From Alphaproteobacteria bacterium (GTDB lineage Bacteria > Pseudomonadota > Alphaproteobacteria > UBA828): a stretch of 64,000 nt of DNA. This document shows, one piece after another, positions 1 to 64,000 of this stretch (position 1 is the first letter of the stretch; each line of letters starts with the position of its first letter). The stretch is taken from contig CAXXVO010000009.1 of assembly GCA_963422645.2 (NCBI GenBank), positions 32,001 to 96,000 of the forward strand, written 5' to 3'. Under the pieces are notes generated by a model. That model made no database searches. It was not told the origin of the DNA and worked only from the letters and a program-made list of their open reading frames with translations. The translations under genes were made by a program, and so were the position numbers.

Positions 1-253
1 CGACGATGCCGCGGAAGGTCGGGTGGTCCGCACGCTCGGTGAGGTCGCCGCTCGGGCGGCCGAAAGCGGCGGACGCGGCGGCCTTGCCCTGGCTGCCGTA
101 GACGGCGGCCCATATGGCGCCGTCCATGCGTTGAAACGAGACCAGCTTTCCGCCCGCATCGCAAACCGCGACGCAGACCAGGATATCGATGCTCCGCGCG
201 TGCCTCATCGCGCCGTCGGCGATTTGGTTGGCTTCATCGAGCGTTAGCGTCAT
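1..253 (-). CDS. GlcG/HbpS family heme-binding protein (partial, runs off window start)
   Basis: Manual translation from ATG 253: MTLTLDEANQIADGAMRHARSIDILVCVAVCDAGGKLVSFQRMDGA...GKAAASAAFGRPS, typical GlcG-family pattern; not in ORF track. Confidence 0.8.
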   Translation of the reverse strand, partial: MTLTLDEANQIADGAMRHARSIDILVCVAVCDAGGKLVSFQRMDGAIWAAVYGSQGKAAASAAFGRPSGDLTERADHPTFRGIV

Positions 254-292
254 GGCAGTTCTCCCCTTTTTCGGCGGGCGTCGGAGGCGCCC

Positions 293-3937
<3,645 letters not shown>

Positions 3938-3984
3938 GTCGCGATACTCCTGCTATCGAAAGAACGGTGACTGGGCTTCCGCTC

Positions 3985-4764
3985 TCAGTCCACCAGAGCG
4001 ATCTCGTCGCCGGCCTTGACCGGCCCTTCCTTGATGACCGCCGCGTAAACGCCTGCGAAGCCATCGCGCGTGCGGTTGACGTGCTTGAGCAGCGCGGGCG
4101 TGGTCTCGGCGGTCTCGGGGTGGATGGTGATGAACTTGCAGCGGGGGTCGCGCTCCACCACCATCAGCTCGACTGCGTCGCCCACCCTGACCCTACGGCC
4201 CACCAGCTCGTCCTCGTAGAAACCGCCATGCTCCGCCCAGTCGACGTAGAAGTTGGCGCGGAATTGCAGCTTGTGGAGATCGATGCCGGTCTCCTCGGCG
4301 AGCTGGCCCACGGTCTGGAGCGAGAAGAGCGTGACCGGCCGGCAATCGACCAGGCTGCGCTGAGTGAAGCGCAGCGAGAGCGCGCCCTTGGACCTGTCCT
4401 TCAACCCGTACAGGAAGGCCGGGTCCTCGATGTCCACGACCGAGCCGTCGGGGCGCTCGACCGCGACGGCGAAGGCCTCGGCCTCAGGGAAGGGCGCGTG
4501 GACATTGGCGGGATGGCCCATCGCCTCTTTCATGTTGTCGGGCTTGAGCGTGCCGTCGCGCTCCTTGAAGCGCGCCTGGTAGAGCACTAGGTTCTCCTGC
4601 TCCCGCGCAGTGTGCCAGGGGAACGACGCGGGCGCGGCGGTGGACGCGATCGCATAGACCCGATCGCCCATCAGCCCGGTGAAGGCCACGAAGATCTCGT
4701 CGACCTCCTCGCCCCGCATGCTTTTCACCGGATAGCGCCAGATGCTCTCCACCCTGCCCAACAT
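3985..4764 (-). CDS. MOSC domain protein
   Basis: IWRYPVKSM N-terminus, GDR, FRANFYVD, RC motif; start set at MLGRV (ATG 4764). Confidence 0.88.
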   Translation of the reverse strand: MLGRVESIWRYPVKSMRGEEVDEIFVAFTGLMGDRVYAIASTAAPASFPWHTAREQENLVLYQARFKERDGTLKPDNMKEAMGHPANVHAPFPEAEAFAVAVERPDGSVVDIEDPAFLYGLKDRSKGALSLRFTQRSLVDCRPVTLFSLQTVGQLAEETGIDLHKLQFRANFYVDWAEHGGFYEDELVGRRVRVGDAVELMVVERDPRCKFITIHPETAETTPALLKHVNRTRDGFAGVYAAVIKEGPVKAGDEIALVD

Positions 4765-5228
4765 TGCTCCGTCCTTTCCCGTTCTCGCGACCGCTGCCGG
4801 CCGTCCCCAACGGCCTTGTGTACACCATTGTAGGGGGACGAAAGTCATTGCGAATCCGGAAGATGCCGGGAAGAAGGCGGAAGAGGGCGGACGGTCAAGG
4901 GGTTGGCGGCGTTTCCGGGGTCTGGCGGGCCGGACGAAAGTCTTTGCGAATCCGGCCCGGAAAGGGCCGTGAATTGGCTGGAAACGGTGATTTTCGGGGC
5001 GTTTCAGGGGTGCTGAAAGGCCTGTATGTCAATCGGCTTTCAATACTGACCCCCGATCGGCGTGCAAAATTGACCCCCCTGAGTGGCACGGCGGAGGTTG
5101 TCCCGGTAGCCAATAGGGGGGACCCGCGCGGCTTCGTGTGGCGCCCTGCGCTACGCGGAGCGAAGCCGCGTGGGGGGTCCCTGTTGGCCCACCGGGGCAA
5201 CCGGGCCGCAAGGGAGGCCGGCGGCGGG

Positions 5229-5957
5229 TCAGGAGCGGTTCTTGAAGCGCCAGCTCTCGTTGCCGGTCTCGATGATCTCGCAATGATGGGTGAGGCGATC
5301 GAGCAGCGCTGTGGTCATCTTGGGGTCGCCGAAGACGGATGGCCATTCGCCGAAGGCGAGGTTTGTGGTGATGACGATCGAGGTGCGCTCGTAGAGCCGG
5401 CTCATCAGATGGAAGAGCAGCTGCCCACCGGCCTGGGCGAAGGGCAGGTAGCCGAGCTCGTCGAGGATGACGAAGTCGCGGCGGACGAGCTGGTCTGCAG
5501 TGCGGCCCTGGCGTCCGGCGCGAAGCTCGGCCTCGAGGAGGTTGACCAGGTCGACGACGTTGTAGCACCGGCCGCGCGCGCCCTTGCGGATGCAGGACCG
5601 CGCGATGGCGACGGCGAGATGGGTCTTGCCGGTACCGGTGCCGCCGACCAGCACGATGTTGCGTTTGCCCTCGAGGAAGCCGCCGCCGGCGAGCTCCTGG
5701 ATCAGGGGCTCGTTGACCGGCGAGGCGGCGAAGTCGAAGTCGGCCAGCTCCTTGACCGTCGGCAGCTTGGCGGAGGCCATCTGGTACTTGATCGAGCGGG
5801 CCCTCTTGTCGGCGATCTCGACCTGCAGCAGCGTACCGATGATCTGTTGCACCGGATGGCGGCGCTTGAGCCCGTCGGCAAGGATGTCGTCGTAAGCGGC
5901 GCGCATACCTGCGAGCTTCAGCTGGGTCATCATCTCCAGCACATCATGACGCTCCAT
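5229..5957 (-). CDS. istB: IS21 helper AAA+ ATPase IstB
   Basis: Walker A GGTGTGKT, Walker [24 protein letters not shown]. Confidence 0.95.
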
Positions 5958-7458
5958 GACCGGCCTCCCTCAGGCTGTCGTAGCGCTGACAGTCGGCTAC
6001 CGGCTTGTGGCGAAGCTGCAGGCCCTCGGGCGTCGGGATGATTGCCGGCGGTGCCGGCTGGCGCTGCCGGGCGAGGATGTTGAGCACCACGTCGGCGCTG
6101 CAGGCACCGCAGTCGAGCGTCTCGGCACAGGCCGCCTCAACCGCCTCCAGTCCGTCCTCCAGCACCGCCGCGAGCACCTTGACGAACTGCCGGTCGCCGT
6201 CGTCGTGGCCCGCGAGCCGGGTTCGCAGGCGGCCGAGCGCGTTGGGCAACTGCCAGTCCTTGAAGGGCGCGCCATTGCGTAGCGCGCCGGGCTTCCGCGT
6301 CAGGATCGGCACGTAATGCCACGGATCGTAGACGAACCGGCCGCGCCCGAAGCTGCGGGGGTGCTCGGCAACGGTCTCGCCGTCCTGGCGGATGACGATC
6401 CGATCGGCATAGGCCCGCACGTCCACCGGCCGGCCGACGGCGCGGGCCGCGACGCTGTACTGGTTGTTGTCGAAGCGCACCAGACAGGTCTTCGAGACCG
6501 ACACCTCGCTGGCATGGAAGCCGTCGAAGGGGCCGCGATACGCCATCAGGAAGGGCTGCTCCTCCTCGAACACCTGCCACACCGTCTTGCCCGGGATTGT
6601 CGGATGCGGATGCTTCTTGGCGTCCTCGATGCACCGATCCATCAGCCACTCGTTGATCTCGGCGTAGGAGCGGCCCCGCGGGATGGGCACGAACAGGCGG
6701 CCGCGAAGGTCACCCACCTGCTTCTCGACCTGCCCCTTCTCCCAGCCAGCCCCTGGCGTGCACGCCACAGGCTCCACCAGATGGTGCGAGCACAGCTCCT
6801 GGAAGCGGCGGTTGTAGTCCCGCTTCTTGCCCACGAAGATCGTGCTCACCGCCGTCTTCATGTTGTCGTAGATGCCCCGCCGGCAGACCCCGCCGAAGAA
6901 GCGGAAGGCACGCTCGTGCGCCTCGAAGACCATCTCCTGGCTCTCGCGGGGAAAGATCTGGACCAGATACATCCGGCTGTGGCACAGCCGCATGTGCGCC
7001 GCCTTCACCCTGGTCGTCGCGCCCGACAGACGCGCGTACTCGTGGCTCCAGTCGAACTGGTAGGCCTCGCCGGGATCGAAGATCAGCGGCACATAGGCCT
7101 GCGCCGGCGACAACAGCCGCCACCGGCGCCGCCAGGCCCTGGCATAGCGGCGAACCGCGTCATAGCCGCCCTTGTAGCCCAGCGACACAAGGTCTTCATG
7201 AATCCGCAGAAGAGACAGCCGATCCTTGCGTGCCTTCTTCTCGTTGGCCTTCAGCTGGCGCTCAAGCTCCTCCACCCACAGCCCAAGCTTCGGCATCGGC
7301 TGGATCTTGCGCTCGTAGCTGTGCGAGGTCGCATCGCCCCGCACCACCTTGCGTATCGTGTTCTTGGAAACCCTCAAATCCCGGGCGAGCTTCTTGATCG
7401 GAACGCCCTTCACCAGATGATCCCGACGGATCTTCGCGATCGTTTCCACAACCAGCAT
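5944..7458 (-). CDS. istA: IS21 DDE transposase IstA
   Basis: N-terminal [27 protein letters not shown]. Confidence 0.95.
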
Positions 7459-7872
7459 CTCCCCCACCACCCCGTCCGTCCAAACGACGAGGTGTGTTCA
7501 TGGACACAAATCCAAGGGGGTCAATTTTGGACGCCGATCACCCCCAATAGGGGGTCACTTTTCCACGCTTAACAACACGCTCCTTCACGGCCCATGCACA
7601 GGCCGGTTTTTCCAGCCCGATTCAGCCCCGAAAACCAGACGATTTTCCAGGCCATTCGCAAAGACTTCCGGCCGCGATTCGCAAAGACTTTCGGCCGGCT
7701 ACAACCATTATCGGACCTTCTTCCGGAATGAAGAGAGATGAAGAGGGATGATGCGGGATAAAGCAGGAATCCTGGGGCTATCGAACAGCCTCGCTGAGCG
7801 AAGCGGCCGCGAGTCCACTTGGCAGGGCGCGACCAGCACCCGAAATCTGTGACGCGGGCGCGTCGCCCGACC

Positions 7873-9174
7873 CTAACCGTTACCCGGATCGGTCGGCTTG
7901 TAGGTCAGCGCCACGCTCTTCGGCCGCCCCGGCATGCTGAGTTCCGTCACGGCCGCCGGGGTACGCGCGACGACCTCGCCGCGGCGGATCACCGCGAGCC
8001 GCGTCGCCCGCAGCCGAATCGCTTCGAGCGGGTCTGCGGCCTGCAGCACGACCATGTCGGCGTGGCAGCCGGGCTCCAGCCCGTAGCCGTCGAGGTGCAT
8101 GATCCTGGCGGGGTTCACGGTGATCGCGTCGAAGCAGGCCCGCACCTCGTCTTCCCCGAACATCGCCGTCACGTGCGAGCCCATGTGCGCGACCTCCAGC
8201 ATGTCGGCACTGCCATAGGCGTACCACGGGTCCATCACGCAATCCTGACCGAAGGCCAGTGTGATGCCGGCCTGGTTCAGCTCCGGCACACGCGTGATAC
8301 CGCGCCATTTCGGATAGCTGCCGTCGTTGTCTCCCCACACCGCGATATTGGTGAGCGGATTGGGGATCACGTCGATCTCCGACTCAGCGATAAGCGGGAT
8401 CAGCTTGCTGACAAAGTAGTTGTCCATGACGTGCATGGAGGTCAGATGCGAAGCTGCCACCCGCCCCTGCAGGCCGAGGCGGAGGGTCTCCCTGGAGAGC
8501 ATCTCGATATGGCGCGACATCGGGTCGTCGGTCTCGTCGCAATGCATGTCGACGAGCAGCCCGCGCTCCGCCGCAATCTCCAGCAGCTCGGTCACCGACG
8601 CGGTAACGTCGGCCATGGTGCGCTCGAAGTGCGGAATGCCGCCCACGACCTCGACGCCCATGTCGAGCGCACGCTGGAACAGTTTCTGCGCGTTGGGATA
8701 GCGGTAGTAGCCCTGCTGCGGGAAGGCGATGAGCTGCAGATCGATGTACTGCGCGACCCGGCGCTTGACCTCGAGCAGCGCCTCGACGCCGACCAACCTC
8801 TCATCGCAGACGTCGACATGGCTGCGAATGGCCTGGATTCCCTGGGCGATCGCCATGTCGCAATAGGTCATCGCCCGCTCGACGATCGCCTCCGGAGTCA
8901 GAAGCGGCTTCAACTCACCCCACAGCTGAATGCCTTCGAAGAGGGTGCCGGACCGGTTGGTGCGCGGCAGGCCGCGCGTCAGCGTCGCATCCATATGGAA
9001 GTGGGCATCGACAAAGGGTGGCGTGACCAGCCGGTCCGTGGCATCGATCTCCTGCCCGGCTTCGGCCTGCAGTGCCAGCTCCACAGCGACGATGAGCCCA
9101 TCCCGCACGCCGATATCCACGCCGACGCGTCCATCGGGCAGATTGGCGCCGCGCACGATCAAGTCCATCGTCAT
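7873..9174 (-). CDS. Cytosine deaminase-like amidohydrolase
   Basis: DAHFHMD, AFPQ, GGIPHFE, DMHCDE, GQDCVMDPWY. Confidence 0.87.
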   Translation of the reverse strand: MTMDLIVRGANLPDGRVGVDIGVRDGLIVAVELALQAEAGQEIDATDRLVTPPFVDAHFHMDATLTRGLPRTNRSGTLFEGIQLWGELKPLLTPEAIVERAMTYCDMAIAQGIQAIRSHVDVCDERLVGVEALLEVKRRVAQYIDLQLIAFPQQGYYRYPNAQKLFQRALDMGVEVVGGIPHFERTMADVTASVTELLEIAAERGLLVDMHCDETDDPMSRHIEMLSRETLRLGLQGRVAASHLTSMHVMDNYFVSKLIPLIAESEIDVIPNPLTNIAVWGDNDGSYPKWRGITRVPELNQAGITLAFGQDCVMDPWYAYGSADMLEVAHMGSHVTAMFGEDEVRACFDAITVNPARIMHLDGYGLEPGCHADMVVLQAADPLEAIRLRATRLAVIRRGEVVARTPAAVTELSMPGRPKSVALTYKPTDPGNG

Positions 9175-9175
9175 G

Positions 9176-10660
9176 TCATCTCTCCCCTTTCTGATCCGCC
9201 CACGGATCTTCCACCCGCGGCCAGTAGGGCTTTGCCAGCTTGGTGTAGGGAATCGCCGCGAAGTCGGGCGCGATGGCGCCGGGCGCCGCAACGTAGAGTA
9301 TATTCTTCGCGATCGGGGCGAAGCCGGCGTGAAAGTGCTGAGTGGATTTCACCACCACGATCTTCTTGCCCGCCGGATCGAGTCCCACGGCGTCGAAAGC
9401 GTCGGGATGGAAGACCTGCGTGCGCACCGTGTTGAGCACGAGGTCGAGGCCCCCTTCCGCGCGCACCCACACTGCATCGCCGATCCTGTTGCGGGCCGCG
9501 CCGAAAGTCTGCGCGGCGCCGGTGACGATTCGTTCGACCGTCACCGCAAGGTCCACCGGATCGCCCGAGTCCGGGCCGCACTTGCCGCCGATGCGGAGCC
9601 GTAGCGAGGCCCCCTCCCCAGCTTCCATGCAGAAGCGCACCGCCACCGGGTCCCAGTAGAGCCCGCTCGCCGCGTCGCCGACGCCGCGCGCGATCAGGCG
9701 CTCCAGGATGAAGGTTGAATCGCTGGGCGCACCGCCGCCGGCGTTATCCGAGACATCCGCCAGCACCACCGGCCCGCCGTCGACCGCCAACGCCCGGTCG
9801 ATGGCGTCGTCGATGCCGACAGCCGTGGGCCGCGTCTCCTCGCGCATCGCCCAGAGCCGGGCGCCGAGATCGGCAGCCAGCGCCGCCGCCTTACCCTCAT
9901 CGCCGTCGGCCACCACCAGGGTCTTGGCGCCTACCTCCACAACATCGCCCCAAGGAAAGCCGTGTCCGAATGATGCGGCAAGGATTCCGTCGCTCCCCTC
10001 GCGCGCCTTCATGTCGTTGACGAAGGTCCGCATCGGCTCATCCGTGGTGCGCCACATGCTGATCATGCGGCAGTCGTGGGCGGCCATCACCGGCCGAGAG
10101 CGCCCGTGGGCCGCGTCGTGGCAGAGCCGGAACAGGTCATCCGCCCGCTCGCCGATGTCGATGTGGGGATACTCCTTGTAGGTGATGAGCGCCGTCGCCG
10201 CCTCCAGCATCAGCGGCGTGATGTGGCAATGCAGGTCGAGCTCGCCGCCGATCACCGCGTCCGAGCCGACGACCGCGCGCAGCCTGGCCAGCAGGTCGCC
10301 CTCGCAGTCGTCGTAGTCCTCCGCCACCATCGCGCCGTGCATGTTGACCAGCACGAGGTCGAGCGGGAGCGCGGCCTCGGCCTGCTCAAGGATGCGATCA
10401 CGATAGCCCTCGTAGACGCGGCGGATCGTCCGCCCCGCCGGCTGGGCGAAGGCACAGAGCCCTTCGATGACCTCGTGCCCCTCCGCCTCGGCGCGCTCAC
10501 GCCAGATGTGCAGGGGCAGGCTGAAGGGATTTGGCGCATGGCGCGTCGCATCGCCGTCGAAGACGGCCGTGTCCCGATACGTCTGCTCGCCCGTCGGCAG
10601 CGACGAGAAGGTGTTGGTCTCGGTCCCGAGACACGCAATGAAGACCCGCATAATCGCCAT
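9176..10660 (-). CDS. M81 family metallopeptidase (MlrC-like)
   Basis: ETNTFS, MHGAMV, DLHCH, YPHID, DNAGGGA, VVKSTQHF. Confidence 0.88.
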   Translation of the reverse strand: MAIMRVFIACLGTETNTFSSLPTGEQTYRDTAVFDGDATRHAPNPFSLPLHIWRERAEAEGHEVIEGLCAFAQPAGRTIRRVYEGYRDRILEQAEAALPLDLVLVNMHGAMVAEDYDDCEGDLLARLRAVVGSDAVIGGELDLHCHITPLMLEAATALITYKEYPHIDIGERADDLFRLCHDAAHGRSRPVMAAHDCRMISMWRTTDEPMRTFVNDMKAREGSDGILAASFGHGFPWGDVVEVGAKTLVVADGDEGKAAALAADLGARLWAMREETRPTAVGIDDAIDRALAVDGGPVVLADVSDNAGGGAPSDSTFILERLIARGVGDAASGLYWDPVAVRFCMEAGEGASLRLRIGGKCGPDSGDPVDLAVTVERIVTGAAQTFGAARNRIGDAVWVRAEGGLDLVLNTVRTQVFHPDAFDAVGLDPAGKKIVVVKSTQHFHAGFAPIAKNILYVAAPGAIAPDFAAIPYTKLAKPYWPRVEDPWADQKGER

Positions 10661-10912
10661 CCCTCCACGATCGTCTGCGCGGCGAGGCCCTTGCCCTTCG
10701 ACGCCGGAACCCGCCCCGCGCGGGGAGGCTAACCCGCGCGGCTCGAACCCTCCAGGCGCGAGGCGCGGCCGCCACGGTCTCGCTCATGATCGGCGAGCGG
10801 CCAAGTCCAATGCCGGTTTGCAGTACCATTGCTCATTCGACTAGCCTTCGCCTTCCGCTCGCGTATCCGGCTTCGAGAACTCGGGGCTGAGGCCTGACCG
10901 AGTCCGCAGGCC

Positions 10913-12724
10913 TTACGAAGGGGTTGGCAAGCGCCATATGGAACTTCTCGCGGGCGTCGTAGGCGGGCTTGGCCTGTTCATCGTCGGGATGTGGCTCCTG
11001 ACGGAGAACCTCAAGAAGCTCGCGAGCCGGCGGCTGCGCCAGATTGCGCATGGCTGGACCGGAAACCCGTTTGGACGCCCTGAACGCAAAAGGCAACCTT
11101 CGCCTTCGGTGCTGTGGTTGCCGGGTTTCGACGGGTCTGGACCGCCGCCTGGCGATCCCGAGATTGGGATTGAATGGCGAATGGTGATTTTGTCCTCGGT
11201 GACCAACACCTCCTTCACGATGAGCCGGACGATGCGCTGCCGTTCGGCGATGTCCAGGGTTTCGGCGGACGAGTGCAGCCGCGCCAGAAAGCCGGTCAGC
11301 GTCTCGGCGAGCCGGAGATAGGTCTCGCGATCCTTCGCCCGATCGACGGTGGATTGCAGTTCGCGATTCAGAGCCTGATCCTGACGACGGAGCTCGGACG
11401 TTCTGTCGCGCAGTTCATCGATTGTAATCAACTCCTCCTGATAGGCGTTGACCAGGCGGTCGATGCTTTTTCGGACCCGGATCAGACGGTGCCGCAGGTC
11501 GTTCTCGCGCTGCTGGTTTGGATCGGAAGCGCGGGCCGCCTGTAGTCGCCGGTCGATCTCGGCGCCGATCAGTGCTGGATCCTCGAGCAGGCGGACCACT
11601 TCGCCCCAGACGACGTCATCGAGCAAGTCCTGGCGCACCGGCCGACTGTCGCACACCGGTCCGTTGAGATGGCGCCAAGAGTCAGAACCCAGGCAGCGAT
11701 AATAGGAGATCTTGCGGGCACTCGTCTGGGCCGATGTGCGAGACAGCGCGTAGCCGCATTTGCCGCACGAGACCAGTCCCTGGAGCACGCTGGGCGTCTT
11801 CGTGCGACGCGGCGCGTGGATCTTGTTCATCTCCAGCCGCTCTTCGGCCAGGGCGAAGGTCTCTTCGCTGACGATCGCCGGCACCGGGATCTCGATCCAC
11901 TCCTCACGCGGTTTTTCGTGACCGCCGGTCGTGCCGCTGGCCACGCCGCGGCGCAGGCGCAGAGGACGTGTCACACATTTACGCGGCATCTGGCGGGTCT
12001 TGCCGAAACAGGCTTTCCCCTTGTACGCCGGATTGCGGAGCATCGCCCACACCGTCGAGCGTTCCCAGCGCGAGCGCCCGGTGGAGGTGGGTACCGCGCG
12101 CTCATTGAGCCTGCAGGTGATCGCGCCGATGCTCATGTGATCGCAGGTGTAGCAGCGGTAAACCTCGCGAACCACCGACGCCTGCGGCTCGACGATTTCG
12201 TAGAACGCATCGCTGTCCGGGGTTTTCTTGTGGTAGCGGTAGCCATAGGGCGCGCCGCCGAGGACGGCGATTTCGCCGCGTCGCGCCCGATGTCGCTTGC
12301 CGCGCCGGGAACGCTCCAGGATTTGCGCGCGCTCGTATTCCGCAATCATGCCCTGGAACTGGACGAGCAGATGATCTTCCGGGGTTTCCATCGACGGCGC
12401 TCTCAAGAACACGGTCTCGACGCCCTGACGGGCCAGCTCCTCGATGATCAGAACCTGGTAGGCATAGCGCCGGCTCATACGGTCCGGGGCATGGACCAGC
12501 ACCGTGTCGATGCGCCCTTCCGCGGCGAGATCCCTGACCCGCTCGAGCCCCGGGCGTTCGAGAACGGCGCCGGTATAGCCGTCATCTTCAATGATCATGT
12601 CGGGCGCGACGCTGTAACCGTGGTCCTCGGCGTAGGCGATCAGGGCCTCGGTCTGGCTCGCTATCGTGTTGTCATCTCTCTGCCGCTCGCCGGAGACCCG
12701 CGCGTAAATGGCTGCGATCTTCAT
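10913..12724 (-). CDS. Large serine recombinase (resolvase, recombinase, Zn-ribbon, coiled coil); reads through the element end
   Basis: IYARVS catalytic serine, DRMSR, GGAPYGY, NPAYKG, CGKC..YYRC..C; element-encoded part ends LLRSGR at about 11074, stop lies in flanking DNA. Confidence 0.92.
   Translation of the reverse strand: MKIAAIYARVSGERQRDDNTIASQTEALIAYAEDHGYSVAPDMIIEDDGYTGAVLERPGLERVRDLAAEGRIDTVLVHAPDRMSRRYAYQVLIIEELARQGVETVFLRAPSMETPEDHLLVQFQGMIAEYERAQILERSRRGKRHRARRGEIAVLGGAPYGYRYHKKTPDSDAFYEIVEPQASVVREVYRCYTCDHMSIGAITCRLNERAVPTSTGRSRWERSTVWAMLRNPAYKGKACFGKTRQMPRKCVTRPLRLRRGVASGTTGGHEKPREEWIEIPVPAIVSEETFALAEERLEMNKIHAPRRTKTPSVLQGLVSCGKCGYALSRTSAQTSARKISYYRCLGSDSWRHLNGPVCDSRPVRQDLLDDVVWGEVVRLLEDPALIGAEIDRRLQAARASDPNQQRENDLRHRLIRVRKSIDRLVNAYQEELITIDELRDRTSELRRQDQALNRELQSTVDRAKDRETYLRLAETLTGFLARLHSSAETLDIAERQRIVRLIVKEVLVTEDKITIRHSIPISGSPGGGPDPSKPGNHSTEGEGCLLRSGRPNGFPVQPCAIWRSRRLASFLRFSVRSHIPTMNRPSPPTTPARSSIWRLPTPS
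10938..11073 (+). pseudogene. 5' fragment of Na/Pi cotransporter family gene, truncated at the recombinase element end
   Basis: MELLAGVVGGLGLFIVGMWLLTENLKKLASRRLR...TGNPF resembles NptA-type N-terminus; similarity stops at the inverted repeat and the rest of the gene is absent from the window. Confidence 0.72.
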
Positions 12725-12922
12725 GGTCGTCTCCTATGTCCTGCGCTCGGACCGGGATTTGCCGTGAAACAGATTCTGGCGAGGGACGCGCGGTGACGCT
12801 CCAACCCCGAGGTCACGGCGTTGGCTGAGACCGCCAGGGTCGGCGCGGCGGAGACGAGCGGTGGACTTCCCCGATGTGGTCCGAAGCGGTCCCGCGTAGC
12901 CGGCTGACGAGATGCGGGCCGC

Positions 12923-14173
12923 TCAGGCGGCCTTGAGTTCCGCGCCTACGGGCTCGATGTAGCCGTAGCGGCGGAGCATGCGGATCCACCGAGGAGCGTT
13001 GCGCTTGACCATCAGAGCGTCGTAGTCGGCCGTGCGGTCGTAGTAGGGCCTGCCGGTCTTGAGCACCACATAGATGATGCGCAGCATCTTGTGAGCGCCG
13101 GCGACGATGGCGCGCTTGTAGCCGCGCCGGGCGGCGAGGGCGCGGTGATGAGCCTCGAACTGGCACCCCTTGGTTCGGGCCGCGCCGTGGGCACACTCGA
13201 CGAGGCAGGCGCGCAGGGTCTTGGAGCCCATGCGGGTGCGTGCGTTGCGGCGCTTGCCCCCGCTCTCGTTGTTGCCGGGGCAGAGCCCGGCCCAGGCGGC
13301 GAAGTGCTCCTTGGAGGCGAACACGCCGATGTCGGGGCCGATCTCGATGAGGATGGTCGAGGCGGCGGTGCGGTCGATGCCGGGGATGGTGGTCAGCAGA
13401 CGGAGCTGCTCCTCCCACGGTGTCATCTGCCCGTCGATCTTCCTGGTGTAGGACGCGATGCGCGCCTCAAGCGCGTCATGCTCCTCCAGCAGGTCGTTGA
13501 GCATGAAGCGGTCGTTGTCGCCCAGGCTCAGGGTGAGCGCCTCGCCGAGCCCCTCCAGCTTGTTCGCAACGTGGCTGGTGAGCGAGGCGAGGATGACCTC
13601 GCGCGCCGTCCCCTGCGCCAGGCCGTCGAGGATCTTCCGGCCGTTGACGCCGAAGACGTCGGAGAGGATGCCGCCGATGCGCGCACCGGCGCGGTCGATG
13701 ATCTTCTGCACGCGGTTGCGCACGGCGGAGCGCTGCCTGACCAGGACGCGGCGCTGGCGGCTCAGTGCGCGCAGCTCCCGGAACGGCTCAGGCGGAACGT
13801 GGGAAGGCGTGCAGAGCCCGAACTGGCACACGCAGGCCAGCCACACGCTGTCCGCCACGTCGGTCTTGCGCCCCTTCAACTGCTTCACCTGACGCGCATG
13901 CACCAGGATCGCCTCGAGCCCGGCCGCCTCCAGGGCCGCGAAGGGCGCCTGCCAGTAGACCCCGGTCCCTTCCATCACCGCAGCCTCGACGCCGTGACCG
14001 GTCAGCCACGCGACCATCTCCTCCAGACCGCTCGGCAGCGTGCCGAAGCAGCGCGTCTCCACCACCGGCTCACCCTCGCCCTCACAGAGGCGAACCGTCG
14101 CGGTGATCTCCATCTTGTGCACGTCCAGACCCGCCGCGCGCGGCCGGACGACGTGCAAGCCTTCCGTCTTCAT
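12923..14173 (-). CDS. IS110 family recombinase/transposase, copy 1
   Basis: DEDD motifs GLDVHK, MEGTG, KTDVAD; C-terminal IPGI, WAGLCPGNNESGG; AGGAGG upstream of ATG 14173. Confidence 0.95.
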   Translation of the reverse strand: MKTEGLHVVRPRAAGLDVHKMEITATVRLCEGEGEPVVETRCFGTLPSGLEEMVAWLTGHGVEAAVMEGTGVYWQAPFAALEAAGLEAILVHARQVKQLKGRKTDVADSVWLACVCQFGLCTPSHVPPEPFRELRALSRQRRVLVRQRSAVRNRVQKIIDRAGARIGGILSDVFGVNGRKILDGLAQGTAREVILASLTSHVANKLEGLGEALTLSLGDNDRFMLNDLLEEHDALEARIASYTRKIDGQMTPWEEQLRLLTTIPGIDRTAASTILIEIGPDIGVFASKEHFAAWAGLCPGNNESGGKRRNARTRMGSKTLRACLVECAHGAARTKGCQFEAHHRALAARRGYKRAIVAGAHKMLRIIYVVLKTGRPYYDRTADYDALMVKRNAPRWIRMLRRYGYIEPVGAELKAA

Positions 14174-14220
14174 CGCCTTCCTCCTCATTTGCGCTCTCGC
14201 CACGGCGGCGTACGATCACG

Positions 14221-14420
14221 CCGTGGCATCGCCACGGTGGAGGCGGGGACAGCGGTCGGAAGAACACGCATCCGACGAGCGGGTGCGGTGCAATTTGCCG
14301 CGCGTCCACGGCCACGGGCCGGGTACAATACGGGGTGCGGAGCCGGCCGCCGGAAGCAGTTTTGTCATCGGGAACTACGTCACCGATATAACGACGCTCA
14401 CACGTCCCCACCTCCGCCAA
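14221..14420 (-). ncRNA. Putative IS110 bridge RNA (repeated at about 15989-16188 and 17758-17957)
   Basis: Non-coding region upstream of the transposase; 15-bp closing stem 14404-14418/14236-14250; two internal hairpins flanked by target-like and donor-like segments. Confidence 0.68.
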
Positions 14421-14527
14421 TACCCATCCTGACACGGCAAATGGGTGCAAGCGCAAGGAAAACGTCAGCCGAACCGCTCCTGTTTCATGCCACGGGGTGG
14501 CTCAGAACCGCGGGGACCATGACTGTT

Positions 14528-16296
14528 TGCCGTGAAACAGATTCTGGCGAGGGACGCGCGGTGACGCTCCAACCCCGAGGTCACGGCGTTGGCTGAGACC
14601 GCCAGGGTCGGCGCGGCGGAGACGAGCGGTGGACTTCCCCGATGTGGTCCGAAGCGGTCCCGCGTAGCCGGCTGACGAGATGCGGGCCGCTCAGGCGGCC
14701 TTGAGTTCCGCGCCTACGGGCTCGATGTAGCCGTAGCGGCGGAGCATGCGGATCCACCGAGGAGCGTTGCGCTTGACCATCAGAGCGTCGTAGTCGGCCG
14801 TGCGGTCGTAGTAGGGCCTGCCGGTCTTGAGCACCACATAGATGATGCGCAGCATCTTGTGAGCGCCGGCGACGATGGCGCGCTTGTAGCCGCGCCGGGC
14901 GGCGAGGGCGCGGTGATGAGCCTCGAACTGGCACCCCTTGGTTCGGGCCGCGCCGTGGGCACACTCGACGAGGCAGGCGCGCAGGGTCTTGGAGCCCATG
15001 CGGGTGCGTGCGTTGCGGCGCTTGCCCCCGCTCTCGTTGTTGCCGGGGCAGAGCCCGGCCCAGGCGGCGAAGTGCTCCTTGGAGGCGAACACGCCGATGT
15101 CGGGGCCGATCTCGATGAGGATGGTCGAGGCGGCGGTGCGGTCGATGCCGGGGATGGTGGTCAGCAGACGGAGCTGCTCCTCCCACGGTGTCATCTGCCC
15201 GTCGATCTTCCTGGTGTAGGACGCGATGCGCGCCTCAAGCGCGTCATGCTCCTCCAGCAGGTCGTTGAGCATGAAGCGGTCGTTGTCGCCCAGGCTCAGG
15301 GTGAGCGCCTCGCCGAGCCCCTCCAGCTTGTTCGCAACGTGGCTGGTGAGCGAGGCGAGGATGACCTCGCGCGCCGTCCCCTGCGCCAGGCCGTCGAGGA
15401 TCTTCCGGCCGTTGACGCCGAAGACGTCGGAGAGGATGCCGCCGATGCGCGCACCGGCGCGGTCGATGATCTTCTGCACGCGGTTGCGCACGGCGGAGCG
15501 CTGCCTGACCAGGACGCGGCGCTGGCGGCTCAGTGCGCGCAGCTCCCGGAACGGCTCAGGCGGAACGTGGGAAGGCGTGCAGAGCCCGAACTGGCACACG
15601 CAGGCCAGCCACACGCTGTCCGCCACGTCGGTCTTGCGCCCCTTCAACTGCTTCACCTGACGCGCATGCACCAGGATCGCCTCGAGCCCGGCCGCCTCCA
15701 GGGCCGCGAAGGGCGCCTGCCAGTAGACCCCGGTCCCTTCCATCACCGCAGCCTCGACGCCGTGACCGGTCAGCCACGCGACCATCTCCTCCAGACCGCT
15801 CGGCAGCGTGCCGAAGCAGCGCGTCTCCACCACCGGCTCACCCTCGCCCTCACAGAGGCGAACCGTCGCGGTGATCTCCATCTTGTGCACGTCCAGACCC
15901 GCCGCGCGCGGCCGGACGACGTGCAAGCCTTCCGTCTTCATCGCCTTCCTCCTCATTTGCGCTCTCGCCACGGCGGCGTACGATCACGCCGTGGCATCGC
16001 CACGGTGGAGGCGGGGACAGCGGTCGGAAGAACACGCATCCGACGAGCGGGTGCGGTGCAATTTGCCGCGCGTCCACGGCCACGGGCCGGGTACAATACG
16101 GGGTGCGGAGCCGGCCGCCGGAAGCAGTTTTGTCATCGGGAACTACGTCACCGATATAACGACGCTCACACGTCCCCACCTCCGCCAATACCCATCCTGA
16201 CACGGCAAATGGGTGCAAGCGCAAGGAAAACGTCAGCCGAACCGCTCCTGTTTCATGCCACGGGGTGGCTCAGAACCGCGGGGACCATGACTGTTT
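14528..16296 (-). mobile_element. IS110 family element, copy 2 (1769 bp, one extra T at junction)
   Basis: ORF translations identical to copy 1; directly abuts copies 1 and 3. Confidence 0.92.
14691..15941 (-). CDS. IS110 family recombinase/transposase, copy 2
   Basis: Protein identical to copy 1. Confidence 0.95.
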   Translation of the reverse strand: MKTEGLHVVRPRAAGLDVHKMEITATVRLCEGEGEPVVETRCFGTLPSGLEEMVAWLTGHGVEAAVMEGTGVYWQAPFAALEAAGLEAILVHARQVKQLKGRKTDVADSVWLACVCQFGLCTPSHVPPEPFRELRALSRQRRVLVRQRSAVRNRVQKIIDRAGARIGGILSDVFGVNGRKILDGLAQGTAREVILASLTSHVANKLEGLGEALTLSLGDNDRFMLNDLLEEHDALEARIASYTRKIDGQMTPWEEQLRLLTTIPGIDRTAASTILIEIGPDIGVFASKEHFAAWAGLCPGNNESGGKRRNARTRMGSKTLRACLVECAHGAARTKGCQFEAHHRALAARRGYKRAIVAGAHKMLRIIYVVLKTGRPYYDRTADYDALMVKRNAPRWIRMLRRYGYIEPVGAELKAA

Positions 16297-18064
16297 TGCC
16301 GTGAAACAGATTCTGGCGAGGGACGCGCGGTGACGCTCCAACCCCGAGGTCACGGCGTTGGCTGAGACCGCCAGGGTCGGCGCGGCGGAGACGAGCGGTG
16401 GACTTCCCCGATGTGGTCCGAAGCGGTCCCGCGTAGCCGGCTGACGAGATGCGGGCCGCTCAGGCGGCCTTGAGTTCCGCGCCTACGGGCTCGATGTAGC
16501 CGTAGCGGCGGAGCATGCGGATCCACCGAGGAGCGTTGCGCTTGACCATCAGAGCGTCGTAGTCGGCCGTGCGGTCGTAGTAGGGCCTGCCGGTCTTGAG
16601 CACCACATAGATGATGCGCAGCATCTTGTGAGCGCCGGCGACGATGGCGCGCTTGTAGCCGCGCCGGGCGGCGAGGGCGCGGTGATGAGCCTCGAACTGG
16701 CACCCCTTGGTTCGGGCCGCGCCGTGGGCACACTCGACGAGGCAGGCGCGCAGGGTCTTGGAGCCCATGCGGGTGCGTGCGTTGCGGCGCTTGCCCCCGC
16801 TCTCGTTGTTGCCGGGGCAGAGCCCGGCCCAGGCGGCGAAGTGCTCCTTGGAGGCGAACACGCCGATGTCGGGGCCGATCTCGATGAGGATGGTCGAGGC
16901 GGCGGTGCGGTCGATGCCGGGGATGGTGGTCAGCAGACGGAGCTGCTCCTCCCACGGTGTCATCTGCCCGTCGATCTTCCTGGTGTAGGACGCGATGCGC
17001 GCCTCAAGCGCGTCATGCTCCTCCAGCAGGTCGTTGAGCATGAAGCGGTCGTTGTCGCCCAGGCTCAGGGTGAGCGCCTCGCCGAGCCCCTCCAGCTTGT
17101 TCGCAACGTGGCTGGTGAGCGAGGCGAGGATGACCTCGCGCGCCGTCCCCTGCGCCAGGCCGTCGAGGATCTTCCGGCCGTTGACGCCGAAGACGTCGGA
17201 GAGGATGCCGCCGATGCGCGCACCGGCGCGGTCGATGATCTTCTGCACGCGGTTGCGCACGGCGGAGCGCTGCCTGACCAGGACGCGGCGCTGGCGGCTC
17301 AGTGCGCGCAGCTCCCGGAACGGCTCAGGCGGAACGTGGGAAGGCGTGCAGAGCCCGAACTGGCACACGCAGGCCAGCCACACGCTGTCCGCCACGTCGG
17401 TCTTGCGCCCCTTCAACTGCTTCACCTGACGCGCATGCACCAGGATCGCCTCGAGCCCGGCCGCCTCCAGGGCCGCGAAGGGCGCCTGCCAGTAGACCCC
17501 GGTCCCTTCCATCACCGCAGCCTCGACGCCGTGACCGGTCAGCCACGCGACCATCTCCTCCAGACCGCTCGGCAGCGTGCCGAAGCAGCGCGTCTCCACC
17601 ACCGGCTCACCCTCGCCCTCACAGAGGCGAACCGTCGCGGTGATCTCCATCTTGTGCACGTCCAGACCCGCCGCGCGCGGCCGGACGACGTGCAAGCCTT
17701 CCGTCTTCATCGCCTTCCTCCTCATTTGCGCTCTCGCCACGGCGGCGTACGATCACGCCGTGGCATCGCCACGGTGGAGGCGGGGACAGCGGTCGGAAGA
17801 ACACGCATCCGACGAGCGGGTGCGGTGCAATTTGCCGCGCGTCCACGGCCACGGGCCGGGTACAATACGGGGTGCGGAGCCGGCCGCCGGAAGCAGTTTT
17901 GTCATCGGGAACTACGTCACCGATATAACGACGCTCACACGTCCCCACCTCCGCCAATACCCATCCTGACACGGCAAATGGGTGCAAGCGCAAGGAAAAC
18001 GTCAGCCGAACCGCTCCTGTTTCATGCCACGGGGTGGCTCAGAACCGCGGGGACCATGACTGTT
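16297..18064 (-). mobile_element. IS110 family element, copy 3 (1768 bp)
   Basis: Same unit; right junction gactgTTTTgtgagt. Confidence 0.92.
16460..17710 (-). CDS. IS110 family recombinase/transposase, copy 3
   Basis: Protein identical to copy 1. Confidence 0.95.
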   Translation of the reverse strand: MKTEGLHVVRPRAAGLDVHKMEITATVRLCEGEGEPVVETRCFGTLPSGLEEMVAWLTGHGVEAAVMEGTGVYWQAPFAALEAAGLEAILVHARQVKQLKGRKTDVADSVWLACVCQFGLCTPSHVPPEPFRELRALSRQRRVLVRQRSAVRNRVQKIIDRAGARIGGILSDVFGVNGRKILDGLAQGTAREVILASLTSHVANKLEGLGEALTLSLGDNDRFMLNDLLEEHDALEARIASYTRKIDGQMTPWEEQLRLLTTIPGIDRTAASTILIEIGPDIGVFASKEHFAAWAGLCPGNNESGGKRRNARTRMGSKTLRACLVECAHGAARTKGCQFEAHHRALAARRGYKRAIVAGAHKMLRIIYVVLKTGRPYYDRTADYDALMVKRNAPRWIRMLRRYGYIEPVGAELKAA

Positions 18065-18175
18065 TTGTGAGTTTGATCGGGCACCAGGATCGCGTAGGCG
18101 TTGTGGAGTTTGGCGTCGAGCAGACGATCGAAGGCATAAGCGAGGTGAACCGTGGGCCGAGCGCCCAAGCGACGT

Positions 18176-18505
18176 TCAGCCATGCCGATCCGCGTCCGAT
18201 AAAAAGCGTCTCAGCGCCCGCGCGACGATCTCCCCGATGGAGTGGCCGCTGCTCCTGGCGTGGGCTCGCAAGGTCTCCGCCAGAGTGCCTGGAATCTTGA
18301 TGGTGATCGGGATCAGCTCTTCGGTCGGCTCGGCCGGCTGGCCCATGGCGCGCGCGTCCTGGACGTAGCGATAGGACTGACGCTGCGACAGCCCGAAGCG
18401 CTGCGACAGCCGTGCCACGGCTTCGCTCGCCGTGGCGCCCTGGGCGAGCAGCGTGTAGGCGGCATTGAGCCGCTCGACCTTCTGGGATCTTGTTGACCGG
18501 ATCAT
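18176..18505 (-). CDS. Small DNA-binding protein (N-terminal HTH-like, C-terminal ribbon-helix-helix-like)
   Basis: 109 aa; LSQRFGLSQRQSYRYV and ITIKIPGTLAETLRAHA..SIGEIVARALRRFL; first gene of the recombinase element. Confidence 0.68.
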   Translation of the reverse strand: MIRSTRSQKVERLNAAYTLLAQGATASEAVARLSQRFGLSQRQSYRYVQDARAMGQPAEPTEELIPITIKIPGTLAETLRAHARSSGHSIGEIVARALRRFLSDADRHG

Positions 18506-18516
18506 TTGCCATAAGA

Positions 18517-18546
18517 ATATTACCGTTTGCGGCGCAAGTCAGTCAA
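18517..18546 (-). promoter_or_regulatory. Possible sigma70-type promoter of the recombinase element
   Basis: Minus strand TTGACT-18 nt-TAATAT in an AT-rich patch just before ATG 18505. Confidence 0.4.
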
Positions 18547-18602
18547 GGGACGGTCTCGCCATTCCACAATCTGACGTTCGAAGCGGAAGTTACCTTTTGC
18601 GT

Positions 18603-19868
18603 TCAGGGCGTCAGCGCGCAGCATGCGAGGTAATTTGCGAGGCGCGTGTTGCGCAGGACCGCGACGTTGGCGGCCCTGTACAGCTCGAAGTCGGCTTCAA
18701 GATCGGCGATCGGCGGCGGGCTGACCGCCACCGTGGGCATGATGAGAACGCCGTGCCGCCTGATCCGCGCGTGGAGACGCCCGGCGATCTCGGCAAGACC
18801 CTGCTTGGCCCGGTCGGCGTCGGTTGCTGACATCTGGGCGCCGGAGCGGATGCGCTCCTGGATGGGTGTGTAGACCAGCTCGGGCCGCGACTCGATCACG
18901 TCGTACCAAAGCGCGTGGCATTCGGCGGCGTGATAGGGGCCGAGTCGACCGACCAGCGCCTCGGCCTCATCGAACTCGGGCACCGGCGTCTCGTCGATGG
19001 TGCAGCCGGCGGCGCGCAGGCGCTCGACCGCGCCGCGTGAGGCCGCCTCCACGTGGGGATCCAGCGAGCCCCAGACGAGTGTGGTCGGGAACGCGAAACG
19101 GGTGCGCGAAACTGTGGCGCCTTCGAGGTCGGGCGCCGGGCGGTTGCCGGCGCCGAAGCGCCCGTCGAGCACGGCGAAGAGGGCGGCAGCGTCGGCCACG
19201 TCTTGGGTCAGCGGGCCGACCGTGTCCATGCTGGTGCTGAGCCCCAGCACGCCATCCAGCGGCAGCAGCCCAAAGCTCGTCTTAAGACCGACGAGTTCGT
19301 TCCACGCGGCAGGCACACGCACGGAGCCGCCCGTGTCCGAGCCGATGGCGGCGGCGGCAAGGCCGCGCGAGAGGGAGACGGCCGCGCCCGAGGACGACCC
19401 GCCGGGCAGGCGGGCGAGGGACTCGTCGAAGGGATTGGGCGGCGTGCCCAGCTTGGGATTGAGCCCGAGGATGGAGAAGGCGAACTCGCTCTGGTTGGTC
19501 TTGCCGAGGCAGACCAGGCCTGCGCGGGTGGCGCGCGCTAGAACCGTCGCATCGCGTCGGGCGACGCGGTCCGCCAGAGCCGGCGTGCCGTGGCCGGTGA
19601 TGTCGCCGGCGCTGTCGTAGAGGTCCTTCCACGAGATCGGCACGCCGTCCAGCGGCGATTGTCTGAGGCCGGTCCGGGCACGCCGGTGGGCGGCGTCGGC
19701 CTCGGCGCGGGCGCGCTCGGCGGTGAGGCGCAGGTAGATCGCGCGGTCGCCGTCGGCAGCCTCGATCCGCTCGAGGAAGAACGCGGTCAGCGCACGTGGA
19801 TCGATGGCGCGGCTCCCGATGCCTGCGCCGAGCGCAAGCGCGCTCATCCGATGCCAGTCGCCGCTCAT
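18603..19868 (-). pseudogene. Amidase signature family protein, C-terminally truncated by the recombinase element
   Basis: SWKDL, GGSSSG, IGSDTGGSVR; ends abruptly LACCALTP* with the stop inside the inverted repeat; lacks the usual GLPxGxQ-type tail. Confidence 0.8.
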
Positions 19869-20121
19869 GGCCGACCGCCTCCCGCCGCTCCCGTCTCCGC
19901 GCCCGCATTTGTAGTCGCTCCCGCGCCCCTATGACAGCCGGCGCTACAGGGCTGGACGGGGGGTGGCGCCCGCTTCCGTCGGATCGTGGGCTTTGCGCGC
20001 TTGCGCCTTCGGCGGCGCCCTCGCTAAACTCTTAACAGCAACCTGAAGATTCGGTCGGCGCGGTGCTCCACCCGTCGGCTGTTGTGCGACCTTCGAACCA
20101 CAAGCAAGGGGAGGCGGCTCG

Positions 20122-21522
20122 ATGGAGTGGTTTCACAAACGGAAGCAGACCAAGAAGCAGAAGTTCGATGAGGAGATCAAAGCCTCTGGCGGAATCGTCG
20201 ATCCGCGCAACCCGTCGCGGCGGGGCTTCATGTCGATGGCCGGCACCGCAGCCATGGGTGCGATGGGCGTGGCCGGGGCCAACACCCTGGTGCAGCTGAA
20301 CGGTGGCGCCAAGGCCGACGGCGAGCCGATCCCTGTCGGCGCCATGCTGCCCTATACCGGATGGGGCGCGGAGGATTCGCGCAACTTCGAGGCCGGCATC
20401 AACTTGGCGGTCGACGAGATCAACTCGTTCGGCGGCGTCCTCGGCCGGCCCCTCGAGGTCCATTTCGAAGACACCAAGGAGATCACCGCCGAGACGGTGA
20501 CCTCGGCCGCGCGGCGCCTGATCGACCGGCACGAGGTGCACGCCATCATCAACGGCTACAACACGTTGTCGGTGCGTGCCGAGTACGACACCGTCGCGGA
20601 TGCGGGGATCCCCTACATCCACGACAACACCCAGTACGGCCACCAGTTTTCGGTCAAGGACAATTTTGACCGCTACTATTGCATCTTCCAGGACGACCCG
20701 TCCGAGTACTATTACGGCTCGGGCCTGATCTACTTCCTGGACGAGCTGGAGAAGCTCGGCAAGTGGAAGCGGCCCAATAACCAGTTCGTGCTCTTCTCGG
20801 GCAGCATCGATTATGCAATCACCATCGCAGCGGCGATCCGCGACACGGCGCCGCAGTTCGGTTGGGATCTCGCGATCGACGATGTCGTGACCCAGCCGGT
20901 CGACGACTGGGGCCCGGCGCTGGTGCGTGCGCGGGAGATCGCCCCCGCCATCATCGCCGCGACCCACGGATTCCCGACCGATCAGACCGGCCTGGTCACC
21001 GGCTTCGCCGAGAACCCGACGAACAGCTTGGTCTACGTGCAGTACGCGCTGCAGCAGCGGGCCTTCCTCGATATCGTCAAGGAGACCGGCGAAGGCGTGT
21101 TCTGCTCGACCACGATCGGCACCCTGCAGGACGAGATCGGCAACGCCTTCTCGCGGAGGATTCGCGATCGCTGGGGTGAGGACATGACCCCGATGGTCGC
21201 GGGCCAAGTTTACGACTCTTACTATCTGTGGGCGATCGCGGCCGCCCGCGCAGGCGGCACGGGCGTGCCCTACGACGGCATCGAGCAGAACAAGAAAGTC
21301 TGCCACTTCCTCCGCGAATCGATCTATCGCGGCGTGGTAGGCACCATCCGCTTCATGTGGGGCCAGGCGGCGACGCCTTATCCGGCGGAGACCAACGACC
21401 CGTCGCTCGGCATGCCGACGATCATGATGCAGTGCCAGGATTGGACCAAGGACGTGGTCTTCGTCGGGCCGTCGCCTTACGATACGGCCGACTGGATGAC
21501 CCCGCCGTGGACCACCGGCTAG
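20122..21522 (+). CDS. ABC transporter substrate-binding protein (Liv/urea-amide type) with Tat signal
   Basis: SRRGFM twin-arginine plus hydrophobic stretch; LAVDEINSFGGVLGRPLE. Confidence 0.85.
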   Translation: MEWFHKRKQTKKQKFDEEIKASGGIVDPRNPSRRGFMSMAGTAAMGAMGVAGANTLVQLNGGAKADGEPIPVGAMLPYTGWGAEDSRNFEAGINLAVDEINSFGGVLGRPLEVHFEDTKEITAETVTSAARRLIDRHEVHAIINGYNTLSVRAEYDTVADAGIPYIHDNTQYGHQFSVKDNFDRYYCIFQDDPSEYYYGSGLIYFLDELEKLGKWKRPNNQFVLFSGSIDYAITIAAAIRDTAPQFGWDLAIDDVVTQPVDDWGPALVRAREIAPAIIAATHGFPTDQTGLVTGFAENPTNSLVYVQYALQQRAFLDIVKETGEGVFCSTTIGTLQDEIGNAFSRRIRDRWGEDMTPMVAGQVYDSYYLWAIAAARAGGTGVPYDGIEQNKKVCHFLRESIYRGVVGTIRFMWGQAATPYPAETNDPSLGMPTIMMQCQDWTKDVVFVGPSPYDTADWMTPPWTTG

Positions 21523-21574
21523 CCCCCATCACCCCGGAGGCATAAGAACAAGAGCCGGGATCACGGTCCAGCCG

Positions 21575-22381
21575 ATGGCTTCTGGGGAACGTGTACCGCT
21601 GCTGGCGTGCCGTAACGTCTTCAAGTATTTCGGCGCGCTGGCGGCGGTGAACGACTTTGATCTCGACGTACACGCAGGCGACGTGGTTGGCATCGGCGGC
21701 CCGAACGGCGCCGGCAAGACCACGTTCATCGACGTGATCTCGGGTATCAACCCGGCGACCAGCGGCGAGATCGAATTGGAGGGGCGGGATATTTCGAAGG
21801 TCCGCCCCGACCTCATCTGCCATCGCGGCATGGCCCGTACCTTCCAGCTCAATGCAGGCTTCGACTCGCTCACGATCCGCCAGAATGTGCTGATCGGCTC
21901 GGCCTTCGGGCTCGGCGACCGCGGCGTGCCGGCGGTGACCTTCTCACGGGCGATGCGCGAGCGGGTGGACCGTGCCCTTGAGCTCTGTCGGCTCACCGAT
22001 CGAGCGGAGGCGGTCGCCCGCGACGTGCCCGTGCTGGAGCGCAAGCTGCTCATGCTTGCCAGCGCGGTTGCGACCGACCCCAAGCTGCTCCTCATCGACG
22101 AGCCGGTGGGCGGACTCAACCCGCATGAAGTCGACGACGTGATGGAGATCGTCCAAGGCCTCGCCGCCGAGGGCATGACGATCATCCTGATCGAGCATGT
22201 GATGCGCTTCCTGCTCCAGATTTCGACGCGGGTCGTCATCATGCATCACGGCGAGAAGATTTATGAGGGCAACACCCAGGGGCTGCTGAGCGACCGGCGC
22301 GTCGTCGAGGTCTATCTCGGCGAGGGCACGGCGGATCGCCTGCAGCACATGTTGGCAGACCGGGCGGCCGCCAATGGCTGA
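21575..22381 (+). CDS. ABC ATP-binding protein (LivG-like)
   Basis: GPNGAGKT, RTFQ, LIDEP, IEH, VYLG. Confidence 0.9.
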   Translation: MASGERVPLLACRNVFKYFGALAAVNDFDLDVHAGDVVGIGGPNGAGKTTFIDVISGINPATSGEIELEGRDISKVRPDLICHRGMARTFQLNAGFDSLTIRQNVLIGSAFGLGDRGVPAVTFSRAMRERVDRALELCRLTDRAEAVARDVPVLERKLLMLASAVATDPKLLLIDEPVGGLNPHEVDDVMEIVQGLAAEGMTIILIEHVMRFLLQISTRVVIMHHGEKIYEGNTQGLLSDRRVVEVYLGEGTADRLQHMLADRAAANG

Positions 22382-23090
22382 GCCGCTCCTCGCCGTTCAG
22401 AACCTACATGCGGGCTACGAAGGGCTGAGAGTCCTCAGGGACGTATCCTTCGACGTGCCCGAAGGAGGGCTCATCACTCTCCTCGGCCCCAACGGGCACG
22501 GCAAGACCACACTGCTGCGGTGCATCGCCGGTCTCCTCAGGCCGAGCGCCGGCCGGATTGAGTTAGCGGGACGGCGGATCGAAGGCGCCGAGGCGGAGAC
22601 CGTGGTCGGGCTCGGCGTCGTCCTGATCCCGCAGGGCGACATGCTCTTCCCGGACATGAGCGTCTACGACAATCTCAGGATGGGAGCCTACCTGCCCCGG
22701 GTGCGCAAGACATTCGAGCAGGATGTCGAGAATATCTACACGATCCTGCCCCGGCTGAAGGAGCGCACGACGCAGCTCGCGCGCACCCTCTCGGGCGGTG
22801 AGCGCCGGATGCTTGCCATCGGCCGCGGCCTGCTCTCGGGCGGGCGCATTCTGATGATCGACGAGCCCTCGTTGGGCTTGGCCCCAATCGTTATCGACCA
22901 GATCTACGAGATCATCTCCGACCTCAAGGCGTCGGGGCGCACGATCCTCCTGGTGGAGGAGAATGCGAGCCGGATCATCGACATCGCCGACCGCATCCAT
23001 CTGCTCGACACCGGCACAATCGTCTGGGCTGGTAACGGCGAGGAGCTGCATTCCAACCAGCAGATCCTCGAGACATACCTCGGCGGCTGA
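22374..23090 (+). CDS. ABC ATP-binding protein (LivF-like)
   Basis: GPNGHGKT, LSGGE, DEPSLGLAP, YLG. Confidence 0.9.
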   Translation: MAEPLLAVQNLHAGYEGLRVLRDVSFDVPEGGLITLLGPNGHGKTTLLRCIAGLLRPSAGRIELAGRRIEGAEAETVVGLGVVLIPQGDMLFPDMSVYDNLRMGAYLPRVRKTFEQDVENIYTILPRLKERTTQLARTLSGGERRMLAIGRGLLSGGRILMIDEPSLGLAPIVIDQIYEIISDLKASGRTILLVEENASRIIDIADRIHLLDTGTIVWAGNGEELHSNQQILETYLGG

Positions 23091-23108
23091 CGGCATCGGC
23101 GACGCACA

Positions 23109-24002
23109 GTGAACTTCTTTATCCAGATCATCGTCAGCGGCCTCACCTTCGGGGCCATGTATGCGCTGGCCGCAGTTGGGCTCGCCCTCGTCTGGGGCGC
23201 GTTCAACATGCTCAACATGAGCCACGGCATCATCATGACGCTCGGCGCCTATTTCGTGCTCGTCTGGGCCGAGGGGTGGGGATTCCCTCTCTGGTTCGCG
23301 GGCCCCTTCGCGTTCATCGCCGGCGGGCTCCTGGGCGTGGCGATCTATTTCGTCTCGGCGCACTGGATGCTGCGCCAGAAGAATTTCGAGGTGACGATCA
23401 TCATCGCCACCTTCGGCCTCGGCATGGCGCTGGAAGCGGGTCTGATGAAGATCCTGCGCGAGTGGTTCCAGGCCTCGCCCTACGCGCAGCCGCTCTCCAT
23501 GGGCGCCAATTCGTTCCTCGTCGGCGACGTCCCGGTCAGCTATCAGCGCATCATCATCTGGGCTGTGGCCGTGGTGCTCATCGTGCTCGTCGGGCTCTTC
23601 CTGACCCGCACCACTATGGGCCGCGCCATCCGCGCGACCGCGCAGAACCGCGACGCCGCGCGCCTGATGGGCGTCAAGGTCAAGCGGGTCTATGTCATGG
23701 TGCTCGCGCTCGCGAGCGCGCTTGCGGGCGTCGCCGGCATCATGCTGACCTCGTTCAAGGACATCGTGCCGCTGATGGGCCAGACGCCGATGCTGAAGGC
23801 GTTCATCGTCATCGTGCTCGCCGGCCTCGGCAACTTGACCGGCGCGCTCTATGCCGCGCTTCTGATCGGCATGGTGGAGGCGGCGGTCAAGGTGCTTCTC
23901 GCCGACAAGTGGGGCTTCCTCGCCATGCTCGTCGTGGTGGTCATCGCGCTCATCTGGCGCCCCGCCGGGTTGTTCGGCAAGCACCAGATCGCACGGCAAT
24001 GA
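23109..24002 (+). CDS. ABC permease (LivH-like)
   Basis: Hydrophobic; YALAAVGLALV, GRAIRATAQN, GLGNLTGA, RPAGLFG. Confidence 0.9.
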   Translation: MNFFIQIIVSGLTFGAMYALAAVGLALVWGAFNMLNMSHGIIMTLGAYFVLVWAEGWGFPLWFAGPFAFIAGGLLGVAIYFVSAHWMLRQKNFEVTIIIATFGLGMALEAGLMKILREWFQASPYAQPLSMGANSFLVGDVPVSYQRIIIWAVAVVLIVLVGLFLTRTTMGRAIRATAQNRDAARLMGVKVKRVYVMVLALASALAGVAGIMLTSFKDIVPLMGQTPMLKAFIVIVLAGLGNLTGALYAALLIGMVEAAVKVLLADKWGFLAMLVVVVIALIWRPAGLFGKHQIARQ

Positions 24003-24012
24003 CGGCAGCACG

Positions 24013-25071
24013 ATGAAGAACCGCGACTACATCCTCTTCGCCATCCTGCTGGCGTTGGCGGCGGCGTTCCCCTTCATGGGGATCCCCCGCTACATCATCG
24101 CGAGCGCGCTCCTGCTCTTCTGCTACGCGACCGTGGTCAGCCAGTGGAACCTGGTGTTCGGCGTCGCCGGCATCTTCTCCCTGGCGCAGCTCGCGATCTT
24201 CTCCTTCGGCGCCTACACGACGGCGCTGATGGGCCGCTACCTGGACTGGAGCCTGTGGCCCACCTTCCCCGTGGCCGGTGCCGCCGGAGTCGTCTTCAGC
24301 ATCTTCATCGGCCTCGCCTGCCTGAGAATGCGGGGCATCTATGTGGCGCTGCTGACACTCGCCATCTCGCAGACCATGTTCGTGCTGATCCAGACCGATT
24401 CCAACTGCAGCGCGCTCAACAAGGCGATCAATCCGTCAACCTGCGTCTCGTTCACCGGCGGCGCGCAGGGGTTGGGAGACTTCGGCACCTTCGGCTGGCG
24501 CGAGGTGCTGGGCGGGCGCAACTGGATGATAGGCGACTACTACTCCATGCTGGGCCTGCTCATCGTCGCACTCGTCTTTACGGTGGCGATGACTCAGAGC
24601 CGCATCGGGCTTGCCTTCAAGGCGTTGCGCGACAATGAGGAGCTGGCCACCTCGCGCGGCGTGAGCGTCTTCAAGTACCAGCTCATCGTCTTCGCCGCCT
24701 CGTCCTTCCTGACCGCCATGGCGGGCAGCTTCTACGCGGCGCACTTCGGCTCGGTCGGCTCCAACCTCGTGGCCTTCCCGCTCCTTCTCTTCCTGATCTC
24801 GATGCTCGTGGTCGGCGGCATCGGCCGCACCTGGGGGCCGCTGCTCGGCGCAGGGCTGCTGATGGTCGCCGACGAGTTCTTCAAGGAGTTCTCCGACCTG
24901 CGCAATGTCGGCCTCGGGCTTGTGGTCCTGATCTTCATGATCTTCCTGCCGGAGGGTGTCGCCGGCGCGATCGAGTCGGTCAGCAAGTTCCTCCAGAGAC
25001 AGGCGTTCGTCCAATACATCCAACGGCGATTGGCCGGGGCCCCGCGACGAGACTCGGCCGCGCCTGACTAG
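24013..25071 (+). CDS. ABC permease (LivM-like)
   Basis: WNLVFG, RMRGIYVALLTLA, ALRDNE, GPLLGA, PEG. Confidence 0.9.
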   Translation: MKNRDYILFAILLALAAAFPFMGIPRYIIASALLLFCYATVVSQWNLVFGVAGIFSLAQLAIFSFGAYTTALMGRYLDWSLWPTFPVAGAAGVVFSIFIGLACLRMRGIYVALLTLAISQTMFVLIQTDSNCSALNKAINPSTCVSFTGGAQGLGDFGTFGWREVLGGRNWMIGDYYSMLGLLIVALVFTVAMTQSRIGLAFKALRDNEELATSRGVSVFKYQLIVFAASSFLTAMAGSFYAAHFGSVGSNLVAFPLLLFLISMLVVGGIGRTWGPLLGAGLLMVADEFFKEFSDLRNVGLGLVVLIFMIFLPEGVAGAIESVSKFLQRQAFVQYIQRRLAGAPRRDSAAPD

Positions 25072-25092
25072 ACTCACCGCGGAACGGACGCG

Positions 25093-26745
25093 ATGGCGCG
25101 CCGACAGACCCGCATATACCTCACCGCGACGTTTCTGGGCTTGCTCCTGTGGGCAGGAGAAACAGTCGGCGCCGGAGCCGGCGACCCGCAAACCCCACGC
25201 TTCGTCGATATCGCCGCCGCGGCTGGCATCGAGCACGCCTATACCGGCGACTGGACGCACTACGTGGGCGGCGGAGTCGCCGCCTTCGACTGCGACCTCG
25301 ACGACGACCCGGACCTCTTCTTCGCGGGCGGCGCCACGCCGTCCAAGCTCTATCGCAACGACGGCAGCCCGGGTGCGCTTCGCTTCTCCGCTCTAGCCGA
25401 CAGCGAACTCGTCGAGATCGGCGTGACCGGCGCCTATCCGCTCGACATCGACGGCGACGGCCACATGGATCTTGCCGTGCTCCGGCTCGGCGCGAATCGG
25501 CTCTACCGTGGGCTCGGCGACTGCCGCTTCGCCGACGCAGGCGAAGACTGGAGAGTTCCCGGCGGCGACGGCTGGACCACCGCCTTCAGCGCCATTTGGG
25601 AGGGAGACAACCGCCTGCCGACACTCGCCTTCGGCAACTACGTCGATCGCGACATGTGGGCAGCCATGCACTCGCCCTTCGGCGATTCGGCGACCGGCGC
25701 GGCACCGACCCCGGCGTGCCCGGACAATGTCCTGTTCCGACCGGCGAGCACCGAGGCGGCGACGTACGGGCCGGCGGTGCGCCTCAGCCCCGGCCATTGC
25801 CCACTCTCGATGCTGTTCTCCGACTGGAGCCGTGCGGGACGCCCGGACCTGCGCGTCAGCAACGACCGCTTCTATCACGAGGACACCGGCGAGGAGCAGC
25901 TCTGGCACCTGGGCGCCGAGCCCCGGCTCTACGGCCGCGCCGACGGCTGGTCGCGCCTCAGGATTTGGGGCATGGGGATCGCCAGCCACGACCTCACCGG
26001 CGACGGTCTGCCTGACTACTTCCTCTCCAACATGGGGACGAACCGGCTGCGGACTCTCGCGCCCGGCAGCACCGGCGGGCCCGAGTTCCACGAGATCGCC
26101 TTCGAGCATGGCGTCGAGGCCACCCGCCCCCATGCCGGAGACGACGAGCGGCCGTCGACGGCCTGGCACTCGCAGTTCGCCGACGTGAACAACGACGGCT
26201 GGATCGACCTTTTCGTGGCTAAGGGCAATGTGGAGAAGATGGAGGAGGCCGCGGCGGACGACCCGAACAACCTGCTCTTAGGCCGTCCCGACGGGTGGTT
26301 CCGCGAGGCCTCGGTGGAGGCGGGTGCTGCCAGCATGCGGCGGAGCCGCGGCGGCGCCGTGATCGACCTCGATCTCGACGGCCTGCTCGATATCGTCGTC
26401 GTGAACCGCATGACCAACGTCGAGATTTTGCACAACCGAAGCTCCGTCAGCGGCCACTGGCTTCAAGTGATGCTGCGACAGGACGACGCCAACCGAAACG
26501 CCATCGGCGCCTGGATCGAGGTGCGTGCCGCCGGCCGCACTCAGCGCCACGAAGTGGTGGTCGGCGGCGGCCATGTCAGCGGGCAGGCCGGTTGGATTCA
26601 CTTCGGCCTGGGCGCGGCAGAAGCGGTGGAAATTCGGGTCCAATGGCCGGACGGGACCTGGAGCCCGTGGCGGCAAAGCGCCAGCAATCGCTTCCTACTG
26701 ATCGAGCGTGGGCGTAGAGTGGCTGCCTCGCGTCGGACTGGATGA
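25093..26745 (+). CDS. Secreted CRTAC1-like FG-GAP repeat protein with ASPIC/UnbV domain
   Basis: Signal peptide; repeats DCDLDDDPDL, DIDGDGHMDL, DVNNDGWIDL, DLDLDGLLD; C-terminal NAIGA..HFGLG..V.WPDG. Confidence 0.85.
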   Translation: MARRQTRIYLTATFLGLLLWAGETVGAGAGDPQTPRFVDIAAAAGIEHAYTGDWTHYVGGGVAAFDCDLDDDPDLFFAGGATPSKLYRNDGSPGALRFSALADSELVEIGVTGAYPLDIDGDGHMDLAVLRLGANRLYRGLGDCRFADAGEDWRVPGGDGWTTAFSAIWEGDNRLPTLAFGNYVDRDMWAAMHSPFGDSATGAAPTPACPDNVLFRPASTEAATYGPAVRLSPGHCPLSMLFSDWSRAGRPDLRVSNDRFYHEDTGEEQLWHLGAEPRLYGRADGWSRLRIWGMGIASHDLTGDGLPDYFLSNMGTNRLRTLAPGSTGGPEFHEIAFEHGVEATRPHAGDDERPSTAWHSQFADVNNDGWIDLFVAKGNVEKMEEAAADDPNNLLLGRPDGWFREASVEAGAASMRRSRGGAVIDLDLDGLLDIVVVNRMTNVEILHNRSSVSGHWLQVMLRQDDANRNAIGAWIEVRAAGRTQRHEVVVGGGHVSGQAGWIHFGLGAAEAVEIRVQWPDGTWSPWRQSASNRFLLIERGRRVAASRRTG

Positions 26746-26749
26746 CAGG

Positions 26750-27715
26750 ATGGACGACTGGATCGCCCGCAAGGACCTGATCGAGGCGCGGCGGCTCAAG
26801 GCGCTGTCGCGGCGCTCGGACCTCCTGGGCTGGTTCCAGGTGCTGAGCCAGCTCGGCGCTGCAGGGATTACCGGCTACGCGATCCACGTGCTGTGGGGGA
26901 GTTGGTGGGTCGCACCGCTCTTTGTGGCCCAGGGCGTGATCCTCTGGGGCTTCTGCTACGCGGGCCAGCACGAACTCGGGCATTGGACGGTCTTCCGCAA
27001 CCGGACCCCCAACGACGCCTTCGGCCACCTGGCGAGCTTCCCCCGCTTCTATGCCCACAACTATCAACGCTTCTTCCATTTCGCCCACCACCGACACACC
27101 AAGGTCGCCGGTCACGATCCCGAGCTCCTGGTCCAGAAGCCGTGGACATTCGTGGCCTATCTCAACTTCGTGGCCGGTCTGACCCTTTGGATTGCCCTAA
27201 TTCGCAACGTCGTGGAGCACGCCTGCGGTCATGCGCCCGAGACCTTTCTCCGGGAGAAGGAGCAGCGCATCGTGATCCGCGAAGCGCGGCTCTATCTGCT
27301 TGGCTATGCGGCGGTCGCCGTGCTCTCGGTCTACTTTGAGAGCTGGGCAGCGCTCATCTGCGTGTGGGGACCGATGATCGTCACCACGGCCTTCTATCGT
27401 CTGTATGTGGCGGCCGAGCACCACGGCCTGCCCAACGGGTGCGGCGTGATCGGGGGCACGCGCACGACCCGCGCCGGGCCGATCCTGCGCTGGCTGATGT
27501 GGCAGATGCCCTACCACACCGAGCACCACCTCTTCCCCGGCGTGCCCTTTCACAAGCTGGGCGCGCTGAGCCGGGAGCTGCGGGAGCGGCCGGACTCCAA
27601 GCTCGCCGGCATCAACAAGGTGGCGCCCGGCTACATCGCCGTGAACCTCAAGCTCCTCGCCATGCTATGGCGCGGCGAGGATCCCACCTTCCTGGCCGAA
27701 GCGGGGCGGGCTTAG
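26750..27715 (+). CDS. Membrane fatty-acid desaturase family protein (MocD-like)
   Basis: His boxes HELGH, HFAHHRH, YHTEHH. Confidence 0.85.
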   Translation: MDDWIARKDLIEARRLKALSRRSDLLGWFQVLSQLGAAGITGYAIHVLWGSWWVAPLFVAQGVILWGFCYAGQHELGHWTVFRNRTPNDAFGHLASFPRFYAHNYQRFFHFAHHRHTKVAGHDPELLVQKPWTFVAYLNFVAGLTLWIALIRNVVEHACGHAPETFLREKEQRIVIREARLYLLGYAAVAVLSVYFESWAALICVWGPMIVTTAFYRLYVAAEHHGLPNGCGVIGGTRTTRAGPILRWLMWQMPYHTEHHLFPGVPFHKLGALSRELRERPDSKLAGINKVAPGYIAVNLKLLAMLWRGEDPTFLAEAGRA

Positions 27716-27737
27716 CGAGCGGCAGGGAGGGCCCCTT

Positions 27738-28694
27738 GTGAGCGGAACCGACACGGCGGTTGGCGTGCGCACCATTCACGCCGGCCATCAGCACATGACC
27801 TGGGACAATGCGCGCGAGCCGGCGGCCACGGTCGCGCCGGGGGAGACCGTAGCGTTCGCGGAGGTCGATGCGGTGTGCGGGCAGATTGCCCCGGACTCCA
27901 CCGCAGACGCGATCGCCAACCTCGACTTCGACCGGGTCAACCCCATCGCCGGGCCGATCTACGTGGAGGGCGCCGAGCCCGGCGACACCATCAAGGCGAC
28001 CCTGGTGGATCTCGCGCCCTCGGGCTGGGCATGGACGGCGATCGTACCGGGCTTCGGCCTGCTGGCTGACGACTTCCCGGAACCCTCGCTCAACATCTGG
28101 TCCTACGACACGAGCTTTCGCGAGCCCGCCGCCTATTCCAGCATCGCACGCGTGCCGCTCAAGCCCTTCTGCGGCACCATCGGCCTCGCCCGCGCGGAGC
28201 CCGGCGGCTTCAGCACCGTGCCGCCCTACGAGAGCGGCGGCAACATGGACATCCGCGACCTCACCATCGGCGTGGACCTCTATCTGCCGGTGCAGGTGCC
28301 GGGCGGGCTCTTCTCGATCGGCGACCCTCATTGCGCGCAAGGAGACGGCGAGGTCTGCGGCACAGCGATCGAATCGCCAATGGCGCCGGTCGTCCGCCTC
28401 GACCTGATCAAGGGCGAAGGGCTGCGCTTCCCGCGCTTCGAGACGCCGGGCCCGGTCTCACGCCATCTCGACGCCAAGGGTTACGAGGTCACCACGGGGA
28501 TCGGCCCGGACCTGATGGAGGCGGCGCAGAACGCCGTGCGCGGCATGATCGACCGGCTCGGCGCCTCACGGGGCTTGAGCGCGGCGGAGGCCTACATGCT
28601 GTGCAGCGTCTGCGCGGACCTGCGCATCAGCGAGATCGTCGACCGGCCCAACTGGGTCGTATCCTGTTATCTGCCGCGTATCGTCTTCGAGTAA
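27738..28694 (+). CDS. Acetamidase/formamidase family protein
   Basis: GPIYVEGAEPGD, GGNMD, GDPHCAQGDGEV. Confidence 0.9.
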   Translation: MSGTDTAVGVRTIHAGHQHMTWDNAREPAATVAPGETVAFAEVDAVCGQIAPDSTADAIANLDFDRVNPIAGPIYVEGAEPGDTIKATLVDLAPSGWAWTAIVPGFGLLADDFPEPSLNIWSYDTSFREPAAYSSIARVPLKPFCGTIGLARAEPGGFSTVPPYESGGNMDIRDLTIGVDLYLPVQVPGGLFSIGDPHCAQGDGEVCGTAIESPMAPVVRLDLIKGEGLRFPRFETPGPVSRHLDAKGYEVTTGIGPDLMEAAQNAVRGMIDRLGASRGLSAAEAYMLCSVCADLRISEIVDRPNWVVSCYLPRIVFE

Positions 28695-28739
28695 GGGAGT
28701 CCGGCGCGGCCCGGGGATCTCAGCGAAGGGAGGAGCAAG

Positions 28740-29144
28740 ATGAAGGTGGACGGCGCCTGCTTCTGCGGGCAAATCACCTACGAGGCGGAGCTCGACACGG
28801 ACCGAATCCTGATCTGCAACTGCACGGATTGTCAGACGCTCTCGGGCTCGGCGTTCCGCACGGTCGCCTTCACCAAGGAGGACGCCTTCACCCTGCTCAC
28901 CGGCGAGCTCAAGGTCTACGTCAAGGTCGCGGACAGCGGCAATCCCCGACAGCAATCATTCTGCGGGAACTGCGGCTCGCCCATCTATGCGACCTCGGAC
29001 CCGGCCGGACCCTTCTACGGCCTCCGTGTCGGCTCCATCAAGCAGCGCGACCAACTGGTGCCGAAGGTCCACATCTACAACCGCTCGAAGCAGCACTGGC
29101 TCGACCAGATCCCCTCGCTCCCCACCATCGAGGAAATGCCCTAA
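28740..29144 (+). CDS. GFA family protein
   Basis: GACFCG, CNCTDC, FCGNCGS. Confidence 0.9.
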   Translation: MKVDGACFCGQITYEAELDTDRILICNCTDCQTLSGSAFRTVAFTKEDAFTLLTGELKVYVKVADSGNPRQQSFCGNCGSPIYATSDPAGPFYGLRVGSIKQRDQLVPKVHIYNRSKQHWLDQIPSLPTIEEMP

Positions 29145-29212
29145 CTCCGCGCCGCGGTCATCGACGCAACAGCGCCGCGCCAGCTAGTTCCCGCCAGTTG
29201 CAAGGCACCGCC

Positions 29213-29845
29213 ATGTCCGCGCCCATCGCTTTCTACACCAACCCGATGTCGCGCGGGCAGATCGCGCGCTGGGCGCTGGAGGAGACCGGTGCCGCGTACG
29301 AGACCGTGATCGTCGAATACGGCGCCGACATGAAGGCTCCGGCCTATCTCGCGATCAACCCGATGGGCAAGGTGCCGGCGATACGGCACGAAGGCCAGGT
29401 GGTCACCGAAGCGGCCGCCGTCTGCGCCTATCTCGCCGAGGCCTTTCCTGAAGCCGGGCTGGCGCCCACGGCAGAAGAGCGCGCCGCCTACTGGCGCTGG
29501 CTCTTCTTCGCCGCCGGGCCACTGGAATATGCGATTGCCTTCAAGTTCATGGGCCCGGAGGTGCGGGAGGAGCAGACTGCCAGGATCGGTTTCGGCACCT
29601 ACGACGATGCGGTCGGCGCCGTCGATGCCCTGCTCGAGCGGAACGACTACGTCTGCGGGCGCCGCTTCACCATGGCCGACGTCTTCGTCGGCAGCCATAT
29701 CGAATGGGGCCTCGAATTCGACACCTTGCCGAAGCGCCCGGCCTTCGAGGCCTATGCCGCACGGATCGCGACGCGCGACGCCCGCCAGCGCGCGCGGGAA
29801 ATCGACCGGACCCTGATCGCCGAGCGGGAGGCCGCGAAGGCCTGA
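29213..29845 (+). CDS. Glutathione S-transferase family protein
   Basis: YTNPMSRG, INPMGKVP, TEAAAVCAYL, FTMADV; start at ATG 29213. Confidence 0.9.
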   Translation: MSAPIAFYTNPMSRGQIARWALEETGAAYETVIVEYGADMKAPAYLAINPMGKVPAIRHEGQVVTEAAAVCAYLAEAFPEAGLAPTAEERAAYWRWLFFAAGPLEYAIAFKFMGPEVREEQTARIGFGTYDDAVGAVDALLERNDYVCGRRFTMADVFVGSHIEWGLEFDTLPKRPAFEAYAARIATRDARQRAREIDRTLIAEREAAKA

Positions 29846-29866
29846 ACCGAGCGAGCGACGTTCGCA

Positions 29867-31243
29867 TCAGCCGGCGAAGCGCTCGTCGATTACCGTGAGC
29901 GAGGCGTCGAGCGCATCCGTCGCGGTGTCGATCTCCTCCTGGGTGATCGTGAAGGGCGGGCCCACCTTGATCGTGTTGGGCGAGAAGCCGCCTAGATAGA
30001 CCCCGCGCTTCGCGTTCTCGGCCGCGACGATGACGTTGGGGTGCGTGTTGAGATCGCCGGTAAAGGGCGAATAACGATCCTCGGGCACGATCGGCTCGCC
30101 GTTCCCGTCGACGAGATCGAGGGTGTAGAAGAGCCCGCGCCCTGACACGCGGCCGACGCAGGGGTGCCCCTTGTTCAGCGCGTCGAGGCGCTCCTTGAGG
30201 TAAGCGCCGCGCTGGCGCACTTGCTGCATGATGTCGTTGGCGAGCATGTATTCGAGGTTGCCGACGATGGTGGCGCAGAGCAGCGGGTGGCCGTCCCACG
30301 TGCTGCCGGTCCACCAGCGCGCCTTCTCGAAGTGATCGGCAATGGTCTTGCTCGCGATCACGGCACCCACCGGCAGCGCCGAGCCGTTGATGCCCTTGCC
30401 GGCGGCCATCAGGTCCGGCTTGACCCCCGGCCAGTGCATGTAGCCGAACCATTCGCCGAGCCGCCCGAAGCCCGTGATCACCTCGTCGTCGATCCAGAGG
30501 AAGCCGTACTTGTCGCAGAGCGCGCGGAGCCCCGGCAGGTAGTCCATGTGCGGGAGCGTGCCGCCTGCGCCGAACATGGGCTCGCTGATGACGGCGGCGA
30601 TGTTCTCAGACCCCACCGCACGGACGATATGCTCCGTCGCGTCGAGCGAGGGCAGAGGCCCCTCCCCTGCCCAGTCCTCGTGCTCCGGCGGCGGGATCGG
30701 GATGTAGCCGTGCGGCGGGAAGCCCGGCACGTCGGCAACGTCCGCGAAGCCGCCCTCGGTCGAGATGTTGTTGCGGTAGCCGCGCATCATGGTGGGCCCC
30801 ACGGTCATGCCGTGGAAGGAGTGGGCCTGGGTCAGGATGACGCTGCGCCCGGTGTAGAGCCGCGCCATCATGATGCAGCTGTCGACCGCCTCGGTACCGG
30901 AAGGCAGGATGCGCAGCCTGCCGGCCCAACCCTCCTGCCCGAGGATGTCCGCGATCACGAGCTTCGCGGCGCGGGCGCGATACTCGTTCGCCATCGTATA
31001 GGTGACGTGGCCGTAGCGCTCCATGGCCTCGGCCAGCGCGCCGTGGATCGCCGGATGCCGGTGGCCCAGGTTGTCGGAGATCAGCTGGCTCATGAAATCG
31101 AGCAGCCGCGTGCCGTCGGCAAGCGTCAGATAGTTGCCGTCGGTGCTGTCGACCGCCGTGATGCTGAGCTCGTCCTCGGCCTGGAGGCCGTGCAGGTAAT
31201 AGGCCCGGTCCCAACGCTCGAGTTCGTTCCAATCGCGTGCCAT
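29867..31243 (-). CDS. Class III PLP aminotransferase
   Basis: SGTEA, SFHG, DEVITGFGRLG, PDLMAAGKG. Confidence 0.88.
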   Translation of the reverse strand: MARDWNELERWDRAYYLHGLQAEDELSITAVDSTDGNYLTLADGTRLLDFMSQLISDNLGHRHPAIHGALAEAMERYGHVTYTMANEYRARAAKLVIADILGQEGWAGRLRILPSGTEAVDSCIMMARLYTGRSVILTQAHSFHGMTVGPTMMRGYRNNISTEGGFADVADVPGFPPHGYIPIPPPEHEDWAGEGPLPSLDATEHIVRAVGSENIAAVISEPMFGAGGTLPHMDYLPGLRALCDKYGFLWIDDEVITGFGRLGEWFGYMHWPGVKPDLMAAGKGINGSALPVGAVIASKTIADHFEKARWWTGSTWDGHPLLCATIVGNLEYMLANDIMQQVRQRGAYLKERLDALNKGHPCVGRVSGRGLFYTLDLVDGNGEPIVPEDRYSPFTGDLNTHPNVIVAAENAKRGVYLGGFSPNTIKVGPPFTITQEEIDTATDALDASLTVIDERFAG

Positions 31244-31406
31244 GACGTCTCTCCCCGGCCGGTCGCGCAACCCGGTCAGACTAGCCCACCCGCACGGATC
31301 ACCCTACCCGCCGCTGCCCCGCCGCCGGTTTGACCCGAGAGGCCGGCTGCCTATCATGCGCGCCGTCCGGGCGCGGCCCGCAGCAAAGCAATAGGGAGAT
31401 GGAGGA

Positions 31407-32462
31407 ATGGCCAAGGGTAAGGCGGTCGTCGTCGGCGGCCTCGGTATGATCGGGCGCAACATCATCCAGGCTCTCGAGGCCGAAGGCGGGTGGGATATCG
31501 TCGGGCTGTCGCGGCGGCCGGCGAATTTCGAGACCAAGGCCACCTTCATCTCTGTCGATTTGCTGGACGACGCGCAAGCCAAGGAGAAGCTCTCCGGCCT
31601 CACCGACGTCACGCACATCTTCTACGCGGGCCTTTCCGGCGGCGTCGAGGCGGAGAACGTCGAGGGCAACCTCGCGCTCGTGGTCAACTCGGTCGGCGTG
31701 ATCGAGCCGAACTCGCCCACGCTGGAGCGCGTGATCCTGGTGCAGGGCGGCAAGTACTACGGCGTCCACCTCGGCCCGCACAAGACACCCTCCAAGGAGA
31801 CCGACCCGCGCCACCTGCCGCCCAACTTCTATTACAACCAGCAGGACTTCATCACCGGGCTGCACGAGGGGAAGTCCTGGCACTACACCATGCTGAGGCC
31901 CGAGGCGGTGGTCGGCTTTGCCGAGGGCATCCCGCTCAACACCGCCTCGCTGGTCGCGGTCTACGCCACCGTGTGCAGGGAGATGGACGTGCCCCTCAAT
32001 TACCCGGGGCCGGAGGCGGCGTTTACGGCCTTCAACAAGTTCGTCGATGCCAGGCTGCTCGGGCGCTGCGCCGCTTGGGCCGCCCAAAATCCCGCCTGCG
32101 CCGGCGAGGCTTTCAACGTGACCAACGCCTCGGGCATGCGCTGGTGCAACCTCTGGCCGATGTTCACCGAGTATTTCGGCTGCCGGCCGGGCGTCCTCGT
32201 GCCGATGAGCCTCGCGGACTTCATGGCGGACAAGGGGCCGGTCTGGGACGAGATCGCGCGCAAGCACCAGCTCAAGCCGATGGCCTTCTCCGACCTTGGC
32301 GACTGGGGCTTCGCCGACTGGAACTTCGGCCGCACCTGGGACACCATCCTGGAAGATACCAAGCGCCTGCAGTACGGCTTCACCGAAGCCATCGACACCG
32401 ACCAGAACTTCATCGAGATCTTCGACGACATGCGCGCCGCCCGGGTGATCCCCGCGGGCTAA
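31407..32462 (+). CDS. SDR oxidoreductase, PRISE (progesterone 5-beta-reductase-like) type
   Basis: GGLGMIG, GLSRR, THIFY, GGKYYG, NFYYNQQD. Confidence 0.85.
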   Translation: MAKGKAVVVGGLGMIGRNIIQALEAEGGWDIVGLSRRPANFETKATFISVDLLDDAQAKEKLSGLTDVTHIFYAGLSGGVEAENVEGNLALVVNSVGVIEPNSPTLERVILVQGGKYYGVHLGPHKTPSKETDPRHLPPNFYYNQQDFITGLHEGKSWHYTMLRPEAVVGFAEGIPLNTASLVAVYATVCREMDVPLNYPGPEAAFTAFNKFVDARLLGRCAAWAAQNPACAGEAFNVTNASGMRWCNLWPMFTEYFGCRPGVLVPMSLADFMADKGPVWDEIARKHQLKPMAFSDLGDWGFADWNFGRTWDTILEDTKRLQYGFTEAIDTDQNFIEIFDDMRAARVIPAG

Positions 32463-32658
32463 AAGAGGGTGTAGGCACGGGGCGGGGCCACCCCTCCGCC
32501 TCCCGGGCCATAGGCCCGGACGGCGCGACTGCGCCGCGCGCGAATGCGCGTAGCGTCGTGCGCCCACGCGCGCGGAGCGCTCGATCGAGCGGAGCGAGCG
32601 CCCGGCGCTTGAGGGAAATGAACAAGTTGGGAGGAGCGGCGCTAAGACCCCGCCTCGC

Positions 32659-33537
32659 TCACCCCCTAAATCGGGGCTCCGGTAGGCCGGTGCAGCCCGT
32701 GCCGGTGACAGCGAAGATGCTGCCGGCCTGCTCTTGGCCCGCGAGCACCTCCTCGCTCAGGTTTACGCGTGCGCCGGTCACGTAAAGCACGTCGAGCGCG
32801 GCGCCGCCGAACATCGGGCAGGTGACCTGCTGGAAAGGCATCTCGACGGTGCGGTCGAGCGTGCCGTCCGGCGCGAATCGGGCGACGCACCGGCCGTTCC
32901 AGCGCGCGTTCCAGACGTAGCCCTCGGCGTCCACGGTGGAGCCGTCGGGGATGCCCGGCGCGGCACCGGGCCCGACGAAGACGCGCTTGTTGGAGATCGC
33001 GCCGGAGGCGGTGTCGAGGTCGTAGGCCCAGATCACGTCCTGGTCGAGATCGGCGTAGTACATGACATCGCCGGCCGGGCTGAAGGCGATCGAGTTGGAG
33101 ACGACGATGCCGGTCTCGGTCTTGTGCAGGCTGAGGTCGTGGTCGAGCCGATAGAGCGAGCCGAGCGGGCGGCCCGTCATCGTGTCGTCCATGCTGCCGG
33201 CCCAGAAGCGGCCTTGCCGGTCGCAGCGGCCGTCGTTCATGCGGCTCTCGGGCTGGTCGGTCTCGACCTCGTGGATGGTCTCGACCGCGCCGGTTGCGGG
33301 GTCGAAGAAGCGGAAGCCGCCGTAGAAGGCGACCGCCATGCCGCCCTGCTCGCGCAGCACCAGCGAGCCCGGCTGCTCGTCCACCGGCACTTGTCTGTAC
33401 TCGCCCGTCCCCGGCGTGAACCAGCTGATCGACTGGCCCTTGATGTCGAGCCAGTAAAGGCGCTGGTCGACGGGGCACCAGACCGGGCTCTCGCCGAGCT
33501 GGTCACGGCAATCGACCACGCATGCGACCTCTGCCAT
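32659..33537 (-). CDS. SMP-30/gluconolactonase family protein, paralog B
   Basis: LGESPVW, RMNDG, SNSIAFS, PDGSTVD; start MAEVAC at 33537. Confidence 0.9.
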   Translation of the reverse strand: MAEVACVVDCRDQLGESPVWCPVDQRLYWLDIKGQSISWFTPGTGEYRQVPVDEQPGSLVLREQGGMAVAFYGGFRFFDPATGAVETIHEVETDQPESRMNDGRCDRQGRFWAGSMDDTMTGRPLGSLYRLDHDLSLHKTETGIVVSNSIAFSPAGDVMYYADLDQDVIWAYDLDTASGAISNKRVFVGPGAAPGIPDGSTVDAEGYVWNARWNGRCVARFAPDGTLDRTVEMPFQQVTCPMFGGAALDVLYVTGARVNLSEEVLAGQEQAGSIFAVTGTGCTGLPEPRFRG

Positions 33538-33590
33538 TGATGTTTCTCCCGATGCGTCGCCGCCTAGCGTTGCGGCAGGTTGAGGCGGAA

Positions 33591-34472
33591 TTAGCCGCGG
33601 AAGCGGGGCTCGGGCAAGCCCGTGCAGCCGGTGCCGGTGACCGCGTAGATCCCGCCAGCCTGCTCCTGGCCCGCGAGCTCGTCCTCGCTCAGCCTGAAGC
33701 GGGAGGTGGTGACGTAGAGCACGTCGAGGTCGGGGCCGCCGAACATCGGACAGGTGATCAGCTGCAAGGGGATCTCGACGGTGCGGTCGAGCGTGCCGTC
33801 CGGCGCGAAGCGGGCGAGGCACCAGCCCTTCCAGCGCGCGCTCCAGACGTAGCCCTCGGCATCGACGGTCGAGCCGTCGGGCAGGCCCGGCGCGGAACCG
33901 GGGCCGGCGAAGACCCGCTTGTTGGAAATCGCGCCGGTGGCGGTGTCGAGGTCGTAGGCCCAGATCACATCCTGGCCGAGGTCGCCGAAGTACATGACAT
34001 CGCCTTCGGGGCTGAAGGCGAGAGCGTTGGAGACGATGATGCCGGAGTCGGCCTTGTGCAGGCTGAGGTCGTGGTCGAGGCGATAGAGGGAGCCGACTGC
34101 GCGGCCGGTCATGGCGTTGTCCATGCTGCCGGCCCAGAAGCGGCCCTGCCGGTCGCAGCGGCCATCGTTCAAGCGGCTGTCGGCTACGTCCGTGTCTACC
34201 TCGTGGATGGTCTCGACCGCGCCGGTCTCCGGATCGAAGAAGCGGAAGCCACCGAAGAAGGCGACCACCATGCCGCCCCGCTCGCGCAGCACCAGCGCGC
34301 CGGGCTGCTCGTCCACCGGCACCTGCTTGTATTCGCCAGTCGCCGGCGCGAACCAACTGATCGTCTGGCCCTTGATGTCGAGCCAGTAGAGGCGCTGGTC
34401 GATGGGGCACCAGATCGGGCTCTCGCCGAGCAGGTCACGGCAGTCGACCACGCATGCGACCTCGGCCGTCAT
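33591..34472 (-). CDS. SMP-30/gluconolactonase family protein, paralog A
   Basis: LGESPIW, RLNDG, SNALAFS, PDGSTVD; start MTAEVAC at 34472. Confidence 0.9.
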   Translation of the reverse strand: MTAEVACVVDCRDLLGESPIWCPIDQRLYWLDIKGQTISWFAPATGEYKQVPVDEQPGALVLRERGGMVVAFFGGFRFFDPETGAVETIHEVDTDVADSRLNDGRCDRQGRFWAGSMDNAMTGRAVGSLYRLDHDLSLHKADSGIIVSNALAFSPEGDVMYFGDLGQDVIWAYDLDTATGAISNKRVFAGPGSAPGLPDGSTVDAEGYVWSARWKGWCLARFAPDGTLDRTVEIPLQLITCPMFGGPDLDVLYVTTSRFRLSEDELAGQEQAGGIYAVTGTGCTGLPEPRFRG

Positions 34473-34543
34473 TCTCGCTCCAGATGAGTTGCCGCCCCGA
34501 CGGCGCGGCTGGGCCGCCGCATCGCGGCGGCGACAGGCCGGGC

Positions 34544-34618
34544 TGGTGGGCGCTGCTGGATTTGAACCAGCGACCCCCGCCGTGTGAAGACGGTGCTCTC
34601 CCACTGAGCTAAGCGCCC
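34544..34618 (-). tRNA. tRNA-Val (anticodon CAC)
   Basis: GGGCGCTTAGCTCAGTGGGAGAGCACCGTCTTCACACGGCGGGGGTCGCTGGTTCAAATCCAGCAGCGCCCACCA: cloverleaf, GTTCAAATC T-loop, CCA end. Confidence 0.96.
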
Positions 34619-34685
34619 GCCCGGCAGGCGATTAGAAGAATCGCGCCCGCCTCTGTCAAGGCGCTGCGACGCGTGCCTGCGAAAC

Positions 34686-35681
34686 CTAGTCGTAGAGCAC
34701 GATGCAGCGCACCTCGATGCTCCAGCGATCGGGGGCGTCCGGCGCCGTCATCGGGTCCTGGAAAGCGGTATGGAAGCTGAAGGTGCAGGGCGCGTCGGGA
34801 CACGTCGCGTCCGCGCTTGCCCCCTCGGAGCGCGCCATGCCCCCCGCTGAATCCCACTGCTTGATCAGCAACGCCTCATCGCGGGTGAGCGCGGGATAGA
34901 AGTACCAGCGATGATCGTCGGCGTGCTTCGCAAAGTAGTTCTCGCCGATCCGGTCCGCGTAGTGAATCTCGAACACCACCAGATCGTCCGGATGCACGCT
35001 GACCGCATCGCAGAGCGCAAGCGGGTAGGTCGCGACCGGCTCCGCCGCGATGTTCCGCCAGAGATTGATGAGCGCGAACCGGCCCGAGTCGAGAGCGCGC
35101 GTCACATCCGCCTCGTCCAGCAGCGTTTCGCCCTCAGCGAGCTGCGTGCGATACGTGTCGTTGACGGCCGGTGGATTCGCGAGGTCGCGTAAGCGCTGCG
35201 GGCCGCTGGTCAGCGTGTAGTCGCCGTGCACGATCTGCGCGGGACGCTGCACCTGCTGCCCGCCCGCAATGCTACGACCGCTCAGCTTGCCGGCGGCCGA
35301 GCGCACGTTGTGGTCGAAGGCCTTGACGATGCGCGCGCCCGCGTGCTCCCGAACGATGTCGGCACAGTGCGGGTAGTAGCGACGCACGACCTGCTCGTGA
35401 TCCAGAAAGTCGATCTCGAGGTCCGCCAGCGGCCGCTCGAGCATTTCGAAGCCGTTGGCTTCGAGGGTGCGGCGCTCGGGCTCCGCCAGGCCGCGCGCGT
35501 CATGAATCGTCATCTGCCGCTTGTCCACATCGGCGCCGACCCAGGGGGTGTCGTTGCCTTCGGTGTTCCTGTGCACGAACACCTTGCCGTTGCGGTAGAG
35601 CGAGGTCTCGACCGACGTCGCAAGGTAGGTCACCGCTCCGGTACGCACCGCGTCGGTCTGTGCTTGTTGCGCCACGTTCAT
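34686..35681 (-). CDS. CmcJ/NvfI (AsaB-like) family oxidoreductase
   Basis: FDHNVR, VHGDY, INLWR, PLALCD, HTAF, SIEVR. Confidence 0.8.
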   Translation of the reverse strand: MNVAQQAQTDAVRTGAVTYLATSVETSLYRNGKVFVHRNTEGNDTPWVGADVDKRQMTIHDARGLAEPERRTLEANGFEMLERPLADLEIDFLDHEQVVRRYYPHCADIVREHAGARIVKAFDHNVRSAAGKLSGRSIAGGQQVQRPAQIVHGDYTLTSGPQRLRDLANPPAVNDTYRTQLAEGETLLDEADVTRALDSGRFALINLWRNIAAEPVATYPLALCDAVSVHPDDLVVFEIHYADRIGENYFAKHADDHRWYFYPALTRDEALLIKQWDSAGGMARSEGASADATCPDAPCTFSFHTAFQDPMTAPDAPDRWSIEVRCIVLYD

Positions 35682-35690
35682 GAGTAATCC

Positions 35691-36752
35691 TTATGCAAGC
35701 CAGCGCGCGAGATTAGCACGCACGAAGTCGTCGTCGGTGAGGTGCGGGTAGGCCGCCGAGACCCGGTCGATCTCGGCCGCCTGGCCGGGACTCAGCCCCT
35801 CCTCCGGGTCGAGGCACCAGATGCCGCGCATCAGCCCCTGGCGGCGCAGCACCTCGTGGCAGCCCGCGATGCAGCCCCGAAAGTCGTTGGCGACGTCGAA
35901 GAGCGCGGCGTTGCAGTCGGTGATCTGGGAGTCGAGCGCCAGAAAATCCGGATCGATCGCGCCCGCCTCCGCGGCCGCATGGGCGCGGTCCAGCAGCGCC
36001 ACCGCCCGCTTGACCCAGACGTTCCAATGGCCGAGCAAACCGCCCCTGATCCGCACCGTGACCGCGTCTGCGCCGCGCATGAGGCGCCAGGGCGTGACCA
36101 GATCGAGCAGGATGTGATCGTCGTTGCCGGTATAGAGGGTCACGCGATCTTCGGCGCCAGCCTCGACGACACCACGCACCACGTCCAGCGTGCGGTAGCG
36201 GTTGAAGGGCGCAATCTTGATCGCCACCACGTTCTCCAGCGCGGCGAGGCGGCGCCAGAAGGAGGGTCCCAACACGACCCCGCCCACCGCCGGCTGCAGG
36301 TAGAAGCCGACCAGCGGGATGCGCCGGGCGAGCCGGGCGCAATGCTCCAGCCGCTCGTCTTCGCTGGCGCCGGCGAAGGCGGCGAGGCTCACCATCCCTG
36401 CGTGATAGCCGAGCCCAAGCGCAGTGTCCGCCTCGGCCAGAGCCTGCTCGGTCCGCCCGACCAGGCCGGCGATTCGCACCAGCGGTCGGTCGGTCCAGGC
36501 ATCCGCGGTCTCGGCGACCAGCTTCAGCACCGGCTCGTAGAGCCCCGCCTCCCTGATCGCGAACTGCGTGGTGTGGACACCGACCGCGAGTCCGCCGGCG
36601 CCCGAGTCGATGTAGTAGCGGGAGAGCGCCCGCTGCCGCTCGGCATCCAGCCGGCGCTCGGCGTCGAGCGCGAGCGGATGCGCCGGGATCACCACGCCCT
36701 TGGCGAGCGTCGCCCGCACCGGCGCCGGCACGTCGACCCAGGCGAGGATCAC
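35691..36752 (-). CDS. Dihydrodipicolinate synthase-like aldolase family protein
   Basis: [29 protein letters not shown]. Confidence 0.8.
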
Positions 36753-37804
36753 GATGCCGCCGACGCGGAGAACACGCCGTCCCTCACCTCGTACTGGGTG
36801 GGCTTGGCGAGGCTCGGCATGTCACGGGCCACCCAGTCCGCCACCCAGTCGATCATGCGCCCGAGGGGCACGCGCGGATAGCCGAAGAGAGCGAAGGCGT
36901 GTTCAGCATTGGTGAGCCAGCCGGATGGCGCCTCTTCGCGGACCAGGACGGGCTCCTTGCCCAGCCGCTCGCCGAAGGCTGCCGCCAGCGCACGGATGCT
37001 CACGGTCTCGGGCCCGCTCACGTTGATCGGCGCAGTCGGCACGGCGCAGTGCTCGAAGCAGCGCAGCGCCATGGCGTTGGCGTCCCCCTGCCAGATGACG
37101 TTGACGTGCCCGGTGGCGAGGTCGACGGGCTCCCCTTCCCGCACCTTGCGGGCCACGTCGTGCAGCACGCCGTAGCGCATGTCGATCGCGTAGTTGAGCC
37201 GCACCAGGCAGCCCGGCGTGCCGTGACGGCGCGAGAAATACTGGATCAGGCGCTCGCGCCCGACGCAGGAGTTGGCGTACTCGCCGGGTGGCGGCGTCGG
37301 CGGTGTCTCTTCGGTCGCGCCCTGGTGGCGGACATCGACGAAGGGATAGACGCAGCCGGTGGAGAACGCGACGATCCGCGACTCGCGGAAGGTCTCGGCG
37401 ACGATAGCGGGCAGGTAGGCGTTCATCGCCCAGGTCAGGTCGTCGTCGCCCACCGCGCCGAACTTGCGCCCAGCCATGAACACGACGTTGGGGAGCCGCG
37501 GCAGCGCGGCGACCGCGTCGCGATCGAGCAGGTCGCACTGGATGACCTCCACTCCCCAGGCGGCAAGTTTTTGGCGCACGCTCGGGTCGCTGAAGCGGCC
37601 GACGCCGACGACGCGCTTTGCGGGTGCGGCGCGCTTGGCGAGGCCGGCGAGCGTCGGCCCCATCTTGCCGCCGACGCCGAGCACGATGATGTCGCCGTCG
37701 ACACGGGCGAGAGACGGAGGGAGGGCCTCGTCCGGCGTGGTCATCAGGTCTTCGAGCGCGGCCTCGTCGGCGATGCGCACGGGCCAGTCCGGCGCGCCGT
37801 TCAT
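36749..37804 (-). CDS. NAD-dependent epimerase/dehydratase family protein
   Basis: [22 protein letters not shown]; ATG 37804 overlaps the upstream stop. Confidence 0.82.
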
Positions 37805-38637
37805 GACGTGAGCTCTGGGCGGCGGTCCGCACGGTAGGTCGCGATGGCGCGCCAGCGGTCGAGATCCTCCTGCGCGATGTCGATCCGCGCCACGGCGAGC
37901 CCCTCCCCTTCGGTGAGCGCCGCCAGGATCTTGCCCGAAGGGCCGGCGATGCAGGAATGGCCGAGGCTGGTGAAGGAGAGGCCGGGCGCCAGCTCCTCGA
38001 CCCCGACGCGGTTGGCCATGGTGACGAAAGTGCCGTTCTCCAACGCGCGCGTGGCTGCGAGGCCTTGCGTCACCGGCCCGCTCCAGCCCCAGGTCTCGCG
38101 CTGATAGGCGTCGGCGATCCAGTTGGTGCTGTTGACGATGAGATCGGCGCCGAGATCGGCCAGGCGGCGCACATAGTCCGCGAAGATGAAGTCGTAGCAG
38201 ACCGTCATCCCGACCTTGCCGAGCGGTGTCTCGACCACACACGCCTCGTCGCCGGCGCGGCAGCTCTCGCGCTCGCTCGCGAAGAGATGGGCCTTGTCGT
38301 AGACCGCGAGGCACTCCCCGTCGGGCCCGAACAGGAGTTGCGAATCGTAGACGCCGCGGTCACGCTGGGTGTAGGCGCCGACCGCCATGGTAAGCTCGTT
38401 CTCCCGCGCGATCTCGCCGAGACGCCGCGCGCTCGGCCCGTCCGACGGCTCCGCCAGGTCCGCGAGCCGGCTACCTAAGAAGTAGCCGGTGGTGGCGCAT
38501 TCCGGGAAAACCACGAGGTCTACTTGCTGCGCTGCCGCGGCACGGGCGAAGCGGGCGATGGTTGCGAGGTTTCGCTCCGTGTCGCCGGTGGCGCAGTCCA
38601 TCTGCACCACGGCCAGGGTCCAGGACACGCCGCTCAT
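37801..38637 (-). CDS. Carbon-nitrogen hydrolase family protein
   Basis: E-K-C triad: VFPEC, YDKAHL, VCYD; NRVG, GHS. Confidence 0.9.
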
Positions 38638-38684
38638 GCTGCCTCCCCGCTTCGCCGCTCCCGACCGCCGCGCTACTGGCTCCG

Positions 38685-41012
38685 CTAGTTCCTGAGCGGC
38701 TTGCCGGTCTCCAGCATGTGCTCCATGCGGGCGATGGTGCCGGGCGTGCGGATGAGCGCGAGCAGCGCCTCACACTCCAGCTCCGAGAGGCGGTCCTCCG
38801 GGACCTCACGGACCGCGTCGGTCTCGCCGCCTGTGAGCACGTTGCCGAGATGCTCCACCACCACCAGATCGTGGGCGGTCGCCTTGCGGGTCTTGGCGAG
38901 CCCCTTGACCGCCATCTTGAGGGCGACGCGCCCGGTCTTGCCCGGCAGCTTGACCACGGCAGGCTCGGGCGGCGTGTAGTCCTCCGCCAGCGCCAGCGCC
39001 CTGGCCTTGGCATCGGCCAGCAGCCGGTCGCGATTGGCGGTGATGCCGTCGCCCTCTCGCAAGAACCCGAGCGAGCGCGCCTGCTTCGCCGAGCGCGAGA
39101 CCTTGGCGAGCCCGATGGTCTCGAACACCTTGGAAATCGCAGGCATCGCGCCGCCGAATCCGGTCCGGCCGGAGGTGAGACCACGCAGCATCATCTCCTT
39201 GCAGCCGCCCCAACCGGGCACGAGCCCGACGCCGGCCTCGACCAGGCCCATGTAGCTCTCGGCATGGGCCTGCACCGCGTCGCAGTGCAGCAGGACCTCG
39301 CAGCCACCGCCGAGCGCCATGCCCGACGGCGCGCCCACCACCGGGAAGGGCGCGAACTTGAGGCCCCTGAAGGCGGCCTGGCCCTGCTTCACCGTCTCCT
39401 CGATCATCGGCCAGGCGCCGACGTTCACGACGAAGAGCGCGAGACCCAGGTTCATGCCGACGGAGAAGTTGCTGCCCTCGTTGTGGATCACCAGCGCCTT
39501 CATCCCGCCGCCGACGATCTCCAGCGACTGTTCGACCAGCGCCATGATCTCGGTGTCGAGGGCATTCATCTTGGCGTGGAATTCGAGGCAGGCGACGCCG
39601 TCGCCGATATCCCAGAGGCTGGCAGAGCCGTTGCGGGTGAGCGGCTTGGTGCTGCGCTTGATGTCGGAGAGGAGCAGTACACCGTCGGGCCGCGTGAGCG
39701 GCGTGTAGCGGCCGCTGCCCGCGAGATGGTCCGCGCGGCCCTCGGCGATCCGATAGAAGCCGCCGGCCTCCGCCGCCGCCTGCAGTAGGGGCGGCACCTC
39801 CCTGCCCTCTTCTGCGAGTTTGTCCGCAAACCAGCCGGCACCCACCTCGTCGATCAGCTCGAAGGGCCCGCGCTTCCAGTTGTAGCCGAGGCGCATGGCG
39901 CGATCGACCGCCTCGACATCGTCGGCGATCTCCGGCACCAGGCCGGCGGCATAGGCGAGCGTTCCAGACATCACCTGCCATGCGTAGGCGCCGGTCTTGT
40001 CAGGGTGCTCGAAGAGGGCGCTGAGCGAGCGTCCGGCCTGCTCGATGCTCTCCAGCCGCGGGCGCCGGGCGGAACCGTACTCGCCGGTGGCGAGGTCGCG
40101 CACCTCCTTCTCTTTCTTCTCGGAGTCAGGCTTCAGCCTGTAGAAGCCGCCCTTGCCCTTGCGGCCGATATAGCCGCTCTCGATCATCTCCTTGATGAAT
40201 TCGGGCTCGTCGTAGACCGCGTGGAAGGCATCGCTCTCGGGCAATGCATCCCGCAGGCTGCGGCCGACCAGGGGCATCAGGTCGAGGCCGACCAGATCGA
40301 TCAGGCCGAATACGCCGGTCCTGGGCACGCCGATGGGGCGGCTGAGCACCGCATCGGCCTCCTCCACCGTCACCCCCTTCTCGACCGCCGCGCGCACCGC
40401 AGCAACGAGCCAGTAGGTGCCGATCCGGTTGGCGATGAAGCCCGGCGTGTCGTTGCAGGGCACGACGCCCTTGCCGAGCTTGCGGTCGGCGAAGTCGCAG
40501 ACCGCCGCCACCGCATCCGCCCGGGTCTCGGGCCCCGCCACCACTTCCAGAAGCCGCATATAACGCGGCGGGTTGAAGAAGTGGGTGATGAGGAAGTCCT
40601 TGGCGAACGCCTCCGGCAGGCCGGCGAGCAGCATGCTGGAGGGGATGGTCGAGGTGTTGGAGGAGACGATCGAGCCCTTCTTCCGCGCGGTATCGATCTT
40701 GCGGTAGATGGCCTGCTTGGCGTCCACCCTTTCGATCACCGCCTCGACGATCCAGTCCGCGTCGCCGAGCAGGTGCAGGTGATCCTCGACATTGCCGGTG
40801 GTGATGCGCTTGGCGTCCGACTTCGCCATGAAGGGCGCGGGGTCGGTCTTGAGCATCCGCGCCACCGAGCCCTCGGCGAGCGCGTTCCGGTCTTTCGCAC
40901 CGTCCGGCACGATATCGAGCAGCACCACGTCATGGCCGGCATTGGCGATGTGGGCGGCGATGCCGCCGCCCATCAGACCCGCCCCGATGACGGCCGCCTT
41001 CTGGATCGCCAT
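38685..41012 (-). CDS. 3-hydroxyacyl-CoA dehydrogenase / enoyl-CoA hydratase fusion
   Basis: GAGLMG, SNTST, HFFNP, GFIANR, LGGGCE, TGKPLRN. Confidence 0.92.
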   Translation of the reverse strand: MAIQKAAVIGAGLMGGGIAAHIANAGHDVVLLDIVPDGAKDRNALAEGSVARMLKTDPAPFMAKSDAKRITTGNVEDHLHLLGDADWIVEAVIERVDAKQAIYRKIDTARKKGSIVSSNTSTIPSSMLLAGLPEAFAKDFLITHFFNPPRYMRLLEVVAGPETRADAVAAVCDFADRKLGKGVVPCNDTPGFIANRIGTYWLVAAVRAAVEKGVTVEEADAVLSRPIGVPRTGVFGLIDLVGLDLMPLVGRSLRDALPESDAFHAVYDEPEFIKEMIESGYIGRKGKGGFYRLKPDSEKKEKEVRDLATGEYGSARRPRLESIEQAGRSLSALFEHPDKTGAYAWQVMSGTLAYAAGLVPEIADDVEAVDRAMRLGYNWKRGPFELIDEVGAGWFADKLAEEGREVPPLLQAAAEAGGFYRIAEGRADHLAGSGRYTPLTRPDGVLLLSDIKRSTKPLTRNGSASLWDIGDGVACLEFHAKMNALDTEIMALVEQSLEIVGGGMKALVIHNEGSNFSVGMNLGLALFVVNVGAWPMIEETVKQGQAAFRGLKFAPFPVVGAPSGMALGGGCEVLLHCDAVQAHAESYMGLVEAGVGLVPGWGGCKEMMLRGLTSGRTGFGGAMPAISKVFETIGLAKVSRSAKQARSLGFLREGDGITANRDRLLADAKARALALAEDYTPPEPAVVKLPGKTGRVALKMAVKGLAKTRKATAHDLVVVEHLGNVLTGGETDAVREVPEDRLSELECEALLALIRTPGTIARMEHMLETGKPLRN

Positions 41013-42148
41013 CAGGCGGCCTCGAGCACGGTGGAGATACCCTGGCCGCCGCCGATGCACTGGGTGGCAAGCGCGTAGCGCTTGCCCTCGCGACGGAGGA
41101 TCTGCGCGGCCTTGCCCGTGATGCGCGCGCCGGTGGCGCCGAGCGGGTGGCCGATGGCGATGGCGCCGCCGTCGATGTTCATGCGCTCCAGGTCGATGGA
41201 GAGCTCGCGCACGCAGGCGAGGGCCTGCACCGCGAAGGCCTCGTTGAGCTCGATCACGTCGATGTCGGACATCTTGAGCCCGGCGCGGGCGAGCGCCTTC
41301 CCCGACGAGACCACCGGGCCGTAGCCCATGATCTCGGGCGCGCAGCCCGCGACCGCGATCGCCTTGATGCGGGCGAGCACGGTAAGCCCGTTGCGCGCGG
41401 CGTACTCCTCAGTGCAGACCAGCACGGCGGCAGCGCCATCGGTCAGCGGCGACGAGGTGCCGGCGGTCACCGTGCCCTCGGCATCGAAGGCGGGCTCGAG
41501 GCCGACCAAGACCTCGGCAGAGGTGCCTGGGCGGATGCAGCCGTCGCGGTCGACCGTGCCCTCGCCGGTCTCGATTGCGATCACCTCGCCCTCGTACTTG
41601 CCGTCGCCCCAGGCTTGGGCCGCGCGGGCGTGGCTCGCGACCGCGAGGGACTCCTGCTCCTCGCGCGTGATCTGGTACTTGCGGGCGAGGTTCTCGGCGG
41701 TCTCGCCCATGGACACGTAGGCGCCCTCGTTCTTCTCGTAAAGATCGGGGTTGGGTGCCGGGTTGAAGCCGCCCATGGGCACGCGGCTCATGGATTCCAC
41801 GCCCGCGCAGATAAACGCCTCGCCGGCATCCATGCGGACTGCGCCGGCGGCGATGTGGATCGCCTGCATCGACGAGCCACAGAAGCGGTTGACGGTGGCG
41901 CCGGCGACCGAGATCGGCAGCTCCGCGATCAGCGCCACGATGCGGCCTAAGTTGAAACCCTGTTCGCCCTCGGGAAAGGCGCAGCCGATGATCAGATCCT
42001 CGATCTCGGCAGGATCAACGCCGGTCTGGGCAAGCAGGCCCAGCACGACCTCGGCGGCGAGATCGTCGGGGCGCTTCTCGACCAGCGCGCCCTTGTGGGC
42101 GAAGTGAAAGGGCGAGCGGACATAGCCGGCAATGACGGCATTATTCAT
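41012..42148 (-). CDS. Acetyl-CoA acyltransferase (thiolase)
   Basis: NRFCGSS, NEAFA, GHPLGATG, CIGGGQG. Confidence 0.95.
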   Translation of the reverse strand: MNNAVIAGYVRSPFHFAHKGALVEKRPDDLAAEVVLGLLAQTGVDPAEIEDLIIGCAFPEGEQGFNLGRIVALIAELPISVAGATVNRFCGSSMQAIHIAAGAVRMDAGEAFICAGVESMSRVPMGGFNPAPNPDLYEKNEGAYVSMGETAENLARKYQITREEQESLAVASHARAAQAWGDGKYEGEVIAIETGEGTVDRDGCIRPGTSAEVLVGLEPAFDAEGTVTAGTSSPLTDGAAAVLVCTEEYAARNGLTVLARIKAIAVAGCAPEIMGYGPVVSSGKALARAGLKMSDIDVIELNEAFAVQALACVRELSIDLERMNIDGGAIAIGHPLGATGARITGKAAQILRREGKRYALATQCIGGGQGISTVLEAA

Positions 42149-42202
42149 GGACTGGGGCCTCTTGCTTTGTCAGATGCTATGTGTGGCGGTGCCGGGCCGC
42201 GT

Positions 42203-43927
42203 TCAACCGGAGCCGGCGGCAGCCGCGCCCTGCTTGGCAGCCTCTTCGGCCACCAGCTCCTTCTTGGAGAGCTTGCCGATGATCGTCTTCGGCAGCTCGT
42301 CGCGGAACTCGATCTGCTTGGGCATCTCGATGGGCGAGAGCTTGTCCTTGAGGAAGTCCGTCAGCGCCTCGGTCGTCAGGCTCTCGCCGTCCTTGAGGCG
42401 GACGAAGGCCTTGACAGTCTGCTGGCGGCGGGCGTCGTCGATGCCGATGACCGTCACCTCCTGCACCGACGGGTGCTTGTAGATCGCCTCCTCGACATGA
42501 CGCGGATAGATGTTGTAGCCGCCGGCGATGATGACCTCCTTGAGCCGGTCGATCAGATAGACGTAGCCGTCCTCATCGATGCGGCCGATATCGCCGGTGT
42601 GGAAGCGCCCACCGGCGAAGGCGCGTTTGTTCTCCTCGTCGCGCTTCCAGTAGCCCTTCATCACCTGCGGGCCCGAGATGCAGATCTCGCCGATCTCGCC
42701 TTGGGGCAGCACCTTCTCCGGATCGTCGACGGAGCAGATGTCGACCACCGTGCCGGGCACCGGCACGCCGAGCGAACCTTCGCGGCTGCCGCCGGGCGTG
42801 GTCGGGTTGCAGGTCGCGATCGGCGCTGTCTCGCTCAGACCGTAGCCTTCCACCAGCGTGCAGCCGGAGATTTCCTGGAACTTCTCCTGCACCTCGCGCG
42901 GCAGCGAGGCGCCGCCCGAGAGGCAGAGCTTGATGGAGGACAGATCGTACTTGCCCGCCGCGACGTCGGGATGGCCGTTGATGGCGATGTAAATTGTCGG
43001 CACGGCGGGGAAGAAGGTCGGCCGCTTCTTGTCGATGACCTTGAGCACGGTGTCGAGCTCGAAGCGCGGCAGCAGGATGATCTTGGCGCCGATCTTGATG
43101 CTGAAATTCATCACCACGGCCATGGCGAAGACGTGGAAGAGCGGCAGCACGCCGATCATGACCTCGGAGCCTTCGTCGGCGGCGGGCATCATCATCGCCC
43201 CCTGCGCGACATTCGCGCTCAGGTTACCGTGGGTCAGCATCGCGCCCTTCGAGGTGCCGGTGGTGCCGCCGGTGTACTGCAGCACCGCGATGTCGTCTTC
43301 GACCTCGACCTCGATCGGCGTCGGCCTGCCGGCGTTGTCGGTCAGCTTGCGGAAGAACACATGGCGGTCATCGCGCGGGATCTTGGCGATCTCGCTGCGC
43401 TTGACCAGGGGGAAGAGCAGCTTCTTGAGGCCCGGCAGCATGTCCGCCATGGGGCAGATCACCAGATGGGTAAGCCGCGTCTGGTCGAGCGCGATGCGGG
43501 CCTTGTCATAGAGGATCGAGAGGTCGAGGGTAACCAGGATGTCGGTCTCCGAATCCTCGATCTGGCTCTTGATCTCCTCGATGGCATAGAGCGGATTGAC
43601 GTTGACCACCGTCCCGCCGGCCTTCAGCACACCGTAATAGACAGCGACGAAGTTCGTGCAGTTGGGCAGGAGGATACCGACCTTGGTGCCCTTGCGGACG
43701 CCGAGCTTCTGGAAGCCCTCGGCCGCCCGGTTCGCCAAATCGCCGAGCTCCCGGTAGGTCGTGACTTTGTCCATAAAGTCGATCGCGGGGCGGTCTCCGA
43801 AGCGGGCGACCGCATCGTCGAGCAACCGCTGCAGCGGCGCCTTCGGCAGCGGCGCGTTCCAATCGACATTGTCCGGATAGGATTTCTCCCAGGGATGGGC
43901 ACTAACTTGCGCTTCGCTCTCCGCCAT
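42203..43927 (-). CDS. Long-chain fatty acid-CoA ligase
   Basis: YTGGTTGTSKG, EGYGLSE, FHTGD, GYNIYP. Confidence 0.92.
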   Translation of the reverse strand: MAESEAQVSAHPWEKSYPDNVDWNAPLPKAPLQRLLDDAVARFGDRPAIDFMDKVTTYRELGDLANRAAEGFQKLGVRKGTKVGILLPNCTNFVAVYYGVLKAGGTVVNVNPLYAIEEIKSQIEDSETDILVTLDLSILYDKARIALDQTRLTHLVICPMADMLPGLKKLLFPLVKRSEIAKIPRDDRHVFFRKLTDNAGRPTPIEVEVEDDIAVLQYTGGTTGTSKGAMLTHGNLSANVAQGAMMMPAADEGSEVMIGVLPLFHVFAMAVVMNFSIKIGAKIILLPRFELDTVLKVIDKKRPTFFPAVPTIYIAINGHPDVAAGKYDLSSIKLCLSGGASLPREVQEKFQEISGCTLVEGYGLSETAPIATCNPTTPGGSREGSLGVPVPGTVVDICSVDDPEKVLPQGEIGEICISGPQVMKGYWKRDEENKRAFAGGRFHTGDIGRIDEDGYVYLIDRLKEVIIAGGYNIYPRHVEEAIYKHPSVQEVTVIGIDDARRQQTVKAFVRLKDGESLTTEALTDFLKDKLSPIEMPKQIEFRDELPKTIIGKLSKKELVAEEAAKQGAAAAGSG

Positions 43928-44129
43928 GCGCTCCGCTCCTTCTGCCCGGGATTCGCGGCCCCGCTCCGCCCTGTCCAGACGCGGGGAACACACTTTCGCG
44001 CACTATGGAAACCCGGTCTTCCGCCGTCAAGGCGGGAAAGCGAACGCAGGTTAGCTCCTCACCCGCCGGGGAGCGTTGACATCGAACAATGGGTCTCCAT
44101 TCTGGCGTTATGACGAGCGGCGGCGCGCG

Positions 44130-45755
44130 ATGCTGACCATCGGCAAGGACCCGGAGACCTGGCTGGTCCACCGCGTCCTCGAGCAGCGCGCGGCCGAGCG
44201 TCCCGACCACCCGGTTATGCACTGGTCCGGGCTGGACTACAGCTACGCCGCTATCAACCGCGAGGCCAACTGCATCGGCGCGGGCCTGGACTCGCTCGGG
44301 ATCGAGCCCGGCGCCCGGGTTGCCGTGATGATGCAGAACTCGCCGGCGCACGTCTTCGTCTGGTTCGCCACCGCGAAGCTCGGCGTCGTCGAAGTGCCGA
44401 TCAACACCGCCTACCGGGGCGACATTCTTACCCACATCGTGACCAGCGCGCGCGTGACCGCGATGGTGCTGGACGCCGAGTTCGTGCCCGTGGTCGCCCG
44501 GATCGCGGACCGTTGTCCGGGCCTCGGCACCTTCATCGTCTCCGGCGAAGACATCGAGGATGCGCGGCGCACGCTGCCAGGCGTCGTGCTCTCGCTGGAG
44601 GAAGTCGCGACGGGGGACGGCGCCGATACACCGCGCGCCGTCGAGGCGACCACCACGGCCTGCATCATGTTCACGTCGGGCACCACGGGGCCGTCGAAGG
44701 GCGTGGTCATCAACAACCACTTCGAGCTGTCGTTCGCCGTGGTCTTCAACGAGATCGTGGCGCTCCGTGCCGATGACGTGACCTACAACTTCCTCCCCTT
44801 CTTCCACATCGCCGGCAAGTTCATCACACTCGGCACCATGCTCGCGGATTGCCGGATGCTGCTTCGCCCGCGCTTCAGCGCGATCCAGTTCTGGCCGGAC
44901 GTGCGTGCGCACGGCGCGACCGTGACGGTGGGCGTGGGCGGCATCTGCCACATGCTCTGGGCCGCGCCGCCGCAGCCGGACGACGCGGACAACCCGCTGC
45001 GCATGATCTACTCGGTGCCCAATCCGCACGAGGTGCAGGAGGAGTTCATCGAGCGCTTCGGACTGCAGCTGACCGAGGGCTACGGCTCGACCGAGGCCAA
45101 CATCGTGGTCTACACCCGGCCCGACGAGCCGACGCCGAAGGGCACAGCCGGGCGTGCGGCGCCCTACTATGAGGTGGCGATCTTCGACGAGATGGACCGC
45201 CCGGTGCCCCCCGGCACGTCGGGCGAGATCGTGGTCCGGGCCAAGCACCCCTACGTTCTGATGGAAGGCTACGACGGCCTGCCGGAGGCGACGCTCGCAG
45301 CCTTCCGCAACCTCTGGTTTCACAGCGGCGACCGCGGCCACATGGACGAAGCCGGCTTCCTGTTTTTCCACGACCGGATGAAGGACGCCATCCGCCGCCG
45401 CGGCGAGAACATTTCATCCTTCGAGGTCGAGCGGATCGTCAACAAGCACCCGGATGTTGCGGAGACCGCTGCCATCGCCGTCCCCGCCGACGTGGGCGAG
45501 GACGAGGTGAAGATCGTGGTGGTGCGGAGCCCCGGCGCCGCACTGACGGAGGAGGCATTGCTGCGCCACTGCGCGGCCGAGATGCCTTACTTCATGGTCC
45601 CCCGCTTCATCGAGTTCAGGGGCGATTTGCCGCGCACGCCCACGCAGAAGGTGCGCAAGGTGGTGCTGCGCGAAGACGGCATCACGCCTGCGACATGGGA
45701 TCGCGAGGCGGCCGGGTTCAAGGTGACCCGTGACGGGCTCAAGCGGCGTCTCTGA
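44130..45755 (+). CDS. AMP-binding CoA ligase (CaiC-like)
   Basis: FTSGTTGPSKG, YGSTE, WFHSGD, RRRGENISSFEVE. Confidence 0.9.
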   Translation: MLTIGKDPETWLVHRVLEQRAAERPDHPVMHWSGLDYSYAAINREANCIGAGLDSLGIEPGARVAVMMQNSPAHVFVWFATAKLGVVEVPINTAYRGDILTHIVTSARVTAMVLDAEFVPVVARIADRCPGLGTFIVSGEDIEDARRTLPGVVLSLEEVATGDGADTPRAVEATTTACIMFTSGTTGPSKGVVINNHFELSFAVVFNEIVALRADDVTYNFLPFFHIAGKFITLGTMLADCRMLLRPRFSAIQFWPDVRAHGATVTVGVGGICHMLWAAPPQPDDADNPLRMIYSVPNPHEVQEEFIERFGLQLTEGYGSTEANIVVYTRPDEPTPKGTAGRAAPYYEVAIFDEMDRPVPPGTSGEIVVRAKHPYVLMEGYDGLPEATLAAFRNLWFHSGDRGHMDEAGFLFFHDRMKDAIRRRGENISSFEVERIVNKHPDVAETAAIAVPADVGEDEVKIVVVRSPGAALTEEALLRHCAAEMPYFMVPRFIEFRGDLPRTPTQKVRKVVLREDGITPATWDREAAGFKVTRDGLKRRL

Positions 45756-47118
45756 GCGGCGGCCCCACGCCGGCGCGGCATTCGCCGCCTACCAGGCGGG
45801 CCGAGGCGTCGAGGCGGAGGCCATCGGGCGCGCCATCCTCGCCCACGACCCGCGCGATGCCGGCGCGCACTATGTCTGCGGCCTCGTCGCCGCCGACCGG
45901 GGCGCCCTTGACCGGGCGCGCCAGGCCTTCGAGACCGCCGCGGCGCTCGCGCCCGACAAGGCGAGCCTGCGCATCACCCTGGGCAATCTGGCGCTGAGGC
46001 AAGGTGACGACGAGGCGGCCGAGCGGGCTTTCCGCCAGGCGCTCGCGCAGGCGCCGGGCTCGGTGGCCGCCCACACCAACCTGGGCGCGGCGCTGAAGCG
46101 GCAGGGGCGGCTGGAAGAGGCCGTGCAGTGCTACCGCGCAGGGCTCGCGCTCTATCGCGGCTCCGCCTGGTGGGGCACTGATCCGGCCGCCGGCACCGCG
46201 GTGCTCGACCCCGCCCAGCAGACGGCCTTCGAGAACGCTTCGCGCATCAAACTGGAACACGACCTCGCGCAGCTCGACTATCTGCGGGAGCGAGGCCGGC
46301 TTCCGCCCTCCCTTGCCGAGGCGCGCGAGAGCCTGCGCCGGGTGCTTGCCAATTTCGGCAGCGAAGACCGGCCGAGCGCGCCGCGTCCGCTTACAGAGGC
46401 CGAGCAACGGCAGATTTGCTCCATCTACAACCGGGTGATCTACCGCCCGCCGGAGGAGACGGCTACGCCCGCGCTCAACCCCCGCCTGGACGCGGACGCG
46501 ATCGAGTGGCGCTACCACCAGACTGCGCCCTCCGTCGTCGTCGTGGATGATCTGCTCAGTGCGCCGGCCCTGGCCGCGCTCCAGAGGTTCTGCCTGGAGG
46601 CGACGATCTGGTTCGACTGCAAGGAGCATGGCGGCTATCTCGGGGCCTATCTGCATGATGGCTTCGACCACCCGGTGCTGATCGCGCTGGCCCGCGAGCT
46701 CGGGGAGCGGCTGGGCGGCGTCATCGGCGGGCACCGGCTCTCGCAGATGTGGGCGTTCTCTTACGGGCAGACGGGCAGCGGCACGCGCAAGCACGCGGAC
46801 AAGGCCGCCATCAACATAAACCTCTGGATCACACCGGATAGCGCCTGCCCCGACCCCGAGGCGGCAGGCCTCGTGGTGCACGATGTCGCTGCACCGCCGG
46901 ATTGGGGCTTTTCGGACTACAATCTGGACCCGGCGCTGCTGGAGCGCCTCGTCGCGCAAGAAGGGCGGGCGCCGGTGCGGGTTCCCTATCGCTGCAACCG
47001 AGCGGTGATCTTCGATTCGAGTCTCATTCACGAGAGCGGCGGCGTGCGCTTCCTGAATGGCTACGCAAACCGGCGGATCAACGTGACTCTGCTCTTCGGC
47101 GAGCGTGCGGAGGGTTGA
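45730..47118 (+). CDS. TPR-repeat protein with C-terminal 2OG-Fe(II) oxygenase-like domain
   Basis: N-terminal TPR-like helices (AHTNLGAALKRQGRLEEAVQCY); C-terminal KHAD...NRAVIFDS.LIHES...RINVT; start uncertain. Confidence 0.68.
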   Translation: MTGSSGVSERRPHAGAAFAAYQAGRGVEAEAIGRAILAHDPRDAGAHYVCGLVAADRGALDRARQAFETAAALAPDKASLRITLGNLALRQGDDEAAERAFRQALAQAPGSVAAHTNLGAALKRQGRLEEAVQCYRAGLALYRGSAWWGTDPAAGTAVLDPAQQTAFENASRIKLEHDLAQLDYLRERGRLPPSLAEARESLRRVLANFGSEDRPSAPRPLTEAEQRQICSIYNRVIYRPPEETATPALNPRLDADAIEWRYHQTAPSVVVVDDLLSAPALAALQRFCLEATIWFDCKEHGGYLGAYLHDGFDHPVLIALARELGERLGGVIGGHRLSQMWAFSYGQTGSGTRKHADKAAININLWITPDSACPDPEAAGLVVHDVAAPPDWGFSDYNLDPALLERLVAQEGRAPVRVPYRCNRAVIFDSSLIHESGGVRFLNGYANRRINVTLLFGERAEG

Positions 47119-47192
47119 GGAGACTCAGAGAGGTATCATCCTGTCCGGCAGCGCTACCGGCCCACGCAAGGGACAATCGACGGAGCAAACGA

Positions 47193-48602
47193 ATGCTTAG
47201 CCATTGGCTGACCGAAGCCGGCCTTTCGCTGGACGACGCGGCACCGGCGCTGGAAGGCGACGCGCGCGCGGACGTCTGCATCGTCGGCGGCGGCTTTTGC
47301 GGGCTGTGGACGGCGATCCGCCTGAAGGAACGCGATCCCTCCATCGATATCGTGATCGTCGAGCAGGGCCTTTGCGGCAGCGGCGCCAGCGGGCGGAACG
47401 GCGGCTTCGTGCTGAGCTGGTGGGCCAAGTTCGGCTCGCTGAGAAAATTCTGCGAGTCGGACGAAGCGGTCCGGCTTGCCCGCGCCTCGGCCGACGCCGT
47501 CGGCGAGATCGGACGTTTCTGCACCGATCACGGCATCGACGCGCACTATCGCGGCGACGGTTGGCTCTGGGCGGCGACCAGCGCGCCTCAGGTCGGCTCA
47601 TGGGACGCCCTGGTCAACACTCTGGAGCGCCACCAGCTGCATCCCTTCGAGCTCTGGGAGCCGGAGACGGTCAAGCGCCGCTCGGGCAGCGACAAGCACA
47701 TCGCCGGCGTCTACGAGCCGACCGGCGCCACCGTGCAGCCCGCTCTGCTCGCGCACGGCCTGCGCCGGGTGGCCTTGTCGAAGGGCGTGCGCATCTACGA
47801 GCGGACGCCGATGATGAGCCTTCACCGCGGCCGCCCGCCGCGCGTGGTGACGCCACGGGGCATCGTGACCGCCGAGAAGGTGGTCATCGCCATGAATGCC
47901 TGGGCGACCATGCTCTCGGAGCTGCGCCGGACCATTGTCGTGATCTCGAGCGATATCGTGACGACCCGGCCGATGCCCGAGCGCCTCGCCGCCTCCGGCT
48001 GGAACGACGGCATGTGCATTTCCGATTCCCGGACGCTTGTGAACTACTATCGCCCGACCACCGACGGCCGCATCGCCTTCGGCACCGGCGGCGGGAAGCT
48101 CTCCTTCGGCAACCGGGTCGACGACCGGTTCAACGGCGCCTCGCCGCGGGCCCGCCAGGTCGAGGACTACTTCCGCCGGATCTATCCCGATTTCGGCGAC
48201 GTTCCGATTGCGACCAGCTGGACCGGGCCGATCGACCGCTCTCTCAGCGGACTGCCCTTCTTCGGCCGCCTCGGTGGCCGGGACGACCTGCTCTACGGCC
48301 TCGGCTTCTCCGGCAACGGCGTAGGGCCGACCGCCGTCGGCGGGCGCATCCTCGCCTCCCTCGCTCTCGGCACGAAGGACGAGTGGTCTGAGTGCGGGCT
48401 GGTGCGCGAGGGCGCAGGGCTCTTCCCCCGTGAGCCGGTACGCTACGTCGGCGGCCGCATGGTGATCGCGGCGAACCGGCGCAAGGAGCGGCTGGAGGAC
48501 GAGGGCCGCGCGCCAGGCCCGCTCACGGTCAAGCTCGCAGGCCTCGCGCCTGCCGGCCTGGTGCCGGTGAAGGGAGTTGATGCGCCGACGGCGAAGGCCT
48601 GA
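47193..48602 (+). CDS. FAD-dependent oxidoreductase (DAO/PuuB-like)
   Basis: VGGGFCGLWTA, GASGRNGG, GFSGNGVG. Confidence 0.88.
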   Translation: MLSHWLTEAGLSLDDAAPALEGDARADVCIVGGGFCGLWTAIRLKERDPSIDIVIVEQGLCGSGASGRNGGFVLSWWAKFGSLRKFCESDEAVRLARASADAVGEIGRFCTDHGIDAHYRGDGWLWAATSAPQVGSWDALVNTLERHQLHPFELWEPETVKRRSGSDKHIAGVYEPTGATVQPALLAHGLRRVALSKGVRIYERTPMMSLHRGRPPRVVTPRGIVTAEKVVIAMNAWATMLSELRRTIVVISSDIVTTRPMPERLAASGWNDGMCISDSRTLVNYYRPTTDGRIAFGTGGGKLSFGNRVDDRFNGASPRARQVEDYFRRIYPDFGDVPIATSWTGPIDRSLSGLPFFGRLGGRDDLLYGLGFSGNGVGPTAVGGRILASLALGTKDEWSECGLVREGAGLFPREPVRYVGGRMVIAANRRKERLEDEGRAPGPLTVKLAGLAPAGLVPVKGVDAPTAKA

Positions 48603-48605
48603 GGT

Positions 48606-49559
48606 GTGACCACCGAGCCGCCGGCACAGATTGGGACCCTCACCGCCCACGACGGCTTTCCGCTCCGCACAGTCGTCTGGCCCGCCCCGCCGGGCGGCGG
48701 GCGGGGAACGGTGGTGCTGCTGCAGGGCAGGGCCGAGTTCATCGAGAAGTACAGCGAGACCGTGGACGACCTCAGGGCCCGCGACTTCGCCGTCTTTGCG
48801 CTCGACTGGCGCGGCCAGGGCCGTTCCGGCCGGGTGCTGAAGAACCCACGCAAGGGTCACGTCGTCAGCTACGACGACTATCTCAAGGACTTCGACCTGT
48901 TCCTGGAGCGGCTGGTGGTGCCCCAGGCCCCGCGGCCAATCGTGGTGCTGGCCCATTCCATGGGCGGCCACATCGTGCTCCGTCACCGGGCCGAGCACGA
49001 GGCCCGCGCCGGTTCATACTTTGCCGAAGGGATTGCCCTCTCCGCCCCCATGGTGGACATCCTGATGAACCCCGTCGAGCGGGCTCTGGGCGCGGTGCTC
49101 ACGGTCGCCGCCATGAGCGTCGGCCTCAGGAACCAGTACGTGCCGGCGCGCGGGACCTTCCCGCCGCCCTACGACGGCAATCCCCTGACCCGCGACCGCG
49201 CCCGGTACGCGCGCATGGAAACGCTGATGCACGAGAACCCGGCGCTCGCCATCGGCTGGCCCACGGTGGGCTGGCTCGCCGCCACCCGGCGCTCGGTGGC
49301 GATCCTGCGCAGCCGGGGCTATCCCGAGCGGATCGCGACGCCGGTGCTGATGATCAGCGCGGAGGCCGACAGGGTCGTCTCGAACAGGGCCCAGAAACGC
49401 CTCGCCGCGCGGCTGCCCGATTGCCGCCGGGAGATCATTCCCGACTCCCGCCACGAGCCCCTGATGGAGACGGACGAGATCCGGGCGCAGGTCTTCGCCC
49501 TCTTCGACGCCTTCGTGAACGAGGTGCTGGGGAGTGGGGCTCAGTCTCCCAACCGGTAG
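48606..49559 (+). CDS. Alpha/beta hydrolase (lysophospholipase L2-like)
   Basis: GRAEFIEKY, DWRGQGRS, AHSMGG, RHE. Confidence 0.88.
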   Translation: MTTEPPAQIGTLTAHDGFPLRTVVWPAPPGGGRGTVVLLQGRAEFIEKYSETVDDLRARDFAVFALDWRGQGRSGRVLKNPRKGHVVSYDDYLKDFDLFLERLVVPQAPRPIVVLAHSMGGHIVLRHRAEHEARAGSYFAEGIALSAPMVDILMNPVERALGAVLTVAAMSVGLRNQYVPARGTFPPPYDGNPLTRDRARYARMETLMHENPALAIGWPTVGWLAATRRSVAILRSRGYPERIATPVLMISAEADRVVSNRAQKRLAARLPDCRREIIPDSRHEPLMETDEIRAQVFALFDAFVNEVLGSGAQSPNR

Positions 49560-50449
49560 AAGCGCACCGCGTTGTCGTGGAAGAGCGCGCGCTGCTCGTC
49601 GGCAGAGAGGTCGGCGACGATGGTCTTGAACGAATCGTAGATCGCATCCGCGCCGCCATGCAGCGCTGCCACCGGAAAATCGCTCGCGAACATGCAGCGC
49701 TCGGTGCCGAAGGCGTCGATGGTGTGGCGGATGACGGGCCGCGTGCTCTCGGTCGTCCAATTGTGATCGTAGGCGCCGAGGTCCGAGATCTTGACCGCAA
49801 CATTGGCGGCGCCGGCCAGCGCGCTCATACCCGCACGCCAAGCGGCGATGGCCTCGTCGTCCCGGTCGGCGGGGCTACCGGTATGGTTGAGGATGATCTG
49901 CGTGTCGGGGAAGGCCCGGGCGAGGTCCAGCGCGTCGCCGAGCTGGCCCGAGTAGATCATCATGTCGAAGGAGAGATTGTAGCGCCGCAGCAGCCCGAAG
50001 CCGCGCCGCCAGGCCGCGTCCTGCATCAAGTCGGCGCGCTCGTGGAAGGTCCAGGTCGGATTCTCGTGCCAGCTCAGGATCTCGCGGATGCCCCGCATGT
50101 TTGAGTGCGCGCAGTGGGCCTCCAGCACCCCTTCGGCATCCGGCTCCTCGAGCAGGGCGTAGGCGACGATGCCGTGGGGGAAGCCGTTCTCGTCGGCGAT
50201 GCCCTGCAGCCAGCGGGTCTCGGCCACCGGGTCTTCGAGAAAGCTCGCCTGAATGTGGACCGACTTGACCAGGTCGATGCTTGCCATGTCCGCCAGGTAG
50301 TCGGCGAGCAGGTAGTCGCGGATGAGCGGCCCGGTGCTGCCGAACACCACCTCGCGCGGGCCGTCGGTGAGCCACGAATAGCGGCCCGAGCCCAGGTCCC
50401 AGAGGTGATGGTGGGCATCGATGATCGGGCCGTCGTAGAGGCTGCTCAT
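49541..50449 (-). CDS. Amidohydrolase_2 family protein (lactonase-like)
   Basis: IDAHHHLWD, LNHTG, VKISD, MFASDFP. Confidence 0.87.
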   Translation of the reverse strand: MSSLYDGPIIDAHHHLWDLGSGRYSWLTDGPREVVFGSTGPLIRDYLLADYLADMASIDLVKSVHIQASFLEDPVAETRWLQGIADENGFPHGIVAYALLEEPDAEGVLEAHCAHSNMRGIREILSWHENPTWTFHERADLMQDAAWRRGFGLLRRYNLSFDMMIYSGQLGDALDLARAFPDTQIILNHTGSPADRDDEAIAAWRAGMSALAGAANVAVKISDLGAYDHNWTTESTRPVIRHTIDAFGTERCMFASDFPVAALHGGADAIYDSFKTIVADLSADEQRALFHDNAVRFYRLGD

Positions 50450-50507
50450 GGCCTGCTCCGCTCTTCGGTCCAGCGTGCGCCGATGGCCGCACACGGGCGC
50501 CCTCAAG

Positions 50508-50978
50508 TCAAGACGAGGGCGGCCGGCGCAGGAGGATGTGGACAATCTCGTAACTCAGCACAGCCTCGTCCCACTGGTTGCGGACGTCGTAGGCCATGCG
50601 CAGGTAGCCGCGGTCGGGCTTCGAGCGCGAGGGCCGGGTTTCGGCAACGGTCGCGATGGCGTGGATGGTATCGCCCGGCCGCGCCGGCCGATGGAAGCGG
50701 ACGTGATCGATCCCCGGCCCGCCGATGCAGGCCTGGTTGATCACGCCGAGCTCGTAGAAGAGGCGGAACCCCAGGGCCATGGTCTGGAAGCCGCTGGCGA
50801 TCAGGCCGCCGTAGGGGCCATCGGCCGCGCCCGAGGCGTCGACGTGGATTGGCTGCGGGTCGAAGGCGCACGCGAAGGCGACGATCTCCGCCTCGTCGAG
50901 GGTCCATTCGCCCGTGACGAAGCGCTCGCCCTCCTTCAATTCGTCGAAATAGCGCGCGGCCGCGGGGGGTGCCGTCAC
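50508..50978 (-). CDS. MaoC family dehydratase
   Basis: FDPQPIHVD, GLIASG, RF..P.RPGD; GTG start overlaps stop of the upstream monooxygenase tail. Confidence 0.85.
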   Translation of the reverse strand: MTAPPAAARYFDELKEGERFVTGEWTLDEAEIVAFACAFDPQPIHVDASGAADGPYGGLIASGFQTMALGFRLFYELGVINQACIGGPGIDHVRFHRPARPGDTIHAIATVAETRPSRSKPDRGYLRMAYDVRNQWDEAVLSYEIVHILLRRPPSS

Positions 50979-51093
50979 AGCGTCGGGTTGTCGATCTCGA
51001 GCCCGTAGAGCATCCGCCCGTAGGTCGTGAAGTTCACGTCCTTGTTCTGGGTGAAGTGCTGATTGGCCACCATCATGTCGGTGTAGAGGTTGC

Positions 51094-52981
51094 GTAACTG
51101 CCCAGGTCGTCTGATTTGTCATTTTGGGCCAGTGGATTGAGGCGTTTCTCGTTCGGAGTTGGTGGAAAGGGCTTGACGGGAATTTCGGGAAATGACTCAA
51201 CAACGACATGAGCAATCCCGAGTCGCCGCGCGGCCCTTCGACGGGAGCAGCGCCCGAAACGCCCGCGCAGAAGATCGCCCGCCTGGAGGAGGAGAACGCC
51301 CGGCTTCGGGAGGAAAATGCCTGGCTTCGGCAGCAGAACGCGCGGCTGGAAGAGCAAGTCGCGCGTCTCGTCGAGCGCATCGAGGAGTTGGAGCGCCGTC
51401 TCGGCCTCAACAGCGGCAACAGCGGCAAGCCGCCTTCGAGCGATGGGCTGAGGAAGCCGAATTCGAAGCGGCGAACCCGAAGCCTGCGCGGCAAATCGGG
51501 CCGCAAGCCCGGTGGCCAGCCCGGCCACAAGGGCAAGACGCTGCGCCGCGCCGATCACCCGGATCGGGTGAAGGATCACGTCCCGGCTTCCTGCAAGGGA
51601 TGCGGTTCGCCGCTTTCGGACGCGGCCAGGGCGGGAACGCCCGTCGCCCGCCAGGTGTTCGATCTGCCCGAGCCGAGCCCCCTGGAGGTGACCGAGCACC
51701 GGGCGCATGCCAAGTGCTGCGGGCATTGCGGGACGGTGACCCGGGCGGCGTTCCCCGACGGGGTGTCGGCGCCGGTGCAGTACGGCCCGCGCATTGCCGG
51801 GGTGGCGGTCTACCTTCAGCACGCTCACTTCCTGCCGGAGGATCGGCTGTCGCAGGTGATGGCCGAGCTCTTCGGCGCGCCGGTGACGGCTGCGACGTTG
51901 GCGACGATGAGCGAGAGGGCGGCCGAGCGGCTGCGGGACGCGGCCTTGCACATACAGGACCTGGCGGCGGGCACGGCGCGGGTGAAACACATGGACGAGA
52001 CCGGCTTGCGGATCGGCGGTCAGACGCAGTGGCTTCATGTGATCTGCACGCCGCTGCTGGCGGCGTACCGGGTCAGCGGCAAGCGCGGCGCCCTGCTCTC
52101 GGGTGTCTCCGGCATCGTCGTGCACGATCACTGGAAGCCGTACTTCGCGATGGAAGGGGTGGAGCACGGCCTGTGCAACGCCCATCACCTGCGGGAGTTG
52201 CAGGCGCTGGTGGACATCGAAGGGGAGGCTTGGGCCCGGCGGATGCAGCAGCTCCTGCGCCGAGCCAATCGCGCCGCCCGCATCGCGCTGGACAAGGATA
52301 TCGCCGTTCCGGCGAGGCTTGTGGCGCTGATCGAGCGCCGATACGACGAGATCATCGCCGATGCGCTGGCCTTTCACGAGAGCCAACCACCGTTCTCGCC
52401 TGGCAAGAGGAAGAAGCGCCGGAAGCGAAGGATCGGTCACAATCTGGCCTTGAGGCTGCGCGACCACAAATGCGCGGTGCTCCGGTTCCTGATCGACCTC
52501 GAGGTCGGGTTCACGAACAACGAGGCCGAGCGCGACCTTCGGATGATGAAGCTGCGCCAGAAGATCTCCGGGGGCTTCCGGTCCGCGCAGGGGGCCGAGA
52601 ACTTCGCCATCCTGCGCAGCGTCATCACCACCGCCAGAAAGCAGGGCTGGAATATCATCGAAGCCCTGACCAGCCCATCGGATCGGCTCATCGCCACCGT
52701 CAAGTGCGCGTAAGCTCACCTGGCACGGGTTCTCCAACAGCGGAGCCATTCTCATAAACGATCATGGTCGACGCCGTGCTGGACCACCCCATAGAATGAA
52801 AATCGGTGCCCGTCGCGCGGGCGGACTTCGGGCCACATCGGGGTAGCTTACCGGTCGCAGTCCGCAAGAGGGGCATCGTGAGCTGTGAAACCCGGCGACC
52901 ACAGAGGAGCACACGGGCGTCGCGTGGGTAGCGTTGTGCCGAATCCCAGAGAATTTTCACAGCAAGAACCTGGGCAGTTAC
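51094..52981 (+). mobile_element. IS66 family element, single-ORF (ISBst12-like) type
   Basis: Terminal IR GTAACTGCCCAGG...CCTGGGCAGTTAC; 8-bp duplication GAGGTTGC at 51086-51093 and 52982-52989. Confidence 0.93.
51208..52713 (+). CDS. IS66 family transposase
   Basis: Coiled coil, NSGKPPSSD, CxxC..CxxC, HMDETG, CNAHHLREL, TNNEAERDLR. Confidence 0.93.
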   Translation: MSNPESPRGPSTGAAPETPAQKIARLEEENARLREENAWLRQQNARLEEQVARLVERIEELERRLGLNSGNSGKPPSSDGLRKPNSKRRTRSLRGKSGRKPGGQPGHKGKTLRRADHPDRVKDHVPASCKGCGSPLSDAARAGTPVARQVFDLPEPSPLEVTEHRAHAKCCGHCGTVTRAAFPDGVSAPVQYGPRIAGVAVYLQHAHFLPEDRLSQVMAELFGAPVTAATLATMSERAAERLRDAALHIQDLAAGTARVKHMDETGLRIGGQTQWLHVICTPLLAAYRVSGKRGALLSGVSGIVVHDHWKPYFAMEGVEHGLCNAHHLRELQALVDIEGEAWARRMQQLLRRANRAARIALDKDIAVPARLVALIERRYDEIIADALAFHESQPPFSPGKRKKRRKRRIGHNLALRLRDHKCAVLRFLIDLEVGFTNNEAERDLRMMKLRQKISGGFRSAQGAENFAILRSVITTARKQGWNIIEALTSPSDRLIATVKCA

Positions 52982-54174
52982 GAGGTTGCCGATCGAGCTC
53001 CTGGTGTAGACGCTGGCGGCGCCGGAGAGGTCCCAGATTGCGCGTGCCGCGTCCATGGCGATGTTGCCAGCGTAGGTCGCGCAGGCGCGGCAGCGGGCGC
53101 GTTCCTCAAGGTTCGGCACGCGGCCCTGCTCGATGGCGATGGCGCTGATCTCGTCGGCCGCCACTCTCAGCAGCTGCTTGGCGGAGTCGGCCGCGCACTT
53201 GGCTTCGGCGAAGCGGATGTGCTGCGAGGCGAAGGCGGAGACCTGCTTCTCCGCCATGATCGAGCCTTTCTTGCGCGCGATCTCGTTGTATTCGGCCACC
53301 ATCTCGAGCGCGATGCCGACTGCGCCGCTGGTGATGCCGCAGCCGAAAATCGGGTAGCTGGGGAGCAGGTAGAGCGGGGTCTCGCGCCAGTGGCCGCCGG
53401 GCGACTCGCCACCACGCAGCGCCTCCATCGAGAGCGCCCGGTGCTCCGGCACGAAGAACTCCTTGAGCTGCACATCGTTGGTGCCGCTGCCGCGCAGGCC
53501 CAGCGCGTGCCAGGTGTCGAGGATCTCGATTTCCTCGCGCCTGATGAGAAAATGCAGGTGGCTCTCATGCTCGCCGAACCTGCCCTCCTCGTAGCCCGAG
53601 ACAATGCACCAGTCGCAGGTGTCCACGCCGGTGACGAAGGGCCAGCGGCCGCTCACCCGGTAGCCGCCGTCGGCCCGCACGTATCGGCCCAGGCTCTGGA
53701 TCAGGATGCCGGCGACCAGGGCCCTGGGATCGTCGCCCCAGACCTCGTCCTGCCCCTCGCGCGGCCACTGGGCCACCATGAAGGGGTGAACGACGTACTG
53801 CACCACCGCCCAGCCGGTCGAGCCGCAGGCCGCGCCGATCCGGGAGACGGCCTCGACGATGTCGCGCAGCGGCCCGCCGGCCCCGCCGTAGGCCGCAGGC
53901 TGCAGGATGCGGGCAACGTCCGACTCCCGGACCATCTCCCTGATCTCGGGCAGGACCGTGCGGTTCTCGCGGGTCTCGTCCCGCCGTTCGCGAAGGGCGG
54001 GCAAAAGGGCATCGAGATCGGCGCGCATGGCTCCCTTTCCTTACTCCACGATGATCGTGAGGGGGTCCGGCGGCGCGCATCATGGCCGTGCCGGCCGACA
54101 GGGACAAGGCTGGGCTGCGGTCCCCGAGCCAGCACACAAACCCGGATGCAGGAGCGGTTTGATTAGCGACCCTC

Positions 54175-54233
54175 GTGCAATGCGGGTTGCACTTGGACCA
54201 AGCCTTGACCAAGCACGAGGTGGCCGCTATGTC
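54175..54233 (+). promoter_or_regulatory. Candidate promoter/operator of the TA operon
   Basis: TTGACC (54205)-17 nt-TATGTC (54228); overlapping palindromes GTGCAA-n6-TTGCAC, CTTGGACCAAG, CTTGACCAAG. Confidence 0.5.
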
Positions 54234-54273
54234 TTGATGCTCAGAAGCGATAGCACCGTCGCGGGAGATCAAC

Positions 54274-54507
54274 ATGCCTCGGACAGTCAATGTGGCAGAC
54301 GCCAAAGCAAGGTTGTCGCACTTGATTGCGCGTGCGGAGGCCGGTGATGACGTAATCATCGCGCGAGACGGCGTGCCTGCAGCCCGCATCGTGCCCTTGG
54401 AAAGACCTGTTGGCGACACCATCGCTCTCTTGCGGCAGGAACGGGCGCAACGGTCACATGTCACCGCCACGGACATTCGCGCCACCAAGGAGCAGGGCCG
54501 CGCTTGA
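54274..54507 (+). CDS. Phd/YefM family antitoxin
   Basis: VNVADAKARLSHLIARAEAGDDVIIARDGVPAARIVP. Confidence 0.9.
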   Translation: MPRTVNVADAKARLSHLIARAEAGDDVIIARDGVPAARIVPLERPVGDTIALLRQERAQRSHVTATDIRATKEQGRA

Positions 54508-54908
54508 TGGCGGTCGTCGTGGACGTGTCTATCGCCGCTGCCTGGTGCTTTCCCGATGAGCAGGCCGATGCTGCCGAGCGCGCACTCGACGAGTTGCCGC
54601 GGCTTGGCGGCGTGGTTCCGGGAATCTTCCGATATGAAATTCGCAATGTGTTGGTCGTGAACGAGCGGCGCGGCCGCATCGATCAGGCGGGCAGTGCCCG
54701 GTTCCTGATGCGCTTGCGGGACTTGCGCCTGCTTCAGGACGACGCTCACGACGAGGACACGGTCATGGCGCTTGCGCGCAAACACGGGTTGAGTGCCTAC
54801 GACGCCGCCTACCTGGAGACTGCCCTTCGCCGCGGCGACAGACTGGCGACCCTGGACCGAGACTTGGCGAACGCTGCCTCAGCCGAGGGCGTTGCCCTGA
54901 TCCATTGA
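54507..54908 (+). CDS. vapC: VapC/PIN domain toxin
   Basis: VVDVS, E, YDAAYL, LATLD acidic PIN residues; coupled to the antitoxin. Confidence 0.88.
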   Translation: MAVVVDVSIAAAWCFPDEQADAAERALDELPRLGGVVPGIFRYEIRNVLVVNERRGRIDQAGSARFLMRLRDLRLLQDDAHDEDTVMALARKHGLSAYDAAYLETALRRGDRLATLDRDLANAASAEGVALIH

Positions 54909-55003
54909 TGCCTCGAAGGTATTTTGCATGGCGTCGCCTGCGGAAGATTGTACTCTCCCGGCGCGCGGCGGAGGGCTGAGAGTGAGACCGGAGGGAGATA
55001 GGC

Positions 55004-55729
55004 ATGGGTAAGACGGCGATCGTGATCGGTGTGGGCGCGGGCGAAGGGCTGGGTGCGGCAGTCTGCCGCATGGCGGCGAGCGAAGGGCTCCACGTCTTCG
55101 TCGGCGGCCGCACGGAGGCCAAAGTGGACGCAGTCGCGGACGCGATCAGCGCGGCCGGCGGCCAGGCCACCGCCGTCGTCGCCGACACTACCGACGAAGC
55201 CTCGGTCACCGCCTTCGTCGAAGCGGCGGAAGCACAGGGGCCGATCGATCTCGCCGTGTTCAACGCGGGCAACAACATGCCGGGCAACCCGCTGGAAATG
55301 GAGGCCGACTACTTCGAGACCTGCTGGCGCATCGGCTGCTTGGGCGGCTTCCTGTTCAGCCGCGAGGTGCTGCGCCGCATGGTGCCGCGCGGTACGGGCA
55401 CGCTGCTGCTCACCGGCGCGAGCGCGTCCATGCGCGGCAAGCCCAACTTCGCCGCCTTCACCAGCGCCAAGGCCGGGCTCCGGGCGCTCGGCCAAAGCCT
55501 CGCGCGCGAATTCGGCCCGCAGGGCATTCACGTGGGCCACGTCGTGGTCGACGGCGGCATCGACGGCGAGCGGCTCAAGACCCGCGCGCCCGAGTTCGCC
55601 GCGCGGTTGGGCGAGGGCGGGCTGATCGGGCTGGACGGGCTCGCGGAGTCCTATCGCTTCCTTTACCGCCAACCGCGCAACGCGTGGACGCAGGAGCTCG
55701 ATCTGCGTACCCACAAGGAGCAGTACTAG
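55004..55729 (+). CDS. SDR family oxidoreductase
   Basis: GVGAGEGLG, FNAG, TGASAS, F..AK, HVVVDG. Confidence 0.9.
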   Translation: MGKTAIVIGVGAGEGLGAAVCRMAASEGLHVFVGGRTEAKVDAVADAISAAGGQATAVVADTTDEASVTAFVEAAEAQGPIDLAVFNAGNNMPGNPLEMEADYFETCWRIGCLGGFLFSREVLRRMVPRGTGTLLLTGASASMRGKPNFAAFTSAKAGLRALGQSLAREFGPQGIHVGHVVVDGGIDGERLKTRAPEFAARLGEGGLIGLDGLAESYRFLYRQPRNAWTQELDLRTHKEQY

Positions 55730-55778
55730 GCCCGCGGCGGCGATTGACAGGGCGGAACAAACGCCGCTTCTTGCCGCG

Positions 55779-56981
55779 ATGTCGCAAGAGCTTCCGCTCG
55801 ACGGCGTCCGCGTCATCGACCTCGCGACCTTCATCGCGGGGCCGTTCACGGCCGCCGTGCTCAGCGAGTTCGGCGCCGAGGTCATCAAGGTCGAGCAGCC
55901 GGGGCTCGGCGATCCGCTGCGCAAGTTCGGCTCGCCCAGCAAGCGGGGCGATGGCTACACCTGGCTCTCGGAGCAGCGTAACAAGAAGTCGGTCACCCTC
56001 GACCTGCGCCAGCCCGAGGGCGCCGCGCTCTTCATGCGACTGGTCTCCGAGGCCGACATCCTGTGCGAGAATTTCAGGCCGGGCACCATGGAGAAGTGGG
56101 GCCTGGGGCCCGACGCGCTCAAGGCCGTCAACCCCGGCCTCGTCATGGTGCGCATCTCGGGCTATGGCCAGAAGGGACCCTACAAGGACCGCCCCGGCTT
56201 CGCCCGCATTGCCCATGCCTTCGGCGGCCTGACGCATCTCACCGGCGTGCCCGGCGGGCCGCCGCTCACGCCGGGCTCCACCTCGCTGGCCGACTACATC
56301 TCCGGCCTCTACGGCGCGGTCGGCGCGCTGCTGGCGCTGCGCAGCCGCGAGGAGGCGGGCGGGCAGGTGATCGACATCGCGCTCTACGAATCGATCTTCC
56401 GCGTGCTCGACGAGATGGCGCCGCTCTATGCCGCCACCGGGTTCGTCCGCCCGAGGCTCGGGCTGATGACCAGCAACGTATGCCCCCACGGGCACTTCGA
56501 GTGCGGTGACGGCGGCTGGGTCGCGATTGCATGCACCAGCGACAAGATGTGGCGCCGCATGGCTGCGGTGCTCGGCCGCGACAATCTGGGCGAGGACGAG
56601 CGCTACGCCACCAGCGCCAAGCGGGTGGAAATCCGCGACGATGTCGAGGCCATGGTCACGGCTTTCACGCTCTCGCTGCCGCGTGACCGGGTGGTGGAGA
56701 CCTGCAACGCGGGTGGCGTGCCGACGTCGCCCGTCTATTCCATCGCCGACATCTTCGAGGACCCGCACTACCAGGCGCGAGGCACCCTGAAAGAGGTCGT
56801 CGAACCGGAGACCGGCGAGGAGGTCCACGTTCCGAACGTGCTCCCCGCCATGTCCGAGACCCCAGGGCGGATCGAGAGTCTGGGGCCCAAGCTCGGCGCC
56901 CATAATGACGAAGTCTATGGCGACCTGCTCGGCCTCTCCGCCGAAGAGCGTAACGCCTTGCACGAGAAGGGCGTGATCTGA
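55779..56981 (+). CDS. CaiB/BaiF family III CoA transferase
   Basis: IAGP, GAEVIKVE, RNKKSVTLDL, ENFRPG, LAD. Confidence 0.92.
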   Translation: MSQELPLDGVRVIDLATFIAGPFTAAVLSEFGAEVIKVEQPGLGDPLRKFGSPSKRGDGYTWLSEQRNKKSVTLDLRQPEGAALFMRLVSEADILCENFRPGTMEKWGLGPDALKAVNPGLVMVRISGYGQKGPYKDRPGFARIAHAFGGLTHLTGVPGGPPLTPGSTSLADYISGLYGAVGALLALRSREEAGGQVIDIALYESIFRVLDEMAPLYAATGFVRPRLGLMTSNVCPHGHFECGDGGWVAIACTSDKMWRRMAAVLGRDNLGEDERYATSAKRVEIRDDVEAMVTAFTLSLPRDRVVETCNAGGVPTSPVYSIADIFEDPHYQARGTLKEVVEPETGEEVHVPNVLPAMSETPGRIESLGPKLGAHNDEVYGDLLGLSAEERNALHEKGVI

Positions 56982-57620
56982 ATGAGGGACCCGTGCCGGC
57001 TTTACCTGATCACGCCGCCCGAGATCGAGCTTGAGACGTTTGCGCCCGCGCTTGAAGCCGCGCTCGACGCGGGCGATGTCGCCTGCCTCCAGCTGCGGCT
57101 GAAGGAGGCCGACGACGACACGCTTCGCCGGGCAGGCGAGCGCCTGTTGCCGATATGCCAGGCGCGCGAGGTACCGCTGCTCATCAACGACCGGCCCGAT
57201 CTGGCCGCAAGAATCGGTGCCGCCGGCGCCCACGTCGGCGCCGACGACGCGAGCTACGCGGAAGCGCGCGAGCGCTTGGGCGCGGACGGGATGGTGGGCG
57301 TGAGCTGCTACGATTCGCGCCATCGCGCCATGGAGGCAGCGGCCTCGGGCGCGGACTATGTCGCCTTCGGCGCCTTCTTCCCCACCGAGACCAAGACGCC
57401 GCGCGCGAAGGCGGACCTTCACCTGCTCAAGTGGTGGAGCACCCTGATGGTGGTGCCCTGCGTCGCCATCGGCGGCATCACGGCGGAGAACTGCGGACCG
57501 CTGGTGGAGAACGGCGCCGACTTTCTCGCCGTGATCGGCGGGGTCTGGTCGCATCCGGACGGGCCGGAGGCCGGCGTCAGGGCGATCAACGGCGCCATTG
57601 CCAGCGCGGGGGCGAGTTGA
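56982..57620 (+). CDS. thiE: Thiamine phosphate synthase
   Basis: LYLIT, QLRLK, IND, GVSCY, DYVAFG, AIGGI. Confidence 0.88.
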   Translation: MRDPCRLYLITPPEIELETFAPALEAALDAGDVACLQLRLKEADDDTLRRAGERLLPICQAREVPLLINDRPDLAARIGAAGAHVGADDASYAEARERLGADGMVGVSCYDSRHRAMEAAASGADYVAFGAFFPTETKTPRAKADLHLLKWWSTLMVVPCVAIGGITAENCGPLVENGADFLAVIGGVWSHPDGPEAGVRAINGAIASAGAS

Positions 57621-57654
57621 TATAGCCTGCTGCCTCCCGCCACCGGCAGAACCC

Positions 57655-58221
57655 ATGAAGATCAACGGCAACGCCATCCGCCCCGGCATGGTGATCGAGC
57701 ATCAGAATCGCCTCTGGGTCGCGGTGAAGATTCAGCACACCCAGCCCGGCAAGGGCGGCGCCTACCTCCAGGTGGAGCTCAAGGACTTACGCGGCGGGAG
57801 CAAGCTCAACGAGCGCTTCAGGGCGTCGGAGAGCGTGGAGCGCGCACGCCTGGACCAGAAGCGCTACCAGTACCTCTACGAGGACGGCGACCTGCTCCAC
57901 TTCATGGATCAGGACACCTACGAGCAGACCAGCCTCGCGCGCGACCTGATCGGTGAGCGCATGGTCTTCATGCACGAGGGGATGATCGTCACCATCGAAT
58001 CCCATGAGGGCTCACCGCTCAGGGTGACGCTGCCGGACACGGTGGTGCAGACCGTCACCGAGACCGAGCCGGTGGTGAAAGGCCAGACGGCCGCGGCCTC
58101 CTACAAGCCGGCGCTGCTCGACAACGGCGTTCGCCTGATGGTGCCGCCGCACATCTCCGAGGGCGAACGTGTCGTGATCAACACCGCCGATTCGACCTAT
58201 GTCGAGCGCGCCCGCGACTGA
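57655..58221 (+). CDS. efp: Elongation factor P
   Basis: HTQPGKGGAY, KGQTA, KPA, VPPHI, YVERA. Confidence 0.96.
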   Translation: MKINGNAIRPGMVIEHQNRLWVAVKIQHTQPGKGGAYLQVELKDLRGGSKLNERFRASESVERARLDQKRYQYLYEDGDLLHFMDQDTYEQTSLARDLIGERMVFMHEGMIVTIESHEGSPLRVTLPDTVVQTVTETEPVVKGQTAAASYKPALLDNGVRLMVPPHISEGERVVINTADSTYVERARD

Positions 58222-58283
58222 CCGCCCCTCCCGCGGGCGCGCCTTGCGTCCGCCCCACACCACTACATGAAGAACGCCACACG

Positions 58284-59081
58284 ATGTCCCGTCGCTCGCC
58301 GCTCGTAACGGTCATGGTCAACGCCGCTTACAAGGCGTCGCGCGACCTGATCCGCGATTTCGGCGAGGTCGAGAACCTGCAGGTCTCGCGCAAGGGGCCG
58401 GCTGACTTCGTCTCGGCCGCAGATCATCGGGCCGAGGAGACCATCGTCGCTGAGCTCCGCCGGGCACGTCCAAAGTTCGGCTTCCTGCTCGAGGAGGGCG
58501 GTGCGATCGAGGGCGAGGACTCCTCCAACCGCTGGGTCGTAGATCCCCTGGACGGCACCACCAACTTCCTGCACGGGCTGCCCCACTTCGCGATCTCCAT
58601 CGGGCTGCAGCGCGACGGCAAGCCTTACGCCGGCGTGATCTACGATCCGGTGCGGGACGAGCTGTTCTGGGCAGAGAACGGCGCCGGCGCCTTTCTGAAC
58701 AACCAGCGGCTCAGGGTCTCGGCCCGGCGCGCGTTGCCCACTGCGCTGCTCGCGACCGGGCTACCCTTCAAGGCACGCGAGCACTACCCGGGCCATCCCG
58801 CCATGGTCCGCCGGCTCGCTGGCGAGACCTCGGGTGTGCGGCGGACGGGCTCGACTGCGCTCGACCTCGCCTACGTCGCGGCCGGACGGCTCGACGGATA
58901 CTGGGGATTCGGCATGGAGCCGTGGGACGTCGCGGCCGGCATCATAATCTTGCGCGAGGCCGGCGGCATCGTCACCGAGGTCGGCGGCGGCGCGGACTCG
59001 ATGACAAGCGGCGACGTGCTGGCCGCCAACGGCCACCTGCACGGCCTGCTGCGGGAGGCTCTGGCCCGAACGGACAGTTGA
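58284..59081 (+). CDS. suhB: Inositol monophosphatase
   Basis: EE, DPLDGTTNF, WDVAAG. Confidence 0.9.
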   Translation: MSRRSPLVTVMVNAAYKASRDLIRDFGEVENLQVSRKGPADFVSAADHRAEETIVAELRRARPKFGFLLEEGGAIEGEDSSNRWVVDPLDGTTNFLHGLPHFAISIGLQRDGKPYAGVIYDPVRDELFWAENGAGAFLNNQRLRVSARRALPTALLATGLPFKAREHYPGHPAMVRRLAGETSGVRRTGSTALDLAYVAAGRLDGYWGFGMEPWDVAAGIIILREAGGIVTEVGGGADSMTSGDVLAANGHLHGLLREALARTDS

Positions 59082-59172
59082 GCGCACCCGGCTGGCGGTA
59101 TGGCGCGCCTTGGGCGAAAATGCCGGCGCTTGTGAGACGCGGGCCTCGTGCCCACAAGGGGGACAGCCGGGT

Positions 59173-60441
59173 ATGGACATCATTCTGAAGAACGCTCTCG
59201 TGGCGCACGAGGACCAGCCGGTGCGCGCGGCCGACATCGCCATCGAGGGCGAGCGCATCGTGGCGGTCGAGCCGGGGATCACGGCCGAGGCCGGCGAGAC
59301 GATCGACTGCGGGGGCCGGCTCGTCTCGGGCCCGCTGATCGACCCGCACGTCCATCTCGACGCCGTGCTCACGGCGAACCTGGAACCCAACGTCACTGGT
59401 ACGCTGCATGAGGGCATCGCCCTCTGGGGCCGGCAGAAGAAAATCCGCGACCTGGAATCGGTCAAGGCGCGGGCCAAGCAGGCGATCGACTGGGAGGTCG
59501 CCCAGGGCGCAGGCTTCATCCGCACCCACGCCGACACCTCGGACGAAGGGCAGCTCTCGATGCGCGCCCTGCTGGAGGTCAAGGACGAGGTGAGCGACCG
59601 GGTCGACCTGCAGATTGTGGCCTTTCCCCAGGACGGCATTCACTCGCATCCCGGCGGCCCGGAGCTCTTCCTCCGCGCGCTCGACATGGGGCCGGACGTG
59701 ATCGGCGGCATCCCCCACAACGAGGCGACGCGGGAAGCGGGCGTCGCCAGCCTCAAGCTGATCTTCGACGAAGCGGAGAAGCGTGGCCTCCTGATCGACG
59801 TGCACTGCGACGAGGTCGACGACCCCAACTCGCGCTTCACCGAGGTGATGGCGCACGAGACCTATTACCGCGGCATGCAGGGCCGGGTGACCGCGAGCCA
59901 CTGCGCGGCCATGCACTCCTACGCCAATGCCTACGCCTTCCGCCTCTTCGGCTGGCTCGAGAGGGGCGGGCTCAACGTCATCGCCAACCCCTTCGACAAC
60001 CTGATCCTGCTGGCGCGGGAGGACACCTACCCCAAGCGCCGCGCGATGACGCGGGTGAAGGAGCTGTGGCAGGCCGGGATCACGGTCGGCATCGGCCACG
60101 ATTCGATCATGGACCCCTGGTATCCGCTGGGGCGGGGCGACATGGTGCAGGCGGCGTCGCTCACGCTCCATGTCTGCCAGATGTCCGGCACGGCGGAGAT
60201 CGACGCCTGCTTCGACATGGTGACCTGGAAGAACGCCGAAATCCTCGCGCTGGAGGATTATGGCGTGGCCCCCGGATGCCGCGCCGACCTCGCGGTGTTC
60301 GACGCCGCCAGCAAGGCGGACGTGCTGCGGATCAACCCGGCGTGCACCCACGTCTTCAAGCGCGGCAAGCTGGTCGCCGCGACCGCGCCGGCGAGCCGCA
60401 CCGTGATGGGCCAGGCGGTCGACCTAACGCTCGGCAACTGA
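59173..60441 (+). CDS. Cytosine deaminase-like amidohydrolase
   Basis: DPHVHLD, AFPQDG, DVHCDE, GHDSIMDPWY. Confidence 0.87.
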   Translation: MDIILKNALVAHEDQPVRAADIAIEGERIVAVEPGITAEAGETIDCGGRLVSGPLIDPHVHLDAVLTANLEPNVTGTLHEGIALWGRQKKIRDLESVKARAKQAIDWEVAQGAGFIRTHADTSDEGQLSMRALLEVKDEVSDRVDLQIVAFPQDGIHSHPGGPELFLRALDMGPDVIGGIPHNEATREAGVASLKLIFDEAEKRGLLIDVHCDEVDDPNSRFTEVMAHETYYRGMQGRVTASHCAAMHSYANAYAFRLFGWLERGGLNVIANPFDNLILLAREDTYPKRRAMTRVKELWQAGITVGIGHDSIMDPWYPLGRGDMVQAASLTLHVCQMSGTAEIDACFDMVTWKNAEILALEDYGVAPGCRADLAVFDAASKADVLRINPACTHVFKRGKLVAATAPASRTVMGQAVDLTLGN

Positions 60442-60471
60442 GCGCGGCATTCCGGAGAATGGAGAGAAACG

Positions 60472-62253
60472 ATGGTGCAAACCTATAGCGCGCCGCTCCG
60501 CGACATGCGCTTCGTGCTCAACGAGCTGCTCGACGTGGGCGAGCTCGCCACGCTGCCCGGCTACGAGGACGCGACGCCCGACGTGATCGACGCCATGATC
60601 GAGGAGGGCGCCAAGCTCTGCGAGAACACGCTGCTGCCGCTCAATCGCTCGGCGGACGAGGAAGGCTGCCATTACGAGAACGGCGTGGTGCGTACACCCC
60701 AAGGCTACAAGGAGGCCTACAAGACCTTCGTCGATGCCGGCTGGACCGGCGTCACGATGTCGCCGGACTACGGCGGCAAGGGGCTGCCGCAGCTCATCAG
60801 CATGGTCTTCGACGAGATGGTGTGCTCGACGAATCTGGCCTTCGGCGTCTACCCGCTGCTCTCCAACGGCGCCGCCGCGGTGATCGAGCTCCATGCCGCC
60901 GAGGCGCTGAAGCAGGCCTATCTGCCGCACCTGGGCGACGGTACCTGGAGCGGCACCATGTGCCTGACCGAGCCTCACTGCGGCACCGACCTCGGCCTGA
61001 TCCGCACCAGGGCGGTGCCCACGGGCGAGGGCCGCTACGCGCTCTCCGGCACCAAGATCTTCATCTCCGCCGGCGAGCATGATCTGACCGAGAACATCGT
61101 CCATCTCGTGCTGGCGAAGCTGCCGGACGCACCGCCCGGCGTGCGCGGCATCAGCCTCTTCCTGGTGCCGAAGCGCAGACTCAACGAGGACGGCACGCCG
61201 GGGCCGGCCAACGGGGTCTCCTGCGGCTCGATCGAAGAGAAGATGGGCATTCACGGCTCGGCCACCTGCGTGATGCACTTCGACGAGGCCGAGGGCTATC
61301 TGATCGGTGCGCCGCACAAGGGCCTGCGCTGCATGTTCACCATGATGAACGGCGCCCGCCTCGGCGTCGGCCTCCAGGGCCTGGGGCTGGGCGAGACCGC
61401 CTATCAGAGCGCCACGGCCTACGCCAAGGACCGCCGCCAGGGGCGCGGGCTCAAGGGTGCCGCGGAGCCAGAGGCGACCGCCGACCCGATCATCGTCCAC
61501 CCAGACGTGCGCCGCATGCTTCTCACCCAGCGGGCCATCAACGAAGGCTCTCGTGCCCTCGCCTACTGGACGGCGCTGCAGCTCGACATCTCGCGCAGCC
61601 ACGAGGACGCGGCGGTGCGCGAGGATGCCGACGAGCTGGTCCAATTATTGACGCCGATCATCAAGGCCTTCTTCACCGACTACGGCTTCGAGGCCACCAA
61701 CCTCGCGATCCAGGTCCACGGCGGCCACGGCTACATCCGCGAGCACGGCATGGAACAGCTCGTGCGCGACGCGCGGATCTCCCAGATCTACGAGGGCGCG
61801 AACGGCATTCAGGCGCTCGATCTGGTGGGCCGCAAGCTGCCTAGCCGGGCCGGCCGCTACCTGCGGCACTTCTTCCATCCCGCCGTCGCCTTCATCGAAG
61901 AGAACAAGGACGATCCGGAGCTCGCCGACATCGTGGGCCCCGTGGGCAAGGCGCTCGGCAAGCTGCAGACCGCGACGCTGGTGATCGCCCAGCGCGGCCT
62001 GGGCGACCCGGAGGAAGCCGGTGCCGCGGCCTCCGACTATCTCAGGATGTTCGGGCTGGTGGCGGTCGGCTACATGTGGTGCCAGATGGCGAAGCTCGCC
62101 CGCGACAAGCAGAATGGCGACGCCTTCTATGACACCAAGCTCAAGACCGCCCGCTTCTACGTGCAGAAGATCCTGCCGGACACTGCCGGGCTCTTCCTCA
62201 AGATCATGGCGGGCAAGGGAAGCGTGATGGCCCACGGGGCGGAGGAGTTCTGA
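60472..62253 (+). CDS. Acyl-CoA dehydrogenase
   Basis: MCLTEPHCGTDLG, KIFISAG, EEKMGIHGSATC, IYEGANGIQ. Confidence 0.93.
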   Translation: MVQTYSAPLRDMRFVLNELLDVGELATLPGYEDATPDVIDAMIEEGAKLCENTLLPLNRSADEEGCHYENGVVRTPQGYKEAYKTFVDAGWTGVTMSPDYGGKGLPQLISMVFDEMVCSTNLAFGVYPLLSNGAAAVIELHAAEALKQAYLPHLGDGTWSGTMCLTEPHCGTDLGLIRTRAVPTGEGRYALSGTKIFISAGEHDLTENIVHLVLAKLPDAPPGVRGISLFLVPKRRLNEDGTPGPANGVSCGSIEEKMGIHGSATCVMHFDEAEGYLIGAPHKGLRCMFTMMNGARLGVGLQGLGLGETAYQSATAYAKDRRQGRGLKGAAEPEATADPIIVHPDVRRMLLTQRAINEGSRALAYWTALQLDISRSHEDAAVREDADELVQLLTPIIKAFFTDYGFEATNLAIQVHGGHGYIREHGMEQLVRDARISQIYEGANGIQALDLVGRKLPSRAGRYLRHFFHPAVAFIEENKDDPELADIVGPVGKALGKLQTATLVIAQRGLGDPEEAGAAASDYLRMFGLVAVGYMWCQMAKLARDKQNGDAFYDTKLKTARFYVQKILPDTAGLFLKIMAGKGSVMAHGAEEF

Positions 62254-62270
62254 GCAGGGGCAAGCGCGCG

Positions 62271-63119
62271 ATGACCGAGACCCACTCCCTCGACCGGCTC
62301 GCGGGCCGGGTTGCCGACGGGGCCACGCTGGCGCTGCCGCCGGACTATTCCTTCGTGCCGATGGCTGCTGTACGGGCGCTGGTGCGCCGCCGCGTGCGCG
62401 ACCTGCACCTCGTCACGGTGCCGCAGGCCGGCATCGCGGCGGACCTGCTGATCGGCGCAGGCTGCGTCGCCACCGTCGAGACTGCGGCGGTGAGCCTCGG
62501 CGAGCTCGGCAACGCGCCCCGCTTCAGTGCCGCGGTCGAGGGCGGCGATGTGGCGATCCGCGACTCCACCTGTCCGGCGATCCACGCTGCGCTCCAGGCT
62601 GCGGAGAAGGGCGTGCCCTTCATGCCATTGCGCGGCCTGATCGGCTCGGATCTGCTGCGCGTGCGCCCGGACTGGCGGGTGATCGACAATCCGCTGGCGG
62701 AGGGTGGAGGCGATCCCATCGTCCTGCTGCCGGCGCTCAGGCCCGATGTCGCTCTTTTCCACGCGCCTTATGCCGACGAGCACGGCAACGTCTGGCTCGG
62801 CGCCCGGCGCGAGCTCGTGACCATGGCCCACGCGGCCAAGGAAACCCTGGTCACGGTCGAGGAAGTCGGCTCCGGCGACCTGTTGGCCGACGAAACACTG
62901 GCGGCGGGCACCCTGCCCGCGCTCTATGTTGGGGCGCTGGCCGAGGCGCCGCAGGGTGCTTGGCCCTTGGGCCTCTCCGGCCGCTACGAGCCCGACCGGG
63001 CCCACCTCGCCGACTACGCCCGGCTCGCGAAGAGCGAGGAGGGCTTCGCCGCCTACTGCGCGGCGCATGTGACGGACGCCGCGACGGACGATACGACCGG
63101 CCTCATCGCCGCCGAATGA
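62271..63119 (+). CDS. CoA transferase subunit A
   Basis: GVPFMPLRG, PDVALFHA..AD..GN, VTVEE. Confidence 0.8.
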   Translation: MTETHSLDRLAGRVADGATLALPPDYSFVPMAAVRALVRRRVRDLHLVTVPQAGIAADLLIGAGCVATVETAAVSLGELGNAPRFSAAVEGGDVAIRDSTCPAIHAALQAAEKGVPFMPLRGLIGSDLLRVRPDWRVIDNPLAEGGGDPIVLLPALRPDVALFHAPYADEHGNVWLGARRELVTMAHAAKETLVTVEEVGSGDLLADETLAAGTLPALYVGALAEAPQGAWPLGLSGRYEPDRAHLADYARLAKSEEGFAAYCAAHVTDAATDDTTGLIAAE

Positions 63120-63853
63120 ACCCGGACAAGACCGCGCTCCTCATCGACGTCATCGCCGGGATGCTCGAAGGGCTCGGCCGTGTCGCGGTCGGGGCCTCGT
63201 CGCCCATTCCCGCTGCGGCCGCGTGGCTCGCGCGCGAGCGGGGCGGCGGCCAGCCGCACGTGAGCGTGCTCGGCAGTGGGGCGCACAGCGACATGACCGA
63301 CGGCGGGCGGGAGCTCTTCGACCGCGCCGGCCAGGGCCGCATCGACGCCTTCTTCCTGGGCGGCGTGCAGATCGACGGCGGCGCCAACATCAATCTCATC
63401 GGCACCGGCCCGCATCCGACCGCAGACAAGCGCTTCCCCGGCTCCTACGGCTCCGCCTACCTCTACTTCGTGGTGCCGCGCGTGATCCTCTTCCGCGTCG
63501 AGCACACGCCCCGCACGCTGGTGGAGAAGGTGGAATTCGTGAGTGCGCCTGGCACGAGCCCACCCGCCGTCTACCGGCCGGGCGGGCCCTACGCGCTGGT
63601 GACCGGCCGCTGCGTCTTTCGTTTCGAGCCGGCGCGCAGGCGCTTCCGCCTCGCCTCGCTGCACCCGGGCCACAGCCTAGACGAGGTGCGCAGCGCCACC
63701 GGCTTCAAGTTCGACGCCGCCGACGATCCGCCCGTCACCCCTGCCCCGAGCGCGGAGACCATGGCGCTGATCCGCGGCCCCATCGGCGCGGCCCTCACCG
63801 ACGTCTACCCCCGCTTCGCCGCCAAGTTTCTGGGCGACGAGCGGGCGGCGTAG
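63116..63853 (+). CDS. CoA transferase subunit B
   Basis: FFLGGVQID..NIN, PGSYG, HPG; ATGA overlap with subunit A. Confidence 0.8.
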   Translation: MNPDKTALLIDVIAGMLEGLGRVAVGASSPIPAAAAWLARERGGGQPHVSVLGSGAHSDMTDGGRELFDRAGQGRIDAFFLGGVQIDGGANINLIGTGPHPTADKRFPGSYGSAYLYFVVPRVILFRVEHTPRTLVEKVEFVSAPGTSPPAVYRPGGPYALVTGRCVFRFEPARRRFRLASLHPGHSLDEVRSATGFKFDAADDPPVTPAPSAETMALIRGPIGAALTDVYPRFAAKFLGDERAA

Positions 63854-63947
63854 GCCCGGTCTCGACCCTGTTGAGATCGGCCCTTGGATCGGAGCTTTGC
63901 AGGGACTATCTTACTTTTGCCTTACTACAGCGACCCGGAACTGAGCG

Positions 63948-64000
63948 ATGTCGATCCCGGAGCGGCTCACCACCACCGTTTCGACCAAGGGTCAGGTCAT
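63948..64000 (+). CDS. AbrB/MazE/SpoVT family antitoxin (partial, runs off window end)
   Basis: MSIPERLTTTVSTKGQV; upstream CTTAC direct repeats at 63910 and 63921. Confidence 0.68.
   Translation, partial: MSIPERLTTTVSTKGQV

What the first reader, a model, noticed from the sequence alone, without database searches (positions are those of the whole stretch)
12758..18064. Head-to-tail triple array of apparently identical IS110 elements at one site
Seen: three 1768/1769-bp units with no spacer. Junctions read ccgggaTTTgccgtg (outer left), gactgTTTgccgtg, gactgTTTTgccgtg and gactgTTTTgtgagt (outer right). Established: IS110 elements excise as circles whose end-to-end junction is the donor site. 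Inference: each internal junction is a chromosomal copy of that donor joint, so the array could arise by repeated integration at its own junction, concatemer integration or unequal crossover, and could shed or regain copies. The 3T vs 4T difference suggests either core slippage in a T-run during separate events or a homopolymer sequencing error.
Basis: partly seen in the sequence, partly recalled or inferred. Interest (0 to 1): 0.75.

Follow-up and report, generated by a model that had tools for sequence, protein, structure and literature searches.

The report
Tandem arrays of one jumping gene
Three identical copies of a small RNA-guided jumping gene sit head to tail inside another mobile element, one of six such arrays in this genome, probably because each insertion re-creates the short landing site next to itself; tandem copies of this family are already known, but this is an unusually clean natural example.

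Summary
Window 12761-18062 carries three letter-identical 1765-bp bodies of an IS110-family element (transposase on the minus strand). T runs of 3, 3, 4 and 4 bases flank and separate them. It is not a single event. The genome has 47 identical copies at 36 loci, six of them arrays of 2, 2, 2, 3, 3 and 5 copies. The 11 inner joints are six 3T and five 4T. The array sits inside a 2.2-kb serine-recombinase element whose five paralogues carry 0, 0, 1, 2 and 3 copies at the same site. Empty paralogues show that an insertion adds exactly 3 T. The target is the 6-base motif YTTTGT with a TT core. Insertion re-creates this motif at one end. A 5'-UTR segment covaries with the target flank in relatives, so it is probably a bridge-RNA guide. 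Most likely the element's own recombination builds the arrays. The extra T in five joints is unexplained but is unlikely to be a sequencing error. No spanning reads could be examined. Tandem IS110 copies are already in print (IS117; 2025-26 preprints). Verdict: a real, well-documented new member of a known kind.

The parts
12758..18066 (-). Whole array: three IS110-family copies plus their flanking and internal T runs
12761..14526 (-). Copy 1. This is the IS proper (1766 bp: the 1765-bp body plus one T that belongs to the element's left end in gene orientation). A TT core lies on each side, at 12759-12760 and 14527-14528.
   Evidence: T arithmetic from empty paralogues; exact identity
14529..16294 (-). 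Copy 2. It is joined to copy 1 by a 3T run (14526-14528), the expected donor joint.
16298..18063 (-). Copy 3. It is joined to copy 2 by a 4T run (16294-16297), one T more than conservative recombination predicts.
12923..14173 (-). Transposase gene of copy 1 (416 aa from the ATG; 426 aa from an upstream GTG at 14203). The same gene lies at 14691-15941 and 16460-17710.
14359..14369 (-). Candidate target guide of a bridge RNA in the 5' UTR of copy 1 (also at +1768 and +3537). It has the same letters as the left flank, the core and the first two bases of the element.
   Evidence: covaries with the flank in relatives; unpaired in the consensus fold
14433..14441 (-). Candidate donor guide in the 5' UTR of copy 1. 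It is the exact reverse complement of the last 6 bases of the element's right end plus 3 A.
   Evidence: relatives differ only by C-to-U changes that still allow G:U pairs
18063..18068 (+). Re-created 6-base target motif at the array's outer right end. Its first T is supplied by the element itself.
   Evidence: target logo; motif read
11074..12757 (-). Left part of the host element (2234 bp when empty), with a 30-bp terminal inverted repeat at 11074-11103
18067..18612 (-). Right part of the host element, with a 30-bp terminal inverted repeat at 18583-18612
10913..12724 (-). Large serine recombinase ORF of the host element. It starts 34 bases from the array and runs out through the element's end without a stop.

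Best explanation
This is a real chromosomal head-to-tail array of three copies of an active IS110-family, bridge-RNA-guided insertion sequence, built by the element's own site-specific recombination.

Shown: the element recognises only a 6-base site, YTTTGT in window orientation, with TT as the exchanged core. One insertion adds 1766 bp plus a second core. The element's own terminal T, the core and the untouched TGT re-create the full motif at the window-right end of the inserted copy.

Inferred: a further circle can integrate there, or the same reaction can run between copies on sister chromosomes. Either route gives a joint with 3 T, identical to the circle's donor joint, and the array grows one unit at a time. 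The inner joints are chromosomal donor sites, so recombination between them or with the outer ends can also shed units.

Not explained by conservative exchange: five of the eleven joints in the genome, including the copy 2/3 joint here, carry one extra T. I take this as a register slip or strand slippage in the T run at the joint.
For: (1) Identity and number. There are 47 letter-identical copies at 36 loci, with 6 arrays of 2, 2, 2, 3, 3 and 5 copies, all deep inside long contigs.

(2) A natural series. The 2234-bp host element occurs five times with 0, 0, 1, 2 and 3 copies at the same base.

(3) T arithmetic. In all 4 site families with empty paralogues (2, 1, 23 and 66 empty copies), the filled loci have the empty T count plus 3.

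(4) Target logo. In 32 distinct sites, information lies in six positions only (T23/C8/A1, T31, T32, T31, G32, T28; 12.2 bits) and nowhere else within 20 bases either side.

(5) Joint types. All 11 inner joints are 3T or 4T, none is 2T or 5T, and the outer right run is 4T in 35 of 36 loci. This fits growth at the re-created site and not insertion into the joint.

(6) Guide. The UTR segment 14369-14359 equals left flank, core and the element's first two bases. In relatives it changes together with the flank. Over 16 distinct guide/junction pairs the mean contiguous match was 6.62 for own pairs against 4.07 for pairs with other guide types (alignment).

(7) Protein. It matches IS110 models and the IS621 and ISCro4 structures.

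(8) Excess. Uniform choice among 417 or 987 motif sites predicts 2.5 or 1.1 re-insertions, against 11 seen. 0 of 5000 simulations reached 11.

(9) Reads. One run (X16) has a 52-base contig with the 4T joint at depth 19. The five-copy flank is at 19.1 and the IS body at 139. The tool warns that these depths are not copy numbers.
Against: No read spanning the array was seen. All four runs laid were contigs, the table was cut, and a 3T-joint contig was not among the rows shown.

Conservative exchange cannot make the 4T joints while leaving the outer runs canonical.

The excess over random re-use means that a re-created site alone is not enough. A local bias or later amplification is needed, and the number of viable sites is unknown.

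The six loci in other genomes that carry the same guide and ends (L016-L020, L022) hold single copies only, and 0 of 57 related loci have a second complete copy within 4.5 kb.

Other, unrelated elements in this genome also occur as tandem pairs, at seven further loci. That points to a generic duplication process or, less likely, to an assembly habit.

The guide register was chosen after a first register gave no signal.
Confidence: 0.55

Rival explanations
1. Generic tandem duplication. Misaligned exchange or replication slippage occurs between the short T runs that flank a single copy, as happens between the target-site duplications of other insertion sequences. RecA-dependent unequal sister exchange then raises or lowers the copy number. 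The transposase plays no direct part.
For: Seven other adjacent tandem pairs exist in the same genome. They belong to unrelated elements: an IS630-like element, a Transposase_29 element, a 1.9-kb element with its 9-base duplication as spacer, an AAA/Toprim unit, and a second IS110-type element. Exchange within T runs of unequal length would naturally give joints of 3 or 4 T. Joint patterns such as 4,4,3,3 and 3,3 look like amplified joints.
Against: Microhomology of 2-4 T is very short. Arrays of more than two copies occur only for this element: 11 joints in 47 copies, against about 1-3 pairs in elements with 81-89 copies. At sites whose left run is 2T, slippage should also give 2T joints, and 0 of 11 are 2T. 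Tandem duplications are normally lost quickly unless they are re-made.
Confidence: 0.2
2. Integration of a multimeric circle. Dimeric or trimeric circles form by recombination between donor joints or by rolling-circle copying of the excised form, and integrate in one step.
For: Donor-donor recombination of IS621 is reported to be efficient (abstract and passages of bioRxiv 10.64898/2026.08.31.748434). A single event would explain identical copies and canonical outer runs.
Against: Multimers made from canonical circles would carry only 3T joints, yet 5 of 11 are 4T and mixed arrays exist (3,4 and 4,4,3,3). The 0/0/1/2/3 series at one site type looks stepwise. No contig consisting of the IS alone is in the assembly: every copy found has flanks.
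Confidence: 0.1
3. Assembly artefact. The locus holds one copy (or fewer than three), and the assembler strung circle-derived or mis-overlapped reads into a tandem.
For: No spanning reads were examined. Tandem pairs of several repeat families occur in this one assembly. The genome is extremely repeat-rich, with elements of 81-89 copies.
Against: The arrays lie deep inside contigs of 90-870 kb, and 47 identical 1.8-kb repeats were resolved. The joint T counts are discrete and the outer runs are perfectly regular. A contig with the 4T joint exists in a public run, at a depth like that of the five-copy flank. That run may, however, be the source of the assembly, and joint words alone do not separate arrays from circles.
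Confidence: 0.07

Closest known systems
IS117, the Streptomyces coelicolor 'minicircle' (IS110 family), and its tandem insertions (Smokvina et al. 1994, Mol Microbiol 12:459)
   Same: An IS110-family element that exists as a circle, integrates site-specifically, and is found as tandem insertions.
   Different: I saw only the title, in the reference list of PMC2194683. The paper itself is not held, so its explanation of the tandems could not be compared. Here there are six natural arrays of up to five wild-type copies in one genome.
[quoted passage not shown]
   Same: Head-to-tail multi-copy IS110 loci are found by comparative genomics (their Fig. 4C legend gives n = 437). Repeated local insertion and duplication are proposed, and the lack of target immunity is noted.
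   Different: [quoted passage not shown] Here the target is only 6 bases and is re-created at one end. The joints here are exact donor joints or donor joints plus one T. Their supplements and figures could not be seen, so similar cases may be in them.
Tandem cargo repeats of CazIS110-1 (bioRxiv 10.1101/2025.10.25.684509; passages read)
   Same: An IS110 system produced tandem repeats of the element in vivo (3 of 96 colonies).
   Different: There the tandems reverted under continued induction and were judged transient by-products. Here arrays are present in the consensus genome at six loci.
IS621 and ISCro4 bridge recombinases
   Same: The protein matches their solved structures (E 6e-16 and 3e-15). 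The guide-bearing non-coding RNA region lies upstream of the gene. There is a 2-base core. A guide extends into the first bases of the element, like the 'handshake guide' mentioned.
   Different: The target information here is 6 bases with almost nothing on one side. From memory, IS621 reads about 14. No Rfam family matched, and the fold of this RNA is not established.
Tandem IS dimers of copy-out-paste-in families, e.g. (IS30)2 (PMC9333248, abstract seen in the listing)
   Same: The ends of two copies abut, separated by a few bases, and the joint equals that of the circular intermediate.
   Different: Those are DDE transposases with inverted-repeat ends. This element has no terminal inverted repeats (10-14 of 40 positions match) and uses an RNA guide.

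Membership tests
IS110 family (RNA-guided transposase) | N-terminal DEDD RuvC-like domain plus C-terminal Transposase_20 (Tnp) domain | tested here: met
   Pfam PF01548 at 83 bits and PF02371 at 75 bits. NCBIfam NF033542 at 270 bits against a cut-off of 140. Matches to IS621 (8wt6) and ISCro4 (9t56). Individual catalytic residues were not checked one by one.
IS110 family (RNA-guided transposase) | No terminal inverted repeats | tested here: met
   Comparing the first 40 bases with the reverse complement of the last 40 gives 10 matches, and at best 14 over shifts of -5 to +5.
IS110 family (RNA-guided transposase) | Conservative insertion with a short core repeated at both ends and no longer target duplication | tested here: met
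   Filled sites equal the empty site plus 3 T in all 4 site families with empty paralogues (92 empty copies). This means a 1766-bp element plus a second TT core.
IS110 family (RNA-guided transposase) | Bridge RNA in a non-coding end, with guides that match the donor ends and the target | tested here: inconclusive
   The target-guide segment covaries with the flank. The donor-guide segment is a 9-base exact complement of the right end. However, there is no Rfam match, no transcript evidence, and the two-loop fold is not established. The second target guide was not found.
IS110 family (RNA-guided transposase) | Circular excised intermediate | not testable with these tools
   Contigs cannot separate circle joints from array joints.
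Tandem IS arrays whose inner joint equals the donor joint | Inner joint identical to the right-end/core/left-end joint expected of the circle | tested here: met
   6 of 11 joints, including 14526-14528, have the 3T predicted by the arithmetic. The other 5, including 16294-16297, have one T more.

The most novel reading that the evidence does not exclude
This element is a natural 'self-retargeting' bridge recombinase. Its target guide reads only one side of the core, plus bases that the element's own end also supplies. Every insertion therefore makes a new, equally good or better landing site, and arrays are its default product.

The canonical 3T joints are live donor sites that the recombinase keeps resolving. 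The 4T joints put the two donor half-sites one base out of register and so freeze the tandem. That would explain why nearly half of the surviving joints carry an extra T although single insertions never do.

Arrays would then act both as chromosomal circle factories (3T joints) and as fossils (4T joints), and may have fuelled the burst to 47 identical copies.
Probability: 0.25. Interest if true: 0.7.

Novelty: new member of a known kind. Interest (0 to 1): 0.5.

Why it matters
Bridge recombinases are being developed as programmable tools for inserting DNA. The rules that decide whether a product site can be hit again determine whether one gets single or concatenated insertions. This genome offers a natural experiment: one element, 32 distinct sites, matched empty sites, a 0/0/1/2/3 copy series, and two discrete joint types. 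It suggests that a short, one-sided target allows re-insertion, and that one base in the joint may switch a donor site on or off. It also documents a recent burst of insertion sequences, with mobile elements nested inside one another, in a marine alphaproteobacterium.

Tried and rejected
- **Tandem Repeats Finder** cannot see the array, because its longest period is 500. It listed only an 18-base internal repeat.
- **Rfam** gave no family at threshold, only a sub-threshold sRNA match inside the coding region.
- **Sigma-70 promoter scan** across the joint found 0 sites. A joint promoter, as described for other circle-forming elements, is therefore neither shown nor excluded in this GC-rich host.
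- **Reads laid on the window**. In X17 and X19 no 4T-joint contig was listed, and in no run was a 3T-joint contig among the rows shown. The table was cut (46 rows hidden), so this says nothing either way.
- **First guide/flank comparison** used a register one base off and showed no signal (own pairs 3.7 matches of 10, cross pairs 4.3). After inspecting the alignment I shifted the register. That second test is therefore post hoc.
- **A covarying guide for the other side of the target** was looked for by eye. None was convincing.
- **Surveys for arrays elsewhere.** None was found in 43 other genomes of the family with a 400-base joint probe (only 15 candidates scored per genome). None was found in 48 other genomes of the order with the protein. 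None was found in 57 related loci from other genomes. L040 has only an internal 1348-bp duplication.
- **The second IS110-type tandem pair** (C8:627142) could not be interpreted, because its true ends are unclear.
- **The 1994 IS117 paper** is not held.
- **Paper searches.** Searches for tandem arrays of the IS110 family found no text that attributes arrays to a re-created target. One search was too broad to be useful.
The question was answered from coordinates instead.
Full report
**Observation.** The window holds three direct copies spaced 1768 and 1769 bases apart. The 1765-bp bodies at 12761-14525, 14529-16293 and 16298-18062 are identical letter for letter. They are bounded by T runs of 3 (12758-12760), 3 (14526-14528), 4 (16294-16297) and 4 (18063-18066) bases.

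Each unit has one long ORF on the minus strand. It carries Pfam DEDD_Tnp_IS110 and Transposase_20. It scores 270 bits on NCBIfam NF033542 'IS110 family RNA-guided transposase' against a cut-off of 140, and it matches the solved IS621 and ISCro4 transposases. The likely start is the ATG at 14173, behind a purine-rich ribosome site. This leaves a 5' untranslated region of about 353 bases and a 3' region of about 162 bases. The ends are not inverted repeats (10-14 of 40 positions match).

**Wider setting.** The window is C10:32001-96000 of a 5.9-Mb, 23-contig, 67% G+C genome. The genome holds 47 exact copies of the body, plus one slightly damaged copy. They lie at 36 loci: 30 single copies and six head-to-tail arrays of 2, 2, 2, 3, 3 and 5 copies. 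The 11 inner joints are six 3T and five 4T, never 2T or 5T. The outer right run is 4T at 35 of 36 loci.

The array in the window is nested in another mobile element:
- It is 2234 bp long when empty and has 30-bp terminal inverted repeats.
- Its only gene is a large serine recombinase.
- Its five copies carry 0, 0, 1, 2 and 3 copies of the IS at the same base, 34 bases upstream of the recombinase start.

**Target and arithmetic.** Several insertion sites lie in other repeated elements, so the genome supplies its own empty sites. There are 2, 1, 23 and 66 empty paralogues for four site families. In every family the two outer T runs of the filled loci sum to the empty run plus exactly three. The donor joint therefore has 3 T, the exchanged core is TT, and the element proper is 1766 bp.

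A logo of the 32 distinct reconstructed sites carries information at six consecutive positions only, YTTTGT in window orientation (12.2 bits). There is nothing else within 20 bases on either side. After insertion, the element's terminal T, the core and the untouched TGT re-create the whole motif at the window-right end of the copy. The other end does not match the motif. [quoted passage not shown] For this short, one-sided target, it does.

**Bridge RNA.** No Rfam family matches. Even so, the 5' UTR contains a 9-base exact reverse complement of the element's right end plus the A run (window 14441-14433). It also contains an 11-base segment (14369-14359) with the same letters as the left flank, the core and the first two bases of the element.

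I fetched 57 related loci from other genomes, defined their ends and aligned their UTRs.
- The right end is conserved in all of them. The donor-guide segment differs only by C-to-U changes, which still allow G:U pairs.
- The target-guide segment changes together with the flank. Relatives that sit in a repeated palindromic site carry that site's letters in the guide.
- Over 16 distinct guide/junction pairs, the contiguous match averaged 6.62 for own pairs against 4.07 for pairs with other guide types.
- A first attempt, one base out of register, showed nothing, so the second test is post hoc.
- In a consensus fold the segment is unpaired inside a conserved stem, but the full two-loop architecture is not established.
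- That the guide extends into the element's own first bases recalls the 'handshake guide' of IS621 (mentioned; details from memory). It means that the product junction matches the guide at least as well as a fresh site.

**How the array formed.** The simplest reading is that the element's own recombination adds units at the re-created site. This could be integration of further circles, or the same reaction between copies on sister chromosomes. Both give a 3T joint and leave the outer runs canonical, as seen.

Insertion into the inner joint, or into the T run at the other end, would give 2T+4T pairs or a 2T outer run. Neither occurs.

Re-use is far above random. With 417 (T form) or 987 (T and C forms) motif sites, uniform choice predicts 2.5 or 1.1 re-insertions, against 11 observed. 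0 of 5000 simulations reached 11. The number of viable sites is unknown, however, so this argues for a local bias rather than proving one.

**The extra T.** A homopolymer calling error confined to inner joints is therefore unlikely.

In run X16 a separate 52-base contig carries the 4T joint at depth 19. The five-copy flank is at 19.1 and the IS body at 139. The tool warns that such depths are not copy numbers, and this run may be the source of the assembly.

Possible origins of the extra T are a register slip on the homopolymeric core, slippage when a single-stranded circle is copied, or misaligned exchange between the flanking T runs. A bolder idea is that 4T joints put the two donor half-sites out of register and so survive, whereas 3T joints keep being resolved. 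This would agree with the report that experimental IS110 tandems revert.

**Evidence against, and rivals.**
- No spanning read could be examined. All runs laid were contigs and the tool's single call is spent.
- A genome-wide self-comparison found seven further adjacent tandem pairs. They belong to an IS630-like element, a Transposase_29 element (three loci), a 1.9-kb element with its 9-base duplication as spacer, an AAA/Toprim unit and a second IS110-type element. A generic duplication process, or an assembly habit, therefore cannot be dismissed. Only this IS forms arrays longer than two, and it does so far more often per copy.
- Relatives with the same guide and ends are single at all six loci seen. 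0 of 57 related loci have a second complete copy within 4.5 kb. One locus has an internal 1348-bp duplication.
- The 400-base joint probe matched full-length only in this genome: 11 places, and 0 in the 43 other genomes of the family.
- A 2015 run under the same species label shows the host element empty and only low-depth, roughly 3%-diverged relatives of the IS. The burst therefore looks recent and strain-specific.

**Comparison with what is known.** Tandem insertions of an IS110-family element were studied for IS117 in 1994; I saw only the title, and the paper is not held. [quoted passage not shown] A 2025 preprint saw tandem repeats in 3 of 96 colonies. The kind is therefore known.

What is new here is the detail. 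One genome holds six arrays and matched empty sites. The target is short and one-sided and is re-created by insertion. There is a covarying guide. There are two discrete joint types. My searches found no text that attributes arrays to a re-created target. Supplements were closed and may hold similar cases.

**Verdict.** This is a well-documented new member of a known kind, of moderate interest.

Noticed in passing
window 11074-12757 and 18067-18612; paralogues G000 C6:~198684-200924, C8:633549, C8:727381, C19:~32282: A 2234-bp element occurs in five copies. It has 30-bp terminal inverted repeats and a single gene, a large serine recombinase (Resolvase, Recombinase and Zn_ribbon_recom domains). 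The ORF has no stop codon inside the element, so its length is 556, 603, 662, 722 or more than 800 aa depending on the flank. A minimal transposon-like unit with only a large serine recombinase is unusual.
   Followed up: partly
window ~5027-7577 and about 80 other places in G000: A 2.5-kb element with a Transposase_29 gene occurs in about 81 copies. A 1.9-kb element with no Pfam match occurs in about 89 copies. A further site family has 67 copies and another 26. The genome has undergone a massive insertion-sequence expansion, with elements nested in one another.
   Followed up: partly
G000 C3:142339-144713, C3:162518-166182, C7:70967-76003, C8:174448-179334, C8:627142-630310, C9:406457-410257, C9:629562-634449: There are seven more adjacent tandem pairs, belonging to other repeated units. 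They include a second IS110-family element (period 1582) and a pair whose 9-base target duplication is the spacer.
   Followed up: partly
L036 ~5890-5925; L027 5908 and 6055; L040 2834-5948: Relatives in other genomes show small-scale end duplications: a 15-base repeat of the right end, and a second right end 147 bases downstream. One relative has an internal 1348-bp tandem duplication. This is reminiscent of the one-sided 'repeat unit' growth described in the 2026 preprint.
   Followed up: no
window 14433-14441 versus L018-L022: This genome's IS differs from its 98%-identical relative at 45 alignment columns. These include a one-base deletion and a C/T change inside the candidate donor guide, which lengthen its match to the right end from 7 to 9 bases. 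Whether this relates to the burst is unknown.
   Followed up: no
runs X1 versus X16, X17 and X19 on window 12300-14600: A 2015 run under the same species label has the host element empty and lacks the identical IS. Later runs, and one run labelled as another organism, hold the IS at 7-15 times the flank depth.
   Followed up: partly

Follow-up and report, generated by a model that had tools for sequence, protein, structure and literature searches.

A predicted bridge RNA of variant architecture in a tandemly repeated IS110-family insertion sequence

Background

Positions 14221-14420 (minus strand) of a 64,000-nucleotide stretch of alphaproteobacterial DNA, hereafter the window, very probably encode the bridge RNA of an IS110-family insertion sequence whose recombinase is a DEDD/Tnp protein of 416 residues. 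Two of the four guides that a preliminary description of this DNA had proposed are real, the other two are not supported as proposed, and the element is thus an informative rather than a fundamentally new case: a bridge-RNA element of variant architecture. Bridge recombinases are under development as programmable tools for genome rearrangement. To our knowledge, nearly all that is understood of their mechanism comes from IS621-like elements with a CT core. The present element stands at some distance from these, and its many insertion sites allow the guides to be judged against the DNA that they would read.

The element, its copies and its relatives

The window carries three head-to-tail copies, 100% identical, with start-to-start spacings of 1,768 and 1,769 bp. 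The features needed for what follows are these (a slash marks an element boundary):

12759..18063, minus strand: array of three head-to-tail IS110-family copies, unit 1,768/1,769 bp
18063/18062, minus strand: left junction of the array, ...CTCACAAAA/CAGTC
A-run 16297-16294, minus strand: internal junction with four A, CACGGC-AAAA-CAGTC
A-run 14528-14526, minus strand: internal junction with three A, CACGGC-AAA-CAGTC
12759/12757, minus strand: right junction of the array, CACGGCAA(A)/TCCCGG
12923..14173 (stop included), minus strand: recombinase gene of copy 3, 416 aa, domains DEDD_Tnp_IS110 and Transposase_20
14174..14526, minus strand: non-coding DNA at the upstream end in copy 3, about 353-357 nt
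10913..12724, minus strand: large serine recombinase gene, adjoining the target site

The copy 3 gene starts at ATG 14173, preceded by GAGGAGGA; the genes of copies 2 and 1 are identical to it, at positions higher by 1,768 and 3,537. Some 355 non-coding nt precede the recombinase gene and some 165 nt come after it; in copy 3, the preceding part comprises a conserved leader of about 110 nt, the bridge RNA and a hairpin segment that varies (14190-14233). The serine recombinase gene is part of the target's host module and not of the insertion sequence.

That the element belongs to the IS110 family and encodes an RNA-guided recombinase had been claimed from the letters of the DNA, and protein comparison agrees. 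The product matches PF01548 (E = 1.9e-23) and PF02371 (E = 4.6e-21) and scores 270 bits, against a cut-off of 140, with NF033542, 'IS110 family RNA-guided transposase'. Its resemblance to the solved structures of IS621 (8wt6, E = 6.3e-16) and ISCro4 (E = 3e-15) is distant.

In the genome from which the window comes there are 48 copies, 47 of them identical, at 37 loci, and 33 of these loci have unique flanks. Tandem arrays occupy six loci (2, 2, 2, 3, 3 and 5 copies), and their 11 internal junctions read AAA in six cases and AAAA in five. Right-end-to-left-end junctions are also present in the other assemblies L082 (where two different family members are joined), L094 and L051 (a fragment). 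Such arrays would arise by re-insertion beside resident copies, and a circle re-inserting at a resident junction would leave AAA.

A search for homologous proteins returned 6,986 relatives at E <= 1e-20, none of them under an element name, and a metagenome scan gave only 10 loci. The matches of a phylum-wide protein search, found in five of 400 other genomes, were 40-44% identical, all lay at contig ends and were left out of the analysis. Further copies sought in the genomes of five relatives provided no new usable site.

Insertion sites, core and exchange point

The preliminary description had looked to other insertion sites for a judgement of its target, and these resemble the site in the window: the 33 left flanks read ACAAAA almost throughout, with A29, C33, A32, A33, A33 and A33 at positions -6 to -1. 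Position -7 is G in 17 of the 33, and positions farther out are uninformative; this G shows no enrichment at occupied sites (15/32) over free ACAAA[AG] ones (362/907). On the right, after CACGGC, the flanks read A33, A32, A24/G8/T1 and a weak T (14/33), beyond which nothing is informative. Sites within one lineage are often copies of a single REP-like repeat and are therefore not independent.

The target module of the window exists in five paralogous copies, three occupied (by one, two and three element copies) and two empty. Both empty paralogs read ...CTCACAAAA/TCCCGGTCC, with four A (also written ...CAAACTCACAAAA/TCCCGGTCCGAGCG), and match exactly the empty site with four A, CTCACAAAA/TCCCGG, that had been reconstructed earlier; the occupied site in the window reads CTCACAAAA/CAGTC...CACGGCAAA/TCCCGG. 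Comparison of empty with occupied sites reveals no target duplication on insertion and a core common to target and donor.

An orthologous site fixes the register. Its empty form is GTTCGACAAAGCATAT and its occupied form GACAAAA/IS...CACGGCAA/GCATAT or, in short, GACAAAGCATAT against GACAAAA/IS/...CACGGCAAGCATAT; the empty ortholog in genome G413 reads GTTCGACAAAGCATATATG, and the occupied own site GTTCGACAAAA/IS x2/...CACGGCAAGCATATATG. The orthologous empty site places strand exchange after the second A of the conserved AAA, and the core is AA. A second site has a compatible length. The third junction base is other than A at 9 of the 33 own right junctions and at none of the 33 left junctions, and two other genomes behave likewise. 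It follows from this exchange point that the last A of both left-hand guides lies one base past the core.

An AA core in place of CT had been proposed, and its identity stands; the register does not, for the orthologous empty site sets the exchange one base earlier. Counted by the first base after the exchange point, the occupied fraction of all ACAAA sites is 19/356 for A, 8/578 for G, 1/597 for T and 0/416 for C. The element thus inserts without duplication at (G)ACAAA^[A>G]. A preferred target of ATGACAA-AA-TACG had been predicted, and the observed one, (G)ACAAA-[A>G] followed by a weak T, departs from it; the accompanying suggestion that mismatches are tolerated holds at the distal left positions.

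Structure of the predicted RNA

All six strings on which the preliminary description had built its RNA are present on the minus strand where it had placed them: GGCGGAGGTGGGGAC (14418-14404), GTCCCCGCCTCCACC (14250-14236), ATGACAAAA (14368-14360), CGTATT (14332-14327), CGCGGCAAA (14302-14294) and CGTGTT (14268-14263). From 5' to 3', the predicted parts are:

14236..14418, minus strand: 183-nt body of the bridge RNA, within outer stem P1
14418-14404 with 14250-14236, minus strand: 5' and 3' arms of outer stem P1 (folds, alignment)
14395..14399, minus strand: P2 5' strand GAGCG, pairing with CUGCU(U) at 14359-14354
14386..14394, minus strand: UCGUUAUAU, 5' strand in the loop that binds the target, able to extend P3 with its last AU
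14369..14385, minus strand: segment between the loop 5' strand and the left target guide (alignment, fold)
14360..14368, minus strand: left target guide AUGACAAAA, effective part (G)ACAAAA at 14366-14360 (flank logo, covariation)
14354..14359, minus strand: P2 3' strand CUGCUU, which adjoins the left target guide on its 3' side
14325..14332, minus strand: J1, CGUAUU plus a conserved GU, single-stranded, 5' of P5
14304..14326, minus strand: P5, an almost invariant hairpin (GU.CCCGGCC...GGCC.GUGGAC; alignment)
14294..14302, minus strand: left donor guide CGCGGCAAA, effective part CGGCAAA at 14300-14294, matching the right end
14267..14287, minus strand: P7, a hairpin (CGCACCCG...CGGAUGCG) with compensatory variants in relatives, by eye
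14260..14268, minus strand: J3, the proposed right donor guide ('RDG') CGUGUU, after P7

The long closing stem of the preliminary description is borne out: P1 appears in the minimum-free-energy (MFE) fold, its two helices are 90.0% and 88.7% paired in 23 aligned relatives, and six of its ten pairs have changed on both sides among them. For the consensus as a whole, counted with RNAalifold on 23 sequences and without helix P6, 95.1% of cells are paired, against 88.2% in column shuffles (0/500 reach the observed value) and 40-55% with slid partners; the structure was derived from the same alignment in which its pairs were counted. Changes on both sides are found in 12 consensus pairs. P2 is 97.3% paired and covaries, A:U having become G:C in eight sequences and G:C having become U:A or A:U in ten. 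Single-sequence folding is weak evidence, its z-scores being -0.72 (336-nt end), -2.03 (183-nt RNA) and -0.82 (50-nt target domain).

Because P2 pairs directly 3' of the left target guide, this guide forms the 3' strand of an internal loop, whose distal hairpin is P3. The donor part is predicted to be a three-way junction closed by two short helices, P4 and P4', with the left donor guide following P5 and itself followed by P7 and J3. RNAalifold had also offered a helix P6 (columns 150-153 with 185-188), which was dropped since P7 uses the same 3' strand and has compensatory variants; these were judged by eye from alignment rows, MAFFT misaligning P7 between clades.

An Rfam scan of 12700-18300 at E <= 1 gave nothing beyond three sub-threshold P10 matches inside the recombinase ORFs (22.1 bits, gathering score 37), which were taken as chance. 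In the IS110 bridge-RNA system the RNA is transcribed from a promoter rebuilt where right and left ends join, and the recombinase binds it. A scan for sigma-70 promoters and terminators in 14150-14720, a stretch that takes in such a junction, found no sites. In contigs from three RNA libraries (X15, X16, X18) there are 90-97% relatives of both the ORF and the upstream end, one contig passing from a right end into a left end; these contigs, which carry neither strand nor ends and come from libraries in which DNA may occur, speak for presence only.

The two left-hand guides

The evidence for the left target guide is as follows. GACAAAA occurs once in the 1,768-nt unit, and in 15 aligned upstream ends the block 14368-14360 is hypervariable between the invariant GUUCCCG and CUGCUUCC. 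Compared free of register over 20 guide variants, 21 of 37 cognate pairs of guide and left flank agree in at least 7 of 8 bases, as do 22 of 1,258 non-cognate ones, the 37 including the mis-anchored or truncated rows L053, L090 and L092. The guides and left flanks of this element and its relatives include the following:

Own element: guide AUGACAAAA, left flank GACAAAA
L036: guide GGCAAAAAA, left flank TGCAAAAAA
L038: guide AGAUCUAAA, left flank CATCTAAA
L045: guide AGAUAUAAA, left flank CATATAAA
L048: guide ACACCAAA, left flank CACCAAA
L050: guide AACGCAAA, left flank GACGCAAA (ACGCAAA)
L056: guide ACGCUAAA, left flank CGCTAAA
L057: guide UUGAGAAA, left flank G[G/T]TGAGAAA
L058: guide ACCACAAA, left flank CCACAAA
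L062: guide UGUUGAAA, left flank CGTTGAAA (GTTGAAA)
L071: guide GACAAAAAA, left flank GACAAAAAA
L088: guide AGUAUAAU, left flank GTATAAT
L089: guide AGACUAAA, left flank GGACTAAA (GACTAAA)

The nine-base guide of the preliminary description is retained in its GACAAAA part, which covaries with the flank and whose ACAAAA stands at 29-33 of 33 flanks. Its first two bases are not: opposite this AU, target positions -9 and -8 have A in 2/33 and T in 4/33, and in the fold of the isolated domain the AU pairs with the AU that ends the opposite loop strand. Since the AU does not read the target and G at -7 is not enriched, the effective guide is (G)ACAAAA. It reproduces the left half of the target together with the AA core (14362-14361) and so would pair with the bottom strand, A14360 reading the first base beyond the exchange point.

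For the donor, the proposed left guide likewise stands. CGGCAAA occurs once in the unit and corresponds to the right end CACGGCAA followed by the initial A of the left end, with the AA core at 14296-14295; across relatives it changes together with the right end, as in the pairs CGGCAAA-CACGGCAA, CAGCAAA-CACAGCAA, CAACAAA-CACAACAA and CAGUAAA-CTCAGTAA. On this covariation we regard the left donor guide as real and, jointly with the equally real left target guide, as the predicted explanation of where the element lands.

The right half of the target and the order of guides

The segment that had been proposed as right target guide, CGUAUU, fails in this role. It lies outside the target loop, because the 3' end of the left target guide runs straight into P2, which closes that loop, and its four variable bases (UAUU, UACU, UAAU, UACC, CAAU, GACC, GAGU, GACU and UAUA among relatives) have, by eye, no complementarity to the relatives' right flanks. 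Of the TACG that it would predict in the own right flanks, T is enriched (14/33); A (8/33), C (13/33) and G (9/33) are not.

Complementarity to the right flank lies on the 5' strand of the loop instead. A fixed register was used, in which the six bases on the 5' side of a 3-nt spacer are set against the junction's last A and 5 nt of right flank. At least 5/6 matches are reached in this register by 4 of 19 variants, against 2.3% of 822 non-cognate comparisons. The best cases are listed with loop strand and flank:

L055 lineage: CCGCAU with ATGCGG, 6/6 (ATCCGG, 5/6)
L091/L093: GAAGGU with ACCTTC, 6/6
L089: UGCGGU with ACCGCC, 5/6
L041 lineage (protein 91% identical to the window's): UCCGUU with ACCGGA, 5/6
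L058, L056, L038: 4/6

Twelve of the 19 variants match at 3/6 or fewer, the own element included (1-2/6 at the L031-L033 sites). With the register left free, the variants exceed the null by 0.78 on average, 13 of 19 lying above it. On the strength of these right-flank matches we place the family's right target guide 5' of the left one, and the loop 5' strand (UCGUUAU) would accordingly read the right half of the target; the domain would begin with the right target guide, continue with the hairpin and end with the left target guide. The IS621 order that had been assumed, left before right, is at odds with the covariation of P2 as well as with the strand on which the right-flank complementarity lies.

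In the own lineage, the 5' strand set against the 33 own right flanks in free register gave a mean of 2.91, against a null of 2.84, and thus no detectable complementarity. As neither candidate for the right guide matches the own right flanks, targeting is effectively by the left half, and we conclude from these comparisons that, apart from A/G and a weak T, the lineage probably lacks usable recognition of the right half. Left half and core, about 6-7 nt together, would then carry the targeting as a 'half-match', which would fit the expansion to 48 copies.

Candidates for the right donor guide

Either of two segments would read the donor's right half, UGUU (14266-14263) in J3 or UAUUGU (14330-14325), which is J1 with its GU. 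The former forms four contiguous pairs with the donor's AACA; the latter can pair with ACAGT(A), one pair being U.G. The G and U that would face the donor's conserved A-C are kept in 27/28 and 26/28 sequences for J1 and in 16/17 and 14/17 for J3. Neither strand was found to covary with the variable second and third bases of the left end; for J1, permutation gave p = 0.86-0.91. For J3, the first base follows the second left-end base in 5 of 17 sequences against 2.9 expected (p = 0.06). L088 favours J3: its DNA has T for the third A and its J3 has A (4/4 pairs, by eye), J1 keeping U. In L048, L050 and L079, J3 also has A, without a matching DNA change.

For CGUGUU, then, the right donor guide of the preliminary description, UGUU can pair with AACA and no covariation was seen; J3 in this role is plausible. 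The caution of that description that its right-hand matches might be chance was justified.

Comparison with characterized systems

RNA guidance in the IS110 family has been demonstrated experimentally (PMC11208160, PMC11208158, PMC11187229), and IS110 subfamilies encode diverse bridge-RNA structures (Durrant et al., PMC11208160). As far as the text of PMC11208160 and PMC11208158 describes IS621, the present element shares with it a DEDD plus Tnp recombinase and an RNA from the long upstream end; left-hand guides in the sense of the top strand, core included, with a separate block that reads the element's own right end; and insertion without duplication at a core common to target and donor, with short right-hand recognition. 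It differs in having AA instead of CT as core, with both left-hand guides running one base past it; in one long stem that encloses the whole RNA and a donor part that is a three-way junction (P4', P5, P7) instead of a simple internal loop; and in a left target guide on the 3' strand of the loop, the strand complementary to the right flank being 5'. Its recombinase has 416 aa against 328 aa (E = 6e-16). Two IS621-specific features are thus absent here, the CT core and, as judged from P2, the guide order of the target loop, which in the account of Durrant et al. (2024, PMC11208160) is opposite to the loop order inferred here.

In IS1111-type seekRNAs, as described in the text of Siddiquee et al. 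(2024, PMC11187229), complementarity to the top strand comes first and complementarity to the bottom strand second, ISEc21 having the opposite order. The inferred guide order of the present RNA is the same as in the IS1111 type, and a compact domain of about 60 nt is a further likeness. The IS1111-type non-coding region lies downstream of the gene that encodes the transposase, in contrast to the upstream position here, and the transposases have 330-350 aa rather than 416; lengths of 395-455 aa are given in that source for the subgroup containing IS110 itself. IS1111-type elements also have subterminal inverted repeats of 7-17 bp. In the present element the 9-nt string TTTGCCGTG (14441-14433) repeats the right end CACGGCAAA in reverse complement, though 86 nt into the left end; in L047 this position reads TGCTGTG, the right end still being CACGGCAA. 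We found in the literature no description of right-before-left target guides in an upstream-encoded bridge RNA, although figures and supplements (for example Fig. 6d of PMC11208160, with ISPpu10, ISAar29 and ISHne5) may show one.

Half-match recombination and tandem IS110 modules are the subject of three preprints (10.64898/2026.08.31.748434, 10.64898/2026.08.14.744561, 10.1101/2025.10.25.684509). In their text, as here, one arm plus the core is matched, complete modules are duplicated head to tail, and behaviour is of the copy-and-paste kind, judged in our case from the many identical copies. The half-matches reported there accompany a full-match target, as off-target or expansion events, whereas all 33 sites here look like left-half-only matches, and the junction A-runs here are of two lengths.

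Alternative explanations

The most far-reaching reading, which we hold tentatively and rate somewhat less probable than not, is this: the element may belong to an IS110 branch with long transposases and upstream-encoded RNAs, in which the target loop is permuted relative to IS621 (right guide, hairpin, left guide, one closing stem), the core is AA and the guides run one base past it; the present lineage may have given up right-half recognition and insert at any (G)ACAAA[A/G] by the left half alone, which would have allowed its burst to 48 copies and arrays of up to five. Against our main account of the bridge RNA stand the four-A tandem junctions (5/11), which the exchange register does not predict, a single mismatch between left donor guide and right end in L070 and in L086, and the second base of the left donor guide, a constant G/A mismatch. 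An IS621-like layout, running left target guide, hairpin, CGUAUU (14332-14327), left donor guide, hairpin, CGUGUU (14268-14263), is unlikely by comparison. It draws on the AUU that can pair with target AAT, T being commonest there (14/33), and on the donor side, where left donor guide, hairpin and J3 follow one another in the IS621 order, UGUU pairs with AACA, J3 keeps G opposite the first left-end C in 16/17 and U opposite A in 14/17, and L088 pairs T for A in the DNA with A for U in J3 (4/4, by eye). The covarying P2 nevertheless leaves CGUAUU outside the loop, its four variable bases lack complementarity to their own right flanks (by eye), and that complementarity lies on the loop 5' strand; even on the donor side, in the L031/L036/L038 group a core A is faced by C in J3, whose variable base fails to track the donor (5/17, p = 0.06).

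More radically, the recombinase protein or the shape of A-tract DNA might pick ACAAAA, the RNA-like matches being coincidental or serving to regulate recombinase expression only. The specificity is indeed of about 6 nt within an A-run, and the fold z-scores are weak. We nonetheless consider this highly improbable, because the guide block, hypervariable between invariant neighbours, changes together with the left flank in 20 guide variants, the left-donor-guide block changes together with the right end, and RNA guidance has been shown experimentally for the family, as the published accounts cited above report. A different doubt concerns the DNA itself: the tandem copies and the differences among junction A-runs could be assembly artefacts of a multicopy repeat, given 48 near-uniform copies (counted as identical), a genome in 23 contigs with 8.48% contamination, error-prone homopolymer lengths of 3 or 4 A, and sampled raw DNA reads (X21, about 1 in 100) that do not cover the organism. 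Arrays at six loci with unique flanks, right-end-to-left-end junctions in the unrelated assemblies L082, L094 and L051, and the tandem IS110 modules in the text of the preprints make this quite unlikely, less so than selection by protein or DNA shape. The artefact explanation leaves the bridge-RNA reading untouched.

Conclusions

This study has brought together a natural data set from a distant IS110 branch: 33 sites in one genome, empty paralogous and orthologous sites, and about 20 guide variants. These data establish where exchange takes place, that the core is AA and which segments are the left-hand guides, and they suggest a different arrangement of the target loop. Should the permuted loop and left-half-only targeting prove false, the element would be one more IS110 member with a readable bridge RNA. 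If they are true, the design space of bridge RNAs would be wider, and the element would show how weak recognition of the right half yields genome-wide spread and tandem amplification.

Insertion sites of the IS110 element

The element, an IS110-family insertion sequence, has in the window's array entered a recurrent target module, its site lying between a 157-aa ORF, for which a Pfam search returned no match, and the gene for a 603-aa large serine recombinase. The genome carries five copies of this module, which have about 0.6 kb of sequence in common on the left side of the site and about 1.7 kb on its right side; two of the five are empty, while the remaining three are occupied by one, two and three copies of the element, respectively.

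Target module, in the window and elsewhere in the genome (C-numbers denote its contigs)
10913-12724 and 18039-18512, minus strand: serine recombinase gene and 157-aa ORF flanking the window array
C8:633641-634098, C6:200369-200826, C19 and C8:727473: the other places of the module

A REP-like repeat family, of the form ...GGCCGGCTGCCGTGAGCGACAA[A/G]...AGAGCGTTTCCG...CGGAAACGCTCTAG, is present at about 50 places in the same genome (examples lie at C18:169481 and on C5, C3 and C15), and three of its members carry the element, inserted at GACAAAA. Relatives in the L041 and L055 lineages likewise occupy REP-like repeats in the genomes of their hosts. About 24 nt are common to the right flank of the copy at C8:774879 and, in inverted orientation, the left flank of that at C21:59024, a likeness that may reflect either repeated sequence or a rearrangement between copies.

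Tandem arrays and their junctions

Six tandem arrays were found, containing two, two, two, three, three and five copies.

Tandem arrays
12759-18063, minus strand: three-copy array of the window
C5, C8 (two loci), C10, C11 and C16: loci of the six arrays in the genome

The 11 junctions inside these arrays read AAA in six cases and AAAA in five; the latter would not be expected from the exchange register, which places strand exchange after the second A of the conserved AAA. Junctions were also seen at three loci of relatives: at the left of L082, two different family members meet directly, the left end of one against the right end of the other (L079 type); downstream of L094, on a metagenome contig, a right end is joined to a left end; and, at the right of L051, a duplicated 15-nt right-end fragment adjoins an intact right end.

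Conserved sequence in and around the bridge RNA

Segments flanking the bridge RNA
14419-14526, minus strand: leader of about 110 nt at the left end of the element, 5' of the bridge RNA, conserved
14190-14233, minus strand: hairpin-like segment (33-44 nt) between bridge RNA and ribosome-binding site

Within the leader, the motif CCACCCCGUGGCAUGAAAC is retained even in 42%-identical relatives, a second conserved motif reads CUGCCGUG(G/U)CAGG, and right-end sequence of the element recurs as its reverse complement over 9 nt at 14441-14433. The hairpin-like segment, bordered on both sides by the direct repeat CCGTGGCGA, is absent from one copy in the genome (C16:23521-25259), two relatives (L036 and L070) and two RNA-library contigs. 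Each recombinase ORF also contains a sub-threshold Rfam match to the Pseudomonas sRNA P10 (22.1 bits against a gathering score of 37), judged to be due to chance.

Sub-threshold P10 matches
13086-13157, 14854-14925 and 16623-16694, minus strand

On the donor side, comparison with L031, L036, L038 and other relatives shows that the hexamer 3' of the left donor guide (14288-14293, minus strand) is either UUGCAC or UCGAAC, and that J3, the strand holding the candidate right donor guide, reads UGUU or UGUC at 14263-14266 (minus strand). Among close relatives the two vary in step without being complementary, and their joint change may reflect a tertiary or protein-mediated coupling.
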